This document shows positions 1-64,000 of a stretch of DNA of 64,000 bases, piece after piece. A program made the translations under genes and the position numbers. The notes beneath the pieces are model-generated. The model worked only from the letters and a program-made list of their open reading frames with translations, ran no database searches and had not been told where the DNA came from. The DNA is from Hyaloraphidium curvatum SAG 235-1 (lineage: Eukaryota > Fungi > Monoblepharomycota): the NCBI GenBank assembly GCA_025558095.1, contig JAIVFI010000018.1, positions 434,001 through 498,000 of the forward strand, in the 5' to 3' direction. The number at the start of each line of letters is the position of its first letter. The first letter of the stretch is position 1.

Positions 1-1
1 C

Positions 2-541
2 CAGTCCCGGTTTTACCGCGCGCCAGAAGTGATCTTGGGCGCGCAATACTCGAACGAGATCGACATGTGGTCGTTGGGCTGCATTCTGGCTGAGCTTTAC
101 ACCGGACAGCCTCTCTTTTGCGGACAGAACGAAGCAGATCAGATTTGCTCGATTCGGCACATACTCGGCCCCTTACCGGCTGCTTTGCTGGACAACGCCC
201 ATGCGGAGAAAATCCGCAAACTTGGGAAGGCTGTGGGGCATCCGGCTCCTCCTACGGGACCGTTACCACTCCGGAGCATCCAGCAGATTCTGGAGAGCCG
301 GTTCCGGGCCACTGTCGAGAACGGCATTGGGCCCGATGCCGAGCGCCGATCGGCTGACTTCGCCGTTTTCGTTGACTTGATCGAACGACTCTTGCGGTTG
401 GACCCCAAGCAACGGTTACAGCCTGTGGAGGCTCTCCTGCACCCCTTTTTCCGACCGGCTCCGCCGGCTCAATCTGCGACGCGAAACGGCGCAACGGCGG
501 CAACGCTGCGACCCGCCGGCCATCTTCGTCAGGATCAATGA
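2..541 (+). CDS. DYRK/CMGC-family protein kinase, C-terminal part (5' end outside window)
   Basis: QSRFYRAPEVILG..Y...IDMWSLGCILAELYTGQPLF (subdomains VIII-IX, DYRK-type) and LLRLDPKQRL...EALLHPF (subdomain XI); stop at 539-541. Confidence 0.9.
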   Translation, partial: QSRFYRAPEVILGAQYSNEIDMWSLGCILAELYTGQPLFCGQNEADQICSIRHILGPLPAALLDNAHAEKIRKLGKAVGHPAPPTGPLPLRSIQQILESRFRATVENGIGPDAERRSADFAVFVDLIERLLRLDPKQRLQPVEALLHPFFRPAPPAQSATRNGATAATLRPAGHLRQDQ

Positions 542-692
542 CTGGCACTGTTTGCCGACTTTGTCTTTAGTCTCCTGTCTTCTCTAGAGTGTACCCGAGA
601 GACTAGATCGGGCGCCTTGGGGCGTGTGAAAACGTGCCGAGCTGATCACCACCGCCGTGCAACCATTCTAACATCGGACCCGGCACGCGGAA

Positions 693-2728
693 ATGGTCCA
701 CGACGCGCCTGGCGCGCCCGCGGGCGGCACCGACACCGCCATGGACGTCGATGCAAAAGTGGACGACGCGCAGGGGGCGACCGAGGGCACTGCGGAGAGC
801 AGCTCGCTCGTCATGGTCGTGGCCGGTACGCAAGCCCTGTACCTGGCAAGGCTTCGCCTCACGCGTCAATGCGGCGGCAGATATCCGTCAGAATGTGACA
901 TTGATTGAAAAGGCGGTTTCGACTATCGAGTCGCGCTTCACGACGCGTGCGCTCCGGAACACCGCGTCCGTGCGGAGGAGGCTGTCGCCAGAGATCTTGT
1001 CGTTTGCCGTGTCTTCCCTTCTGCCCACCGGTATTCCTGGTTTGTACCTCTTGCGTTGCTAAGGATCTGACCGATTGGGCGGTGGCAGACAACACCACGA
1101 GGCAAAAGCTGCTCGCGGCGCTCGAGGAGGTTCGCCAACATGGCAACACACGTCCGTTCCTACTCATTCTGCGATCCCAGAGTAAATCGGATTCCATGGA
1201 CACTGGAGGCAGTGCGGCGCAGGTCACGCCTCCGAAGCAAGTCTCTCCGGAGAGTGAGGTTTACCTCGGCCTTCTCGTCGTCATCTGTTTCCACGACAGT
1301 AAGAAGTTCAACGAGGTTGGTACACGAGGCTACGAGGATCCGCTACGACCTTTAACTTGCGATTCAGGGGCTTCGTCTTTCGGGAGATCTCATCGAGCTC
1401 ACGAGCAGCCTGAACCGGCGGACGATGGATCAGCTGGCGGCCCGGCTGTACTACTACCACGCCCGCTTTTTCGAGCTGTTGGGAAAGCTTTCGGAAGTCC
1501 GAGGGTGGGCCCATCGAGCTCTGTTGTTCCATTGGTGGCCTGACCGCGGCCGCAGCACCCTCCTCGCAGCACATCGGACGGCTACCTTGAGACGTGACGA
1601 GGATTGCCAGGCAACCCTGATGAACCTACTGCTGCGCAATTACCTGCACTACAACCTGTACGATCAGGCCGACAAGCTGGTGTCCAAGTCGGTCTTTCCT
1701 GAATCGGCGAACAACAACCAGCTCGCAAGATACATGTACTACCTCGGACGCATCCGCGCCATCCAGCTCGACTACACGTCGTCCCATCGTTTTCTCCAGC
1801 AAGCCATCCGTAAAGCACCGCAGAATGCAGCGACCGTCGGCTTCCTGCAGACGGTAGGTATGTTCGGCTTGCCTCCGGCCGTCCCTCACAGTTTGCCGGC
1901 AGACGCACAAGCTGTCAATAATCGTCCAGCTGCTCATGGGCGAGATACCGGACAGGGCCATCTTTCGGCACCCGCAGCTGCGGAAGGCTCTCGTGCCTTA
2001 CTTCCATATCACGCAAGGTGAGATGAAGTTCTCCGTCTGGAGCCCAGGGCTCATCGCTTTGCAGCCGTCCGGGTCGGGGACCTTGCGAAGTTCCAAGACG
2101 CATTGACAAAGAACGCATCCGTATTTCAAACGGACAACACTTTCAAACTGATTCTTCGGTGAGGGCTGCCCACCGGGCTGCGCCGCCGCGGACTCACGCC
2201 TCTCCAAGCCTGCGACACAACGTCATCAAGACGGGTGTACGGATGATTTCGCTGTCGTACTCGTGCATTTCCTTGCGCGACATTTGCCTGAAGCTGCAGC
2301 TGGACAGCGAGGAGGATGCCGAGTACATCGTGGCAAAGGTGGAGACCGGGTGCTCGCTTGGCATTGATACCCTTGGCTCACTCAATGGCAGGCGATCCGC
2401 GACGGGGTCATCGATGCAAGCATCGATCATGAGAAAGGATACATGAAGTCCAGGGAGAACGTCGACGTCTACTCCACGAACGAGCCGCAGACCGCCTTCA
2501 ACTCTCGCATCGCCTTCTGCCTCAACCTCCACAACGAATCCGTCAAGGTGGGTGTTCCGGTAGCCGTCGCTGCGAGCTGCAGCCAACCTTTTTGGCCAGG
2601 CCATGCGTTTCCCTTCGAATGCGTATCGGAAGGAGCTGGGAACGCTGGACGAGATGATGGAGGAGGAGAAGAAGCTGGCGAAGGAGATCGTCGATGGCGA
2701 GCTTGGAGATGAGGACGAGGATTTCTAG
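693..2728 (+). CDS. RPN3: 26S proteasome lid subunit Rpn3/PSMD3 (multi-exon)
   Basis: [50 protein letters not shown]; [18 protein letters not shown]; [28 protein letters not shown]; short GT-AG introns; TAG at 2726-2728. Confidence 0.95.
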
Positions 2729-2873
2729 ATAGATACCCAGCTCGTCCAGATCGGGGGCGTGTTGCTCGTCCGAGTGGAAGTGAGGGGAGGGGGCGGGTGT
2801 GACTGGCCCTGCCGGCCAGCCCCGCGCCTCGCGTCTCACGTTTCCATCGCGCCCCGACGCGCTGCTACCCCAC

Positions 2874-4821
<1,948 letters not shown>

Positions 4822-4942
4822 TAGCTCTCGGACCTTTAAGCCCGCCGATGTACCATGATGCAGCAAAAGCTGCGGAACAAGCGTCAGCGGCATTGTGGTG
4901 CCGGGCCGCGTTCACGTTCTTGTCCCGTCCCCAGAACACACT

Positions 4943-6648
4943 ATGAACTTGCAGCCCGCGGACCTTCGCAGCGCGGTTGCCCGCCAAGATGGCGACCTGG
5001 TCGCGGCTTTTTTCGATCCGCTGCCCAGGATTGCGGCGGACCGAACCGGCGCGCGCAGGGGCGCGACGGCTGTCCCCAGCGTGCGTCCCGAATCCCAGGG
5101 CGGCGTCTCGGTCGCCTGAATCGCAGTCGCTTCGTAGACGCAATGGGAAGACGCGGTTCCGGACTACTTCAAAGGAACGATGCGGAATCATTGGCGACTG
5201 GTGAACGACACGGACTTTGCCGACGCTGTCGCCGTCCACGAGGGTATCGCTCGCGTCTACGAGTACGTCTTTTCGGCGGACTGAGGGTACCCATGACGAC
5301 GACTTGCTGTCAGGGCGTTCGTCGGAGGCGTTTTCGGTTCGAACTACTTCGCCGCTTGGCATGTTGCGACGTTGAAGGTCCTTGCGAGGAGCTTGGCCAG
5401 CACCGCCTGGAAGGTAGAAGTCCATCTTGGGCAGCGGCGTCCCTAGATCTCTGATGGCCGCGCAGGCAGATGCTGCTCTCGTAAGGGCACGCCAGCGCCC
5501 ATCCAAGGCCAAGAACCTCAGCCAGTTCTTCCAGAACACGTTTCGGATTATCAACAGTCCGTCGGGGCAGTTATCGCGGCGAGTTGTGCTGCTTTGGATC
5601 AGCAATTTGATGTTGCAGCAGTACCTGAGGGTCGGTGTTGCTTTACTCTGTAGATTGGTGCTTGGGGGCTAACCAGCCTGCCATACCTTCCTCGTAGCTC
5701 GGGGCGCTAAAGCTCTGTGAAGGGCTGATAGCCTCGCTGAAGTCCATGAAGATGGACCTTTCCGAGTACTCGAGCTCGGAACACGTGGCGTTCAGATACT
5801 GGCTCGGCAGGATGCGGGTCATTCAGAACCACTTTCGACCGGTAAGCTGATGGATCCCCCACGACGTTTGGCCTATACTGAAACTATCCAAGGCTGCCGC
5901 GAACCTCGAAGATGCCCTTCGACGATGCCCAAGGGGCCGCATTAGGGCCAGAAGGTAGGAATCGCGCGACCGATCGCTACACCACATAAACGATGCCTGC
6001 GGGACCCCAGGAAGATCTTTTTCTACCTCGCACTCTCGCGGCTGGTTCTCGGTCAGCCACCACCGGCTTCCCTGGTTGCAAAGTACGGCTTTGGCGACCA
6101 CCTCGGCGAGGGTATGGTTGGCGCCTGGAAGCGAGGCAACTTCTCTGCATTCAAGGCCGAGGTCGACCGGGACGCGGGCTTTTGGCTACGAAAAGGCTGC
6201 TACTACGTCGTGACGGAGCGCACAAAGATGGGCATGTTCCGGAACCTCCTGCGGAACGTGTACGTGTGCGGCGCCCATCTCTGTAACCTCCAGCTTACAC
6301 GGCACATCAAACAGCATAGCCATCATTCGCAGCGAAGGAGGAGGCAGTCAGATGATCAGCCTGGCAAGCTGCCTCGCCGCGTGTCATGCCGCCGGTCTCT
6401 CCGACTTCACCGTCGACGACATCGAGGACACCGTGGTCTCGCTGATCGAGCTGGTAAGTGCCGACCCGTGCTCATAGAAAATGCCCGGCCGTGATCAGAA
6501 AGCATTTTTCCGCCAGGGCATGGTCCGCGGGTACCTGCACCACGAGCGCGGCGTCCTCGTAATCAAGTCAGGCGCGCCCCTGGAGGCCGTGCTTCCGGAC
6601 CCGATACGCCCCGGTTTGGCGTCGAGCGAGATGGACATTCCGCTGTAG
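4943..6648 (+). CDS. PCI-domain protein (PCID2/Csn12/Thp1-like), multi-exon
   Basis: LMLQQYLR..GALKL, EHVAFRYWLGR, last exon GMVRGYLHHERGVLVIK resembling the PCI C-terminal KGYISH..VL motif; spliced by eye. Confidence 0.7.
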
Positions 6649-6650
6649 GC

Positions 6651-6999
6651 TCAGAATCCCAGCTTGTCGACCGTCTCTCGTGTCATGAGTCCGCTAGGGA
6701 GCGAAGCGCGTCAGTGTCGCGACATCGCCGGCCGCAAGATGCTCCCACTTGTCCATCCTGCAGATCAGATACTGCTTCGACAGCTCTCTGCACGCCTGGC
6801 TCTCGGCCTTGTGGCTCTTGAGGCACTTGAGATACTGGGCCATTAGGTCGCGGCAGGTGCCTGGTGTCGCCTTCAGCACCCCGCAGGATGATGCGGGACC
6901 GGCGCTCGTAAACTCGCCTTGACGATCGAGCGGAAAGCTCCCGAGATCCGGTGGCGAGGGCCTGCTGAGCTCCGTGTGGCCGGGCGAGCCGAAACCCAT
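6651..6999 (-). CDS. COX19: Mitochondrial IMS twin-CX9C cytochrome c oxidase assembly factor
   Basis: PSPPDLGSFPLDRQG, CRDLMAQYLKC...CRELSKQYLICRMD, ends LMTRETVDKLGF*; two short introns. Confidence 0.9.
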
Positions 7000-7102
7000 T
7001 GTTGCGTTGGCGTCACCGCCCGCCCGCACTGCCGGCATGTGCGCCCAACGCGTCCGATCCCTCTCATGCCATATCAAATACACTTCGGAATACAGAATCG
7101 GT

Positions 7103-8511
7103 TCAGGCGGTCGGTTTCGACTCGCCCTCCTCCTCGTCGGCCGCGTCGGCCGGCACCGAATCCCAGACCCTCTCGCGATCGCCCTCGCCCGCCTCGCTGT
7201 CGCGCGGCCCCACCTCCTCCGCGCCGCCGTTCGGAGCTACCTTGGTGTCTGCATCGTCCTCCATCTGGCTGCTGACGCTCATGAGGTTGAGGTAGCCCTT
7301 GCCGCGCTTCTTCCTCCTCCACGGCGGGCGGTTCCAGTGCACGCCCTCCTTGTTGAGGAGGAACTGGAAGAGCAGCCCGGCCAGGCAGAAGCCCATGACG
7401 CCCCCGAGCATGCCGTAGACGCGGGGCGTGACGAGGTAGAAGAAGCCGGGAAGGCGGGCGTGCATGTACGACATGATGAGCACATCGAAGCCGGTGCGCA
7501 CAAACGCGTCGATCCCCATGATGGTGATGTAGGACCCCGTGATGGTGGTGCCGACAATGACCGAGGGGCGTTCAAAGACGAGCGGCAGGACGGCCAGCGT
7601 GAACGTGGGGATGACGAGCAGCGCGATCTGCCCGGGGCGAGAGGTGACGGTGCCCTGCGCAGGCCGGGACGGTGAGACCCGGGCCAGCCGATTGCGGGAC
7701 TAGAGCGCCTACCCCCGTCTTCCAGCCTTCGATGAAGAGCGCAAAGAAGAAGCCGCCCAGCGCGCCGATGAAGAACAGGCCCACGGGCCACAGGAACACG
7801 GTGCCCACGCCAAACACGATGCCAACGGCAAGCGACGCGCCGATAAAGAGGCCGCTCTCGCTCGCGACGTTGTAGCCGCCCGCGGGGCGGAAGTTGGCGA
7901 GCAAGACGTACATGAACATGGCTGCAGGGTTACGCCGATCATGAGCGGGAGACCGAGATCGGCGGCCCGGCGGCGGAACCCACTGCCGACCAGCAGCCCG
8001 GCGATGAACATCGACGCGCGGAAGTTGCGGTAGCCCAGGAAGCACCAGTAGAGGCCGCCCAGGAGGAGGACTATGCCCAGCGGGATGCGGATGGCCAGGT
8101 TGGGCGAGTACAGGTTGATGGGCACGGCGGCGGGCCGCGGCTTGGCGGGCGCGGTGGCGTTGGTTGGCCTGCGATCGATCGGGTCAGCGGCGATGCGGGC
8201 GGGGGGGCAGGGCGGACGCACGTATCGTCCGCGTCCGAATCGTCCCCGTCGCTGTCGTAATCCTCCAGCTGGCCCTCCAGACCCTCCTGATCGTCGTCGT
8301 CATCATCTTCGTCGTCCTCGTCTTCGTCGTCGTCGTCTGGATCGGTGTCCTGGCGGCGTGCGATGCGGGGGTGCGAAAGGGCACGCGCGGGGGAGCGCTC
8401 CGGCGCGGCAAGCGCGGCTCCCTGCGGCGCCGCAGCGCACAGTGCGACCAGCGCAAGCAGCACGGCCAGCAGCAGCAGTGCCGCCGCCGCTGGGCCGCGC
8501 CGTGCGGCCAT
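7103..8511 (-). CDS. Multi-pass membrane protein, DUF4203/TMEM198-like, with signal peptide and acidic N-terminal patch
   Basis: Signal peptide MAARRGPAAAALLLLAVLLALVALCAA; GLYWCFLGYRNFRASMFIAG; repeated Gly-rich hydrophobic helices; GTTITGSYITIMGIDAFVRTGF. Confidence 0.7.
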
Positions 8512-8673
8512 CGTGCGATGGGCCGTGGTGTGTCGCGGGTTGACCGGGTGCAATCGCTGGACCCACGAACGCAGCACGTCCGTCCCCGGCCCCGAACACC
8601 GTCGCCCGGCAAGGTGTTCGATCGCCCTTCGCTTCTGGAAGCGAATCGCGCCGGGCGGCTCGTGATCGGCGGG

Positions 8674-10423
8674 ATGGGCAGCCCGCGCACCCAAGGCCCT
8701 TCGCACCTCGCCCCCCCGCGCCTTGCGCTGGCGGCGCTTGCCCTCCTCCTGCTCGGTCTGGCAGGCTTTGGGCCGCTTTCGGCCCTGGCAAAAGCCGGCC
8801 GGGGCTCCGATGCGGCTTCGGCCGCCCAGCCGGCCGCCCCGTCGTGGTTTGAACGCGGCGCGGCGATTCTGGGGTGCGGCTCCCGCGCCCGCAGTCACAC
8901 CCCGCCTGACCCCTCCCTGCTCCAGCTTCGGCCCCCTGGCAAAGCGCAATGCCGGCGCTGATGTTGCATCGGCCGGGAAGCCCGCGTCACGGAAGCGGCG
9001 AGGTGCGTCGGCCTCGCCGGAACCGCTATCCCCATCCGATCCCGCTCACGGCCGCCAACCAACAGGGAAGCGGGACGGAGTGGCGTCGGCCAGCGCAAAG
9101 GCCGGCAGCAAAAAGTCCGCCGCCAAGAAGAAGAACGCGGGCAAGGGCACCAAGAAGGGGGCGAAGGCGGCGACCGCCTCGAAGGAGGCTACTGGCACAA
9201 AGGAGGCCGCCGGGACAAGGACTGGCAACGGCTCCAAAGCGACCAAGCACCCGAAAAAGGGCGCGGGCAAGGCTGCCACCGGGACGAGGAAGCAGGGGGG
9301 CAAGGCGCTGCAGACCGCGACAAAGTCCGTCGGCGGCAGCGAGCGCAGCACGGCCATCACCCACGAGTACCTGGCGGAGCTGCCCAAGCTAACGGAGGCG
9401 CAGAAGGACGAGGTGTTTTTCGAGGTGTTCGCAAGGCGCGTCCCGAGGTTCGACCTCCACGTGGACATGCTGTCGGATTGCGCCTCGCCGGGGAAGCAGG
9501 TCAAGGTGCGTCACCCAACCGCGCGTGCATCTTAACATCGACCGACATCGCCAACGTGATCCCCTTGCTCCAGTTTGACCTGCGGCGCGAGGACTCCTAC
9601 ATGAGGGCAAAAGACCACCTTGGCGTGAATGCCGAAGTTTGGGTAGGAAGCCGTCGCGCTCTCTGGTGGCGCCCTGCTCACGCCGGGCATCAGCTGCTGG
9701 TCAACAACATGAACGACCACAACCCCTTTGCAAAGGGCCGCACCATGAAGTTCAACTTTGGCGGTGAGCCCGGCAAAGAATTCCTGGTGCGCTCCTCCGT
9801 GGCTTTACCGCGTTCGGGAAGTTCTCACCCGCCGACTCCACCAGATCGACGAGAAAGCATCCCCCGGGGTCTACCAGATTACCGCGAACCAGCTGGTCAT
9901 CGGCACCGGACCCGAGAGCAACTCGAGCCGGCTTAACAACACCGACGCCGCCAAGCCCGAGTACATGGCCAGGGTAACGGCGATCGGCAACTTCCAAATC
10001 GTCACCAACTGCAACCCTGCGGAGGTGTTGCCCGAATGCCGTGGGTTCCATTGTTGGGCATGGCCGGCCGGTCGGAGCTGAATCCTCTCCCCACCAACAG
10101 GGCCACCTGTGAGCCAGCCCCCGCGAAAGAACGTCAAAGGCACGAAGAACGTCAAGGGCACCAAGAGCATCAAGGGCAAGACGGAAACCAAGCCGGCGGA
10201 CGATGTCTCGGATGATGACGACGACAGCGCAGAACCCACACGAACCGCAAAAGCCGCAGGCAGGAAGGCAACCGCCGCGGCTTCCGCGGACGACGACGGA
10301 GATGATGACGGGGAGGAAGAGTCGGCGGCGACCCGCAAGGCGACGCAGACGGCTCGCGCAAACACGAAGAAGGCCACGCAATCCGCGAAAGTGGGCGCGG
10401 ACCGGATCAGGATTAGGAACTAG
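8674..10423 (+). CDS. Hypothetical secreted Lys/Ala-rich protein with a central globular segment (multi-exon)
   Basis: Signal-like LALAALALLLLGLAGFGPLSALA; intron 8874-8925 joins it to the K-rich frame; further GT-AG introns; KNVKGT repeats near the end; no family recognised. Confidence 0.55.
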
Positions 10424-10478
10424 TTCGGCCTCTGCCACGTGGGAATGAGCTGTATATTGCCTGGAAATGGACGCTTCT

Positions 10479-11719
10479 TTATGCATCTGAATCCTGCTCC
10501 TCCACGTCCCGCTCCTTGACGGTGATGGACGGCGCAGGCTCGCGGTACGGCGGAGCCCGCCGACGCTGTTTCTGCATCTCCTCCCGAGGCACCCATCCTG
10601 GGATCACTGGCGTTAGTGGCCAGGCAATCGGGAGTGCAAGGCACGCCACAGACCGATCCTGTCATCCTCGTACGGCTTGTAGCGCGTGAAGCCCCTGCCC
10701 TTGACGGTCCTACCTGCGCTGTCCACGTATCTCCGCTGCGGCACCATGTCCGGCGGCGTTGCTCCTCTGCCGTTTTGAGGCGCCGGCGCGGCAGCACTGG
10801 CAGTTCCCTCGTTCCTCGTCTCCGCGGCAGCCTTCTTCGCAGCCCGCTTCGCCTCTTTCTTTCGCCGCTTCTCCTCCCGCTTGGCCTCCTTCTTTTCCTT
10901 CTTGAGTCGCTTCGCCTCTTTCTTCTCCCGCTTCCTCTTCTTCCGTTCGGCCTCGGAATCGCTGCTCGAGGCGGATCCGGATGTCGACCGCCTTCGATCG
11001 CGCCCCTTGCGTTCCTTTTCCGATCCGCTGTCCGATACGGACCTCGATCGCGAGCGTCTCCGCTTCCGCGAGTCGTCCGAAGATCCCGAGGCGGAGGCGG
11101 AGGAGCTGCTGGCGGAGCGGGAACGAGAACGTCCGCGCGCGGGTTTCGCCGCCGCTTCCTCCCTTCTCGGCACAGCCCGCGTTGCCAACTCCAGCTCTCC
11201 TGAGTGAATGACCAGGATCTCGTCTATCGGCCGATCTTTCGCATCCGTCTGCGTTTCTTCAATCCTCGTCACGACATCCTGCCCCGCCAGCACCTTTCCG
11301 ACCACGACGTGCTTGTCATCCAAGTGCGGAGTCGGCCGGGTGGTGATGAAGAGCTGGGATGTCGCCGTGTTGGGCCCGCGGTTGGCCATGGAGACCAAAA
11401 ACGGCTCGCTATGCTTCCTCGAGAAGCTCTCGTCCTCCAGAGGGCGACCGTAGATGGACTCTCCACCCTTTGCACCACCGGGTAGTTCTCCGAGCTGAAC
11501 CATGAAGTTCTTGATGACCCGGTGGAAACGAGACCCTTTGTAGTGGAGAGGGGCCCCGGAGATTTTCGAGAGGCCCCGTTCGCCCGAGCACAGGCATCTG
11601 ACGTTCTCCGCTGTTTTCGGAACCTCGTCCGAGTATAATTCGATGATTATCCTCCCGTACTTTTCCCGCCCGCCACCGGGAGCCGGACCTTCCACGTCCA
11701 GAAAGACTCGTGGCCGCAT
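10479..11719 (-). CDS. Cyclophilin-type PPIase with RS/K-rich tail (PPIG/CYP63-like)
   Basis: RPRVFLDV, VPKTAEN.RCLC.GE, LHYKGSRFHRVIKNFM, SMANRGPNT, HLDDKHVV; RS-rich tail and VKGRG motif; terminal intron with CTAAC branch gives a last exon ending at 10479. Confidence 0.88.
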
Positions 11720-11938
11720 TTCCGTGTTCGCAGGCAACGGAACACCTCCCCGGTCCGCCAAGCCGAGTCAGAAGTCGTGGTTTCCTCCCTTCTTTCGAGA
11801 ACGATGTGCTGTGTCCGGTCCACGTTCGCTCGCGCTTTTGCTGTATGTCAAGAAGCGGGTTTTGAGAGGTGATGTTGGTTGAAAGCAAAGCGACGTGGAA
11901 ATCAATTTGAATCGAGTACATCATTGCATGAGGAACAA

Positions 11939-13748
11939 TCACGTCGGCAGGGTCGGCTTCGCGTTGACGAGCTCATCCTGGTAGCTCCAGCGCCCCTCTG
12001 TGGAGCAGAGAAACGAGTCGTCAGGCTGGCAATGTAGCGGACTGCTCTCCAAGACCCACCTAGCAACCCTTTGGCAGTGTCCTCGAGGACAATCTCGCGC
12101 CTGCTCGCGCAGTAGACGGTCTTGTCGAGCACCTGCTGCCTCAGCTCGGCGATCTTGTCCGCCTCGATCGGCTTCTCCAGGAGCTCCGAAAGCTGCTCCA
12201 CGGCCATCTCCAAATCCCGCTGGTTGTCCTCGAAGAGCTCCGTCGCGTTGTTGCGAACCAGGTAGTACGCAAAGGCGTAGGTCCACTTCATGGTGTTGCG
12301 GCACTGCACCACCACCTCAACGCCCCGCTTGAGGAACTGAACCTCGATCCAGCTGAGCTCCGAGCTGCCCTGGATCTCCTCCATCTTCTTCTCCGTCTTG
12401 GTGTACATCTCCTTGTCCAGGCGCGCCGACTGCTCGTGGTTGGCGTAGCGGTTGTAGTACTGGGACGAAACGGGTCAGAGCTACCAAAGGCCAGCCGAAC
12501 GAGCGACATACGTGGAGGTAACGTTCCAGGGCGGCTCGCGATTTGGCCTGGGCGTCCCGCGCGTCCAGGCTGTTCTTCTCGTCGAAACGGTTGCAGTTGT
12601 ACCACTGCGTCCCGTGCTCCGCCCACGGGCCCGAGCAGACCCAGCAGAACTCGTATTTGCACCTCCTGCAGGTCATGTGGTTGCATCCACCGTTCTGCGG
12701 GACACATCAAGGGTCAACCCCTGCCATCACGCCTATCGACACTTGCATTCCCCACCTTCTCGATGGTCGCGTTGCACTTTGTGCACTCCTTCGTGTTGGC
12801 GCTGATCCAGTTTGCGGTTTCGGAGTCGTCCTGGCACTTCTTCAGCCACTTCTTCACGAGGAAGCACACGCAAGGCTGGTGGTCCGGCAGGCCGCAGCCG
12901 AAGCAGAAACGGTGCCCGCACTTGCAGGTCACGGTGGGCACCACGCTCGTCAGCTGCGCCTGCGGAACGTGGCATTCCACGGCGTATTCGCAGTTCGGGG
13001 CCGGGCACCAGCGGTAAAACTCGTTGTCGTCGACGTAGGTTCGCAAGAGCAGGTTGTGGTACCTGTTGGGGGCGTCAGATCGCCGCTTCGTCCGCCGCGG
13101 GCATTCGACGGCGCACTTTTCCAGCACCCGCGGCTTGACGACCATCTCCACTGTCTTCTCGTCCACGATGAGCTTGCACTTCCCGTGCATGCACTGTATG
13201 CGCCGGCTCTCCCCTTCCTCCGTGATCTTCTGAGTCAGGTAGTGCTCGTAGCAATCCCGGCAGTAGCGGTGCCCGCACGACAGGGCCAAGGACTCCAGTC
13301 CCGGCTCGTCCGCGCAGCAAATGTCGCAGGCAAATCCGGAAACTTTCGTGTACCGCGGCCGTTTTGCGTCGTCGATGATGACCCCGGCCTCCGCGAGGAT
13401 GGCGTCGGGGTCGGCAAAGTACAGGTCCATGAAGCGCTCCTTGTTCCATTTGAAATGCCGGAGCAACGTCGCGGCATGCTCCGGGTTGCACCCCAGCAGG
13501 CCGGAAACCTGGGCGATCTCGGCCTCCTGGCCCGAAACAATGTCCTTGATGCTGTGCACCGTGAACTCGGTCTCGTAGCTCTTCTTCCGGTCCCGGTCCG
13601 CCACCACCGGGCTGAAGACTTCGTCGCTCACGACGTCGTCATCGCTGTCCTCAATCTCCAGCTCTCCGTCGTCCTCCTCGCCGGACATGTCGAAGTCGTC
13701 CGAGCCTTCCGAGTTTGCGAACTCCTGGACATCATCCTCCTCGTCCAT
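11939..13748 (-). CDS. Ariadne-family RBR E3 ubiquitin ligase (ARI1/HEL1-like)
   Basis: Acidic N-terminus; RING1 [14 protein letters not shown]; [10 protein letters not shown]; [17 protein letters not shown]; RING2 GCNHMTC; Ariadne domain [16 protein letters not shown]. Confidence 0.95.
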
Positions 13749-14108
13749 CGCCTTCCGTTTCTTCCCGGGAGCAGACGTCTCGGCGACGAGACGCGTCCCA
13801 GCGAGAAGCTCGCCGAGGAACGCCGCGCAGGAACGGGGGTCGGGTGCGCGAGAGGGTCACCAGACGCTGGCGCAATGGGACGCGTTCCGGCCGGTTCCGG
13901 AGCAGCCGAAGCCTTCGAAAGCTTTACATCAGCGTTTTAATCAGTCCAGGCGTGGAGATCTCTTACCGGCGCTCGTAGGGAGGGGGCCGGGGTTGGGCTC
14001 TGGGCGGTCGCCTTGGCAGATCGGTTGCATCATCCGTCAACAGGGTGATCCTGTATTCTGTCTCCAGGTATCATTGGTATTGGCACTGCAATCATCTACA
14101 ACGCCACA

Positions 14109-17100
14109 TCAGAAAGCATTCCGGCTCCGGATCTCCTCCAATTTCCGTGCGACCTCAGCAACAGTGCGATCGAGCTGCTCCGCGATCTCATTCTTCTTGT
14201 CCAGCGGGAGAAGGTTGAACTGCTCGCACAGATCACCGTCGACCACGTTGCGCACCGTCACGTAGGAGGATCGGTACGCGATGTGGTTGCGGCCGAGGAG
14301 CGGCGGAGCCGTCACCCGCATGTGCATCTCCAGGTTCTGGAAAAAGTCCACATCCTCCTTCGAAACGAAGGGGACGAGCATACCGATGGAGCCAAAGAAG
14401 GTCGTATACGCCAGCACCTCCCTCGCCCCGGTCGTCAGGGTGGCTTTGCCGATGCTGGTCACCGTGTCGCCCACAAACATCTCGCAGAGGTGCTGGAGCT
14501 GGGGGCAGAACGGTTCAGACACACGTTAGCAAATGTGCTCGCGGCACACACCTTGAACGGTGCGCCTTGCAGGTACGGCTTCTCGTAAATGAGCTTGTTG
14601 CCCGTCGGATCGTCCTCGAGGTCCGTGGACACCTCGGTCGGCAGCCGCACCATCCAGACGTTGCCAAACTTGTCGCCGCCGGCGATCGTGTCGTAGTCCG
14701 TCATGGTCGTGCAGGTTGTCCATCGCGGGATGGTGTCGTCGGCAAAAATGGTGATGCGGTTCTCGTTGTGGTGGTACATGGCAAAGTGCACGGACTCCTG
14801 AATGTCGCCAATGATGATTCGATCGCCCTGGGTGTGGAGATTTACGACGGCCTGCGGAATATGCTGGGCAAGCGCGACGCGGTGAGCGCAAGTCAGACCG
14901 CTTTCGTGAGTGGAATACCTTGTTTTCGCACTTGCGGAGCAACTTCTTCTTGCCCAAATCGTAGATGCGGAGAATCCTGCCCATGCCGACCAGAAGCCGC
15001 CCCTGGAAAGCACAGACGGCGTAGGGAACGTCTTCCAGGGCCGTCGCATGCAGGAGCTCCAGACGCCGGCCCTCGTCAACAATCCTGTACAATCGAATGA
15101 ACCCGCTGGAGCAGGTGCGCGGCGAAAGCACGACATCCTTTCCGGTGCCGACGACGACCAAGGCCTCGGTCGGGTTGGCGGCAAAGACGGCAATCGTCAC
15201 GCTTTCGGGAGGTCAGCGACGTCGGGGGAAGGGCCGGTGCACACCCACCAAAAGGCGGCCTCGTTGTCATCCAGCTCGAGAACGTGGGTGGTTTCGAAAC
15301 CGCTGAACGGATCAAGGAGACGTATGCAAGATCCCCATTTTCCGGCCTCTGCTCGCGGCAGGCCAAACTGCTCTGGAGGGAGTTCGGCGACCGCGTGACC
15401 ATTCCCGTTCCCATTGGCGGCAGAGGGACCTTCCAAAAGCTTCCTCTCCGAAGGGCACCGCGTGTTATGTTCCGCTTCGATGATGACAAACTTGCGAGCC
15501 ACGGGGTGGTAGATGAAACGGCGCGGGGTGTACTTCAGAGGGACCGAGGTCTGGTTGAAAGTGACTCCCAGCTTTTCGACCGTCAGGATCCTGGAGGTGC
15601 GGTCGCGTAAGCCGCGAACCGGGTCCCGAAGCCGAAGGCAGCGCACCTGAGCGTGTTGGCCGAAATGGCCACAATGCCTTCAGGGCATTGTTCCGAACAG
15701 AAGCTGGAACCCCACTCGAGGTGCTCGTACCTGATAACCGAGTGTCAGACCCTGCAACCGCAGAGACACCGCTACCTACGTGAGCGGCACCAGGCGATTC
15801 CGCCCCTGGTATGTGTACGCCAACCACGGTCTGGCGCTGAGCGCAAGCACGGCATTGGATCTTCCCACGCTGACTTTGAAGAGCTTCACCGGCCTGGCTC
15901 CCAGGAAGCGGATCCGGGTGTCAGAGAGCCCCGCGGTGACGGTGTCGACCACAGTGCGGAGGAGAAGACCGTTCTGCAGGCCGATGTAGAGGTAGAGGGT
16001 TGCGGCGTCGGCATATTGTGAGGTGTCGAAGAGATCGGTCAGGAGCAGGGACTCGGGAATCGCGTTAACAGCCTGCGGCCACGTCAGTTCGATCCCGAAA
16101 CAGCCATGCTCGTTCCCACCTGCATGCCAAGAGGCTGCAATGTGGTGTCGGGATCCAGGGATAGAAGGCGGACGGTCATGTCGGTGCACCCGACGGCCTG
16201 GAAACGCCGAGGATGATGAAGCGCCGACGACAGCCCAACCATCAACAAACACTCACCAAGAATCGACTGCGTAGGCGCCCCTGTTCCACCTTGGCAAGTG
16301 CCAAGCAAGTGATTCCAGCGCCTCCAACGTCTCTCCGTTCCTGGAACTCGTTCAGGTGCCCGGCCTGGTCCAGCTCGAAGTAGACAAGCTCGCCGCCTGT
16401 GAGCGCAATGACGACCTGCCGCTCGTTGCAAGCAGCCTTGACAATGTGGCGGCCACCGGGAGTCTTCCACTCGTTCACTCGGCGGTCGCGCCGGATATGG
16501 CGGAGACCCTGGGGATAGATCTGCAGCAAGGCATCGTCCCCAAGCTGAGTGACGGCGAGCGTGGGAGTCGTGCCAAGGAAACCCGTGTCCGTCACTTCCT
16601 CGACCGTTTCTCCAATGGACAGGACGAGCGTGGCGTTCACGAACGAGACGACGATGTAGGAATCGAACTCCTCTGTGCAGGAGGTCAGCTAGCGCCTTCA
16701 ACCCAAAAGCGCGGGCAAAACCAACCCTGGCTCGTAGCTTTCACGGTCCACACAGCGTTGGGATTCCCGGGAAGCTCGCTCACGGCCATCTCCGAAACCT
16801 CCAAGCCGTGCTTGAGCATACGGAACGTGCTCCGCCCACCCTTGCCGCACAGCGCATAGAATTGAGGCGCGTCCTCGTCGGTGAGGTTCAATATCTTGGC
16901 GTCCACCAAAGGGGCGTACGATTCCAGCTCGTCCACCGGAGCCAGGTTACGCAGACCGCGCGGAATGAAAGTCACGGTCCCGAAGTCGAAATCCTCGTCC
17001 ATGTCCTCGTCCTCCACGGGCTGCGGGAACTGGTTGGAGAGATACTCGGTCTGGGAATCGTCGTCGTCTCCGAGGTCCTCGATCTGATACAGAACGCTGG

Positions 17101-18333
17101 AAGCAGCGCGTGAGCGAAGAACGAAACCGGCCACGCAGACCAGGGCCAACTCACTGGTTGCCAAACTCGCTCGCAACAAAGAGAAAGCCCGACTTCAATA
17201 GGCACAGCCCGGCGGAAACAGGCACGGTGTCGTAGTACTTGATGACGACCGTGTCCACACCTCCCGTGGGTCCTTCAGCGCGCGTCGGGAACCGCAGAGT
17301 GATCTTAAAGATGTCGCCATCCTCCGTTTGGGCAAAGATGAAGAACTGGTTCTTCATCTTGTGTGTGACGGCGCTGACGATGAGGCGCCCCGCCGAGGCA
17401 CCCGGCCGCCGAGGAATGGGCACGCGGACCGCGGGAAATCCCTGGTTCCGCCACGTGACGAAGCCCTCGGAACAAACCAGGACGCCGGAAGGCCCGTCCG
17501 TCCCTCCCGGAATCGCGATGAGCATATTCGATCGGGGATCAACGGGGTCGGACCACTTCCGAATAACGTGGTTCAGGCCCAAGTCCAGCTCGTAGAAGAC
17601 GAGCATCTTTTCGGTATTGGCGAAGGCTTCCCCGGTCGGGTCCTGGTCGGACTCGGAGTAGTCCACCTCCAGGGCAGCGAAGAGCGGGTTCTCGAAGCCG
17701 ACATCCACGCCTACAACGTGGTGGCAGATGTTATGGGATTTGTGGGCTTCCAGCGGCGAGGAGATGGTGAGCTTCGCGGCAGCGTCCCGGTTGAGGATGT
17801 AGACGAACTTCTGCTTCTCGATCGCGCCTGCGCGAATGTCAGAGGGACGCCCGCCGGACCTTCAGCGGAAGCCACTCACCGATCAAGACAGCTCGTCCCT
17901 TGGGGTCCGCAGCGAGGTATTCTCCCGGTACGATCCTCCTCACGCCGCTTTTGCCGAACGTCTCCTGGTGCACCTTTTCCAGCGCGTTCTTGGACGCGTT
18001 GTACTCCAGGATCGTGATCCTCCCCGAGTCGGAACCCGCGATGATGTAGTCTGGCGAGCGGCGTGAGATGTGCCACTGCTTCCGAGCGCGTGGAAGCCCA
18101 CCCTTGGTCGAGCCAGTCAGCCGGAAAGCGGCGATGCTGCGCGTTACGCCCATGACATGGTGCGTGAGCAGGCTCTGGACCTTGCCCGTGGTCGCGTCCA
18201 CCCGCAGCAGCTCCAGTATGCTTCCGGCACCCCGCGTGACTAGGATCTCCTGCTGCTTCGAGCCGGAGAAGTTGCCAATGGCAGTCAGGCCGATGCCGGT
18301 CGGCTGCTGCAGCGTCAGGTTGTAGAGGTGCAT
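14109..18333 (-). CDS. RSE1: U2 snRNP splicing factor SF3B3/Rse1 (multi-exon)
   Basis: MHLYNLTLQ; [28 protein letters not shown]; [16 protein letters not shown]; C-terminal [13 protein letters not shown]...[11 protein letters not shown]. Confidence 0.97.
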
Positions 18334-18559
18334 CGCGACGCCCGGGGAGACTCCAAGGCCCCTAGGGCCGGGCTGGTCGAGCCTCCCTCCTCTGTCGCAC
18401 AGCTGCGACTGGTGAAGGTACCGCAGTCGGGGTTCGTTTGCGACTACTGATCAACCGGAGCAAGCAGCAACAAGTCCACAACACGCAGCAGCCAAGTGGA
18501 TGCTGCTGGCCCGCTTCCTCCTCCCCCGCCCGATTCCACACCTCCGGCCCACGCGTTCC

Positions 18560-19680
18560 ATGTCCAGTCACGTCGATATCTTCAACGGTACGTCATCATG
18601 GACGCGTTCGTAGGCTAGGGGACGCTCAGCGAGATGCCTCCCACAGGCGATGCCGACGGCATCTGCTCGCTGGTACAGATCCGCCTGGCGGAGCCGCTTC
18701 CCGAAGGCAACGGTCCGAACCAGCACAGGATCGTGACCGGGGTGAAGAGGGACATTGAGCTGGTGGAGAAGGCGGCCTTGAAGCCGGGCGACGTCGCGAC
18801 GGTGCTGGACATTTCGATGGACAAGAACAAGAAACCTCTCCTAGAGGCGCTCGCGGCGGGGTGCAGGGTGCTCTACATTGACCACCACTTTGCCGGTCCG
18901 ATCCCGGAGGACCCGAACCTGACGCACCGGATCGACGAGAGCCCGGAATGGAACACGGCTCTGCTCACCAACGCGCACCTCGGGGGAAAGTTCCCGCTGT
19001 GGGCGGCCGTGGGGGCTTTTGGAGACAATGTGCCGGAACCTGCGCGGCGGCTGGCTAAGGAAAACGGGCTGACGGACGAGCAGACGGATCTCCTGGAGAG
19101 GCTGGGGACGTACATGAACTACAACGGATACGGTGCGACCGCGTATGCTCAGCCCGCCAAGGCGCTGACTCGTTCTGCTGCAGGGCCTTCGGAAGATGAC
19201 CTTCACTTTACCCCCGCGGAGCTGTACAGGCTCACGAGCAGGTACAAGAACCCGCTGGAGTTCGTCTCTCGGGAGCCCGAGGTGTTCGCCAAGCTCGAGG
19301 GAGGCTACAACGACGACATGGCCAAGGCATCCAGCCTGCAGCCCGTCAAAGCGACGGCCAGCGCCGCGGTGATAATGCTGCCGGATGAGAAGTGGGCGCG
19401 GCGCGTGTCGGGGGTCTATAGCAACGACCTCGTCAACCTCTATCCGCACCGGGCGCATGCCGTTATCTCGCCGAACCCCAGTGGGGGCTACCTCGTGAGC
19501 GTGCGTGCTCCATTGGACAGGATCAAAACCGCCCCGCCGGCACACGAGCTGGTGAGGAAGTTCCCCACGGGCGGCGGGCGCGCAGCGGCGGCGGGGATCA
19601 ACAACCTGCCGGAGTCGATGCTGGACTCTTTCGTCGACACATTCATCGCCTACTACTCGGAAGACGGGCAGAAAATGTAA
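18560..19680 (+). CDS. DHH-family phosphoesterase, proteobacterial type
   Basis: After removing introns 18588-18646 and 19133-19183: DIFNGDADG, TGVKRDI, LDIS, YIDHH, NYNGYG..DDLHF.P, RRVSGVY.N, VSVRAPL, FPTGGGRAAAAGIN. Confidence 0.88.
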
Positions 19681-19754
19681 GATGTAATAACTGACCACAC
19701 CGTGCCGCAAGCGAGCTCTCCATCTGTATACCCGGCCCAGTCCGACCCCGCGCC

Positions 19755-20236
19755 TCAAGCCTTTTTCTTTTCCGGTAGCGGGGTGTACGGCACAGGCTCC
19801 AAAAACGCCATGATGACGTATCCGATGACAACGACGTTTGCCATGAGAGCAGCGGCGAGGGCGGACCAAGAGGTGTTGACTGAGGGCGCCAAAAGGAGGG
19901 AAGTGAGACCAGCTGCCGGCCAAGATCCCAGCGAGATCCCACCGACGTCCGCCTTGTTGTCAAAGATGTTCGCGAGCACCCAGTAATAGGTCAGGATGGG
20001 CAGGCTGAACATGAGGATGGTGAAAATGACCAGCTTGACGATCGTGGATCTGCAGGTGGCCGAATACCGCTTCGCTCAGCACGAAGAGCCTCCATCAGAC
20101 GAAATGAAGCCGACCTGGGAACCTCAGGCCGTCCGGAAGTCCAGTCGTCCTGCCCCCGGCCGGCGACAGGCCGTATCCGCGAAACGTTGTCGGAAGACTT
20201 CCCGAGGATGTCCGCGGTCGCGTTACGCTGGTCCAT
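19755..20236 (-). CDS. VMA21: V-ATPase assembly factor Vma21
   Basis: IVKLVIFTILMFSLPILTYY, SALAAALMANVVVIGYVIMAFLE, C-terminal dilysine KKKA*; start codon tentative. Confidence 0.8.
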
Positions 20237-20298
20237 CGCAGCAAAGCAGGAGGTAGGAGGGTGTCGAAAGATCTAGTCTGGATACTCCTTTGCAGGAA

Positions 20299-22476
20299 AT
20301 GGCGACGTTGAGCCTCGTTGGAGCGATCTCGTGCGCGTCGCCCGGCCGGCGGCTCGCTCCTGCACGCGCCTTCCCATCCGTGCCCCTTCGCACCGCGATG
20401 GCGGGACCGCTCGGATTGCCGCCTTTAGTAGCGACGTTTTCGATGCTGCCTCCCGCGTGCCTGGAGCGCGTTTGCGACTTCCTGGACCGCGGCTCGCTCT
20501 CCGCCTGCCTGCTCTCATGCAAGGCCCTCTCGTGGCCCGCAGTGAGGCGTCTCTGGCGCGAACCGCCCGCCCACACGTCATCGCGGGCCCTGTTCCACCT
20601 GGCACGCACGCTGCGGCCGCAAGAGTCGTGTGCGGACCCGCCGAATCGCACGCACTTCGACTACGCTGCGTACGTCCAGGTCCTCAACCTTTCGCGCCGC
20701 TGGATGGAGAAGGAGCACGCATGGATCTTCGACCACATCATCCGCTGTGTCGGCCCGAACCTGCGCTCGTTGTCCATCCGATATGCGATCGCGCGGCGCC
20801 TGCGGAACCGGGGTTTCGAGATCGCCTTTTCGTGCCCCGGCCTGGTCGCCCTGACCATGGACCACGAAGACCCCGCCAACCACAACCTGCTGCCGGAGCC
20901 GATGCCGAATCTGCGCGTTCTGCATCTGCATCGCATTGAGCAGTGCACCAAGACGCTCCTCGTTCGCGCCCTCACCCTCTTTGGCGGCCGCCTCACCGCC
21001 TTCTCCTTCAACTGCTCCGACTTCTCCGAAGTCAACGATGACACGCATCTCGAGGAAGACGAGATCGTTACCATGTCGAACGCGCTTTCCACCGTCACGA
21101 AGCTGCGCCTCTCCCTGCCGACTTTCATGGGCCACGACGATCGCATATACTGGCGCATCTTCGTCTTCGAGACCGTGCGAAAGGCGCAGTTTGAAGAGCT
21201 GGCGCTGCACGACGGGTTCGATCAGGAAGCGGAACCTGCCTTGCCCGACAACCTGAACGAGGAAGACGAGGCCGCTCTGGACTTCCCGGACGACTTTGAC
21301 GAAGAGACCGCCTTCGACTTCAGCCGGATGCAGGACACCGCGAACGGAACCGTCACGCCGTACACGATGCAAGCGCTGCTGCGGCGCTCCGGTGCGGCGC
21401 TGCGCTCTCTCGAGATCAAGTCGGACGGCTTGTCGCCGATGGGCCTCCGGGACCTGCACCTGTGGGCCCCCTGCATTTCGAGGCTTGTGTTGGCTACGAA
21501 CCAGCTGGATGACAACTGGGACACGATTTTCTGCGACGTGATTGCCCTGTTGCGCCGCTTGGATATTCTCAGCCTCTCTGGCTTCCCGGAAGTTTCGGAC
21601 CACACCGTCGTCGAGCTCCTCAAGACGTGCAGGCCACTGTTCAGCCTGGAGCTCCGGATACGCGGCGTGCTGCTCGTGGATCGTTCGCCGCTCGCCGACG
21701 TCATTCTGCACCGTCATGGCCGGACTTTGGAGAGCCTCCGGGGATACGCCGACATGAGTCACGAAGCAATCGGCCGGTTTCTGCACCGGCTGGGCCGCGC
21801 GACTTGGAAGTCGAAAGCCTATGGCCTGCACCCCATGGATCCCCGCATTCAAGTCCCGATCCGCACCGCAATCTCCGAGGTGGTCCTCGACTACACCCAC
21901 GAGTACGAGCGGCATCCACTGCCCGGCTGGATGTGGCGCTTGGCGTCCAGAATCGAAGAGACCCCGGACGTTGGTCCCGAAGACCCTTCTTGCGCGTACG
22001 ACACGATTCACCTCCGCGGGGCGCAGCTGCGCACGATGATGTTTGTCGACAGCATCGAACGGTTCGGCCTGTGGCTCCTGGGCCAGGAGCGGGCCCGTTC
22101 GCTGAGGATGAAGGAGGAGGAGCGGCGGTACAAGGAGATCAAGGCCATGGGACGGGCGGCGGCGGCGGTTGCGGCGGCTGCCCGCGAGGGCGGCAAGAAC
22201 AAGGGCGTCGTCCAAGCCGCGCCCGATGCCGAAAACGACGACGCCGAGACCTCGGATCTGTCCGATCTCGAGGAGGACGTGCAGACGGAGGCAGATTCCG
22301 AGAACATGAGCCTGCAGGCATCCGGCTCGGGTGGCCCTGGCTCAGAGCCGCAGCCTCCGAGTGTTCACTACGATTCCGATGGCCGGGAAATCATGTCGGA
22401 TGCCGACACGGAGGCCGAAGACTGGGAAGGCGAGGCTTCTGCGGAACCCCCGGCCAAAAAGCAGCGCCACGAGTGA
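20299..22476 (+). CDS. F-box/LRR (RNI-like) protein with acidic tail and C-terminal NLS
   Basis: F-box-like LPPACLERVCDFLDRGSLSACLLSCKALSWPAVRRLW; FDYAAYVQVLNL; LxxLxL repeats; PPAKKQRH; single long ORF, start may be a downstream Met. Confidence 0.75.
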   Translation: MATLSLVGAISCASPGRRLAPARAFPSVPLRTAMAGPLGLPPLVATFSMLPPACLERVCDFLDRGSLSACLLSCKALSWPAVRRLWREPPAHTSSRALFHLARTLRPQESCADPPNRTHFDYAAYVQVLNLSRRWMEKEHAWIFDHIIRCVGPNLRSLSIRYAIARRLRNRGFEIAFSCPGLVALTMDHEDPANHNLLPEPMPNLRVLHLHRIEQCTKTLLVRALTLFGGRLTAFSFNCSDFSEVNDDTHLEEDEIVTMSNALSTVTKLRLSLPTFMGHDDRIYWRIFVFETVRKAQFEELALHDGFDQEAEPALPDNLNEEDEAALDFPDDFDEETAFDFSRMQDTANGTVTPYTMQALLRRSGAALRSLEIKSDGLSPMGLRDLHLWAPCISRLVLATNQLDDNWDTIFCDVIALLRRLDILSLSGFPEVSDHTVVELLKTCRPLFSLELRIRGVLLVDRSPLADVILHRHGRTLESLRGYADMSHEAIGRFLHRLGRATWKSKAYGLHPMDPRIQVPIRTAISEVVLDYTHEYERHPLPGWMWRLASRIEETPDVGPEDPSCAYDTIHLRGAQLRTMMFVDSIERFGLWLLGQERARSLRMKEEERRYKEIKAMGRAAAAVAAAAREGGKNKGVVQAAPDAENDDAETSDLSDLEEDVQTEADSENMSLQASGSGGPGSEPQPPSVHYDSDGREIMSDADTEAEDWEGEASAEPPAKKQRHE

Positions 22477-22544
22477 TGTAGTGATATCCCACAACCAGAA
22501 TGTACAAATCGCGCAGCTACCCGCATCAGCAGCGCACGCACACA

Positions 22545-25500
22545 CTAGGCCGCAGCCGATTGGTACTTCCCGACAGTGTTGAGCGCGACAATGATGAACC
22601 CGGCCGAGTTGTTGTCGAGCTTGACGATGGCATCGCTGCCGTCGATACCGATTAGGTTGCCCAGAGCGCCGCCGTTGTCCTTGCTGTTTTGAAGGATCTT
22701 GATCCTCTGCTTCTTCTCCGGCTTGACCGGATCCAGGCTTCCTCCGGGCACGGCGACGGCGTCGCGAGAATCGACAAGGACGACCGTGCACATCCTGTTT
22801 GGTCCAACGCTGCGGATAACCGCCTCCTTTCCGGCATGCGGGCCCTCCTTGATCTTGACGACAACGTCCGCAACGACCCAAGCACCGTCGCTGCTCCCAG
22901 CCGCCGTGGCCGAAGCTGGAGAGAAGATGGCCGGGTCAGCAATCGGACGGCAAAGACTCCCAGTCCAAACGCACCTTGCGCAGCCTCCGGCACGAAATCG
23001 TTGGGCGCCGGCGTCGGGGCACTGTATGGTGTAGGCGCACTGTAGGGCGTCGGGCCGCCGTACGGCGTCTGGGCGTTCGGGTACGGCGTGAAGGGGCCGG
23101 TGGGAGGAACACTCTGGGGGTTCGGGTACCCTCCGGCAGAGTAGCCTGTGGCACCTGGAGTCGGAGCGCCGTAAGTGCCGGGCGTCGGGGCACCGAAGCC
23201 TTCGTAAGTGGCGCCGGGCGTTTGGGGGAATGCACCCGGAGTTTGGGGAAGGTAGGGAGTCTCGACCTGGATCGCGAATCAGTTCCGTGATCCCCGCTCG
23301 GACCCGAGCAACGCAACCCACCGCATGCGAAGTGTCGCCCGGTGTCGGCGGAATGAATTCGCCGTACGAGTGATCGTTGCGCATGTCACGGCCGCTCTCG
23401 TACGCCGGTTCCCTCGCGCCGGGGTCCCAAGCCGGCGTCCGCCCGCCCGAATCGTACGCCGGCGTCTTGCTGCCAATGTCCCAGGCCGGCGTCTTGCTGC
23501 CGGCGTCCCACGACGGGGTGCGGTTGCCCAAATCGTACGCCGGCGTCCTGCTCCCGACGTCGTAGCCCGGCGTCCGCGAGCCTGCCGCGTAGCCGGGCGT
23601 CCGGTTTCCGGCATACGACGGCGTCTGCGCATAGGACGGCGTTTGTCCACCCCCGTGCGACGGCGTGGCGCCGCCGAAGCGCGCCTGGATCGGGGTGTAC
23701 CCGCCGCCTCCGCCGTAGCCGCCCGTGACGGGCGCCCTCCTCGGCACCTTGCCGTCCGCATCCGTCAGGATGAGCGTGTCAAGGGGCACGCGCACCATCT
23801 TGGACGTGGCGTGCAGCTCGACGCGCGCCTCGCTGCCCGTGACCGACTTGACGACCCCCACGTACCCCTTGTTGGGCCCCCGCGTGATCGACACGGATTT
23901 ATGCAGCATCGGGTGCCGCCCCATGGGTCCCGACGCGCCCAGCGGGCGGATCTGCGGCGCGCTCGGCGTGGCAAACTGCTGCCCGTACCGCGACGCCTCT
24001 GGCGCCGCGCGCGGCGGCGGCGGCGGCATGCCCCCCCGCCCTTTCTGGTCCTTTTTGCTGATGACGGTGATATCCCTGTTGCGCGCGATGAAGACCCCGT
24101 CGTTCTCGGGGACGTCCCGAGAATGCAGGAAGGCCTGCTGCCGGTAGATGTGCAGCACCTGCGCCGGCTTCTGCTGCTCGCCGACCGACCCGGCGAGGAC
24201 GACCGTGTCGCCCTGCGACACGGGCATGTTCTTCGAGTCGGAGCTAACGGCCCGCTCGCTGTCCCGCTTCCGCAGCACGTCCCTCCCAGAGACCTTCCTG
24301 ACGTTCCCGAACTGGTCGAGCACCGTGAGCACGTCGTTCTGGATCTGGATCACGCAGCCGACCACGTCCGTCCCGATGTCGAGCAGGTCGTGCACCTCGT
24401 ACATGGACGAGTAGGTGCCGGCCAGCGTCGCCTCGGTGGCCAGCCTGAGGTAGTTGGTGAAGACCTCGAGCGACTTGCGCGTCGAGTCCGAGATGAGCAG
24501 CGCCGTGTTGCCGCTGATCTCGACGATGAGGCCCGTCTCGCCGAGGTACTGGCCGTTGACCACGCGCACGTGCTCGCCCGTTTTGAAGTTCTTGGCCACC
24601 TCCTCCGGCTTGAGCGGCGTCGACAGCGACTGGTCCCCCACGGAGATCTTGACCTTGATCAGGTCCCGCTCGAGCGCCTCGACGGTCCCGACCGCGCCCT
24701 TCATCGCCCCCGACACCACGCGGATCCCCTCCCCGACCACGAAATCGTCCACGGAGATGCGCTGCAGGTTCCTGTCGGATTCCGAGAAGCCCTGGATGTC
24801 CACGCCCGTTCCGCCGTTGAAGGCCTGTCGCTCGTCGAACGTCGGCGCTGGGATGCTGGTGTCGAGCGACCGCACGCTCGTCGTGCGCACGGCGTAGCCC
24901 TGCCGGTCGAAGAACTCGCCCGCGTAGTAGTACTGCCCGTAGTCCCTGTTCTGCGGCTGCGAGACCTTGCTGCTGTACCTGAGGGGGAGGAATGGGTGAG
25001 GCAACACTCAAAAGGTCGACCAGGCAAAGGCGCTCACTGGGGATCCTGGGGGTTGAACAGCTTCTGCGGCGGCCGGATCTGCGACTTTTTCCGCTTCTTG
25101 TCGCCCCGCCCGCCCGACGCCGCCGCGCCGACCGGCTCCACCCTCGGCACCAGCTTGATGACCACCTTTTCGTTCTCGGGCTGCACCTCGAGCACCTGCG
25201 CCAGGTCGCCGGCGTACTTGCCCTTGTTCACGCGCACCCAGTCCCCCGCCTTCATCTTGAGCTCGGGCTTCTTGATGACCAGGAGGCCGCTGTAGTCCTC
25301 GGGCGAGAGGATGGAGACCTTGCTGCCGCCCTTGCCCAGGTAGGCGTAGCTGACCTGGAAGAAGGCGTCCAGCACGTCCTGCTTCCTCCGCGCTTCCACG
25401 TAGACGTGGCCCTTGATGTTGTCCTTGAAGAAGACCGAGTTGATCTGCAGCGCCTTTGCGGATCCGGCCGAGGACAGGACCTGCTTCGACACCTCCTGCA

Positions 25501-26382
25501 CGATCTCGGCCTCGTGGCCGTTGGCGCACTTGATCAGGAACATGGTCGGATCGCCCTCGACGGGGTTTCGGTCCAGCAGCTTGCGCTGCACGAAGGAGCT
25601 GTGCGCCTCGGAGAAGTTGTCCGAGTAGCGCGAGCCGTAGCGCTGCGCAAACATCTCTGCCATCTCCTCGGGGGCCATCTCCTGCTCCTGCGCGCGCTTG
25701 CGGTCGGCCTGCTGGTAGATGGTGCGGTCCTGCGCGATGCGCTCGAGCTCCGCGATCTCCTCCTCTGGGGACCCGGGGGAGCGGGTCAGCGGGCGGGGAA
25801 CGCGGGAAGCTGGCCGCAAACCGACCGTTGCGGTCATCCTCGTCCTCGTCCAAGTCGTCCTCATCCTCGTCTTCGTCCACCGCTGCCTCGGTATCGAGGA
25901 AGGTCGCGGCCTTGTTGCGCCGGCGGCGCTTCCGCCGTTTGCGCCGGCCCTGCTCCTCGTCCGCCTCCTCCTCCTCTTCTTCTTCTTCCTCCTCCTCCTC
26001 GGAGTCTTCCTCCTCCGAGCCCTCCTCGCTGTCCTCCTCGTCCTGTATCGCGTGGTCAGCGGGGGAAGGGGCCGGGTGCCCCGCGGCAGCCCACCGTCTC
26101 CTTTGCCGACTCCTCGTCCGGCAGGTTGTCGTCGTCGTCCTCCTCCTTCTCCTCGTCCTTCTCGCCGGCGGGCGCCTCCCGCCCGCCGGAGCGGGCCACG
26201 CGCGTCGTCGACGCGGTCAGCTGCACGTCGTCGTCGTCATCCGAGTCCAGCAGGTCCTCGTCGCGCACGCGCGCCGCCGGCTGCCCCGCGCCGTCCTCGT
26301 CCTTCGAGCGCCGCGGCGCCTCGCGCTCGTCGTCCTCCGGCTTGGGCGCGACCGCGCCGCGCGGCGACGAGCCGCCGTCCAT
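22545..26382 (-). CDS. SPT5: Transcription elongation factor Spt5 (acidic N-terminus, NGN, KOW repeats, CTR repeats)
   Basis: NGN IKGHVYVEA; KOW motifs GDWVRVNKGKYAGDLAQV and RPPQKLFNP; CTR repeats GSRTPAYD/GSKTPAWD; start tentative. Confidence 0.93.
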
Positions 26383-26811
26383 CGCGGGAAGGCGATGCGC
26401 TGCCGGGGCCGGGGCCGCCTACGCGGGGCAAGAGAGCGCTCCTACTGGCAGCAAGGCTTCCGATAGGCCCCAGACACACCCGCAGAGGGCGGGGAAGTAT
26501 GGGTACGTCTTCGCTCTCGCCCGCTAGGCAGGCGGTGATCATCGTCCGCGCAGCCCTCCGCAACCCTCTCCCGCTGCCGCACCTCTGGAGCCTCTGTCCG
26601 TTTCACTGGCTCAAATCTACTGGAACATCATCTCTACTGATCGTTGGAACGGCTGGCGGACCGATTCGGGCCTTCACGCCCCCCCAGTTCGCACATCGGG
26701 CGACGCCACCGCGGACGTCCTCGGGACGCTCCCAGCCCCTCTTCCACAACATTGTCGCCCATTCGAAGACCCGTGTTGTGCTTCTCGGTGGATCCGCTGT
26801 ACTAGTGCCCG

Positions 26812-28083
26812 ATGGTCGGTGGCTCGGAGGCTCCGGAAACCCCACGTTGACCCCGTGTCTTCGACCGGAACCGTTCAGACCATCTTCCGACCCTGCATTG
26901 ATATCGACCAAGGACAGGTCACCGTCCGGCAGTACCTCTACGATGCGCCGGGGGCCACGGTGCACCACGGCAAGCCCGTCGACCGCGACATCAAGAACGC
27001 GGGGCACTACGCCGCGCTGTTCAAGTCGCACGACCTAAAGGTACGCCGCACGGCCTGCGCGCACCATGCTGCGCCCGCTGAACCTAGCATTGCGGCCAGC
27101 ACGGGCACGTGTACAAGCACTCGGCCAACTGCGACGAGGCCGCCCTCGAGGCACTGCGAACCTGGCCAAAGGCGTTCCAGCTCGGCGGCAGCATCAACCT
27201 GCAGAACTGCCAGTCGTGGTTGGACGCGGGGGCGTCCAAGGTGATCCTGCGGAACGAGCTGTACCCCGATGGGCACTTTGACGAGGACCTGCTCCGGCGG
27301 ATCTCGGAAAAGGTCGGGACGGAGAACCTGGTCGTTGACGTGACGTGCAGGAGAAAGGGCTACGAGGACTACTGGATCGCGCTCAACAAGTGGACCTCGT
27401 TCGCGAACCAGAAAGTCACGGAGGACTCCCTGACCACCCTCTCCTCGTACTGCTCCGAGCTCATCTTCCACCCCGCGGACGAAAGCGGCCGCCAGACCCG
27501 CGTGGACACGGACTTCATCGAGATGGTCCACAAATGGACGGGCGTCCCCTCGCTCTACGCGGGAGGATGCCGCTTCAAGCAGGACCTCGTGCTGGTCGAG
27601 CGGGCCTCGGACCAGCTCATGGACGTCACCTTCGGGTCCGCGCTGGACGTGTACGGGGGGACGACCGTCACGCTCGCGGAGCTGGTGGCGTGGAACAGGG
27701 ACGTCATGTCGGGGAGCCACGAGAAGAAGAAGGACGCGTACCACCGGCCTTCGCTCTCTGGGGACGAGCTGGAGATGGAGCTGACGAAGTTCAGGGCGGG
27801 CGTGAACTCCACAAAGGGTTGGTCCCGCTGTGCAAGCTGCGAATGGGCCTTTTTGACCCTCCGATCGCCAGGTTCGGGCCTCTTGGCCGCACCGGGGGCC
27901 AGCCTCGCGCACGCCGCGACCGCGCCACCCGACGTCCACCTCACAATGCAGATCCCCACCCCGAACTCTTCCCAGCCGGCGCTGGCGCCGCAAACGCAGG
28001 CGAAGGTCCCCGCGCAGGCGGCACCTGCCGCACCGAAACCCGGCTCCGAGGACCGCAAGAGCGGAGGTTGCTGCAACTGCTGA
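26812..28083 (+). CDS. Divergent HIS6-like (ProFAR isomerase, TIM barrel) protein with a P/A/Q linker and C-terminal GGCCNC
   Basis: ATG|intron 26815-26878|TIFRPCID; FQLGGSINLQNCQSWLDAGASKVI; LVVDVTCRRK; ALNKW; HPADE; YAGG; DVTFGSALDVYGG; introns 27041-27099 and 27818-27871. Confidence 0.85.
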
Positions 28084-28223
28084 TATTCAATCCATCGTGC
28101 CTATTACATTCTAAAGTGTAGACAAAGGAGATGCCCAGATGATGCCACTAGACTGCTCTTGGTCAGACGTTGTTCCAATTCACACACCCCTCCCCGCCCG
28201 TCTCCCCAAGCTCCACGAGCTTG

Positions 28224-29408
28224 CTAGACATTGTTCCAATCCACGTCCCCCTGCCGCCCATCTGCCTCCAGCTCGACGAAACAGAGGTCGCACACCCGCT
28301 GGGGGCCGGAGGCTGTGTACTTCAGACGCAGCTTGGCCTTCTTTGTGCTGTGGTCGTGGCACACGAAACGACCGCAGTTCGGGCACTCGTACCGCGGCCA
28401 CAAGAAATTGAAGACTGCGCCGCAAACGGCGCAAAAGTCGCCGACCGGCCGCGTGGTCCGCATTTCCGTGGTCGTCTTTTCGACCCGCGTCTTCATCCGC
28501 GTGAGCTGTCCCCGGATACCCGTATCGGCGGCCTCGTCATGGGGAGGCTCCTCCTCGACCACGTCCCCCATGTTCTGCACGTCCTGGCCGTGGTCCGCGT
28601 TCCATTTGAGGATCTGGGCCAGGGTCACGCCCGAGCCGCCGTAAACGTCCAGGGCGCTGCCGATCACCAGGTCCAGCTTGGAATCCGAGAGGCGGTCCAC
28701 GAGCTCCAGGTCGGCGAAGTTGCGGGCCCCGCCGGCGTACGTCACGGGCACCGTGGCCCACTGGGCAAGTTCTGCCACGAAGAGCCGTCAGCCGAACACG
28801 AAGGCCACCGATCCGCCCGACAACCCACTGCGAACGAGCTCCTCGTCGATCTGGACCTGCTTGCCGTTCTCGTCCGCGGGATGGACGAGGATCTCGGAGG
28901 CGAAGCTCGAGAGCACCAATATCGAGTCCTCGTTGATCTCCGTCTCGGTGATGGTCTTCCAGGAATTCAAAGCGTAGAACCACTTGGTCTCCCCGTCCTT
29001 GTTGACGCGGCGGCACGAAATGTCCACGACGAGCTTGTCCGGCCCCACCGCGGCGCTGATGGCCCGCAGCCGCGGCTCCGAGAACCGCCCGTCGGGAAAG
29101 AGCCATCCCCTCACGATGACCTTGTCCGCCCCGGCCTCCAACCACCCCTTTGCGGTCTGGTCCGTCACGTCACCCGCCAGCTGGAACCCTCCGGGCCAGT
29201 GCTTGAGGACGCGCCTGGCGACATCGTCGTCTGGGCCGTGCAGGAACACGTGACCGCCCGTCAGGTTGTGCTTCTTGAACAGCTCGGCGTAGAAGAGCGG
29301 GTCCGTTGAACGCGGTTCGGGTTTCTTGGCGCCACCATCGCCAAAGACGGCCTTTCGGACCGCGACTTTGCCGTCAATCACATCGATTGACGGCCTGAAG
29401 ATGGTCAT
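28224..29408 (-). CDS. Divergent HIS6-like TIM barrel fused to a C-terminal FYVE-like zinc finger
   Basis: MTIFRPSID, WLEAGADKVIV, LVVDISCRR, HPADE, YAGGA, DLVIGSALDVYGG; intron 28772-28828; CAVC...F...RYECPNCGRFVCHDHS...RVCDLC. Confidence 0.85.
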
Positions 29409-29442
29409 CCCTGGAAGACGCGGCCGGACGGTGTACGAGAGG

Positions 29443-32195
29443 TCAGGGTCCGGTTGATCGGCGTGGCGCTGACGACATCAGCGTTCCAAGGTCGCCCCTC
29501 GCCCTGCGCAAAAGATCATCCAGCTCGTTCAAGAGACCTTCGGAAGCTTGGCTCCTCCCGATTCGTCCATCGGGTTGCGCCGGAAGCGCGTCGTCGAGGT
29601 CGAGGCTCGTCAGGTGCATCGCCCGATCGCGGTAGAACATCACGTCTCGTTGCGCCTCCACAAGCGCCTGCTGGAACTGCCTGCGATCTCTGATCCTGCT
29701 GGTCAAATGCGATCGCACCTCGCGTAGACGCCTTTGCATCTCCGAGAGGGCCGCTTGAGCCTCGCTCTTGTCCCTCATCGCAGCGTCCAGGCTCGTTCGC
29801 GCGTCCGAGTTGTCTTCCGTAGCCCATTTTAGCCGCTGGTGCAACCCGACAAGGTCCGATTCGAGACCGGCGCAGCCGCTTTGTGCCGACAAAAGCGTCT
29901 GGTCCAGGTCCGCGCTGGCAGCGGCCACGTCGTCCGATCGGGCCCGGAGGTCCGCCTGCAGACCCGCAAGCTCGACAGCGAGGCGGCGATTTTCTTGCTC
30001 GGCCTCTTCATTCGATGTCTCCAGCTTTCGTTTCTCTTCCTTGGCTTGCTCGATATCTCCCTTGACCGCATCCACCGCCTGGCGCAGCGCTCCGCAAGTG
30101 CCCGTGATCGCGGCTACTTCGGTGACGGCGTCCTCCACCCTGCGCCGCGAGGCTTCCAGCTCGGCCGCCTGGGCTTTCTCCTCAACGCGGAGCTTCTCGA
30201 TCCTGTCCAGCTGTTGCTGCCTCTGGGCTCCCAGCTCCTTGGTGCGGCTTCTCAGGGCGTCCTCGGCGGCCCTGGCAGATTTCTCGGCGTCTGCGGCCTT
30301 TTTCTTCCACACGTTCTCGATATCCTCGACGACCCGTTTCCGCGCTTCCGCAGATGCATCCGCCGCCTTGCGTGCGGCGTTGCCCGCCTCGGTGCTGGCC
30401 GTCTTGATTGCCTGCAGATCCCCCTGCAGCGTCCTGACCTCCCTATCGAGCCCCTCCACGGTCGCTTTGAGCGACTTGTTCTGCGACCGGAGCGCTGCCG
30501 CCGCGGGCTGGCCGGCGTCCACCTGCGCCTGCGCGGCCGAGATGGCCTCTTGCAGGGTAAACACCAGGCCCTGGTGGTGCACGAGGTCCCTGTCGCGCAG
30601 CTGCCTGGCGTCCTGGATGTGGTTCTCTGCCGTGGTGCGCGCGAAGCGGTGGCGGTCGGCTGTTTGCTGGGCGGCCTCGTTCTCCTGGGCGATCTTTGGG
30701 GACTCGTACTCGAGCGCCGCGAGCTCCTTTTTTGCCTCGTCGGCGAGCTTCGTCAAGTTCCTGACCCGCTCCTGCAGCGCTTCACGATCGCGGCTGAAAG
30801 CCTGCTGGGCCGACTCGAGCTCCCGGCGGAGATTGGAGGACTCTCGTTCCAACGCCGCGAGCTCCTCGTCCCCGGCGATCTTTGCCGATGACAGCTCGGC
30901 CCTCTTCTTGGAGAGTGCGAGGCACTCCTGCTCGAGGTCCGCGACTTCCTGCTCCAGAGCACCCGTGGCTGCGTCTAGGGATCCGAGCTGCGACCGAAGG
31001 TCCTTTTCCCTGGCATCCGCAGCATCCTTTGCAGCGGCGAGCTGCCTCTTCTTTTCCCGCAAGGCTGCAAGCTCGTGCACCGTTTCTCCCAGCCTCGTAG
31101 TCGCCACACGTGTCGCTTCGTCGGCCCGCCTCTGGAGCCGAGTGTTGTCCGCCCGCAGCTCCGCGAGGTGCTCCTCCGACTGGATCCGCTGCAATACCGC
31201 CTCCTCCAGCTTGGCGGTCACATCCTTCAGGCACACCCTCCTCTGATCCGCCTCGCTTTCCAGGGCTTGGATCTGCGCCTTGGCCTCCCTTGCGTCCCAC
31301 TCGCCCGCGGCCAGGGCCCCGAGCCAGGCCTCCCACGCGTCTCGAACCGCGCCAAAACCGCGGATGAACGCGGCAACCTCGTCCCCGTACCTCTCTCCCG
31401 CATCCCTATACCCCGAAATGCACGCCGCGAGCCGCTCCCTGAGCCCTTGCAATCTCCTCCTCTCCTCCCTCAGCTCCGCCGCCCGCCCCGCCAGCTCCGT
31501 CCTGAGCGCCGAGAGCTCCCCCTCCCTGCGCGCCAGGATCGTGCGGTACAGGCTGCCCCCTTTGGCCGGGTCCGCGGCGCCGCCAATCCCGGGCGCGTGC
31601 AGGCCCTGCATCCGCGCAGCCTCGGCCTTCTCCCGCGCCTCGGAATCGCGCTGGCGCGCAAGCATCCAGGCTTCCTTGTCGTTGGTCTCTTCCGGTGTCA
31701 TGAGGGGCACTTCCTTGGTAGGATCCGCGAGCGGCGGCGAGAAGGATGGCGGAACCGGGGCGTCGAGGTTGGGAGGTTCAAAGTCAGGCGCTGCCAGCGG
31801 TGCCCGGTGGGCGCAGTGGCCGTGCACGGCCAGCAGCGATGCATGGCAGCCGGTACATATGCCATCGGGGGGCGGCTGCGGCCCGCGGTGGGCCAGCAGC
31901 GAGGGGAAGCGGTGGGGCGGGGGCGGCACGAAGGGCGGCACGGAGGTGGGATCGGGCGGCGCCTCGGCCCGCGGGCCGGGCGTCGGGCACGGCGTTGCCG
32001 CCACGGAGCCGCGGTCGAGCGTGAGCAGCACGGCGTCGACACTGCGGGGCCGCTGCGGGCGGCGCTGAATGGGACGGTGGGCGTTCAGTTTCGGATCCGG
32101 GTCGGGGAAGCACGGCCGACCTGCGTAGGCGGCGCAGCAGTCCGCTGGACGGTGCCGGATGCCTGGCGGCCGCGCTTATGAGCGGCAAAGGCCAT
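29443..32195 (-). CDS. Long coiled-coil protein (about 900 aa), family unassigned
   Basis: More than 700 aa of A/E/L/Q/R/K heptad-like sequence; Pro-rich N-terminus with a CTGCH..HGHC cluster; putative first exon from ATG 32195. Confidence 0.7.
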
Positions 32196-32267
32196 GGCCG
32201 ACCCGCAATTCCGGGAATGCAAAGAGGGGTCGCGGTTATCTCTTGGGTCCCCGAATCCCGGGCGGAA

Positions 32268-33961
32268 ATGGCTCCTGCCGCCTGGAAAGCAATCGCCGCG
32301 AAGTACGAGGAAAAATTCCAGCTGCTCTTTGTCGTCGGCGCGCATGAAGACCCGTCCGCGGTCTCGAGCGTCTCGGCGGTCTCGGACGGCTTCTTCGCGT
32401 CGGACGCCGACACGCTAGCGGAAATTGCGTGCGAATGCGGGCTCGATCTCCTCGGCGACCCCGGCCAGCCGATTCCCGCGGCTGTTGCGCCGCTGCACGC
32501 CCTGCACGCGCTGTTGCGGCTCGGGGAATCTGCGGCACGGACCGCACCCACCGTTGCGCGCCGCACATTACTTGCTCACGAGGCGCGGGGAGCGAGTACG
32601 TGCCGGACTGCCTGTACGATGCGCTCGCCGCCGCGTTGCTGGGCTTCGGCCCGGCGGCGGCGGTGCCGGCGATCGCCGCGCAGCTCTGCGCCTATGCGGA
32701 CGGTTCGGACCCCGAGGTCGCCGCCAACGACGAGGCCACCGAAGGCGTCTCCACCCTCGCGTGGACGATCGTGACGGCCGCTCTCGAATCGGGCGACGTC
32801 GGGCTGTGCGACGCAGCCGCGGCGGCGCTGGTCCGCGTGCTCTCTGCCGAGGTCTCCAGGAACCCGAGGGGGTTCTGTGCCCACCACATCGCCCGCTCGC
32901 TCTCGGTCATGCTTTTTCTCCCGTCGGTGCGAACGCCACAAACCCTCGCCCTGTTCCGGGCGTGCGGTGGGACCCACCTGGACCTACAATGGTACGAGAC
33001 CCTCGCCTCGGCCGGCCTGCGTGCGGATCCGACGGACCCGCTGCTCGCCGATGCGCACCGCCCGACTCAGGAGCAGGTGAATGGATTCTGGACTGCGCGC
33101 CGCCGGCCGACAGATCCCCCGGGGCCGCCGTTCTACGGAGAAGGGAGGGAGGTGCCGGCGGGGTGGGCCGTCGCGAAGCGGTGCGCCGCTGGGCAGTGCA
33201 AATCCACCGGGGCGGGAAACATTGTGCAACAGATGTGGGCGAGGTACAGCGTGGCCCCGGAAAAGCTACGGTCGTGCGCAAAGTGCAGGTCCGTGGCGTA
33301 CTGCAGCGCCGCGTGCCAGCGCTTCGATTGGGGCACCGAGCCGGCGACGGAGGTTTCGGCCTTCGGGGTGCCGATCGAGGGGCCGCTGACGAGGCTCATC
33401 CGGCCGAACCCGCTAAGGGCGCCATGGAGGCCTTGGAGAGCGGACATGTGCCACAAGTGGCAGTGCAAGCTGAGCGCGAGGTCCTCGGGCTGGCGAACAA
33501 GGCCGGCAAGGCGAAATCGGCGGCGCAGGATGTCGATGATGTGCTGCCTGCCTTGCCGAGCGGATCCGCCGTGGATGGAGGCGTAGATGAGGAGGGACCT
33601 CTGGCGACGCAGGCTCAGCCCTGAGCTTCGCGCCGTCCTTGTAGCAGCGGGAAATACTGAAGCGAACGAAAAGCGTGTCCGACGACGTCGATCCGGACTC
33701 GTACCGGAATGCCGAGCGGAGGTACGGCGCCTCATGGGCGGAGGCTTCGTGTACGGAACCTTCTTCCTGGACGGCAACCTTTCGCCTGCGGAGCGACTGG
33801 TTGCGTACAACGATCGGATCGGACGCAAAGGGGACGCGCGGATCGAGGCCCGGGACCTGATCGCCAACCAGAACATCGCTCTTGCGAAAGAGCGCTCCAC
33901 GACCTCGCGCAAAGATTCTGACGATGACGATTCCGACACGGACTCCGACACGGATGCCTGA
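32268..33961 (+). CDS. MYND-type zinc-finger protein (3' structure uncertain, possible frameshift near 33472)
   Basis: CAAGQC...CAKCRSVAYCSAACQRFDW...HKWQC; helical N-terminal region. Confidence 0.65.
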
Positions 33962-34459
33962 GTGCACGCGGCTTCAAGAGGTTGGTAAGCCAAGTCGCCG
34001 AGATCGGGATCCATCTGACTTCCTCCTGACACAGTTGAAGCAATCTCGGTGGATAGACGATAGACGGATGGTGCGGTGCGGAGTATAGAAATGATGGCGA
34101 TAGACATGGATTCGCGATGATGGAGCGTCCTGTGTAACACACCTGTGTCGCGGTGACCGTCCGATCGTCCCGGTTCTTCGTTGCCATGAAGCCGAGGGAA
34201 GCGATGGAAGGGCACAATGGATAGGGATAGGCACGACGCGATACGGGCAAAGAAAAGAAGGGTAAAGGCGCGTGTCCCTCGGTACATCTCCCAGGACACC
34301 TCATCCCAACGATCCCCGAGCTGACTTCTCCAGCAAGCACGTCCAGAAAAACGTGCGGCAAGCATCGCTAGGCGTGCCCTGCGTGTCCTTCCTTCCTAGG
34401 CGCCCGGAGTCGTGTTGTCCCATCCCCCACCCCCGCCCGACGGATCCCGCACCTCTCCG

Positions 34460-35536
<1,077 letters not shown>

Positions 35537-35653
35537 TCACAGTAGCGCCGGGAGTCCCCGACGCGGATTCGACGCGTCCGGTTTAGCGCCTCCTGGAGGC
35601 CTAAAACGCGTTCCTATTCAATTTAAACCGTGCATCGATCGTAAGCGCCGGCC

Positions 35654-37243
35654 ATGGACGTGGAGCTGGAGGAACCCGAGCCCGCCGTGGAGGCCGAAAT
35701 GGAGCCGGCCGACGACACGGTCCCGGAGGACATCGAGCTCGTCGAGCCCGAAAACACGCCTCCGGCAGAGGAGCTCGCGGCTGAAGGGCTCGTGGAGGCG
35801 GATGCCGCCGACGCCGGCGATGCGGGGGATGCCGCGGTCGACGCGCCTCCACCGCCCGAGGACGACCCTGCGATCGTCGTGGACGACGACAGCGGCGGCG
35901 AGGCCGACGCGCGCGCGGAGGCCGAGGTGCGCGTCTTCACGGCATCGGCCGGCCGCCAGGACCCCGACCTGGAGGACTACGAGTCGGACATGCCTCCCGA
36001 CGCCGCCGACGACGAGGACCCGCTGGTCGCGGCCCGCCCGTCGGTCCCGCGCGCCAGGCCGCCGCCCCCGCCGCCGACCGACCTGCCGTGCCTGATCCTC
36101 GAGTACGCCGACGAGCTCTACACGGTGCTCGCCCCGCCGCACGAGGACCACCCTGTGTACGAGCAGTTCCGCGACCTGGAGCCCGTGCTCGACGGCCGCG
36201 CGGACCTGTACGAGGGCCCGCTCACGGGCTTCCTGTTTGCCCTCAAGGACGAGTTCGGGATCAAGGACGTCGACGTGACGGTCGAGTTCCCGGAGCTCAA
36301 CCTCTCGTTCGGCCAGGTGCGCCGATCGAAAGCCCCTGGCCAAACCCTCTCCTTACCTTTTTCCCCTGCAGGACTCCAAGTACCTGTCCCAGGCCAGGCT
36401 GTCGCACCTCCAAACCTTCCACATCGCCCTAAACCTCTCGCGCGGCCTCACCGCCGCAGCGGACATGTACCCGCTCAAGGTGACGCTGCTGGAGCACCGC
36501 ACGAGCTTCGAAAAACAGTGGGCGAAGCTGCTCGAGATGAGCAGGATGGGTGGGTGCGCCGCCGTTGGTGGTCGAGCGCTTTGGCTGATGGGGCTTGATC
36601 GCCAGGGATGTCGAGCGAGAACCCGATCGTGCTGGATTCGGACGAGGAAGAAGGGGACGGAGCGGGACCGGCGGGGCCGGCGGAAGAAGAGGAGGAAAAG
36701 GGCGGCGAAGGGCTGTTTGCGCGATCGTCGCGGCCCGCTGCCGCGGGCGAGGAGGAGGAGGAGGAGGACCTGCTCGCGAGCGACGAGGGCGGCGATGCGC
36801 CCGCCCCTGCCCCCGCGCGGGAGCCGGAGCCGGAACCCGAGCCGGCGGACGAGGAGGAGGACGAGCTGGCGGCGACGGCGCCGCTGGGCGGCCCCGGGGC
36901 TGCGGGGGAGGAGGAAGGGGGCCTTGCGCCGAGCGAGGCGGCGGGGATGGGCGCCGATCCGGCGGATCTGGGGTTCCCAGAGGCGGAAGAGGGCGGCGAG
37001 GAGGAGTTTGGCGGCGGGTTCGGGGATCTGGGGGAGGATCGCGCGTCCGCAGGGGAGCCGCGGTCCGCGGCCGAGATGGAGCCGGCTTCGTTCGCGACGG
37101 CGGACGAGGACGTGGAGGGCGCGGAGGGTGGCGGGGCCAAGCGGCCCTTGGAGTCGGAGCAGGACGAAGTCGGAGAGGAGGCGGAAGCCAAGAGGCGGCG
37201 GACCGAAGGAGGAGAAAACGGCGATGGCGTTGCCGACGGGTAG
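35654..37243 (+). CDS. Highly acidic protein with a central fungal domain (DUF2420-like, tentative) and C-terminal NLS
   Basis: D/E-rich ends; core LILEY..LYEGPLTGFLFALK..VEFPELNLSFGQDSKYL...PLKVTL..TSFEKQW; AKRPLE...AKRRR. Confidence 0.6.
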
Positions 37244-37377
37244 GTCTTGTTCTTTAGACATGTAGCGTGGTCCGAATGTAGCAGTTCGTAGCGACGGCCA
37301 CAGTCGTGTCGGAAGATGACCATGGGTATTCTGCGTTGCCGCCATACATATCCGGCCGCGGCCCTGGCACGACCGCC

Positions 37378-38517
37378 TCATCCCGAGCTCTTGAGCAGAT
37401 CGCCCCTGACGATTGTGAAACCCCGCATTTGCTCCAAAGCCTGCATCGAAGTCGCCAAACGTCAGCAAAACTAACTAGTCCGCAGCCCGACCGACAAACC
37501 CACCTGCTCCACCACGCCCTCGCCGTTCGGGCCCCCCATAAAGTTCGGATCCCGCTCGTCCAACCCCCTGCAGCTCTCCAGCTCCTCCAACCGCCCCAGC
37601 GCCCTCCTCCAGAAGATCAGATTGGCCTTTATCAGGGCCTCCACCGACGGGTCCATCGCGGGCACGCGGGCGTCGATGAGGCGGGGGATCTCGTTGAGGA
37701 GGAGCTGGTTCAGGGACTCGTAGGCCTGTCGGTACTCGTGGAGCTTGCCCTCGTTCTGCAAACTGCGATGAGAAGGGGTCGAACGGTGGTCGAAAAAGGA
37801 ACTCACCCGCGGCAGCTTGCTCGCGTCGCTATCGGGCTTCTCGACCAGCTTCCGGACTTTTGCCCGCTGCGCGTCGTAATCCAGGAGCTTTTTCGCGCGT
37901 TTGTCCATAGCCAGCTTGACCTCGGGCAGCGCCGCGGCGAGGTGCTGCATGGGCTCGAGCACCGTGAGCCGGTACGACTCGTCCTGCCCGACCCAATTCA
38001 GCCCCCGCCTCCAGGTCAAACGCGCCCCAAAAGCCCACGAATTCGCTCCGCAGCTGCTCGTCCACCTCCTCTGCCCGCTTCCGGTACTCCATCGCCGCGT
38101 GGCAGAGCTCCTGCTGCGCGTCGTAGAAGGCCTCCACCGCCTCGGCCGCGCTCTTCTGCGACAGCGTGATGGCTGTTTCTCGTCAGCTCCCGCGTCCGCC
38201 CAAGAACTAGGGGGGAAAGGTACCCCGGGTGGAATCCAGCGTCCCCTTGACCTCGCCTGCGAGCCGGTTGACCTTGCTCTCGAAGTTCCGGAACCGCTTC
38301 TCCTCGTCCTCGAACTCCTTGTCCACCGTCTTCTCGACCATGTTGAAGTTTTGCATGATCTGCCGGGGCCGCGGTGAGCCGGAGCTCCGCGGAGCGTGGG
38401 GTGCGAGTACCGAGGTGGTGCCACGATTTATGGCCTTCTTGAACCCTGGGCCGCGAAGAGACGGTGAGAGATGCTAAGGATGAGTACGAGGAGGCAGCTC
38501 CAACCTGACCAGCTCAT
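37378..38517 (-). CDS. N-BAR amphiphysin-like protein (Rvs161/Hob3-like)
   Basis: MSWSG|FKKAINRG, VEKTVDKEFEDEEKRFRNFE, KRAKKLLDYDAQRAKVRKLVEKP..D..KLP, YESLNQLL..EIPRLIDARVP.MDPS; no SH3 seen. Confidence 0.88.
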
Positions 38518-38619
38518 CTTGGCGGTCTCTCCGGGGTGAACGAGGAGGACGAGTTGAAGGGGCGCTGCCAGATCCCTTGATGCCCTACGACGCGTGCAAA
38601 CAGCGCCAGCGCGAGGCCG

Positions 38620-40312
38620 ATGCGGCTCCGCGTGGCCCTCGAGCACGCTTCCCTCCCTCCGAGGCGGTTCTGGATCCCCGCAGACCCGTCGTCCTCCATC
38701 TCCTCCCTCGCCTCGGAGATTGCAGCCCATGCATCGCTTCCTGTCCCCCCTTCGCTCGAGCTGGACGGCTTCGAGCTGCTCCCAGGGACCCAATGCGGGT
38801 CCATTCTGAAGGAAGGGGATCTTGTCACGTGGGTCTTTTGGATGCGGAGCGTTTGAAGTGAGCTGAGGTTCTGGTTCAGGGCGAAGGAGCGCGAGGATCA
38901 CGAGGCGAGGCCGGCGAAGAAGGCCAAGAGGGACCACGGAGCGGGTGGCGCGTCGGAGAAGGCTCCGAAAGAGGCAGAGACAAAGGCTCTGTCTCCTGCG
39001 GAGCGATTGGACTCGAAAGCGGGTGCAAAGGCGGAAAGGGCTCCGAGCCGTGTGGCGCCGACGGCTGCGGCAGAGCCGGACAGCGATTCGTCCTCGGAGA
39101 GCAGCAGCTCTTCCTCTTCGAGCAGCTCCTCGTCTTCGAGCGACAGCTCGTCTTCTTCGAGCAGTAGCTCCTCGTCGGGCAGCTCCTCGTCATCGGACAG
39201 CAGTTCAAGTTCGGAGTCGTCTTCGGAGGATGAGACCCCGGCCCCCAAGGGCAAAGCCGGCTCTTCGAGCAAACCTCGCCAACGGCATGCTGCTGCCGAA
39301 GGCGGCGCAAACGGTGTCGGTGCCGCAACTGGGAAGTCGGCGGTTCAGAAGAAGCCGGCCGCGAATGGTGCGGCCGCTGCGGCTCGGACACCCAGCTCTC
39401 CCGCGCCGGCAGGGGCCATACCTGCGCGAAAGCACCCGTGGAAGACGACCGCGGCGCCGACGGTGCCTGTCGGTCCCCTACCAGTGCCCTTGTCTCTGGG
39501 CAAGGCGAAGAAGAAGCAGGTGCTCGAGCTGCTCAAGAAAAAGCCCCTGCACCGGAGGTTCGACGACGACGAAGAGGAACACGCAGATGCGGGTCTTGAC
39601 CATGGAAACGGGGCAGCACATCACCACGCGGCTCATCCGCCGCAGGACGACTTCATGGGCCGCCTGAAGATCACCGAAGTCTACCTGTATGACGACTTTG
39701 GGCCCAAATGGACCCGTGGCGGCGGCCGGAGAAAGAGCGGGGGTCGTGGCGGGCGGCAGCGCAATTCGGATACCTACTACTACGATTACGACGCGGCTGC
39801 GGCGGAAGAGGTTGACGGCGAGGCCGAGGTTGAGTACGAGAAGGACGAAGCGGGGCCTGCGAAAGCCCCGCCAGTGGAAAGGGACTATGCGGCGTTGCCG
39901 GCGCTCGTAGGGGTTCCCGGGATTGGGCAGATGATTGCTTACCGGACGTTGGAAATGTCGCCGAACTACCAGCCCGTGATTTCGGCCTACAAGGTTGGTG
40001 GTGCCTCGGGACCATCGGCAGACCTTCCTAACGACATGACATTTGATTTGTTAGGAGGCTGTAGTCAAGGCGTACGACCCATCGTCCGCACAGATCACGC
40101 TGCAGGTGCAACCATACTCGGTTGCGGAGCGACCGACGCTGCCGGAAGAGGACCTTGTGCCGGGGAAGAAGCATGGGGCCGGCAAGTTCGAGTTGCAGAT
40201 CGAAGGCGTGGAGCTACTAGAGCAGTACCTTAAGGAGGTGACGACATCGCTGGACATGCTGCACGAGGTGAAGGTGATACCGGCCGAGGACGGCGCAGAG
40301 GCTGCGGCGTAG
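38620..40312 (+). CDS. Coilin-like protein
   Basis: N-terminal MRLRV...RRFW...ISSL...LELDGFELLP....SILKEGDLV; Ser-rich middle; RG box; C-terminal Tudor-like RDYAALPALVGVP.IGQMIAYRTLEMSPNYQPVISAYKEAVV. Confidence 0.8.
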
Positions 40313-40332
40313 TGGATGTATTGCGATACCGC

Positions 40333-42027
40333 TCAGAACCCTTGGAAACAGTCCTCATAGGCTGCAATGTCCTTCACACTACCTCGCTTGTCCTTTGGGG
40401 GCCGTGTGAGCCGCTCCCACACCTTGCCCTCCACCGCGACGACGGGCTGTTCCAGATGGTCCAGCTCTTCCACGACAGGCACCGCCGCAGGTTTTTCAGC
40501 AGGCGTTTTGGCGATCAGCCGCACCCAGTCAAGGTCCTTTCCTTCCGCGTACTTCGGGGGAAAGGCCTGGCTCGCCCCACCCAGTTTCCCGTCCGGACGC
40601 GGCTCCTGCTTAGCAACTTTGTCCCAAAGTCCGACCATGAAGGTGGCCCTCCGGGCATCCGCGCCCATCTCTGCAGCCATCCGTCCTGGAATGACTCCGT
40701 GCAGGTACCTGGCGTCGAAGAATGCCACCCGGCCGCGCTTGCCGTAGGCAAGCCAGCCCTTGACGTCGTCGAGGTCCTTGGTCGCCAGCGTCTGATCCGT
40801 CATGAGGGTCGGTCCCCCGGGCGCAGGATCAGGCGAAAGAAAGACGATGCACGAAACGACGGGATGACGAGGCGCGTTCGATCCGTGTGCGGTCTCGAGC
40901 GGGGTTATGCCTTCGTTCTCCGAGTCGAAATGGAGCTGGTGTCCGGAGCTGTGCGGCCGCGAATGCGCCCACCACTCAGCCGTCGTCAAAGGCCGAGCGC
41001 CTTGACCCGAGAAAAGGTGAGGGAAGAGCGCAGTGGCGGTCTTTGCAAGGTGCGACACGATGGTCGAAAACATGCGAGACTGCTTCTGCGCTCCATCTGC
41101 CAAACGATCCAACGGTTCGAGGTAGGAAAAGTAGCCCGTGCTGGAGAACGGATTGTAACCATGAGACGTCCAGAAATCAGACTCTCGACCAAAAAGTTTG
41201 CCGAGGAATTCGAGCATGGGCTCGGTAAGGATGCCGTCAAGCACGCGGACGAATCTGCGCGCTTCAGAGTTTGCTCCAGGCTCCACGTGCGGCACCGGCA
41301 ACGGATACTCGAGCACGCCCCTCCCGAGCCGGTATGTGTAGTTCATTCCCCGCAGTAGCTTCCGTGTCTTTGTGCCGTCGGCATCGTCGTAGCCTCCTGC
41401 AAGCACGAGAGCGAGCTTCTGTGCCGCTGCTGTGGCGTGCGACAAAAGCAGTCCCTCATACTGCTCCAGCTCTGCTTCTAGAGCTTCTGGGTCGTCCAAT
41501 TCCGCAAAAGCCCGCTCGACGTCGGACGCATGGGCTCCCGCGGCCAGCTGCCTCCCGAGCTCAACCGCACGCTCCAGGAGGACGATGACCTCGCTCATCT
41601 TGCCTTCAGTGTCGGCAGAAAACAGTTTGATGTGCGCGAGTCGCTCATACGCTGCTATTCCGGTGGGAAAGCATTCCTTGGCATGCTGCAAGAGCGGCAA
41701 GGCCGAAGAATGGTCTTTCCTCGCAGCCAAATCGACGAGGCAGAGATGGAGCAGGAACGCAGGGTTCAGGGTGGGCGAGAGTAGCGTCGACGCAATCTTC
41801 TCGTCCTTCAGCTGCCGCGAGAGAGCTTTGATTGCTTCTTCCAGGGGTTCCTGTGAATCGGAGGTGGCGGCCGAGTGGAAGAGCTCCAACGGCGTCGGCC
41901 CATCCTCGCGCCCCTTGCGGGCAGATTTCGGCCGTCGCGCCGTGGAAATGGCTTCACTAGTTGCCGAAGATGGCGCAGCAGCGAGATCCTCGACGATCCA
42001 TTGCGATGCGGGCCGCTTCCGCTTCAT
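40333..42027 (-). CDS. Helical-repeat plus 2OG-Fe(II) dioxygenase-like protein, intronless
   Basis: EWWAHSRP..GHQLHFDS (HxD), HPVVSCIVFL, GGPT, FDARYLHGV (distal His), RRATFMVGLW (2OG-binding Arg); first ATG at 42027. Confidence 0.7.
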   Translation of the reverse strand: MKRKRPASQWIVEDLAAAPSSATSEAISTARRPKSARKGREDGPTPLELFHSAATSDSQEPLEEAIKALSRQLKDEKIASTLLSPTLNPAFLLHLCLVDLAARKDHSSALPLLQHAKECFPTGIAAYERLAHIKLFSADTEGKMSEVIVLLERAVELGRQLAAGAHASDVERAFAELDDPEALEAELEQYEGLLLSHATAAAQKLALVLAGGYDDADGTKTRKLLRGMNYTYRLGRGVLEYPLPVPHVEPGANSEARRFVRVLDGILTEPMLEFLGKLFGRESDFWTSHGYNPFSSTGYFSYLEPLDRLADGAQKQSRMFSTIVSHLAKTATALFPHLFSGQGARPLTTAEWWAHSRPHSSGHQLHFDSENEGITPLETAHGSNAPRHPVVSCIVFLSPDPAPGGPTLMTDQTLATKDLDDVKGWLAYGKRGRVAFFDARYLHGVIPGRMAAEMGADARRATFMVGLWDKVAKQEPRPDGKLGGASQAFPPKYAEGKDLDWVRLIAKTPAEKPAAVPVVEELDHLEQPVVAVEGKVWERLTRPPKDKRGSVKDIAAYEDCFQGF

Positions 42028-42119
42028 TTTGGAGGCGATTGTTTTGATGTTGAAGGATGAAGCGGCGGCCGGCGCCACTTGCCGCCAATTTTTTTGGCGG
42101 TGGTGTCTCCCAAACAGAT

Positions 42120-43526
42120 ATGGCCAGCGACCGTTCCCCGCTCAGGATCCACGTCATCGGCGGCTCCGTCGCCGGCCTCGCCGGGGCATGCGCTGCCCTG
42201 ACCCACCACCCGAACTGCAAGGTCGTGGTGCACGAGCGGAGCTCCGGCCCGCTCGAGGAACGCGGTGCCGGAATCGGCGGCACCTTCGGCGTGATGCGCA
42301 AGATCACTGGCACGGATCCCCGGAAGCTCGGATTCCGCTACGTGCTGCCGCTAGGGACGATTGCCGAGCGCGACACCAGGCCGCGGAAGCAGGTCCGCAT
42401 GAAGGGCGCCTGGCGGGACACCGGGGACGATCTGATCGCGACGACGACGTACGACAACATAATCAACACGCTGCTCAAGGCCCTGGACGCGTCCGGCGGC
42501 AAGCTGGTCCGGGGCCATGCGCTGGAAGGGATGAAGAAGCTCGAAGACGGAACGACCGAACTGTCCTTTGGGGACGGAAGCAAGGAGATCGCCGATCTGG
42601 TCATCTGCGGCGACGGTGCGCAGTCTCCGTGCCGATCGCTCCTCTACGGCAGCAGGGGGCTCGATGGTACCGTCAGATACAGCGGATACGTTGCATGGCG
42701 CGGCATCCTCACCCCGGACATGGTGGACGATCCCGAGATCCGTTCCGCTTTCATTCCCGAGGACCCGACAGACCGAAAGAAGTTTTGGATGCTGCCCGTG
42801 TTCAACGGCCCGTCTCCCTACGCGATGTACTCGTTGTACTACCCTGTTCCCGCTCGCCACAACGCCCCGGCCTCGGAAGGCACCATGCGGCTCAACTGGG
42901 CCTGGTTCCAGCCCGCCGATCATTCGCAGCTCCGCAGCTTCACCCTGGACCGCAACGGAGTGCAGCACGAGTACAGCCTGGCACCTGGGCAGGTCCGCCA
43001 CGAAGTCGTTGATCAGATGCTGGCCTATGCCAAGGGAAGGCTCGGTGGCGACGGGCTGGTGTTCAAGCTGGCCAAACGGATCGTCGAGTTGGACAAGCTG
43101 TTCATGCAGGCGATCCTGGAGTTTGAGCCGAAGCACATGTCATTCCCTGAGTTCAACGCACTGCTGATCGGCGACGCTGCTGCGGTTGCCACGCCAATGA
43201 CGGGACAGGGCGCCGGGAAAGCCCTGCGCGACGCTGCCGCCCTCGGTGACCTCCTCAAAGCCCACCCGTACGACGTGCGCGCTGTACTGGAGGGCTACGA
43301 GCGGGAGCGTCTCAAGGACGTCCAGGAAATTGTGACCATCGGGATCAAGATGCATTCGAACCACCACTGGATCGCGAAGCACACGGTGTGGGACGCTGGG
43401 GTCTACTCCGGGGAGGTTTGGGGATCGACGGAGGATGAGGAGAGCGCGACGCAGAAGGAAGCGCAGGAGGGGAGACTGGAGATCGGCTACGATTTGCTGG
43501 GGAAGCCGTTCGAGCCGAGGTTGTGA
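42120..43526 (+). CDS. FAD-dependent monooxygenase, 2,6-dihydroxypyridine-3-hydroxylase-like subfamily, intronless
   Basis: VIGGSVAGL, ERS...LEERGAGI, ADLVICGDG..S, YSGYVAWRG, RLNWAW, LIGDAA....PMTGQG.GKA..DA. Confidence 0.85.
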   Translation: MASDRSPLRIHVIGGSVAGLAGACAALTHHPNCKVVVHERSSGPLEERGAGIGGTFGVMRKITGTDPRKLGFRYVLPLGTIAERDTRPRKQVRMKGAWRDTGDDLIATTTYDNIINTLLKALDASGGKLVRGHALEGMKKLEDGTTELSFGDGSKEIADLVICGDGAQSPCRSLLYGSRGLDGTVRYSGYVAWRGILTPDMVDDPEIRSAFIPEDPTDRKKFWMLPVFNGPSPYAMYSLYYPVPARHNAPASEGTMRLNWAWFQPADHSQLRSFTLDRNGVQHEYSLAPGQVRHEVVDQMLAYAKGRLGGDGLVFKLAKRIVELDKLFMQAILEFEPKHMSFPEFNALLIGDAAAVATPMTGQGAGKALRDAAALGDLLKAHPYDVRAVLEGYERERLKDVQEIVTIGIKMHSNHHWIAKHTVWDAGVYSGEVWGSTEDEESATQKEAQEGRLEIGYDLLGKPFEPRL

Positions 43527-43612
43527 TGGGCGGCGGAGCCGCGCGCAAAGCGCGTGCGAGCGAGTAGCTTGGGCCGTTAAAGTCGGACACTTGTGTCGCC
43601 CAGACCGAAGAA

Positions 43613-44510
43613 ATGCCCTCTCCTCCACTTCCTGAGCCTGCATCGACTGCGAAAGCTTCGGCCACGACCTTTACGCGTGCCCTCGTGCGCGATCCGGCGG
43701 AATCCATCGTGGATGGCCTCCGAGCGGTCGACCACGGCGCACCTTCGTTTGAGGCCGTCGTGAAGGAGCACGAATCTTATTGCGCGGCGCTCAAAAAGCT
43801 TGGCGTCCGTGTGGACGTGTTGCCTGCTCTTCCTGCATTTCCTGACAGCGTCTTTGTGGAGGACACGTCCCTCGTATTCCCGGAGGGCGCCATCCTTTTG
43901 CGGCCTGGGCACCCTACGCGCGCGGGCGAGACACCGAAAATCGCGCCGGCCATTCGGGACCGATTCAAGACGGTGCTCGAGATGCGCGGACCCGGGACTG
44001 CCGATGGCGGGGACGTCATGACGCTCGGTGATCGCGTGCTGATTGGTCTTTCGGAGCGCACGAGCGAGGAAGGCGCGAAGGAACTCATCGCTCTGCTGGC
44101 GCAACTGGGACGGAAGGGAGTGGCCGTACGCACTCCGCCCGGGGTGCTGCACTTCAAGAGCGACTCCTCTCCTTTGGGTGACAGCACGGTTCTCTCGACG
44201 GTCCGACTCGCCGCGTCGGGTGTCTTTGAGGGGCTCAAAGTCGTGCTGGTACCGGAAGGAGAAGAAGGCGCGGCGAACTGCCTGATGATCAACGGCACAG
44301 TGCTCATGTGGGTTGCCTGCGATGCTTGATGTACCCGCGTCGAGAACTGACCGCTACTTTGACAGGGCCTCCGGCTTCCCGGGGACGGTCGAGGTGTTGC
44401 GGAAGGAAGGCTACCCCGTTCACGAGTTGGATGTCTCGGAGATCGCGAAGGTCGACGCCGGATTGTCGTGCATGTCGCTACGATGGAGGGAGCCGACGGA
44501 GGCGCGGTAA
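43613..44510 (+). CDS. Dimethylarginine dimethylaminohydrolase (amidinotransferase superfamily), bacterial type; one intron
   Basis: FPDSVFVED, RPG...RAGE, DGGDV, IGLSERT, LHFKS, AANC, KVDAGLSCMSLRW; Asp/His/Cys catalytic positions present. Confidence 0.92.
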
Positions 44511-44673
44511 ACCGCTGATGCACATTCGTAGCTAATTAATGAGATGCTGGATGTCAATCTTGTCCTCGCTTTTGTGTCGGGCAGAGATTCAGTCCAACGC
44601 CGATGGTTATGAATCGACGACGCGAGATCCGGCAACGACTGAAGTTCAGTTCCGGGCAACCATCGCGGGCGCC

Positions 44674-47106
44674 ATGGACCCGGTCGCCTACCTCCGCGCC
44701 CGCGAGACGAAAGTCGTCCACGTCGACTTCCCGGTGCCGCGCTTTCGGGGACTGCCGGTGCCGGCCCCTGCGCGCGGGCCTCCTCTGTCTGCGCCTTGGT
44801 TGGCCGGTCGCCTCGCGCTCGGCTCCGTTCTCGATGGGCACAACGGCTGCGTGAACTGCCTCGCGTGGAATGCCCAAGGTTCGAAGCTGCTCTCCGGCTC
44901 GGACGACCGCCACCTGTGTGTTTGGGCGTACCCGGCGCTCGGACGAGAAGATGACTATGACGAGGATCCGACCGTGGACGCTCACTGGAGGATGAGGAGC
45001 GCAAAGGGGCTGCCGGCAGTGAGGGACACCTACCAGCGCCGGCCACTTGCCAAAGTGAGAACCGGTCATCGGTGCGTGGGTGCCTGGTTGTTCGAAAGGG
45101 CATCAGCTCATCTCTTCCGCCTGCGCCTCAAACATGGAACGGCAGAGCAAACATCTTTGGTGCGGCCATCGAGGACCACGGAAGCATGTGCGGGATGAGC
45201 TGACCCTTTCGTATGCCCGCAGGCTGCAAGTTCATGCCGCAGACGAACGACACCATCTTGGCGTCCTGCGCGGGTGATTCCGAGGTCCGCGTGCACGCGT
45301 TGCGGCCGACGGAATCCAACGACGGGACGCTGCTGCATGTGTTCACGGTGGGTTGGACGTGGCGGTGCGCCTTTCATTCGTCCTTATGCCGTTTCCGCCC
45401 AGTGCCACAGCGACCGAGCCAAACGCCTTGCCGTGCACGCATCGGCACCCTATCTTATCCTCTCGTGCTCCGAAGACGGAACCCTGCGCATGCACGATCT
45501 CCGACTTCCTCATCCTTGCCGCCAACCCACCTCGTTTTCGTCGGCCCTCCCTTCGCCTCCGCGCCCGCGTGACTCTGGCTGTACGCCGCTTGTCGACTAC
45601 TCGCCGTTTGGGATCGACTTCAACACCGCTGCGATCCATCCCGGCCGCCCGAACCTCGTCGCTCTCGGCGGTTCCAGCCCCTCGCTCTTCCTGCACGACC
45701 TCCGCCAACCCGCCAAACCGTTTCTGCGCCTCTCGCCGACCGCTCCGTCCTCCATGGTCCGCGAACCGCGACCGAGCGATCCGTGCGAGAGCGGGCACGT
45801 GACGGCGGCGGCGTGGAGCGCGGACGGGGCGGTGGTGGGGAACTGGAGCGGCGGCTGGGTTTACGGTTTCGAAGGCGTCGACGGGACGGGATGGGGCAGC
45901 GAGTGGGGCTGGGGATTCCTGGGCGCCGCGGGGGGCAAGGGAGGCGAATCCAAGAAGGGCAAGAGGAAGGGCAGGATGTCGGAGGAGAGCGAAAGGAGCA
46001 CCGAGGCGTCGTCGGAAGCGGGGCCGGAAAGGAAGTCTCCAAGGAGGACATCGCCGGATGCGGATCGTCTGCCGACGACTGCACCGGCATCGGATGTCGT
46101 CATGGATGCTGAGCCGATCTGGAAGCCGGATGAGTTGGACCTGGAGCCTACGGTCCAGCCTGTGCTTGCGGATGCAGCGGAAGCGGTGGGCAAGTCGTCG
46201 GACGCCAGCAAAGGGCACCGTGCGCAGCGGAAGCCGGAGCTGAGGTCGGCGGTCGAAAAGGACGAGGAGAGCGAGATCGACGAGGAAGAAGGCTACGTCT
46301 CGGGCTCAGACCCCGTTGATATGGATGACGAGTCTGAGGACGGCAGCGATGCGGGCTCCGAATCGCCTTCTTCTCACTCCGACCACGATCGCCGCCCTCG
46401 TCGCCGCTACGCCGTGCCCTTCCCCGACACCACGCACACCACCACGTACGACCGAGTCTATCGCGGCGCGGCCAACGTGCAGACCGTCAAAGACGTGGCC
46501 TTCCTCGGCCCGGGCCTCGTGGCGTGCGGCAGCGACGACGGGAACCTCTTTCTCTTTCCTCGCGACTCGTCTACCCCCCGCAACGTGCTCCGCGGTGACG
46601 GCAACGTGGTCAACGTCGCGCAGATCCACCCTCACGGCACGGCGATTGCGGTCTCGGGAATCGACCGAACCGTGAAGGTGTTCGAGCCGACGTGGGGCGT
46701 GCCTGTGCGGATGCCGGAAGAGAGGGAAGCAGCGGCGGGTCCCGCCGAGGACGATCCGGGGCCGTGGGGCCTGGGATTCCCCCTGCCGGTGCCGACCAAC
46801 CAGCTTGGTTCGCTCAAGGCGCCCATGCCGTTGGGCGTGCCGTTCACAGGCCCGGAGGACGAGCAGGTCGCGCTGCCCAAGGGATGGTCGATGCTCGAGC
46901 ACCTCCCCGAGATCGAAGCCGCCAACGCGCGCCGTCGGAGGGGAGGGGGAGGGGCCGGGGCGAGAGTGTCGAGGCAGATGCTCCTTGCGCTGCTGGGCAG
47001 GCTGAGGGAGAGGACGGGAGGGGACGTTGGGATCGGGATCTTGGGTGACGAGGAAGAGGAAGAGGAGGACGAGGAGGGGGAGGAGGAGAACTGCTACGTT
47101 CAATGA
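44674..47106 (+). CDS. WD40 DCAF-type protein (DCAF6/DCAF8/WDTC1-like)
   Basis: LDGHNGCVNCLAWN..G..LLSGSDD; GHRANIFGCKFMP via 14-nt micro-exon 45146-45159; LSCSEDGTLR.HDLR; YRGAANVQTVKDVAF; ACGSDDG; VSGIDRTVKVFEP. Confidence 0.88.
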
Positions 47107-47236
47107 TTGATACCTCTTTTTGTTCGCACTTTGATGGATACATTCTGTTCTCATCGATTCAGTGATGGGTTGACTCGGCGCACAGCTTTCGTGAGACCCG
47201 ACAACCTCCAACTCACGCCCTCGAAGCACCGAAACA

Positions 47237-48298
47237 ATGGACTACCAGATAAAGACCGGTCTCCGACCCGCTTCTTCTTTCGATCCCTCGACCGCGAAAC
47301 CCGTGGAAGCGGAGCGCCCGCTGTGGGCGGCCATGAACACATCCGGCTTCGCGCGGTTCGTCAACGATGCGATGCGGGACCTCGCCGTCGAGGTGAAGTC
47401 GGCCGCGGCTCTCAAGCTGCGGACGAACAAGGATGCCCCTGCCACGGAGGCCAACATCTCCGCCGTGCGGAGGTCGGCCCAGGCCTTCTACGCTTACGTG
47501 TCGCTCACGGACTTCATAGAGCGACCGAAAGGGTTCGCCGAGCTCGTCGGACCGTTCTTCCCGCCCGGTGTCGCATTGCCTAAGATGCGTCCTACCGAGG
47601 AAGTTACGGTGGCTGTCGATCGAGAGGTCTTTCGCGGATCCTTCGAGAGCATTCGCACCATCATCGTCGCCCGACCTGGAACTCCCAGCTTGATGGTCGG
47701 AACGACGGCTGTCTCCGCAATTGGCATCATTTCACGCAGCGCCGAGCTGCTTCCCATTGCGCACCGTCTGGCACAGGACACCGAGTTCGTGGCCGCCGTC
47801 TGCACGTCGGCAGCTCAGGTCCTCGGGCACCTCCTTGACAAGCCGCACCCGGGGTTGCCAAGCTCCGACCCCAAAAAAGACCTCTGGCTCGCCGCACAGC
47901 AGGCCGAAGATTTGATCCTCGATTCTTCGTCGTTCGTGACGCTCATTGCGGCCGCAAGCGACAGGATATGGAAGCCAGGTAGCGATGTCGCCACGGCTCT
48001 TGCCGATCTGGGCAAAGCCATGCTTCCCTGGAACGAGAGGTATGGACTGGGTACCGGTCCGCTCAAGGATGTTCGGGACCTTCTCGCAATGCTGGAGAAG
48101 GGAGGAAGGCCGCCGAGCAAGCTTAAGAAGTTCATTCATACGTCTCTTGACTTCTGCGACAACTGCTCCCAGATGGTCGCGAAGACCATGCGCTGCTCCG
48201 CGTGCAAATTTGCCCGCTACTGCAGCGTCGAGTGCCAGCGATCGGCATGGAAGGAGGGCCACAAGGGCAAGTGCGGAAAGAAGAGTTACCAGACGTAG
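47237..48298 (+). CDS. C-terminal MYND zinc-finger protein, intronless
   Basis: CDNC...CSACKFARYCSVECQRSAWKEGHKGKC. Confidence 0.85.
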   Translation: MDYQIKTGLRPASSFDPSTAKPVEAERPLWAAMNTSGFARFVNDAMRDLAVEVKSAAALKLRTNKDAPATEANISAVRRSAQAFYAYVSLTDFIERPKGFAELVGPFFPPGVALPKMRPTEEVTVAVDREVFRGSFESIRTIIVARPGTPSLMVGTTAVSAIGIISRSAELLPIAHRLAQDTEFVAAVCTSAAQVLGHLLDKPHPGLPSSDPKKDLWLAAQQAEDLILDSSSFVTLIAAASDRIWKPGSDVATALADLGKAMLPWNERYGLGTGPLKDVRDLLAMLEKGGRPPSKLKKFIHTSLDFCDNCSQMVAKTMRCSACKFARYCSVECQRSAWKEGHKGKCGKKSYQT

Positions 48299-48336
48299 CG
48301 GTTCCGAGCCTCTCTTTGTCGTGAATCCATCTTGCC

Positions 48337-49442
48337 CTAGAGGCAGAACCACCTCTCGAGTGCCTCCGCCTGCCTTCTCCTCCATCTTGTGCCCGCCCTC
48401 TTCACCACCAGCGGCATCCCCTTCCCCCCCTCCCCGCCCTCGCTCGCCGTCCACGATCCCGGCGCCCATTCCGTCCTCCTCGCCCCCGCTCCGACGACGA
48501 CCTCAAGCCTCCCCCCCCGCGGGAACTCGAACGCGAACCGGTCCTCCCAGTCCGGGAAGAAGCACCTGAACCCCTTGTCCACGCGCCACTCGACCCCCGC
48601 GGCCGGCAGCCGCGCGCAGGACCCGCAGCGCGGCTTGTGCGCGCCGAAGTCGCCCGCGGTCGGGCTGGGCGGCAAGGTGGGGAGGGAGCACCGCGTCGTA
48701 GGAAGGCGCTGGTGGAAGACGCGGCCCGAGGGGAGGAGCCGGAAGGCGTGCACGGTGGTGGTGGTGCGGGGGCGCGAAGGAATGGGGATGGGATGCAGGT
48801 ACGTGCCAGCCAGCGTGTCCGAGAGGTCTTCAAGGGGGTCGGCGTCGTCCGATAGGGGATCGTGGATCGTCTGGCGGGATATCAGGGGGTCAGACGAGCG
48901 ATACGGAATCGAGAGCTGTTCCATGGATGATTTCCGAAGTCTGCCAACCCTCTGCAGCGCTGTTTGCCCGATTCAGCGCTCGGCCTCGGGAGCAATGGGC
49001 TCGAGATAAGGAGCCTGTCCCCCAGCGCCGGGCTGCCTCCGCCGGCCCGGAGATCCCCGGTCGCGGCCTCCATTCCTCTTGTTTCGCTCAGATCATCCCG
49101 TTTCGCGCCATTCCGGCGCCGCAAACGCGTCGTCCAGCTCCGGAGTTCCCAGATCCCCCGGGGCCGCGAACGCACCTCGTGCCGCACAAACGCCCTGCCG
49201 TCGTCCAGCCAGCCAAAGTCCAGCAGATCGCCCCAGCCGACGTCGCGCTCGAGCCGCACCTCGGCGTCGATCTCGGCGGCGTGCTCTCTGAGCCAGCGCG
49301 CGCCGAAGCCGCGGTTGCACTTCAGCTGCGCGCGGAGGCCGCGCGAGCACGCGGAGAGCGCGAGCAGCGCAGGCAGCGGCAGCCGCAGCGCGAGCAGCAG
49401 GAGGACGTCGGAGGGCAGCGCAGGCAGCGTTGCGCGCGACAT
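48337..49442 (-). CDS. Hypothetical F-box-like protein (probably two exons; junction uncertain)
   Basis: N-terminal LPALPSDVLLLLALRLPLPALLALSACSRGLR; an overlapping downstream ORF (48337-48924) is likely joined by an intron. Confidence 0.45.
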
Positions 49443-49520
49443 GGCGGGGACCGGGGGGCAGATTCGGGTCATGCGACCTCGACCCACAGAGCGGCGCTTG
49501 TCTGCCCTCAACACAATCCA

Positions 49521-49552
49521 GGTTTGTAACCCTCCGTGCATCCACAGATTCC
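49521..49552 (+). promoter_or_regulatory. Upstream element of 5S copy 1 (TATA-like box near -30 and GCAYCCACA)
   Basis: GGTTTGTAA...GCATCCACA aligns position-for-position with GGTATATGA...GCACCCACA upstream of copy 2. Confidence 0.45.
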
Positions 49553-49670
49553 AGATACGGCCATATCTACCAGAAAGCACCAGTTCTCGTCAGACCACTG
49601 AAGTTAAGCTGGTATGAGCCACGTCAGTACTGTGGTGGGAGACCACACGGGAATACGTGGTGCTGTATCT
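49553..49670 (+). rRNA. 5S rRNA, dispersed copy 1
   Basis: AGATACGGCCATATCTACCAGAAAGCACC...GTTAAGCTGGTA...AGTACTGTGGTGGGAGACCACACGGGAATAC.TGGTGCTGTATCT; closely resembles yeast 5S; terminal stem AGATAC/GTATCT; followed by a T-run terminator. Confidence 0.97.
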
Positions 49671-49875
49671 TTTCCCTCCTTTTGCCCCACGCATCCGGCA
49701 TCCAGTTTCATTGAGCAATCTTCCGAAGTTGATATTTTGGCTCGGAGTCGAGTTCAGTGTAGGGTGAGCAGCGCCGCGCAACAACTGTGCGATTGATCGA
49801 CGGGCTGTGCCATTGCGTCGCGTCTCCCGCCCGCATCGTCCAATCCTGCGCGATTCCATCGACTTCTCCTCAACG

Positions 49876-52058
49876 ATGCCGCTCGACCTCGCGATCGGCT
49901 ACCGCCGCTGCTCCGCCGCCCCCGGGACGAGGCGCTTCCGGCCCCCGGCGGGCCTCGAGCTGGCCGCGGACGTCGACCTCCGCGAGTGGTGCACCCCCGT
50001 CGAGAACCAGGGCCGCCTGAGCAGCTGCACCGCCAATGCGTGCGTCGGCCTCTACGAATACACTGGTAATGTGCAGGCGGAAGGGCAGGGATATGCCGAC
50101 CTCTCCCGGTTGTTTGTCTACTGGAACGCCCGGGTCCGCGGAGGCACGCAGAATGAAGATGGCGGTTCGGTGATCCAGTACGCCATGGAGAGCCTCGCGG
50201 CGCTTGGCACCTGCGAGGAAATTGTCTGGCCGTACGTCGAGCAGCGGGTCAACCACCGTCCCTCCGAGGACGCCTTCCGCGCCGCGGCGAGGCTCAAGGT
50301 GCAGCCCAAGGACATCAGGCAGGTCCCGCAGGATCTCGACGCCTGGCGAGCCTGTCTCTCCGCCGGGCTGCCGATCGTGTTCGGCTGCACCCTGTTCGAG
50401 AGCTTCGACGAATGCTGCCTGCCCGAGCGCGCGGGGGTGGTGCCCATGCCCGATCCCGCCGACGTGGGCAGGGCCGAGCACGGCGGACACGCCATGCTAT
50501 GTGTCGGGTACAGCGACTACGACGAGGTCTTCATCGTGCGAAACTCGTGGGGGAGCGACTGGGGGATCGAGGGAAACTGCTTCATGCCCTACAAGTGCGT
50601 AGTTTTCCTTTTGGCCCGCGATCACCGACTGATCCACCTCCCCTGCAGCTACCTCATGTCCCCCGAGTTCGGCGCCGACGACGCGTGGACCCTCGACCCC
50701 ACGCGCGCGCTCCCCGCCCCCGCGAGGCGCGCGATCGCAACCTCCCGGGGCCGCGCCTCGGGCGGCTCGATCCTCAACAACGGCGCGGGCGTGCCCTTCC
50801 CGACCAACCCCTATCCGGCGGGCTCGTACGAGGGATTCAGGTCGGTGGTGTTCGAGCGGGTGGAGGAATACGAGGAGCCGCCGGAGGAGTTTGTCGAGGT
50901 CGTTCACCAGTACGCCCCAGAGGTCGACCTCACGGTCGGTGGCGAGGACGATGGCGATGCGGAGGAGGGGGACCCATGGGATGCCGAGGGCGCCGAGTTC
51001 GAGGGCAAAGGCACCGACGAGGCTCTTGAGGGAGAGGATGCCGGCGCTGAAGAAAACGGTGCGCTCGATGGCTACGTGCTGCTGGCGGGACCGGTCCGAA
51101 TCACCACGTGCACCACAGAAGGAGAGGATGCTGTCGAAGGCGAGGCCGAAGAGGGATACGAAGCTGAAGGTGGGCAATCTGAGAAGGCGGTTGAAGGAGC
51201 GGATCTGACTCGATGTCCAGGTGCTGACGAACAAGGAGACCACGAAGGCAGGTTCCCGCTCCGCTCCAGTGATTGCAGCCGTCCGACGTCCCCCGTTCCA
51301 GGCGGTGAAGAGGACGTCGAGGAGATAGAAGGCGAGGACATTGAAGGCGAAGAGATTGAAGGCGAGGAGATTGAGGGCGAAGGTGGGTCAAAGCCAACGC
51401 TGCCCCCCTTGCAAGTCATTCTGACCGCAGCGTGTTTGCCAAAGAGGGCGAGCATGAGCTCGATGCCGAAGCCGAGGGCGATGCCGAGGAACAGGAGCCC
51501 GAAGCCGACGCCGACGGAGAGGACTTCGAAGGCAGGTTTTGCCTCCGCGGGGTTGCGATGGTGCCATCTCACACCTGTTGCAGAGGAAGCCGCCGAGGAG
51601 GAGGACGGTGCGATCGCGCGGGTGTTACCGCTCCAATGGCGAGGCTGACCGCCGTCCCGTTCCAGAGGGTGCCGAGGAGGCCGACGAAGAGGGGGTCGGA
51701 GAAGAGGAGGTCGAAGGTTGGTTTCGCCTGCCGCACGCCGGGCAACGTTGACACCGGGCGCCTCCAGAAGAGGAAGAGGCCGAAGAACAGGAAGCGGAGG
51801 AAGAGGAGCAGGAGGAAGAGGTCCAGGAGGAAGAAGGTGCGCGCACGTTCGACGCGGCAACGCTGTCTTCTCACACGCTGCAACAGGAGGTGACGGTGAG
51901 GAGGAAGGAGGTACGTCGCTTTGACCGCGCTCTGCGCCCGCGATGCTCAGCCCCTGCCAGGTGGCGAAGGCGACGGCCAGCAAGGCGGAGAAGGTCGGTT
52001 GCCTCGCCGATCGGCCGAATGATCCGTGCTAATGCCCGCCGCCGCAGACGAAGAGTAG
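49876..52058 (+). CDS. Papain-family (C1) cysteine peptidase, bacterial type, with a long acidic tail made of mini-exons
   Basis: VDLREWCTPVENQGRLSSCTANA (catalytic Cys), LSRLFVYWNAR, GGHAMLCVGY (His), FIVRNSWG (Asn); intron 50595-50648 and ten phase-1 introns between 51059 and 52047. Confidence 0.88.
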
Positions 52059-52092
52059 TGAGAAGCCTGCACAAGAACGAGTCCCACCTAGT

Positions 52093-53377
52093 TTATGCTC
52101 CGGGGAGAATGGGGATGTTATCGTAGTTACGAGAGAAAGTGACGCTGTGGAATGGAGTGGCTCCCGATGAACCGGGAAAACCAACGAAATGAATACGGGA
52201 CAAAGCGGTCCGAGCTCCAGGCACTCGATTCCGCGGCCATCTTTCGGCGAAGGAGGTACAGAAGGAATCAATCCTTGCGGCTCCCGAAGCTGTTGACCTC
52301 CTTGGGCGCCCTGGCGGAAGCCGGTCCCCGTCAACCATCGGACCGCGTGCGCTCGGACGCGGAACCCACCAAGGCCAGCTCCACCCCCCGCCCTCCTCGT
52401 CCTCTGCCCCTTTCGCGCCCCCCTTCCGCCTCCTCTCCTCCTCCTCCCGCCTCCTCCTCGCCGCCGCCGCCGCCGGATCCTCGCCCTCTGCGGGGCCGAT
52501 GATCTCCAGGTACGCGTACTTGCTCGATTCCCCCGCCCAGCGCCTGTACGCGTCCTGCGCGAGGCCCAGGAGCGCGAAGCCGGCGAGGCCGTAGCCGAGG
52601 GTGCGGGGGGAGACGCGGAGGGAGTCTGCAAGCGGTGGAGGTGAGGCGGAGCAAGGGGCGGCGCCAAGGAGGGGACCCACAGAGGCGGGAGAGGACGAGC
52701 TGCGTGGTCAGACCGGCGATGATGGTGGATTTGAAGTCCTCCGATTCGGGGCCGGCGTCGGTCAGCTTCGTGGCGCCCGACAGCCAGGCCGAGAAGCTCG
52801 AAGGGGGGTTCGCGGGGGCATTTTCGGCTTCAGAAGCGGGCCGACACGTCCCGAGCCGCACCAGATCGACGGCCGTCTCGAGTGCCGCGAAGCCGCCCAG
52901 CACCAGCGCCCACTTGGCCCCCGTGCGCGCGCCGACGGCCCCTGCGCGCTTCAGCACCTGGTAGTTGCGCTCCCGCAGGTAAAAGTACCAGCCGGCCTTT
53001 GTCCGCGGCATCCTGTGCGCATTCTCCGCCAGGAACTGCAGCCGCCGCAGCCTGCCGCCGGCGTGCGCGCCGACGAGGAAGCCCGACACGAAGCCGGCGG
53101 CGGCGAACACGCGCGCGTGGTCGAGGTTGACGAACGCGGGCGCGAGCGGCGCGGCGGGCGAGAGGTCGATCGACGACGCGTCGAGCGGCGTCGGCAGCAG
53201 CGGCACGGCGCACACCGCGCGGTGCAGCGGCAGCGTCCAGTACTTCGGCCGGCCGTCGGGCGCAGCGCTCTCGCCCGCCGCCCGCGCCGCCCGCCGCTCA
53301 GACACGAACGCCGCGAGCCGGCGGTACGCGACGACCAGCGCCTCCAGCGGGTTGGCGAAGCCGGCTTCCCCGCTCAT
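52093..53377 (-). CDS. Conserved fungal membrane protein, probably mitochondrial (Tim17/Pmp24-like)
   Basis: GFVSGFLVGAHAGG....LQFLAENAHRMPRT.AGWYFY..ERNY; Gly-rich TM helices; 3' end tentative. Confidence 0.6.
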
Positions 53378-53538
53378 CGCGTTGGGTGGTTGGGCTGCGA
53401 ACCGCGATCACGCGGCAGGTCCGCACCCCCACTCCGCAGACGCGTTCCCCCCCATCTCTAGGCAGGAATCGTGCCAAAATGCACTGGAACAGTATCGTAG
53501 AAGACAGTGGGAACTGTTCTTACGTGTGCACGACCAGG

Positions 53539-53551
53539 AAAAATCGAAAAA
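53539..53551 (-). terminator. Pol III terminator (two T-runs) of 5S copy 2
   Basis: TTTTT-CGA-TTTTT on the minus strand at the 5S 3' end. Confidence 0.7.
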
Positions 53552-53668
53552 GATACAGCACCACGTATTCCCGTGTGGTCTCCCACCACAGTACTGACGT
53601 GGCTCATACCAGCTTAACTTCAGTGGTCTGACGAGAACTGGTGCTTTCTGGTAGATATGGCCGTATCT
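53551..53668 (-). rRNA. 5S rRNA, dispersed copy 2 (identical to copy 1)
   Basis: Exact reverse complement of 49553-49670. Confidence 0.97.
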
Positions 53669-53812
53669 GAAGCGTGTGGGTGCCCGCACAATCATATACC
53701 TACGCGCCTAGGAGAGAGGCACCGTCCCAGAGTTCGGGGTGGCCTGGCCGGCGTCGCTTTGTTGATTGTTTCCGGCTCCACCCGGCGCGCCCTCCCGCGG
53801 CCCATTCCGACG

Positions 53813-55132
53813 ATGGCCATCGTCGACGGCTACCTGGCCTTTGCCAACGCGGCCGGCGCCGTGCTGAAGCCCGTGGCGGACCGCCTCGAGGACGTCGCGC
53901 TCGGGATCGCGAACCGCTATGCCCCCGACGCGACCGCCGCCGCGTCGGCGTGGCTGGAGCGCAACCAGAGCTCGCTGAGCAAGCGGCTGCCGCTCATGCA
54001 CCCCGTGAGCACGCGATGCCGCGCCGGGAAGGACCCGGGGCCCGGGGATCGCGGCGCTGACGCCACCGTCCCGCGCAGTTCCACGCGATCCTCCTCGCGC
54101 TCGCGTACCTCCTCGTCCTGCCCCTGATGAAGCAGCTCCCGGACCTCAGGAAAGCCGGCTTCATCAAGCCCCTGATGGTCCTCCACAACCTCCACCTATT
54201 TGCCCTCAGCTTCTACATGTGCACCGGGATTTGGGCCGAGGCGAGCCGCAGGCGGTACTCGTGGTTCGGCAACCCCGCGGACGAGACGGAGGAGGGCTGG
54301 CCGATGGCCAGGATGATTTGGCTGTGGGTATCGGGGAAGGCGGCGGCTGGGCGAGGGTTGGCTTTGGGATCACGGCCGGTCTCGCCACCTCTTTGGGAGG
54401 CGAGAACTGGGCACGGAATGCCCGTCGTCGGCCGAAGGCAGGATGAACGTGGCGAATAGCTTTGCTCGCTTGCTTGGGAGTGGAGGAGGAGACGAAGGCG
54501 GGCCTGCTGGTCGCTGGATCAACTCTGACAACCCTTGCCCTCCCAGCTTCTACTTCTCCAAGCTGCCCGAGTTCGTCGATACCTTCATCATGATGCTCAA
54601 GCGCAACTACCACCAGGTCTCCTTCCTCCACGTCTACCACCACTCCTCCATCTTCCTGATCTGGTGGCTCGTCACCTTCCTGGCCCCCACCGGCGAGGCG
54701 TGGTACTCGGCCATGCTCAACTCCTTCATCCACGTCATCATGTACGGCTACTACTTCAGCGCCGCGATCGGGTGGCGCGGCGTGGACTTTGTCAAGCGCT
54801 ACATCACGATGATGCAGATGACGCAGTTCGTGACGATGATGGTTCAGGTAGGGCGTTCTTCCGTTCCCCGCGAGGGCTCTTCTGATGCGTTGCTACCGCA
54901 GGCCACGTACGACATCATCCACGGGCTCAAGACGACCTCGAAAACCCCCCTCAAGACCGTCCTCCTGGAGCCGGCCCTCCACGCGCACCAGACAAACACC
55001 TACCCGCTCCTCCTCTCCACCGTGCTCTGGATCTACATGGTGACCATGCTGGGCCTCTTTGCCAACTTCTTCGTCAGGAGCTACTCCTCGAAGGAGTCGA
55101 AGAAGGCGGGCAAGGTCAAGAAGGCGGAGTGA
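53813..55132 (+). CDS. Fatty-acid elongase (ELO/GNS1-SUR4), PUFA/delta-6-elongase-like
   Basis: FYFSK.PEFVDT.IM.LK, SFLHVYHHSSIF.IWWLVTF.AP.GEA, NSFIHVIMYGYY, TMMQMTQF, LGLFANFF, C-terminal KKAE; resembles the Mortierella GLELO type from recall. Confidence 0.93.
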
Positions 55133-55207
55133 AGCTAGACTTTAGAGGATCAAGGCCTTGTACTGGCCCGGAATTATTGGACGTGAAAGATTCTCTTGCC
55201 CGGAAGG

Positions 55208-56571
55208 TCAGGTGTACACGACTCCTCCGAAAAAGCCGATCGCACGAGCCGGCTTCTCCGCGGTGCCCTCACGATCGCTCCAGCCCAGGATCAGCACCGG
55301 GCACGGGTTGCAGCGCATCTCGCCGCAGATGGCCGAGGCCAGCCCGCGTTCCTTCAGCCTCTCCACGGCATCCCACATCCCCGCATATTCCTTCTTCTTG
55401 TCCTCGAACTCCTGCGCTCCCTCGTCGTACGACTCGCGGCACAATATCCGCGTCTCGAACCACTCCTTCACCGCGTCGTCGGAGCCCAGGCGGTCCTTGT
55501 GGACCGGGTTCGCGGCCTCGGGGTTGATTCCCATCGCCGCAAACACGTCCTTCGGCTCCAAGGAGGGCGTCTCGACGACGACGGGGAGGAAGGGGTACTC
55601 GCCTTCGGAGCCCATGCTGACGGTGCAGGTGGTGGTCTTGGTTGAGACGTCGGCAAGGTACTCGAGGTCCTGGATCGAGCGATCAGGCAGGTGATGCAAG
55701 CGACACGCTCGCCCTACCTTCTGAAGGCCCTCGAGATCGGCAGGGGAAACACCGTCAGGCAGGGCTACGTCTTCGCCCGCTTTTCGCTTGGCTTGCAGCT
55801 CCCGAAGCCACCCGAATTGCGCCGGATTGTAGGCCACGCCGAAGCTAGTGAGGACCTGTCAGAAGACGCCGTGGTCGGAGAGGGGAGGCTCCAACCTCCA
55901 CGCCTTTGGTTCCGGCTTGAAGATGTACTTCTCGCCTTCATCCCAGTAGGCAGAGGCCTGCCCGTCCGCAAACGCCGAAATGAGCGCCTTGCGCCCGTCA
56001 CCGAGGTCCGAGAAATCAAACTTGTCGAGGAGTGCCGAAAGAGCGTCCGAGCCACCTGCAGCTTCCTCGTTCGTGTGCTTTGTATCGCCCGCATCCCCTC
56101 CCTCGGGTTCAGCGTCCGATTCGGCCTTGGCTTTCTTCGCCCGAGTTGCCCTGGCCTTCTTGGGCGCCGGTTCCGCGGCCGCGGCGGCTGCCTTGCCTCT
56201 CGTCCTCTTCGCCGGCTTTTCTTCCTCCGCCGCAGGCTCCTCGACGTCGACGGGCGCTTTTTGCTCGGCCACTGGCTCTCCGGAAGCCCCCTCCTCGGTG
56301 TCTCCCGCGGCCACGCCCGCCTCGACGTAGCCCTCCTTTAGCTTCTCTTTCACCATCTTCTCGACGAACTTGGCCGCTTCCTCGCTCGACGCGTGCGATT
56401 TATCCCTCGTCTGGCCGTTGGTTCCCAGCTTCCCGAAGCGGACCGTCGTGTCGGAGGACCCCTCTTCGAGGCTGATTTCCCAGAACTAGGGACGGCATCA
56501 GCTCCATTGGGGCACCGGGAGGCACGGGAAAGGACCTTGGTTGTGTGCTCGAAGTAGCGCTTGACCGACAT
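55208..56571 (-). CDS. WGR domain plus acidic/basic linker plus NuiA (nuclease A inhibitor)-like domain
   Basis: KRYFEH..KFWEI......TVRFGKLGTNGQ......EEA.KFVEKMVKEKLKEGY (WGR); SMGSEGEYPF...VLILGW...IGFFGGVVYT* (NuiA-like); introns 56535-56486, 55903-55856 (GC-AG) and 55717-55670. Confidence 0.75.
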
Positions 56572-56676
56572 TCTGGCTGTGGAGACGGCGATGTGGACGG
56601 AGGTCGCCCCAGTCTCCTTGTGGACCCTTGCCTTGTCGTCCTTGCTTTTTCGGACCCTCGGATCACCACCGGCTAT

Positions 56677-56916
56677 CAAGTGCGAGAATGTGAATATTGT
56701 TTAAAGGACAATCAGCAACGGCACCAGATGCTAAGACGCCGAGGATACCAGGACCCCGACAGTACTCCATGCTCAGTAGCTCGTTTCGCAGTTGTTCCCC
56801 GACCCCCAGTAGCACCACGCGGGCCACACCGGCGCCGCGGACACGCCTCGCCTCACCAGCTTCGCTCGTGCGGCATCCATCCGCCGCCTCGTCAGCCAGC
56901 CCTCCTGCGGAAGCAC
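56677..56916 (-). repeat. Direct-repeat copy of the hexosaminidase 3' end and 3' flank (partner at 59459-59702)
   Basis: 56773-56916 vs 59559-59702: 7 mismatches in 144 nt counted by eye; weaker similarity for about 95 nt more of downstream flank. Confidence 0.92.
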
Positions 56917-57245
56917 TGCCCATGCACCGCTCTCCCCGGCAGTTCGGCAGACGCACTCCGTCGCAGCCGGTCCGGTGGGCACCGCAGCATGAGGGCCGGG
57001 CTCCGGCTCGCAGGTCAACGCACGACCAGCTTCCGCGATACGCAGGGCCGTCCCCGCCGGGACCCAGCCTCTGTTGCCAGGCACGCAATTCTCTCCTGAA
57101 TTCGCCCGGCATTCCGACCGTTGCGTCGGCGGGGAAAGCCAGCTCGGCGACCCGGATCCGCAACCCAGGCCCGAAAGCGAGGAGCGCCGAGATGCGAAAC
57201 ACCGAGGGCGGTCGCATTGGCAGCGACGACCTCCTGCCCGCAGCA

Positions 57246-59282
57246 TCACCCGCCTCCGGTTTCTTTCTTCCACTCCTCGGGACAGGAGGGGCACCTCCCC
57301 AGCACCGTGTCGCATTCGGGGACCGGCACCCTCCTCAACGACCCAAAGCCCACGCCGGGGTACTCGTACCCGTACGCGCGGGCCATGTCCCACGCCCGGC
57401 GCGCATACCCGGCGTCCGCGCTCCACAGCTCGTCCCAGGTGAAGGGCGGACGGTGCGCGCGGGAGTTGACGAACCCCGTGGCGTTGGCGTGCCCCGTGGC
57501 GCTTGCGTTTGTGGGGGGTCCGGCGCGGCGTACGAGGCGGCGGGCGGTCCCGGCGGCGGCGTAGGCGGCGATGCGGTGCGGTGCGCCCGGGTCCTCGGTC
57601 CGCACGACGTAGAGCCCGAGGCGGTCGAGGTGGGCGTGCCATTCCACCCAGAACTGCATGAGAAGGGGGACGCGGCGCCTGGTGCGCGCGTGCGGACGGA
57701 GGTCCAGGGGGACGTGCCGCCCGAGGAAGGCGCCGTACTCGGGGAGGAACACGGGCTCGGTGCACAGCGAGGCGAGGGATGCGAGGGGCTCGCGCACGAG
57801 GTGCACGGCGACGCGGAAACGCCCGCCTTTGGTGCGGGCCGGGCCGAACTGCCTGTCGTCGCGGAACGCCATCATCCACGACACGGTGCCGTGCCCCCCG
57901 GGGTCGTGCCAGTCGTCCGTGGCGAGCACGCCGAGCGAGCGCAGAGCGGTTTGCACGGCGACGGTTCCCGAGCGCGGCGTGGCCGTCACGAGCAGCGGCC
58001 ATGTGGAGTTCAGCGCCCCCAGGCGGCAGCGCGGCGCGTAAATGTTGGATGCAGCGAGGGTCTCACACGTAGGCAGCGGCCGTGGGGCGCGATTGAGCGG
58101 GACCGGATCGTCCGGGAAGGCCAGCGTCGCATTTCCGAGTGCCCAGACACCGCCGTCGACCCGAGCGCCGGGGGAAGCGAGCGCGGCGGCAAATGCGTGG
58201 AAATCGGGGGTCGGTCCGGCACCGGCGTCGCGGGGGTCCGCGACCGGGGGGGTTGGATTCGCGTCTGTGGCGTTTGCGGTGCGGTTGCCATCTGCAAGCG
58301 GCTCCAGCGCGTCGAGCACCTCGTGTGTTGACGGCCGTGCCTCCAGCCGCGGCTCCCCATCACCTCCCACATAGCCCGTGTCCAAATCAAAGTCCTCCAA
58401 GTTCCAGTGGCACCGTTTTGCAAACTCGACCTGATCGAGCGGCTTCCTCAGATCGCTCGAGCGAACGTCTGCGATGACAATGTTGGGGAAGATGACGAAG
58501 AACCCGCCGGGATCGTTCGAATATCCCGGTCCGAACTTGGAGAGGTTGTCCAGCGGCCGTTGCAGCGCTGCCATCTCCCGGGCCAGCCGCGCTGCAGACG
58601 AGCGGTTCAGTCCGTAGGCGAAGTTCCCGAACGGAGTGGAGCCCGGGAGCAGCTGGGAATAGTAGCCATTCTGCCGCGCCTCACGCAGGTTGTGCGGCGT
58701 CCAGCCGTGCATCTGCGACGCTCCGAGCATCAGGACCGACCAGTTGCTGCCGACGCGCGCCATGGCGGCGTCGAAGGCGTCGGGGAAGCTGCGGTGGAAT
58801 ATGACGTCGTCCTCCAGCACAAGGAGACGGCCGGTTGCCCGGCGGGCGGCGTACTCGAGGTACGCCAGCGTGGTCAATGCGAGTGCGAACTGCTCGGGGT
58901 TTTTGAAGCTGCCGCGATCGCGGGCGTGCAGCGCCGCGACGGTCGGGTCGCGGCCGTCGAAGCCGCGCACGACGGTGTGCGGCACGCGCAGCGCGCGCAG
59001 CTGGGCGCGGGCGCGGGCCAGCGTGGCGCGCCGCGGCAGCGAGATCACGAGCACCTCGTCGAACACGTCGGTCAGCCGGCAGCGCGCGGGGCGCGGCGGG
59101 CAGCCGGCCGCGGGCGCCCAGCCCGGCGGCGGCGCGACGAGGTCCGCCAGCAGCGCGGCGTGCGTCATCGCGGGCTCGTCCGGCGGCCCGCAGCGCGGCA
59201 CGGCGGCCCACAGCGCGGCCGCGCCAGCTAGAAGAGCCAGCGCGGCGGGAAGCAGCCTCCGCCTCGCTCCCGGGACGGGCAT
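57246..59282 (-). CDS. Membrane-anchored GT25-like glycosyltransferase fused to a PAPS-dependent sulfotransferase-like domain, intronless
   Basis: N-terminal TM; VLVISLPRR..R..., GFDG, LLVLEDDVIF (GT25-type); LVTATPRSGT (5'-PSB loop) and VHLVREPLASLAS (3'-PB). Confidence 0.78.
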   Translation of the reverse strand: MPVPGARRRLLPAALALLAGAAALWAAVPRCGPPDEPAMTHAALLADLVAPPPGWAPAAGCPPRPARCRLTDVFDEVLVISLPRRATLARARAQLRALRVPHTVVRGFDGRDPTVAALHARDRGSFKNPEQFALALTTLAYLEYAARRATGRLLVLEDDVIFHRSFPDAFDAAMARVGSNWSVLMLGASQMHGWTPHNLREARQNGYYSQLLPGSTPFGNFAYGLNRSSAARLAREMAALQRPLDNLSKFGPGYSNDPGGFFVIFPNIVIADVRSSDLRKPLDQVEFAKRCHWNLEDFDLDTGYVGGDGEPRLEARPSTHEVLDALEPLADGNRTANATDANPTPPVADPRDAGAGPTPDFHAFAAALASPGARVDGGVWALGNATLAFPDDPVPLNRAPRPLPTCETLAASNIYAPRCRLGALNSTWPLLVTATPRSGTVAVQTALRSLGVLATDDWHDPGGHGTVSWMMAFRDDRQFGPARTKGGRFRVAVHLVREPLASLASLCTEPVFLPEYGAFLGRHVPLDLRPHARTRRRVPLLMQFWVEWHAHLDRLGLYVVRTEDPGAPHRIAAYAAAGTARRLVRRAGPPTNASATGHANATGFVNSRAHRPPFTWDELWSADAGYARRAWDMARAYGYEYPGVGFGSLRRVPVPECDTVLGRCPSCPEEWKKETGGG

Positions 59283-59558
59283 GCGCGGTCGCGGCGCCGC
59301 GGCGGCCCCGGACGGCTTGATCGATGTCCAGGCCGACTTCCGGACTCGTTGTTTCGGTTGTCTCGAAGGCTAGCGCTGGAACGTCATTTTGATTTGGCCG
59401 TGGAGAGTCCGATGGCCCGTAGACCCCCTTTCCTTCCACCCCACTGCCCAAGCCAGTCCAAGTGCGAGAATGTACACATTGAAGACAACCAGCAGCGGCA
59501 GACGATGCTAAGAAGCCGAGGATCCCCGGGCCCCGACTATACGATACGCACTCCATGC

Positions 59559-61448
59559 TCAGTAGCTCGTTTCGCAGTTGTTCCCCGACCCCCAGTAGCA
59601 CCAAGCGGGCCACACCGGCGCCGCGGGCACGCCTCGCCTCACCAGCCTCGCCCGCGCGGCATCCATCCGCCGCCTCGTCAGCCAGTTCTCCTGCGGAAGC
59701 ACCCCCGTGTCCTTCGGGCTCCACCAGCGCTCCGCGCCCCCGGCAAGGCGCGGCCACAGCGCCGTATCGAGGTTGCCGGGGTCCGTCGCTTCGGCCCAGA
59801 GTGCAGCCTCGGCGCCGAGCACGTTGGGGTCGTTGTCGGGGCTGGGGTCGTAGAGGTGGAGCGTTCGCCACGTCTTGTAGGGGTCGCACCAGTACTTGGG
59901 CGACATGGACAGCCAGTCGCCGTGCCCGCAGTCCAGGTAGAGCCACTTGCTCGGCGATGCCACGACCCTGAAACCCCTGCGGGAAAAGTCCCTAACGAGC
60001 CAGTCGTCGCCCCAGACCTGGATGACCGTGCCCTTGGGATCCAGCGCGACGGACGAGTGGTCCGTGATGTCCTGCCAGTGCACCGGCGTCCGATTCAGCG
60101 CGCGAACACGCTCGTGCACGCCGGCCACGAAGGTCCCGAGATCGTTCGGCGAAAAGCCGCGGAGAAAGGTGCCGTAGAGGTTGAGGTTGATCTCGTCGCC
60201 GCCGACGTGGATCAATGGGTCGGGAAAGAGAGCTGCGACCGTTGCGAACAGCTTGTCAAGGAGCCGGCCCACGGCGCCGGATGTATCCTTGACGTTGAGC
60301 TGACCACACGGGGGCACGTAGCAGTATGCACCCCAATCGGACGCGTCCGGCTTTGGTCCAACGGTTATGTTCGGAAGCCCGGACCAGCTGGCCGCGTGTC
60401 CGGGCATATCGAACTCGGGAATTATGCGGATCCCACGATCGCCCGCGTAGGTGACGAGGTCCGCAACATCGGCCTCCGAGTAGATTTCTCCCGGAGAGTA
60501 CGCGCCGGCAGCAGCGAGCTCGGGGGCTGCAGCAAAGCTGAAAGGGAAACTTTGCGAGTCCGTGATGTGCCAGTGGAACACGTTGAGCTTAACCGCCTCC
60601 ATGCCGTCCACGATCCTCTTCAGGTCTCGCAAGGGGAAAAAGTGCCGCGACGTGTCGAGCATGACACCGCGGTGGGAGAACCGCGGGGAGTCGTTTATTA
60701 GCCACGGCGTGTCGTAGATGAAATAGCCGGCCACCTGCGGCGATGCTCGGCCGGCATCCAAGTAGAGTGCAGCAGAAGATATGGGCTCGATCAGCTGCGA
60801 GAAGGTCTCGAGGCCGCGAACACATCCGATCGTCGATGCGCAGGATAGGGTGGCCCCGGAGCCGTCGCCGGGGACCCGGAGCGTGTACGACTCGGATTGT
60901 AGATGAATAGGCACGGCATCGTCGCTGCCGCCCTGAAGATTGACCGTGAGGGTCCGAAGCACGCGGCTGGAGTTGCCTTCGCCATCGTCCCCGTCCGCAC
61001 GAGGCAGAGGGAAAAGTCGCGCTTGGTAGCGCACTATGGCTCGCTCGAGACGGGCCGACGTGTTGCGTCCGGCGCGCAGGGTAAAGTTCCGGGCAACAGG
61101 CAGCGGCGGCCGGCCGCCAAAGGTCCAGTTTGCGGGCCGCGGCCACAGGAAGCCGTGCGTCGGGAGACGCGGTGGGAGGGCGGACGTGTTGAACGGCGGC
61201 AGCCCGTCGCCGCCCGACGCGACTATGCAGCTGTTCCCAGCGCGCTGCGCGGCAATCACCGACGCGGCAATCAGCCCGGCAAGGAGTCCGACGCTGAGAA
61301 CGCCGAGAGCGATGGCCGCAGTCCGCCAGCGCCGCCGGGACTCTGCCGTCCTCCCCTCGCGTCCCACGGGAGGGTCCACGCCGTCCGCCGATGCGGCGGC
61401 GTCTTTCTCCTGCCAGACATACGCCGCATGGCCGTCGTCGGCCGCCAT
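59559..61448 (-). CDS. GH20 beta-N-acetylhexosaminidase, type II membrane-anchored, intronless
   Basis: ESYTL, GLETFSQL, DSPRFSHRGVMLDTSRHF, KLNVFHWHITDSQSFP, RGIRIIPEFDMPGH, HVGGDE, YLDCG, GAEAALWAE, WPR. Confidence 0.95.
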   Translation of the reverse strand: MAADDGHAAYVWQEKDAAASADGVDPPVGREGRTAESRRRWRTAAIALGVLSVGLLAGLIAASVIAAQRAGNSCIVASGGDGLPPFNTSALPPRLPTHGFLWPRPANWTFGGRPPLPVARNFTLRAGRNTSARLERAIVRYQARLFPLPRADGDDGEGNSSRVLRTLTVNLQGGSDDAVPIHLQSESYTLRVPGDGSGATLSCASTIGCVRGLETFSQLIEPISSAALYLDAGRASPQVAGYFIYDTPWLINDSPRFSHRGVMLDTSRHFFPLRDLKRIVDGMEAVKLNVFHWHITDSQSFPFSFAAAPELAAAGAYSPGEIYSEADVADLVTYAGDRGIRIIPEFDMPGHAASWSGLPNITVGPKPDASDWGAYCYVPPCGQLNVKDTSGAVGRLLDKLFATVAALFPDPLIHVGGDEINLNLYGTFLRGFSPNDLGTFVAGVHERVRALNRTPVHWQDITDHSSVALDPKGTVIQVWGDDWLVRDFSRRGFRVVASPSKWLYLDCGHGDWLSMSPKYWCDPYKTWRTLHLYDPSPDNDPNVLGAEAALWAEATDPGNLDTALWPRLAGGAERWWSPKDTGVLPQENWLTRRRMDAARARLVRRGVPAAPVWPAWCYWGSGNNCETSY

Positions 61449-61582
61449 CGTGGCGCGGACCACGGAGCTTCGGAGTGGCGGTGCTTGGACCGATCGAATT
61501 ATTCGACCGATCAGGCCAGATGTGGTGATCGGAGCTCTGTCAGCACGGGCAGTCCTGAAGAATCGAATCTCGAGGTCCAGCG

Positions 61583-62713
61583 ATGAGGGCGGCAACGGCG
61601 GCGCCCCGGAGACTGTGCGGATCGTGCAGGCACCTTTCCAGCACGGCTCCTCGGGGCTCGATCTTCTCCTCCCTCTTCGCGCGCGGCCGTGACCCGGCGG
61701 CGCCATCCGCGTCCCGGGATGCTCCGCCGAAGACGAGTTTCCAACCCCCGCTGGCCCTGGCCCGGCTGTCGGCCCATCGACCTCCCACGGACCGCGATGC
61801 CTCTTTCCTGAGGCGTGTCTCCGACGGCGCTCAACCCGGGCACCTGGAAAACCCTGGCGCACGTGTGCACGAAAATCTGCTGTCCGCGACTGAAATGGAG
61901 GCCCTGGAGAATGCTGCGAGGGACTTGTGTGCTTCTCACGGCATCGATTTGATCGATCCGCACGCACGGGCCGTGTACGAAGCGCAGATGGCCTTCCTGC
62001 GGCTTCCGCCGGAGGTCAACATGCTGCGTGTCACGGGTCGGCCAGAAAGGGCGGACCAGAGGCGTGGTGAATGGGGCTATGCTGACGATTTCGACGAGTC
62101 CAAGCTTCCGCATGCGATTCGGACGCTCGTCGACCGCATCAGAGAGCAGCCCGGGCTCGCGCTCGGGAAACCGCGTGACGTCACCATCAACCAGCGTCGG
62201 CATCGCTTCTTCCGGCTCGATCCGCACATCGATCCCCAAGATGATGGCGGCTCCATATTCATATGCTCGGTGACTGCAGGGACCGTGCTCACCCTGAGCC
62301 CGCTCGACGAGTGGAAGCGGCACGAGGCGCAGATCGTTGCCGAGCGGGATCAGAAGGATCCGGAGTGGGCAAAGGGACTGGAATGGATACGGAGCACGCG
62401 GTCGTACACTCGTGAGTTCTTCTTCGACGTGCTATCTCGTCGGGACGACTAAGCTGTCTGTTCAGCGCACGACATCGACGTGCTCCTCCCCCTGGGCTCG
62501 GTAGCTCAGCTTAGCGACGATGCTCGTTGGACGTGGACTCACGCTACGAGGCTGGGTGTTGAAATCCCTGTCGATGAGGGAGGAAAGACCCGCTGGAGGT
62601 TGGCGGACTGGTGGGGAGACCGGACCAGGACGATCGAAAGACGGGAGGAGAGGATCAGTGTAGTCGTTGCGTTCGGCGATCGAGAATACGGCTTCCCGGC
62701 GAGGGAGTTCTGA
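61583..62713 (+). CDS. AlkB-like 2OG-Fe(II) dioxygenase with a probable mitochondrial presequence
   Basis: DVTINQ...LDPHIDP (HxD), DVLLPLGS..L.DDARWTWTHA (distal His), ERISVV (Arg); Arg/Ser-rich N-terminus; one intron near 62413-62465. Confidence 0.8.
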
Positions 62714-62832
62714 AGGAGGAGTGATCGTTCTCGTTAGAATCATCGACTGGCAGCTTGCGTCGACAGATTGGACCCACCCGGGGCCGACGGGCGCTCAGGC
62801 CTGCGGAAAAGGCGTCCGCATTAATAGCAGAG

Positions 62833-64000
62833 ATGGAGTGCCCACCGGAGGACGCGCGGAATCCCGTCAAGGTCGCCCTGGGGGTATTCCTGACGACGGG
62901 TCTCGTCGTGTCGTTCATGCCGCAGGTGGGCGCGTTGTGGGCGAAGTGCGGCCTCCTGGCGCTCATTTGGTTTTATGTCACCATATCGTGATGGGTATCG
63001 GTCGCTACGCGCCTTCGTGCCGTTCTTGGAACCGCCGAACGCGTCGCTGAACTGAACGCAACGTCCCTCCCGGCGCGCTTCTATCGTGAACCTCTCCGTG
63101 TCGGCCGAAAGCACATCAAAATGATCCGCCTAAGATCATCGGAGGGCCTGTCGGCGCTTTTCGTGCTCTTTGCCGGGATCGCTGGCACGTCGACGCTGTT
63201 CAACGTGTGGGTTCTGCAAAGCGGGACCCTGGGGTGCTGCAAAGCCTGGGTGGGTTCTGCGTGGGATTGCTTGTGCCTTTGTGGCATTTGACAGAACGAA
63301 CGTCTCGCAGAGCCCGGCGTACTGCTTCGAGAACATCCTGGGCGTGATCCAGGTCAGCGTACAGTGGATGGCCCTTCACCTGGTCATAGGACTTTTTATT
63401 GCCTGCTACCCCGAGGCAAAGAAGTGGATTCCTCTTGGTGGCGGGCCGTCTGCCGAGCGCAGGGACACCATCGTGGAAACCGGGGACGAGGAAGTGGACG
63501 AGCACGGGGAGGCGCCGGCCTCGCCGCCCCTGCCTATCCCCAAACTCCCCTTTTCCCCGCCGCTCTCGAGCACGCCCGGCGGATCGTACGTCCAGGACTC
63601 GGTCGTCACGCGGCCATCGCGCTCCTTCATGCCGCCCTCGCCGCGCGGCAGCCTTTCGGACGACGAGGCGGACCTCGCCGCGGACGAGCGGACGACTCTC
63701 TTGCCCGGCCGCCCCGCGGCGGCCGCCGATCCCGCCGGCGGGTACCCACCTTCGGTGCCCCGGACGGCTCCCATTCCCGTGCCCTTCCTCCGCGTGCCTG
63801 CGGGCCAGTCGCCCTCTCACGCCTACCTCTCCGCCATTTCCGTCACCGCCCTCCTCGTTACCTACTTTGTCCTCTGCCTGCTCCTCTCCCTCCTCGTCGT
63901 CTTTCTGGACCCGCCCTCGGGGGTGGACCAGGGCTCCGCCGCGGTGCTCTACGCCGGCATCCTGGGGCTCATATCGACGGTGTTTTCGGCGGTGCAGTTC
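62833..64000 (+). CDS. PQ-loop repeat membrane protein (3' end outside window)
   Basis: GLVVSFMPQ|HIKMIRLRSSEGLS..F; CFENILGVIQVSVQW; later TM helices ending ...SAVQF before the expected second PQ. Confidence 0.85.

Follow-up and report, generated by a model that had tools for sequence, protein, structure and literature searches.

The HisA/HIS6 barrels are, to our knowledge, known almost solely as biosynthetic enzymes and as models of enzyme evolution, and new signalling parts have repeatedly arisen as pseudoenzymes and receptors derived from enzymes. Prenylated and palmitoylated anchors such as the Ras/Rho and Yck2 tails have a standard layout in which a long disordered linker is combined with a basic patch. 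A CaaX end consists of a Cys at position -4, two mostly aliphatic residues and X, placed after a flexible region, while Rab tails end in CC or CXC and the Rab GTPase domain is recognised by REP and RabGGTase. FYVE fingers bind PI3P using the WxxD, R(R/K)HHCR and RVC motifs. In PriA, a homologue of HIS6, the monophosphate ligand rCdRP makes use of the C-terminal phosphate site and no other (PMC13717835).

In Hyaloraphidium curvatum, an aquatic fungus, and in a few relatives a HIS6 barrel is joined to a Cys-rich tail in one protein (A) and to an atypical FYVE finger in another (B), an architecture not described before. The sequence-only reading of this DNA had known of no description of such a system, and no account of the architecture was found in the literature searched, including the HISN3 structure and Hyaloraphidium genomics. 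Among 1.84 billion representatives, a single cluster at 50% identity combined HIS6 with FYVE.

Within the window, the 64,000-nucleotide stretch of H. curvatum DNA that was analysed, positions 26812-29408 hold two convergent intron-bearing genes that both encode HIS6-type (βα)8 barrels. Gene A (KAI9020522.1; NCBI model P0001, 364 aa, + strand) has the N-terminus MTIFRPC, and gene B (KAI9020523.1; NCBI model P0018, 375 aa, - strand) starts with the ATG at 29408. Gene models and profile matches bore out the earlier claim of two adjacent, convergent and diverged HIS6 paralogues. The locus consists of the following parts:

26634-28056, no strand: segment duplicated on contig C32 (L003 1035-2461), 97.1% identical by blastn
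26812-26814, + strand: gene A exon 1, the ATG alone (RNA contig joint 26813->26878, GT..AG; P0001)
26815-26878, + strand: gene A intron 1, 64 nt, spliced out in an X1 RNA contig
26879-27040, + strand: gene A exon 2, β1 (CIDID) and remodelled loop 1 (GQVTVRQYLY), from the profile match, P0001 and alignment
27041-27099, + strand: gene A intron 2, 59 nt, GT..AG, from sequence, P0001 and HIS6 homology, without a direct RNA joint
27100-27817, + strand: gene A exon 3, barrel β2-β8 and conserved extension (GSHEKKKDAYHRPSLSGDELEMELTKF), TIGR02129 201 bits, X1 RNA contig
27818-27871, + strand: gene A intron 3, 54 nt, in frame, with an RNA joint; same position in orthologues L008 and L009
27872-28083, + strand: gene A last exon, disordered Pro/Ala-rich linker and then ...SEDRKSGGCCNC-stop (P0001; pLDDT <50, residues 296-364)
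28057-28083, + strand: KSGGCCNC and stop codons, putative lipidation motif (orthologues end CGCL, CLCC, CICC)
28084-28223, no strand: 140-nt gap between the stop codons of A and B; X1 RNA contig record 3 begins at 28098
28224-28771, - strand: gene B exon 2, β7-β8 (YAGG, GSALDVYGG), long helix, FYVE-type finger and stop, from profile matches, P0018 and the AF2 model
28266-28436, - strand: FYVE-type zinc finger of B, P0018 residues ~306-362 (Pfam PF01363, E 2.7e-12; alignments)
28772-28828, - strand: gene B intron, 57 nt (RNA joint 28771/28829, CT..AC on the + strand)
28829-29408, - strand: gene B exon 1, barrel β1-β6 (SIDVID, AGD, VIVRG, VVDISC, HPADENG), TIGR02129 164 bits, P0018
29443-32031, - strand: 862-aa coiled-coil ORF, upstream neighbour of B; adjoins B in L008 too, not in L011

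Splicing of the 54-nt intron of gene A takes out 18 in-frame residues (WSRCASCEWAFLTLRSPG). A CASC motif in A that might have been the remnant of a second zinc finger lies within this RNA-removed intron, and the idea was rejected. The coiled-coil ORF had no Pfam match above cut-off, and an in-phase donor/acceptor pair is present around the 34-bp gap that separates it from B. The 3' UTR of B reaches at least to 28098, 15 nt from the stop of A (X1 RNA contig record 3). An X1 RNA contig extends without splicing over 28098-30349, from B into the coiled-coil ORF. Because a single contig spanning both does not establish one transcript, a fusion in which B forms the 3' portion of the coiled-coil gene is not supported, and NCBI models B alone.

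The genome search for a separate canonical HIS6 that the earlier reading had suggested found one on another contig (C6, P0172), scoring 348.5 bits on TIGR02129 (hisA_euk). Whole-protein scores were 233.1 bits for A, 230.2 bits for A2 (the copy of A on C32) and 238.1 bits for B, which clear the equivalog cut-off of 229.3 bits by 1-9 bits only and lie 110-180 bits under canonical HIS6 (range 348-412 bits); scored exon by exon, A and B were below the cut-off that the full-length proteins marginally exceed. In the tree, A and B formed a single clade (100/99) within fungal HIS6 with a stem length of 0.63, and the stem length of gene A was 1.16. Three canonical HIS6 of the kin grouped with P0172, from source organisms that may differ from the A/B carriers. 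The approximately unbiased (AU) test (p = 0.127) neither rejected nor established that A+B arose inside the Hyaloraphidium lineage. Both barrels were modelled by AF2 at pLDDT >90, and the nearest structure by Foldseek was yeast His6. These comparisons support the assignment of A and B as diverged HIS6 paralogues rather than the housekeeping enzyme, and with the canonical HIS6 elsewhere in the genome A and B would not be needed for the histidine pathway.

The marginal profile scores, together with an orthologue that JGI named as the HIS6 enzyme and the Asp residues retained in this genome, could be taken to mean that A and B are extra ProFAR isomerase isoenzymes, HIS6 in function and localised differently. 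We consider this very unlikely given the distance in score from canonical HIS6, the presence of P0172 and its clustering with the HIS6 of three kin, the loss of nine residues with 100% conservation across 41 HIS6 (H11, Q17, I18, G20, N33, G86, T106, S107 and E189) and the altered N-terminal phosphate site, which is required for the bis-phosphate ProFAR. Passing the equivalog cut-off and an orthologue already called the enzyme are a caution for automatic annotation.

The state of the pocket was assessed by alignment and by a count over the 111 columns that are at least 90% conserved among the 41 canonical HIS6. A retained 55/111 of these columns and B 61/111. The motifs CID/SID, VVD, HPAD, YAGG and GSALD are retained in both proteins, and the C-terminal phosphate site (YAGG, GSALD..GG) is kept in both, as had been read from the letters. 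The losses described earlier were also seen in the alignment and column count: KQIVGG is gone from A and B, and the phosphate-site GGG and VTS read GGS and LRN in A, and AGD and VRG in B. More broadly, the catalytic-face invariants (loop-1 KQIVGG, β3 GGG, β4 T-S, the DVEG Glu and the His after CID) are replaced in A, in B and in all orthologues. The statement that both copies keep the Asp residues of CID/SID, VVD and HxAD held in this genome but only in part across the family. The β1 and β5 Asp are kept in A, B and all orthologues, and the β6 (HxAD) Asp is kept in B and its orthologues, whereas the A orthologues have D, N, G and N at this position (D being this genome). Since A and B share the derived changes T106R, A185P and L60H and the losses of KQIVGG and of the DVEG Glu, the alignment indicates that the pocket is the product of one remodelling event that preceded the A/B split.

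A pocket of this kind could also belong to a new enzyme. A, B or both may be Amadori-type (TrpF/PriA-like) isomerases or related enzymes, rather than sensors, that act on a mono-phosphorylated substrate at a membrane or organelle surface. Such a role fits with the three Asp (β1, β5, β6) and the C-terminal phosphate site that the B orthologues keep, and with the strong purifying selection on the pocket residues; PriA/TrpF-type chemistry requires just the C-terminal phosphate site (PMC13717835), with the PriA-to-HIS6 mapping made by motif position and not from a solved complex of A or B. The variable β6 Asp of A, the TrpF domain already encoded on C19 of the H. curvatum genome and the lack of candidate substrate-pathway genes among the A/B neighbours count against it, and we regard the new-enzyme explanation as a serious prospect that nonetheless falls well short of even. 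The narrower idea that A or B stands in for a missing TrpF was rejected, as TrpF is present on C19. For B, all three active-site Asp together with TIGR02129 scores above the cut-off make residual or altered catalysis possible.

Conservation was evaluated in related genomes, a survey proposed with the first reading, and both architectures recurred. A and B orthologues were found at 60-74% identity in at least three relatives of H. curvatum, similar to the 69-75% of canonical HIS6 among the same relatives. The A and B genes are convergent neighbours in 3/4 lineages and their adjacency is broken in one. RNA contigs of both genes are spliced, and the X1 contig over exon 3 of A had 0 mismatches and all 10 window-type alleles. 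The third copy, A2 on C32 (P0171), is ~97% identical to A without the Cys tail; the duplication breakpoint lies at 28056, and KSGGCCNC-stop is the only part of A missing from it. Between the C18 and C32 copies there are 14 synonymous (11 + 3 in exon 4) and 3 non-synonymous differences, and the C32 copy is transcribed and tail-less, yet looks constrained. Long branches (the stem of A above all) and lost catalytic-face residues are what decaying pseudogenes or annotation artefacts would also show, and this explanation is extremely unlikely in view of ORFs that are intact, with introns at conserved positions, in four or more organisms, the orthologue identity, the spliced RNA and the excess of synonymous differences between the two copies.

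The tail of A was compared across 4/4 orthologues, where it ends in CCNC, CGCL, CLCC and CICC with Cys always at -4. A basic patch precedes the Cys cluster in all of them, and an intron lies before the tail exon at a conserved position. Further Cys residues occur at -1, -2 or -3, and 3/4 orthologues have a CC or CXC end. The aaX residues (CNC, GCL, LCC, ICC) are non-canonical for CaaX, and the linker is disordered in the AF2 model. The CCNC codons (28057-28083) are covered by no RNA contig among the matches listed. The earlier comparison to a di-cysteine Rab tail was right about a Cys-rich end after a disordered linker in 4/4 orthologues. The likeness to Rab goes no further than the motif: REP and RabGGTase recognise a GTPase domain, which A lacks, the HIS6 barrel being its sole folded domain (Pfam, AF2 model). 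These features support a putative lipid anchor. The Cys-rich end might instead bind metal, act as a redox motif or serve as a peptide for protein docking, with A soluble, and the aaX residues, the missing GTPase domain for Rab-type modification and a tail-less C32 copy that functions or is at least maintained all lean that way. With Cys exactly at -4 in 4/4 orthologues and the basic patch and long disordered linker usual for anchors, we judge this use of the tail unlikely.

The finger of B scored 47.1 bits against Pfam FYVE (PF01363; gathering cut-off 27.8), so by Pfam it is a true FYVE finger. The eight Zn ligands are intact (CxxC...CxxC...CxxH...CxxC) and the RVC motif is kept, while WxxD is absent. 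In alignments with LM5-1, WDFY3, Vps27 and EEA1, RRHHCR aligns to PRYECP, and the B orthologues have (P/W/R)RYECP in place of R(R/K)HHCR in all cases, which removes the His-His that contacts PI3P as well as the final Arg. The Pfam score and the alignment thus agree with the sequence-only reading of a FYVE-like finger lacking R(R/K)HHCR, and PI3P binding by B is unlikely as a result of this replacement. The AF2 model of the FYVE part had low confidence on a thin alignment and was not used. Of the different membrane-targeting modules claimed for the two proteins, the distinct C-termini, Cys tail and FYVE finger, stood, but membrane targeting by the B finger, in which the PI3P residues are absent, was not supported. 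The description of A and B as a pair or adaptor had nothing behind it beyond an adjacency that is itself broken in one lineage, and the predicted complex of A (1-300) with B scored 0.00, which is neither for nor against binding.

Taken as a whole, we favour with somewhat better than even confidence a reading in which A and B are neofunctionalised HIS6 paralogues, monophosphate-binding barrels placed in the cell by their C-terminal modules. They would be lineage-specific paralogues of the eukaryotic ProFAR isomerase that no longer take part in histidine synthesis, because the canonical HIS6 serves it. In an ancestral copy the N-terminal half of the active site would have been rebuilt in loop 1, at the end of β2 and in the β3/β4 phosphate site, and would have gained a new Arg, His and Pro, while the β1/β5 Asp and the C-terminal phosphate site were retained, and this copy would then have duplicated into A and B. 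The ligand is most likely a mono-phosphorylated ribosyl or ribulosyl-type metabolite, which B may still isomerise and to which A probably binds non-catalytically. The C-terminal module would tie each barrel to a cellular place. A would do so by a conserved helix, a ~65-residue disordered linker, and a basic patch and Cys cluster (Cys -4) that may be S-prenylated and/or S-acylated. B would use a long helix and the FYVE-type finger, which probably binds a protein or another lipid given the loss of its PI3P-binding residues. A further step, that A and B together form a membrane-tethered sensor of a histidine/purine branch-point intermediate such as a mono-phosphorylated ribosyl-AICAR-like compound, is a long shot. 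If true, a lipid-anchored pseudoenzyme A and a FYVE-like B would connect nutrient status with membrane traffic or signalling in a ligand-dependent manner, and a new class of metabolite receptor would have been made from a biosynthetic TIM barrel.

The locus appears to be a natural example of a HIS6 active site that was half remade in a single event, with the result selected in two paralogues, which appear to have gained different putative localisation modules. A and B offer a compact test bed for ligand change in a (βα)8 active site, with a reach limited by their narrow taxonomic range, Hyaloraphidium and its kin.

Compared with the known systems, A and B are closest to eukaryotic HIS6/HISN3 (TIGR02129; PDB 2agk, 9fcf), with which they share the (βα)8 fold (TMt, the TM-score normalised to target, 0.94 to 2agk), 37-44% identity, the β1/β5 Asp, YAGG and GSALD..GG. 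Unlike these enzymes, A and B are without about half of the near-invariant residues, including KQIVGG, the GGG/VTS site and the DVEG Glu, and carry C-terminal extensions of 100-120 residues. PriA and TrpF are likewise HisA-superfamily barrels, and the C-terminal phosphate site is the only such site conserved in A and B; however, there is no specific sequence relationship, and by the tree A and B descend from fungal HIS6. With the Ras/Rho polybasic CaaX, Rab CC/CXC and Yck2 CC anchors A has in common the flexible linker, the basic patch and the terminal Cys cluster, but its aaX is atypical, it is neither a GTPase nor a kinase and its modification is putative. B resembles the FYVE proteins EEA1, Vps27, Hrs and WDFY3 in its eight Zn ligands, their spacing and RVC, and differs from them in lacking WxxD, in having (P/W/R)RYECP for R(R/K)HHCR and in a finger that is joined to a HIS6 barrel.

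The window is about 65% G+C and is eukaryotic DNA with short GT..AG introns, and the best protein matches to its genes were annotated Hyaloraphidium curvatum proteins. The sequence-only reading of two adjacent, convergent HIS6-like genes at 26812-29408 is correct in nearly every detail, and the gene models match KAI9020522.1 and KAI9020523.1:

26812-28083, + strand: gene A, HIS6-like barrel with a Cys-rich tail; introns of 64, 59 and 54 nt; protein P0001 (KAI9020522.1), 364 aa
29408-28224, - strand: gene B, HIS6-like barrel with a FYVE-type finger; one 57-nt intron; protein P0018 (KAI9020523.1), 375 aa

Full-length analyses were run on these database proteins, whose sequences equal the exon models from the window. 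Three of the four introns were confirmed as GT..AG joints in spliced public H. curvatum RNA contigs, and A intron 2 was placed by homology and from the NCBI model. In A, the 54-nt intron spans 18 in-frame residues (WSRCASCEWAFLTLRSPG) that are spliced out and non-coding. A reading of WSRCASCEWAFLTLRSPG as half a zinc finger was rejected as the sequence sits within this intron.

The TIGR02129 model (eukaryotic HisA, HIS6) was matched over its whole length by both proteins, with A scoring 233.1 bits and B 238.1 bits against a cut-off of 229.3, as compared to 348.5 bits for the canonical HIS6 of H. curvatum (P0172, 274 aa, contig C6) and 397-412 bits for other fungal HIS6. An ordinary HIS6 is thus present elsewhere in the genome, which settles the first check proposed with the sequence-only reading and supports A and B as diverged HIS6 paralogues. 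As the A/B family exceeds the cut-off by few bits, automatic pipelines will mis-call its members as HIS6. AlphaFold2 modeled both barrels with pLDDT above 90, and the structures nearest to the A model by Foldseek were yeast His6 (2agk; TM-score normalised to target 0.94, rmsd 1.5 Å), which was closest, and Medicago HISN3 (9fcf). The reading of A and B as HIS6 barrels repurposed and extended by C-terminal modules is well supported; roles as a pair, sensor or adaptor are hypothesized.

Conservation was assessed using 111 alignment columns with 90% or higher conservation across 41 canonical HIS6. All orthologues retained 55 of these columns in A and 61 in B. Every A and B kept the β1 Asp (CID/SID), the β5 Asp (VVD.SC), the His and Gly of HxAD..G, and the predicted C-terminal phosphate site, YAGG (β7) and GSALD..GG (β8). 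Both lost the His after CID, the KQIVGG loop, TNF and the Glu of DVEG, and at the β2 end Ile became Tyr/Phe and Leu became His. The third Gly of GGG was Ser/Ala in A and Asp in B, the Thr-Ser of VTS was Arg-Asn in A and Arg-Gly/Ser in B, and the Ala of HAAD was Pro in both, so the proposed loss of the loop and alteration of the other phosphate site held. Several replacements (Arg, His, Pro) were identical in A and B, showing that remodelling of the pocket preceded their separation. The claim that the three Asp residues were kept held for β1 and β5 in all and for β6 in every B, but the β6 position read D, N, G and N across the four A lineages, and this variation speaks against catalysis of the HisA type in A.

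After the A barrel, the motif GSH.KK.DAYHRPSLSGDELE..KF was conserved in all orthologues, with a helix at 276-292. DAYHRPSLSGDELE (27730-27790, A residues about 266-285) lies outside the barrel and was invariant or nearly so in four of four A orthologues; its basic-x-S and S-x-x-E patterns resemble those of a docking or phospho-regulatory site. This helix was followed by an intron at a conserved position and a Pro/Ala-rich stretch whose pLDDT falls below 50. A ends ...SEDRKSGGCCNC in H. curvatum and ...KKKESKCGCL (L008), ...EKKESKCLCC (L009) and ...KEKDSTCICC (L011) in contigs of relatives. These ends are arranged like prenylated or palmitoylated anchors (Cys at -4, one or two more Cys, basic patch), but their aaX residues differ from canonical prenylation ends. 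A lipid anchor, as first proposed, is thus plausible from the conserved Cys end, while a Rab-type mechanism is unlikely as A has no GTPase domain.

In B, a long helix (273-317) was followed by a finger scoring 47.1 bits against Pfam FYVE (cut-off 27.8). Aligned to LM5-1, WDFY3, Vps27 and EEA1, the finger retained the eight zinc ligands and RVC, but RRHHCR read PRYECP and WxxD was missing, and this pattern was the same in all B orthologues. PI3P binding is therefore unlikely, in agreement with the description of a FYVE-like finger lacking this motif, and membrane targeting by B is hypothetical.

The stop codons of A and B were separated by 140 nt. The 3' UTR of B extends to 28098, 15 nt from the stop of A, so the two 3' UTRs probably overlap (28084-28223), and antisense interference is conceivable. 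A 54-nt direct repeat (28165-28218 and 28226-28279; 70% identity, 61-nt spacing) was also present, and the last codons of B (...DVDWNNV-stop) recur in its own 3' UTR, still reading ...NWNNV-stop. Upstream of B, just 34 nt (29409-29442) separate its ATG from the stop of an 862-aa coiled-coil ORF. One RNA contig (28098-30349) ran unspliced through both and made no use of the donor near 29527 and the acceptor at 29411, which are in phase. This neighbor matched no Pfam family above cut-off, and its N-terminus carries a conserved Cys/His-rich motif, DGICTGCHASLLAVHGHCAH (window 31300-31800) and DGICTTCHALLCEVANHCGQH (L008 about 5750-5900).

Window positions 26634-28056 were duplicated on contig C32 (L003 1035-2461) at 97.1% identity. 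The C32 protein (P0171, 395 aa) departs from A immediately ahead of KSGGCCNC and has an unrelated end, ...VRCGV. Synteny and the orthologue tails identify the window copy as ancestral. The coding sequences differed at 14 synonymous and 3 non-synonymous positions, one of the latter in GSALDVYGG, so at least one copy remains constrained; exons 2 and 3 were counted by script, and the three exon 4 differences were synonymous in the hand-corrected reading frame. Divergence was uneven (5' flank 8%, intron 1 11%, introns 2 and 3 zero), which suggests gene conversion across the 3' two-thirds. One RNA contig carried all ten window-type exon 3 alleles, indicating that the window copy is transcribed, and the same de Bruijn contig later changes to C32 alleles and the C32 tail. 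Among the RNA contigs listed, which cannot prove absence, none crossed 28057-28097, including the CCNC codons. A 229-nt piece of A exon 3, with a single mismatch, was present in a freshwater poly-A metatranscriptome.

A maximum-likelihood tree built from 36 sequences placed A and B in one clade (100/99) within fungal HIS6, with a common stem of 0.63 and a further A stem of 1.16, and grouped the canonical H. curvatum HIS6 with three canonical sequences from relatives. The approximately unbiased test did not reject an origin of A and B from the canonical gene within the Hyaloraphidium lineage (p = 0.127). Orthologues shared 66-74% identity in A and 60-70% in B, similar to canonical HIS6 among the same relatives (69-75%). 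The 96-kb Logan contig L008 carried A, then convergent B and then the coiled-coil gene seen in the window, and L011 carried B and convergent A with a different upstream neighbor. In one metagenome sample the gene after A (L009/L010) encodes an aspartyl-tRNA synthetase and the gene after B (L013) is Rdx-like; A and B are unlinked in this lineage if the contigs share one organism. This A orthologue (P0002) was named 'phosphoribosylformimino-5-aminoimidazole carboxamide ribotide isomerase' by JGI. When the last exon of B was searched exhaustively against 1.84 billion cluster representatives using HMMER, the barrel end and finger were found together in one cluster (E 3e-68), and all other matches covered either barrel or finger. 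As the sequence-only reading had anticipated, no paper among those searched described a HIS6 barrel with this tail or FYVE architecture.

The homologue PriA holds the bis-phosphate PRFAR by N-terminal (β3/β4) and C-terminal (β6-β8) phosphate sites and uses the C-terminal site alone for the mono-phosphate rCdRP (PMC13717835). By motif position, A and B retain just the C-terminal site and have lost the other. By analogy with rCdRP in PriA, we infer that the ligand of both barrels is mono-phosphorylated.

Follow-up and report, generated by a model that had tools for sequence, protein, structure and literature searches.

A WGR domain joined to a divergent NuiA-like module in Hyaloraphidium curvatum: a candidate DNA-tethered inhibitor of an EndoG/Nuc1-type nuclease

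The gene analysed here lies on the minus strand of a 64,000-nucleotide stretch of the fungus Hyaloraphidium curvatum SAG 235-1 (contig JAIVFI010000018.1, positions 434,001 to 498,000), the whole of which is referred to as the window and is numbered from its first letter. The coding sequence fills exactly 55208-56571, the span proposed in the first-pass annotation, and runs from an ATG at 56571 to a TGA at 55208-55210. Translation of the four joined exon ranges reproduced the protein P0001 exactly in an identity test, and a spliced RNA contig spanning 54899-56603, from 32 nt upstream of the ATG to beyond the stop, has three GT..AG introns removed. The features of the locus, with the evidence for each, are the following.

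55208..56571, minus strand: complete coding sequence of the WGR-NuiA-like protein, 404 amino acids in four exons (P0001, DFJ74DRAFT_131533)
56536..56571, minus strand: exon 1, residues 1-12 (MSVKRYFEHTTK); RNA contig and translation
56486..56535, minus strand: intron 1, 50 nt, GT..AG; RNA contig joint 56485/56536 and splice dinucleotides
55896..56485, minus strand: exon 2, encoding the larger part of the WGR domain, the acidic/basic linker and the beginning of the C-terminal module; RNA contig
55845..55895, minus strand: intron 2, 51 nt, with an in-frame TGA; RNA contig joint 55844/55896
55718..55844, minus strand: exon 3; RNA contig, and the orthologous exon at 4775-4909 of L003
55670..55717, minus strand: intron 3, 48 nt, in frame and stop-free, GTAGGG..ATCCAG; RNA contig joint, and absent from P0001
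55208..55669, minus strand: exon 4, residues 252-404 and the stop; RNA contig and translation
56318..56544, minus strand: WGR domain, residues 10-68, spanning intron 1; Pfam PF05406
56120..56218, minus strand: Lys/Arg-rich stretch, residues 102-134 (KPAKRTRGK...KKARATRAKKAKAE); sequence and comparison with L003
55793..56041, minus strand: N-terminal sub-domain of the C-terminal module, residues 161-226 (including AYWDEGEKYIFKPEP), spanning intron 2; A3 profile match
55211..55744, minus strand: NuiA-like core, about residues 243-404, spanning intron 3; hhalign against the NuiA profile and ESM Atlas neighbours
55592..55609, minus strand: SEGEYP motif, residues 272-277, in which the E273 codon (55604-55606) is the equivalent of NuiA Glu24; alignment
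55208..55213, minus strand: Thr404 codon directly before the TGA, the equivalent of NuiA Thr135

This is a single, expressed eukaryotic gene of four exons. That it contains introns had been recognised from the DNA letters, and is borne out by the spliced RNA contig, by the same exon layout in L003, an orthologue from a second species, and by the occurrence elsewhere of the same architecture in one uninterrupted ORF. The number of introns required correction: the RNA contig shows three, whereas the first reading had counted two and had read through 55670-55717 as VGRACRLHHLPDRSIQ. The NuiA-like strings quoted in that reading are unaffected by the missed intron 3.

The C-terminal module is a member of an unannotated family of eukaryotes, a small one of about a dozen sequences, which falls into two subfamilies. 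The four-exon structure is kept in the L003 orthologue, whose WGR domain is roughly 84% identical to that of P0001 (counted from translations). In P0013 and P0016, a WGR domain is joined to the module of the other subfamily within one uninterrupted ORF. Because the orthologue in L003 is conserved and the fusion recurs in P0013 and P0016, the fusion appears to be under selection; the module found in a related third species (L095) has no WGR domain, which suggests that WGR is dispensable for the core function. An exhaustive search of 1.84 billion representatives returned P0001 itself, three orthologue fragments and three spurious repeat proteins, and a word-based protein search with the 211-residue read-through piece gave no match. 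A scan of metagenome loci yielded one added member, which has in-frame stops and was left out. The three repeat proteins (P0005, P0006 and P0007) were rejected as relatives, matching only through a short AYKEWFDTNYPQY-type repeat.

The N-terminal domain is readily assigned. PF05406 matched P0001 over residues 10-68 with an E-value of 1.4e-14 and 54.3 bits, against a gathering cut-off of 22, and matched exon 2 alone with an E-value of 1.2e-13 and 50-51 bits, so that the WGR domain identified at first sight by its W...FGK pattern stands as quoted. The Trp of the upstream KFW is present, and the triplet itself reads F-G-K (VRFGKLG), a conservative change; the corresponding region of P0013 reads YGRIG. 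The domain is of the same Pfam family as those of PARP1-3 and of the bacterial WGR fusions, but the protein has neither the regulatory nor the catalytic domains of the PARPs, and the partner of its WGR is a NuiA-like domain. In PARPs, WGR is a module of DNA-dependent activation and break binding (PMC8120803), and bacterial WGR is a predicted nucleic-acid-binding module with various fusion partners (PMC4275035). In the literature searched, which also covered eukaryotic NuiA and WGR in toxin or immunity contexts, no combination of WGR with a NuiA-like domain was described. The WGR domain is followed by the Lys/Arg-rich stretch at residues 102-134, which resembles a nuclear localisation signal and is kept in the L003 orthologue (KPKRGRAK...KKARATKSKK); we infer that the 404-residue protein is probably nuclear.

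The C-terminal module was matched by the A3 profile over window positions 55211-56041 (model positions 3-208), and its N-terminal sub-domain aligned with the part of the paralogue family that reads W[FY]CYW..[YF]VFKP. The last approximately 160 residues appear to be a divergent NuiA homologue, a relationship that is supported at the profile-profile level. When a profile of the eukaryotic family was compared by hhalign with a profile of 79 NuiA sequences, the two aligned at 95.7%, with an E-value of 8.8e-9 and a score of 57.9, over NuiA positions 21-136 and collinearly to the final residue of both. Control scores were 12 for the reversed profile, at most 21.6 after column shuffling and at most 41.9 after block shuffling; the block-shuffled control went up to 86.7%, an effect of the short motif, which scores well by itself. 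With the SE-x-E-Y-P motif cut away, the tails still aligned end to end (75.5%, E 2.4e-5, score 32.5), the block-shuffled maximum in this case being 22.1. The window subfamily and the paralogue subfamily matched one another at 97.6% (E 4.7e-12), and the paralogue subfamily matched NuiA at 96.1% (E 2.9e-9). The window's own subfamily, with three sequences and an Neff of 1.3, reached NuiA at 45% and over the motif only, and the link between the window protein and NuiA is therefore transitive, by way of the paralogue subfamily.

P0001 and its exons gave no match at E ≤ 10 to Pfam NuiA (PF07924), NuiA_2 (PF23151) or NCBIfam other than WGR, whole-genome scans with Pfam NuiA and NuiA_2 found no match, and neither the single protein nor two profiles found anything relevant among PDB sequences. 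Pfam NuiA was nevertheless the recurrent best sub-threshold match of family members out of 24,736 Pfam families, with E-values of 0.0078-0.2 in four of nine, and the best relatives scored 14.8-16.9 bits on this model (gathering 22.1). With a custom NuiA HMM, family members ranked at the top against a background of 648 window ORFs, P0001 scoring 7.6 bits, and in an ESM Atlas feature search both subfamilies were neighbours of NuiA and NuiA_2 clusters (score 0.91; 203-206 of 256 features). The resemblance to NuiA claimed in the first-pass annotation is upheld at the level of homology between profiles, while the protein on its own fails the Pfam NuiA and NuiA_2 models.

Two residues carry the mechanistic argument. 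The NuiA of Nostoc PCC 7120 (L005, 33843-34247, plus strand) contains LLFMSESEYPF and ends DVYVIGETPAGNLAGISTKVVET at the stop, and the window protein contains VSMGSEGEYPF and ends VLILGW...AIGFFGGVVYT at the stop; the NuiA strings quoted in the first-pass annotation were accurate. Glu24 of NuiA is conserved in all of the 79 NuiA sequences, and every eukaryotic member whose sequence reaches the motif site has the S-E pair. Thr135 is 97% conserved, the chain ending in Thr at the stop in 79 of 81 NuiA homologues, and a terminal Thr is found in all 11 of 11 eukaryotic family members. The active-site Glu and the free terminal Thr, both of which had been proposed to be kept, thus have invariant equivalents in both families, E273 and T404 in the window protein. 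Glu134, at 98% conservation in NuiA, is by contrast replaced by Tyr or His in the eukaryotic family. Glu24 of NuiA is reported to enter the nuclease active site in the complex (Ghosh et al. 2007, JBC). It is the Thr at the C-terminus of NuiA that ligates the catalytic Mg2+ of NucA (PMC5587815, PMC2790893).

Comparison with NuiA (Nostoc/Anabaena sp. PCC 7120; PF07924; PDB 1J57, 2O3B) shows other common features and a number of differences. Both have the S-E-x-[DE]-Y-P motif, in which Glu24 or its equivalent lies, as well as conserved glycines at G108, G118 and G127 and the invariant Thr that ends the chain directly before the stop. NuiA, however, is a free-standing protein of 135 amino acids and an intracellular inhibitor of NucA, whereas the window protein is eukaryotic and intron-containing and adds an N-terminal sub-domain of approximately 80 amino acids, the WGR domain and the basic linker; the eukaryotic family also adds an NP[VC]P motif and a seven-residue insert before the last strand. 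Structure prediction with AF2 gave a pLDDT of 38 for exon 4 as a single sequence and 55 with an 11-sequence, eukaryote-only alignment, from which bacterial NuiA sequences were deliberately kept out for independence, at the cost of a poor model. Searches with these models by Foldseek against the PDB, by VIA-align wide and by Atlas shape search gave no credible match, only noise; the models are too poor to decide whether the module adopts the NuiA alpha/beta fold (PDB 1J57/2O3B). In Bacteroidota, NuiA domains occur fused to HIT nucleotide-hydrolase domains.

Two explanations would remove the fusion, or the homology, altogether. That the WGR and NuiA-like parts are separate genes wrongly merged might be argued from the prokaryotic gene caller, which splits the L003 orthologue, and from the third species, L095, in which the module stands without WGR; but one RNA contig passes through all exons with in-frame GT..AG splicing and so joins both parts, the sole stop between them sits in intron 2, the exon layout is the same in L003, and P0013 carries both domains in one uninterrupted ORF, so that this explanation is effectively refuted. 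The second, that convergence or chance produced the likeness to NuiA and that the module is an unrelated new domain, we consider improbable. It would fit the lack of any direct HMM or PDB match, the identity of 15-19% in the hhalign alignments, the AF2 model (pLDDT 55) that matches nothing, and the 86.7% attained in the block-shuffled control from the short motif alone. It does not sit well with the collinear, end-to-end alignment obtained without the motif, which scores 32.5 against a shuffled maximum of 22.1, nor with the coincidence in both families of conserved Gly positions and a terminal Thr, and the same is true of the language-model search, in which the independent neighbours of both subfamilies are NuiA and NuiA_2 clusters, and of the recurrence of NuiA as a sub-threshold match among 24,736 Pfam families.

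A possible target nuclease is encoded in the genome. The 31.9-Mb assembly contains a single Endonuclease_NS (EndoG/Nuc1) match, in a gene on contig C14 (550703-551458) that consists of three exon pieces and has a DRGH and an Asn-containing motif; the window has no cognate nuclease, as had been noted from its sequence. Just 8 nt separate nuiA from nucA in Nostoc, whereas the H. curvatum gene adjoins no nuclease gene. Adjacency of inhibitor and nuclease genes is not expected in a eukaryote.

We propose, with middling confidence and from sequence comparison, that the WGR-NuiA-like fusion is a candidate DNA-tethered inhibitor of an EndoG/Nuc1-type nuclease. Its most likely mode of action is that of NuiA: the C-terminal domain would enter and block the active site of an Endonuclease_NS enzyme, a Mg2+-dependent beta-beta-alpha-metal nuclease, and within the organism the single EndoG/Nuc1 homologue of H. 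curvatum is the obvious candidate for it. In such a complex, the catalytic metal would be ligated by Thr404 at the free C-terminus and Glu273 would take the position of the scissile phosphate, while the WGR domain would concentrate the inhibitor on DNA or at DNA breaks.

Two other functions can be envisaged for a true NuiA homologue. The domain may have been re-purposed, either for some other metal-dependent enzyme or ligand or as a mimic of DNA or phosphate in a WGR-associated (PARP-like or end-processing) process, and would then not inhibit Endonuclease_NS enzymes. The replacement of Glu134, 98% conserved in NuiA, by Tyr or His points in this direction, as do the added N-terminal sub-domain and the family-specific invariant NP[VC]P motif, the Bacteroidota HIT-NuiA fusions, which hint at roles beyond that of a simple antidote, and the lack of a genomic link to a nuclease gene. 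Yet both residues of the NuiA mechanism, and a chain that ends exactly at the Thr, are invariant across the two eukaryotic subfamilies, which would be difficult to account for if there were no metal-bridging contact like that of NuiA; the genome, moreover, encodes a suitable target nuclease. We regard re-purposing as rather unlikely. The protein might instead be of an immunity type, aimed at nucleases secreted by other organisms (beta-beta-alpha-metal toxins of bacteria or other microbes, or NucA-like enzymes) and not at the organism's own EndoG/Nuc1. Bacterial NuiA-type proteins do protect against a secreted nuclease (PMC2790893), the fusion partners of bacterial WGR include modules for protein interaction, the YwqG/TYPP family among them (PMC4275035), and the patchy distribution of the family, rare among 1.84 billion representatives, fits an origin in a conflict system. 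The protein, however, has no signal peptide, beginning directly with WGR, and has the basic stretch resembling a nuclear localisation signal; a DNA-tethering domain seems better suited to the protection of the cell's own chromatin, and no toxin or nuclease gene neighbours it in the window. Protection against bacterial nuclease toxins, which the first-pass annotation had also put forward, found no specific support, and we judge an immunity role decidedly improbable.

The candidate inhibitor of EndoG/Nuc1 may be set beside two further groups of proteins. The nearest neighbours in the ESM Atlas feature search were clusters of NuiA_2 (PF23151, 'NuiA-like'; score 0.91, 203 of 256 features), which are eukaryotic NuiA-like proteins, by the cluster labels mostly fungal and stand-alone, of approximately 190 amino acids, and which differ from the window protein in having no WGR among their common Pfam families. 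The PF23151 HMM (gathering 27 bits) matched neither the protein, nor its relatives, nor the genome, and we found no characterised NuiA_2 member. NuiA and NuiA_2 appear to be related, because a bacterial NuiA domain (L084) also touches PF23151. The proposed role is, by analogy, that of EndoGI (PDB 3ISM), a nuclear protein of Drosophila that inhibits EndoG, although EndoGI is of unrelated fold and origin, consisting of tandem helical repeats with acidic loops, employing a metal-bound water and having no WGR. Outside the mitochondria, EndoGI serves as a backup inhibitor of a nuclease of the Endonuclease_NS family and engages the catalytic metal site (PMC2790893). In the literature searched, we found no biochemical data on any eukaryotic NuiA-like protein.

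A wider reading, to which we give tentative credence at most, is that the gene and its relatives form a new eukaryotic family of NuiA-type, metal-bridging EndoG/Nuc1 inhibitors, occurring in fungi and diverse protists, in which two subfamilies have recruited WGR, possibly independently. To our knowledge, protein inhibitors of EndoG/Nuc1-type nucleases comprise only two unrelated cases, cyanobacterial NuiA and Drosophila EndoGI. The unannotated family could join the NuiA clan. If the conserved residues predict function, the NuiA mechanism, with its bridge between the C-terminal Thr and Mg2+, would operate in eukaryotes. The proposal, if correct, would also give a WGR domain outside the PARPs a function, and the bacterial HIT-NuiA fusions would in that case suggest a general role of NuiA domains at damaged nucleic-acid ends. 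It would mean that an inhibitor is delivered to DNA breaks and shields chromatin ends from leaked mitochondrial nuclease, a second answer, by a different mechanism, to the problem that EndoGI handles in Drosophila, and it would put forward an explicit candidate for the means by which nuclear DNA in fungi and protists is spared from a leaked apoptotic nuclease.

The WGR-NuiA-like gene lies on the minus strand, with its ATG at 56571 and its TGA at 55208-55210, and on translation its open frames are interrupted. Transcript evidence came from a single public run with matching DNA, stored as assembled contigs, whose RNA nature is a guess. A 2,312-nt contig of this run aligned to the window with six canonical joints; three read CT..AC (GT..AG on the minus strand) and fall within the WGR-NuiA-like gene, and the other three, GT..AG on the plus strand, fall within the adjoining elongase gene. 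Because the contig lacks all six introns, it represents spliced transcript, although the run was only guessed to be RNA.

Exons and introns of the WGR-NuiA-like gene (exons from the run contig and identity with the database protein P0001; introns absent from the run contig)
56571-56536, minus strand: exon 1
56486-56535, minus strand: intron 1, 50 nt
56485-55896, minus strand: exon 2
55845-55895, minus strand: intron 2, 51 nt
55844-55718, minus strand: exon 3
55670-55717, minus strand: intron 3, 48 nt, in frame and without a stop
55669-55208, minus strand: exon 4

The four exons sum to 1,215 nt and translate exactly to P0001 (404 aa), entered as 'hypothetical protein DFJ74DRAFT_131533 [Hyaloraphidium curvatum]' from this fungus of the phylum Monoblepharomycota and returned by an exhaustive protein search; database queries for the gene used single exon ranges or P0001. 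The first-pass annotation was right that the gene contains introns and is spliced, but it counted two introns rather than three, reading through intron 3 as VGRACRLHHLPDRSIQ. The run contig also links the convergent elongase and WGR genes, and, as 75 nt separate the two stops (55132 and 55208), this shows overlapping 3' ends rather than a single transcript. Within window 53800-55210, the contig confirmed introns of the plus-strand elongase gene at 54005-54078, 54324-54546 and 54845-54898.

The WGR domain proposed for the N-terminus was recognized by Pfam (PF05406) at residues 10-68 (E 1.4e-14; 54.3 bits, the cut-off being 22), the 'WGR' triplet being FGK in this protein. Its fusion to the NuiA-like module is real and selected. 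The spliced contig supports one gene rather than two; an orthologue on contig L003, from a different organism (GC 53.5%), matches the window gene in its four exons and in where its introns fall, and its WGR domain is approximately 84% identical, as counted from the translations; and the proteins P0013 and P0016, on metagenome contig L004 (GC ~40%), carry a WGR domain (E 4e-14) and a module of the paralogue subfamily (B-type) in one uninterrupted ORF, so that the same architecture occurs in both subfamilies. Another family member, P0008, has an N-terminus that resembles the end of a WGR domain. After the WGR domain, the linker runs through an acidic stretch into a Lys/Arg-rich stretch (residues 102-134), well kept in the L003 orthologue, which we can only infer to be a nuclear-localization-like signal; neither a signal peptide nor a presequence is present in the window protein. 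Two further WGR matches in the H. curvatum genome, C14:169258-169437 (E 4.9e-12) and C10:769312-769518 (E 1.5e-8), both on the minus strand, belong to open frames 382 and 375 aa long, respectively.

Direct searches with the C-terminal module gave no match in Pfam, NCBIfam or the PDB sequences even at E 10, a word-based protein search found nothing, and the NuiA and NuiA_2 models had no match in the whole H. curvatum genome even at E 10. The exhaustive search (1.84 billion representatives) returned only the window protein itself, three orthologue fragments (P0002, P0003 and P0004) and three repeat proteins that were spurious matches. The organism's own genome yielded a paralogue on contig C34 (72393-73121; L002:1189-1917, plus strand), 242 aa in a single open frame without a WGR domain, which has the shared FGSESDYPWLP and ends ...GGFMSVVIHT*; in this genome the family profile found the window gene and this paralogue only. 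Profile searches of metagenomes and public-run assemblies added P0008-P0014, with P0015 and P0016 out of the cluster of P0013. The A-type subfamily comprises the window protein, P0002 and P0003; P0008-P0016 make up the B-type, which is marked by an N-terminal W[FY]CYW...[YF]VFKP sub-domain, GSESDY..P, NPVP and GGF.S..IHT*. Profile comparison shows a clear relationship between the two (hhalign 97.6%, E 4.7e-12, aligned through to the C-terminus). One B-type member, L091:2-367 (plus strand; JGI metagenome Ga0115001_10157830), in AT-rich DNA, has six in-frame stop codons, keeps an intact SESDY motif and ends ...GGFISGLIHT; its source is probably a ciliate-like organism with reassigned stop codons.

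As the reference we used NuiA of Nostoc sp. PCC 7120 plasmid alpha (L005:33843-34247, plus strand), which adjoins nucA and against which the NuiA strings quoted in the first-pass annotation proved correct; the NuiA profile held 79 distinct homologues from cyanobacteria and Bacteroidota. The eukaryotic family (11 sequences) aligned collinearly with this profile in 116 columns that begin at NuiA position 21 and reach the final residue of each (hhalign 95.7%, E 8.8e-9, score 57.9). The reversed NuiA alignment scored 12, and the maxima for column- and block-shuffled controls were 21.6 and 41.9, the latter being high because a short motif survives shuffling. With both alignments cut after the motif, the tails gave 75.5%, E 2.4e-5 and a score of 32.5, against a maximum of 22.1 in 20 block-shuffled tails. 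The B-type subfamily matched NuiA at 96.1% (E 2.9e-9), whereas the A-type alone (Neff 1.3) reached 45%, in the motif region only, and the link of the window protein to NuiA is thus transitive, via the B-type. Pfam NuiA was the recurring top sub-threshold match among B-type members (E 0.0078-0.2), a custom NuiA HMM ranked family members top against 648 background ORFs, and an ESM Atlas feature search placed both subfamilies beside NuiA/NuiA_2 clusters (0.91). We consider it very probable, from these comparisons, that the C-terminal module is homologous to NuiA, as had been suggested. A NuiA gene 67% identical to that of Nostoc occurs on L015 (CAZZZY010000001.1), a contig labelled uncultured Acetobacteraceae MAG; this assignment could reflect misbinning in a metagenome that contains cyanobacteria and may come from a lichen.

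AF2 models reached a pLDDT of 38 without an alignment and 55 with the 11-sequence eukaryote-only alignment, from which bacterial NuiA was left out because an independent test was wanted; structure searches with the low-pLDDT model (Foldseek against the PDB, VIA-align over 48,161 chains and an Atlas shape search) returned only noise.

Glu24 of NuiA, reportedly the active-site-inserting residue in a 2007 paper on the NuiA complex, is 100% conserved in the 79 sequences and Thr135 97%, and the ORF ends in Thr directly before the stop in 79 of 81 homologues. The S-E motif (E273 in the window protein) is present in every eukaryotic member covering the site, and the C-terminal Thr (T404) in 11 of 11, as well as in the stop-riddled L091, so both residues that the first-pass annotation had read as retained are kept throughout the family. 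NuiA glycines G108, G118 and G127 align with invariant glycines of the eukaryotic family. The C-terminal Thr of NuiA is a direct ligand of the catalytic Mg2+ in NucA (PMC5587815; PMC2790893). Unlike NuiA, in which Glu134 is 98% conserved, the eukaryotic family has Tyr or His at that position and an invariant NP[VC]P motif, and in the A-type 7 residues are inserted ahead of the last strand. An extra sub-domain of ~80 aa also precedes the core (window 55793-56041, residues 161-226; AYWDEGEKYIFKPEP in the window protein; W[FY]CYW..G.P.....[YF]VFKP in the B-type); it fits no family, and NuiA lacks an equivalent.

In a third organism, an A-type orthologue (L095:1520-2493, plus strand; Logan SRR23967301 contig) has an apparent start at MTDASGPS..., and the 1.5 kb upstream holds a different gene, with no WGR match. 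As neither this gene nor the C34 paralogue carries a WGR domain, the NuiA-like module would appear to work alone, with WGR as an accessory. Three of 12 Bacteroidota loci (L077:1501-2556, minus; L079:1501-2439, minus; L084:1012-1869, plus) encode, in one longer open frame, an N-terminal HIT (histidine-triad) domain (Pfam HIT, E 1e-13 to 6e-18) followed by NuiA (E 1e-30 to 1e-42), the C-terminus of which is left free, as in the WGR fusion; we know of no description of this architecture.

The window had been said to hold no cognate nuclease, and the single Endonuclease_NS gene of the genome indeed lies on contig C14 (550703-551458, three exon pieces), with no linkage to either NuiA-like gene; its DRGH, TNIAPQ Asn motif and N-terminal hydrophobic segment identify it as an EndoG/Nuc1 orthologue. 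Eukaryotic NuiA-like proteins were already hinted at by Pfam NuiA_2, the family described here is outside both Pfam models, NuiA and NuiA_2, and the literature searched held no mention of NuiA together with WGR. In the best-supported model, which stands about an even chance of being correct, the window protein would act in the cytosol or nucleus as a NuiA-type inhibitor, capping the metal site in nucleases of the Nuc1/EndoG class, and its WGR domain would hold it on DNA. Such a role would be analogous to that of Drosophila EndoGI, the fold of which is unrelated, and the idea of a WGR-NuiA-like inhibitor is directly testable.
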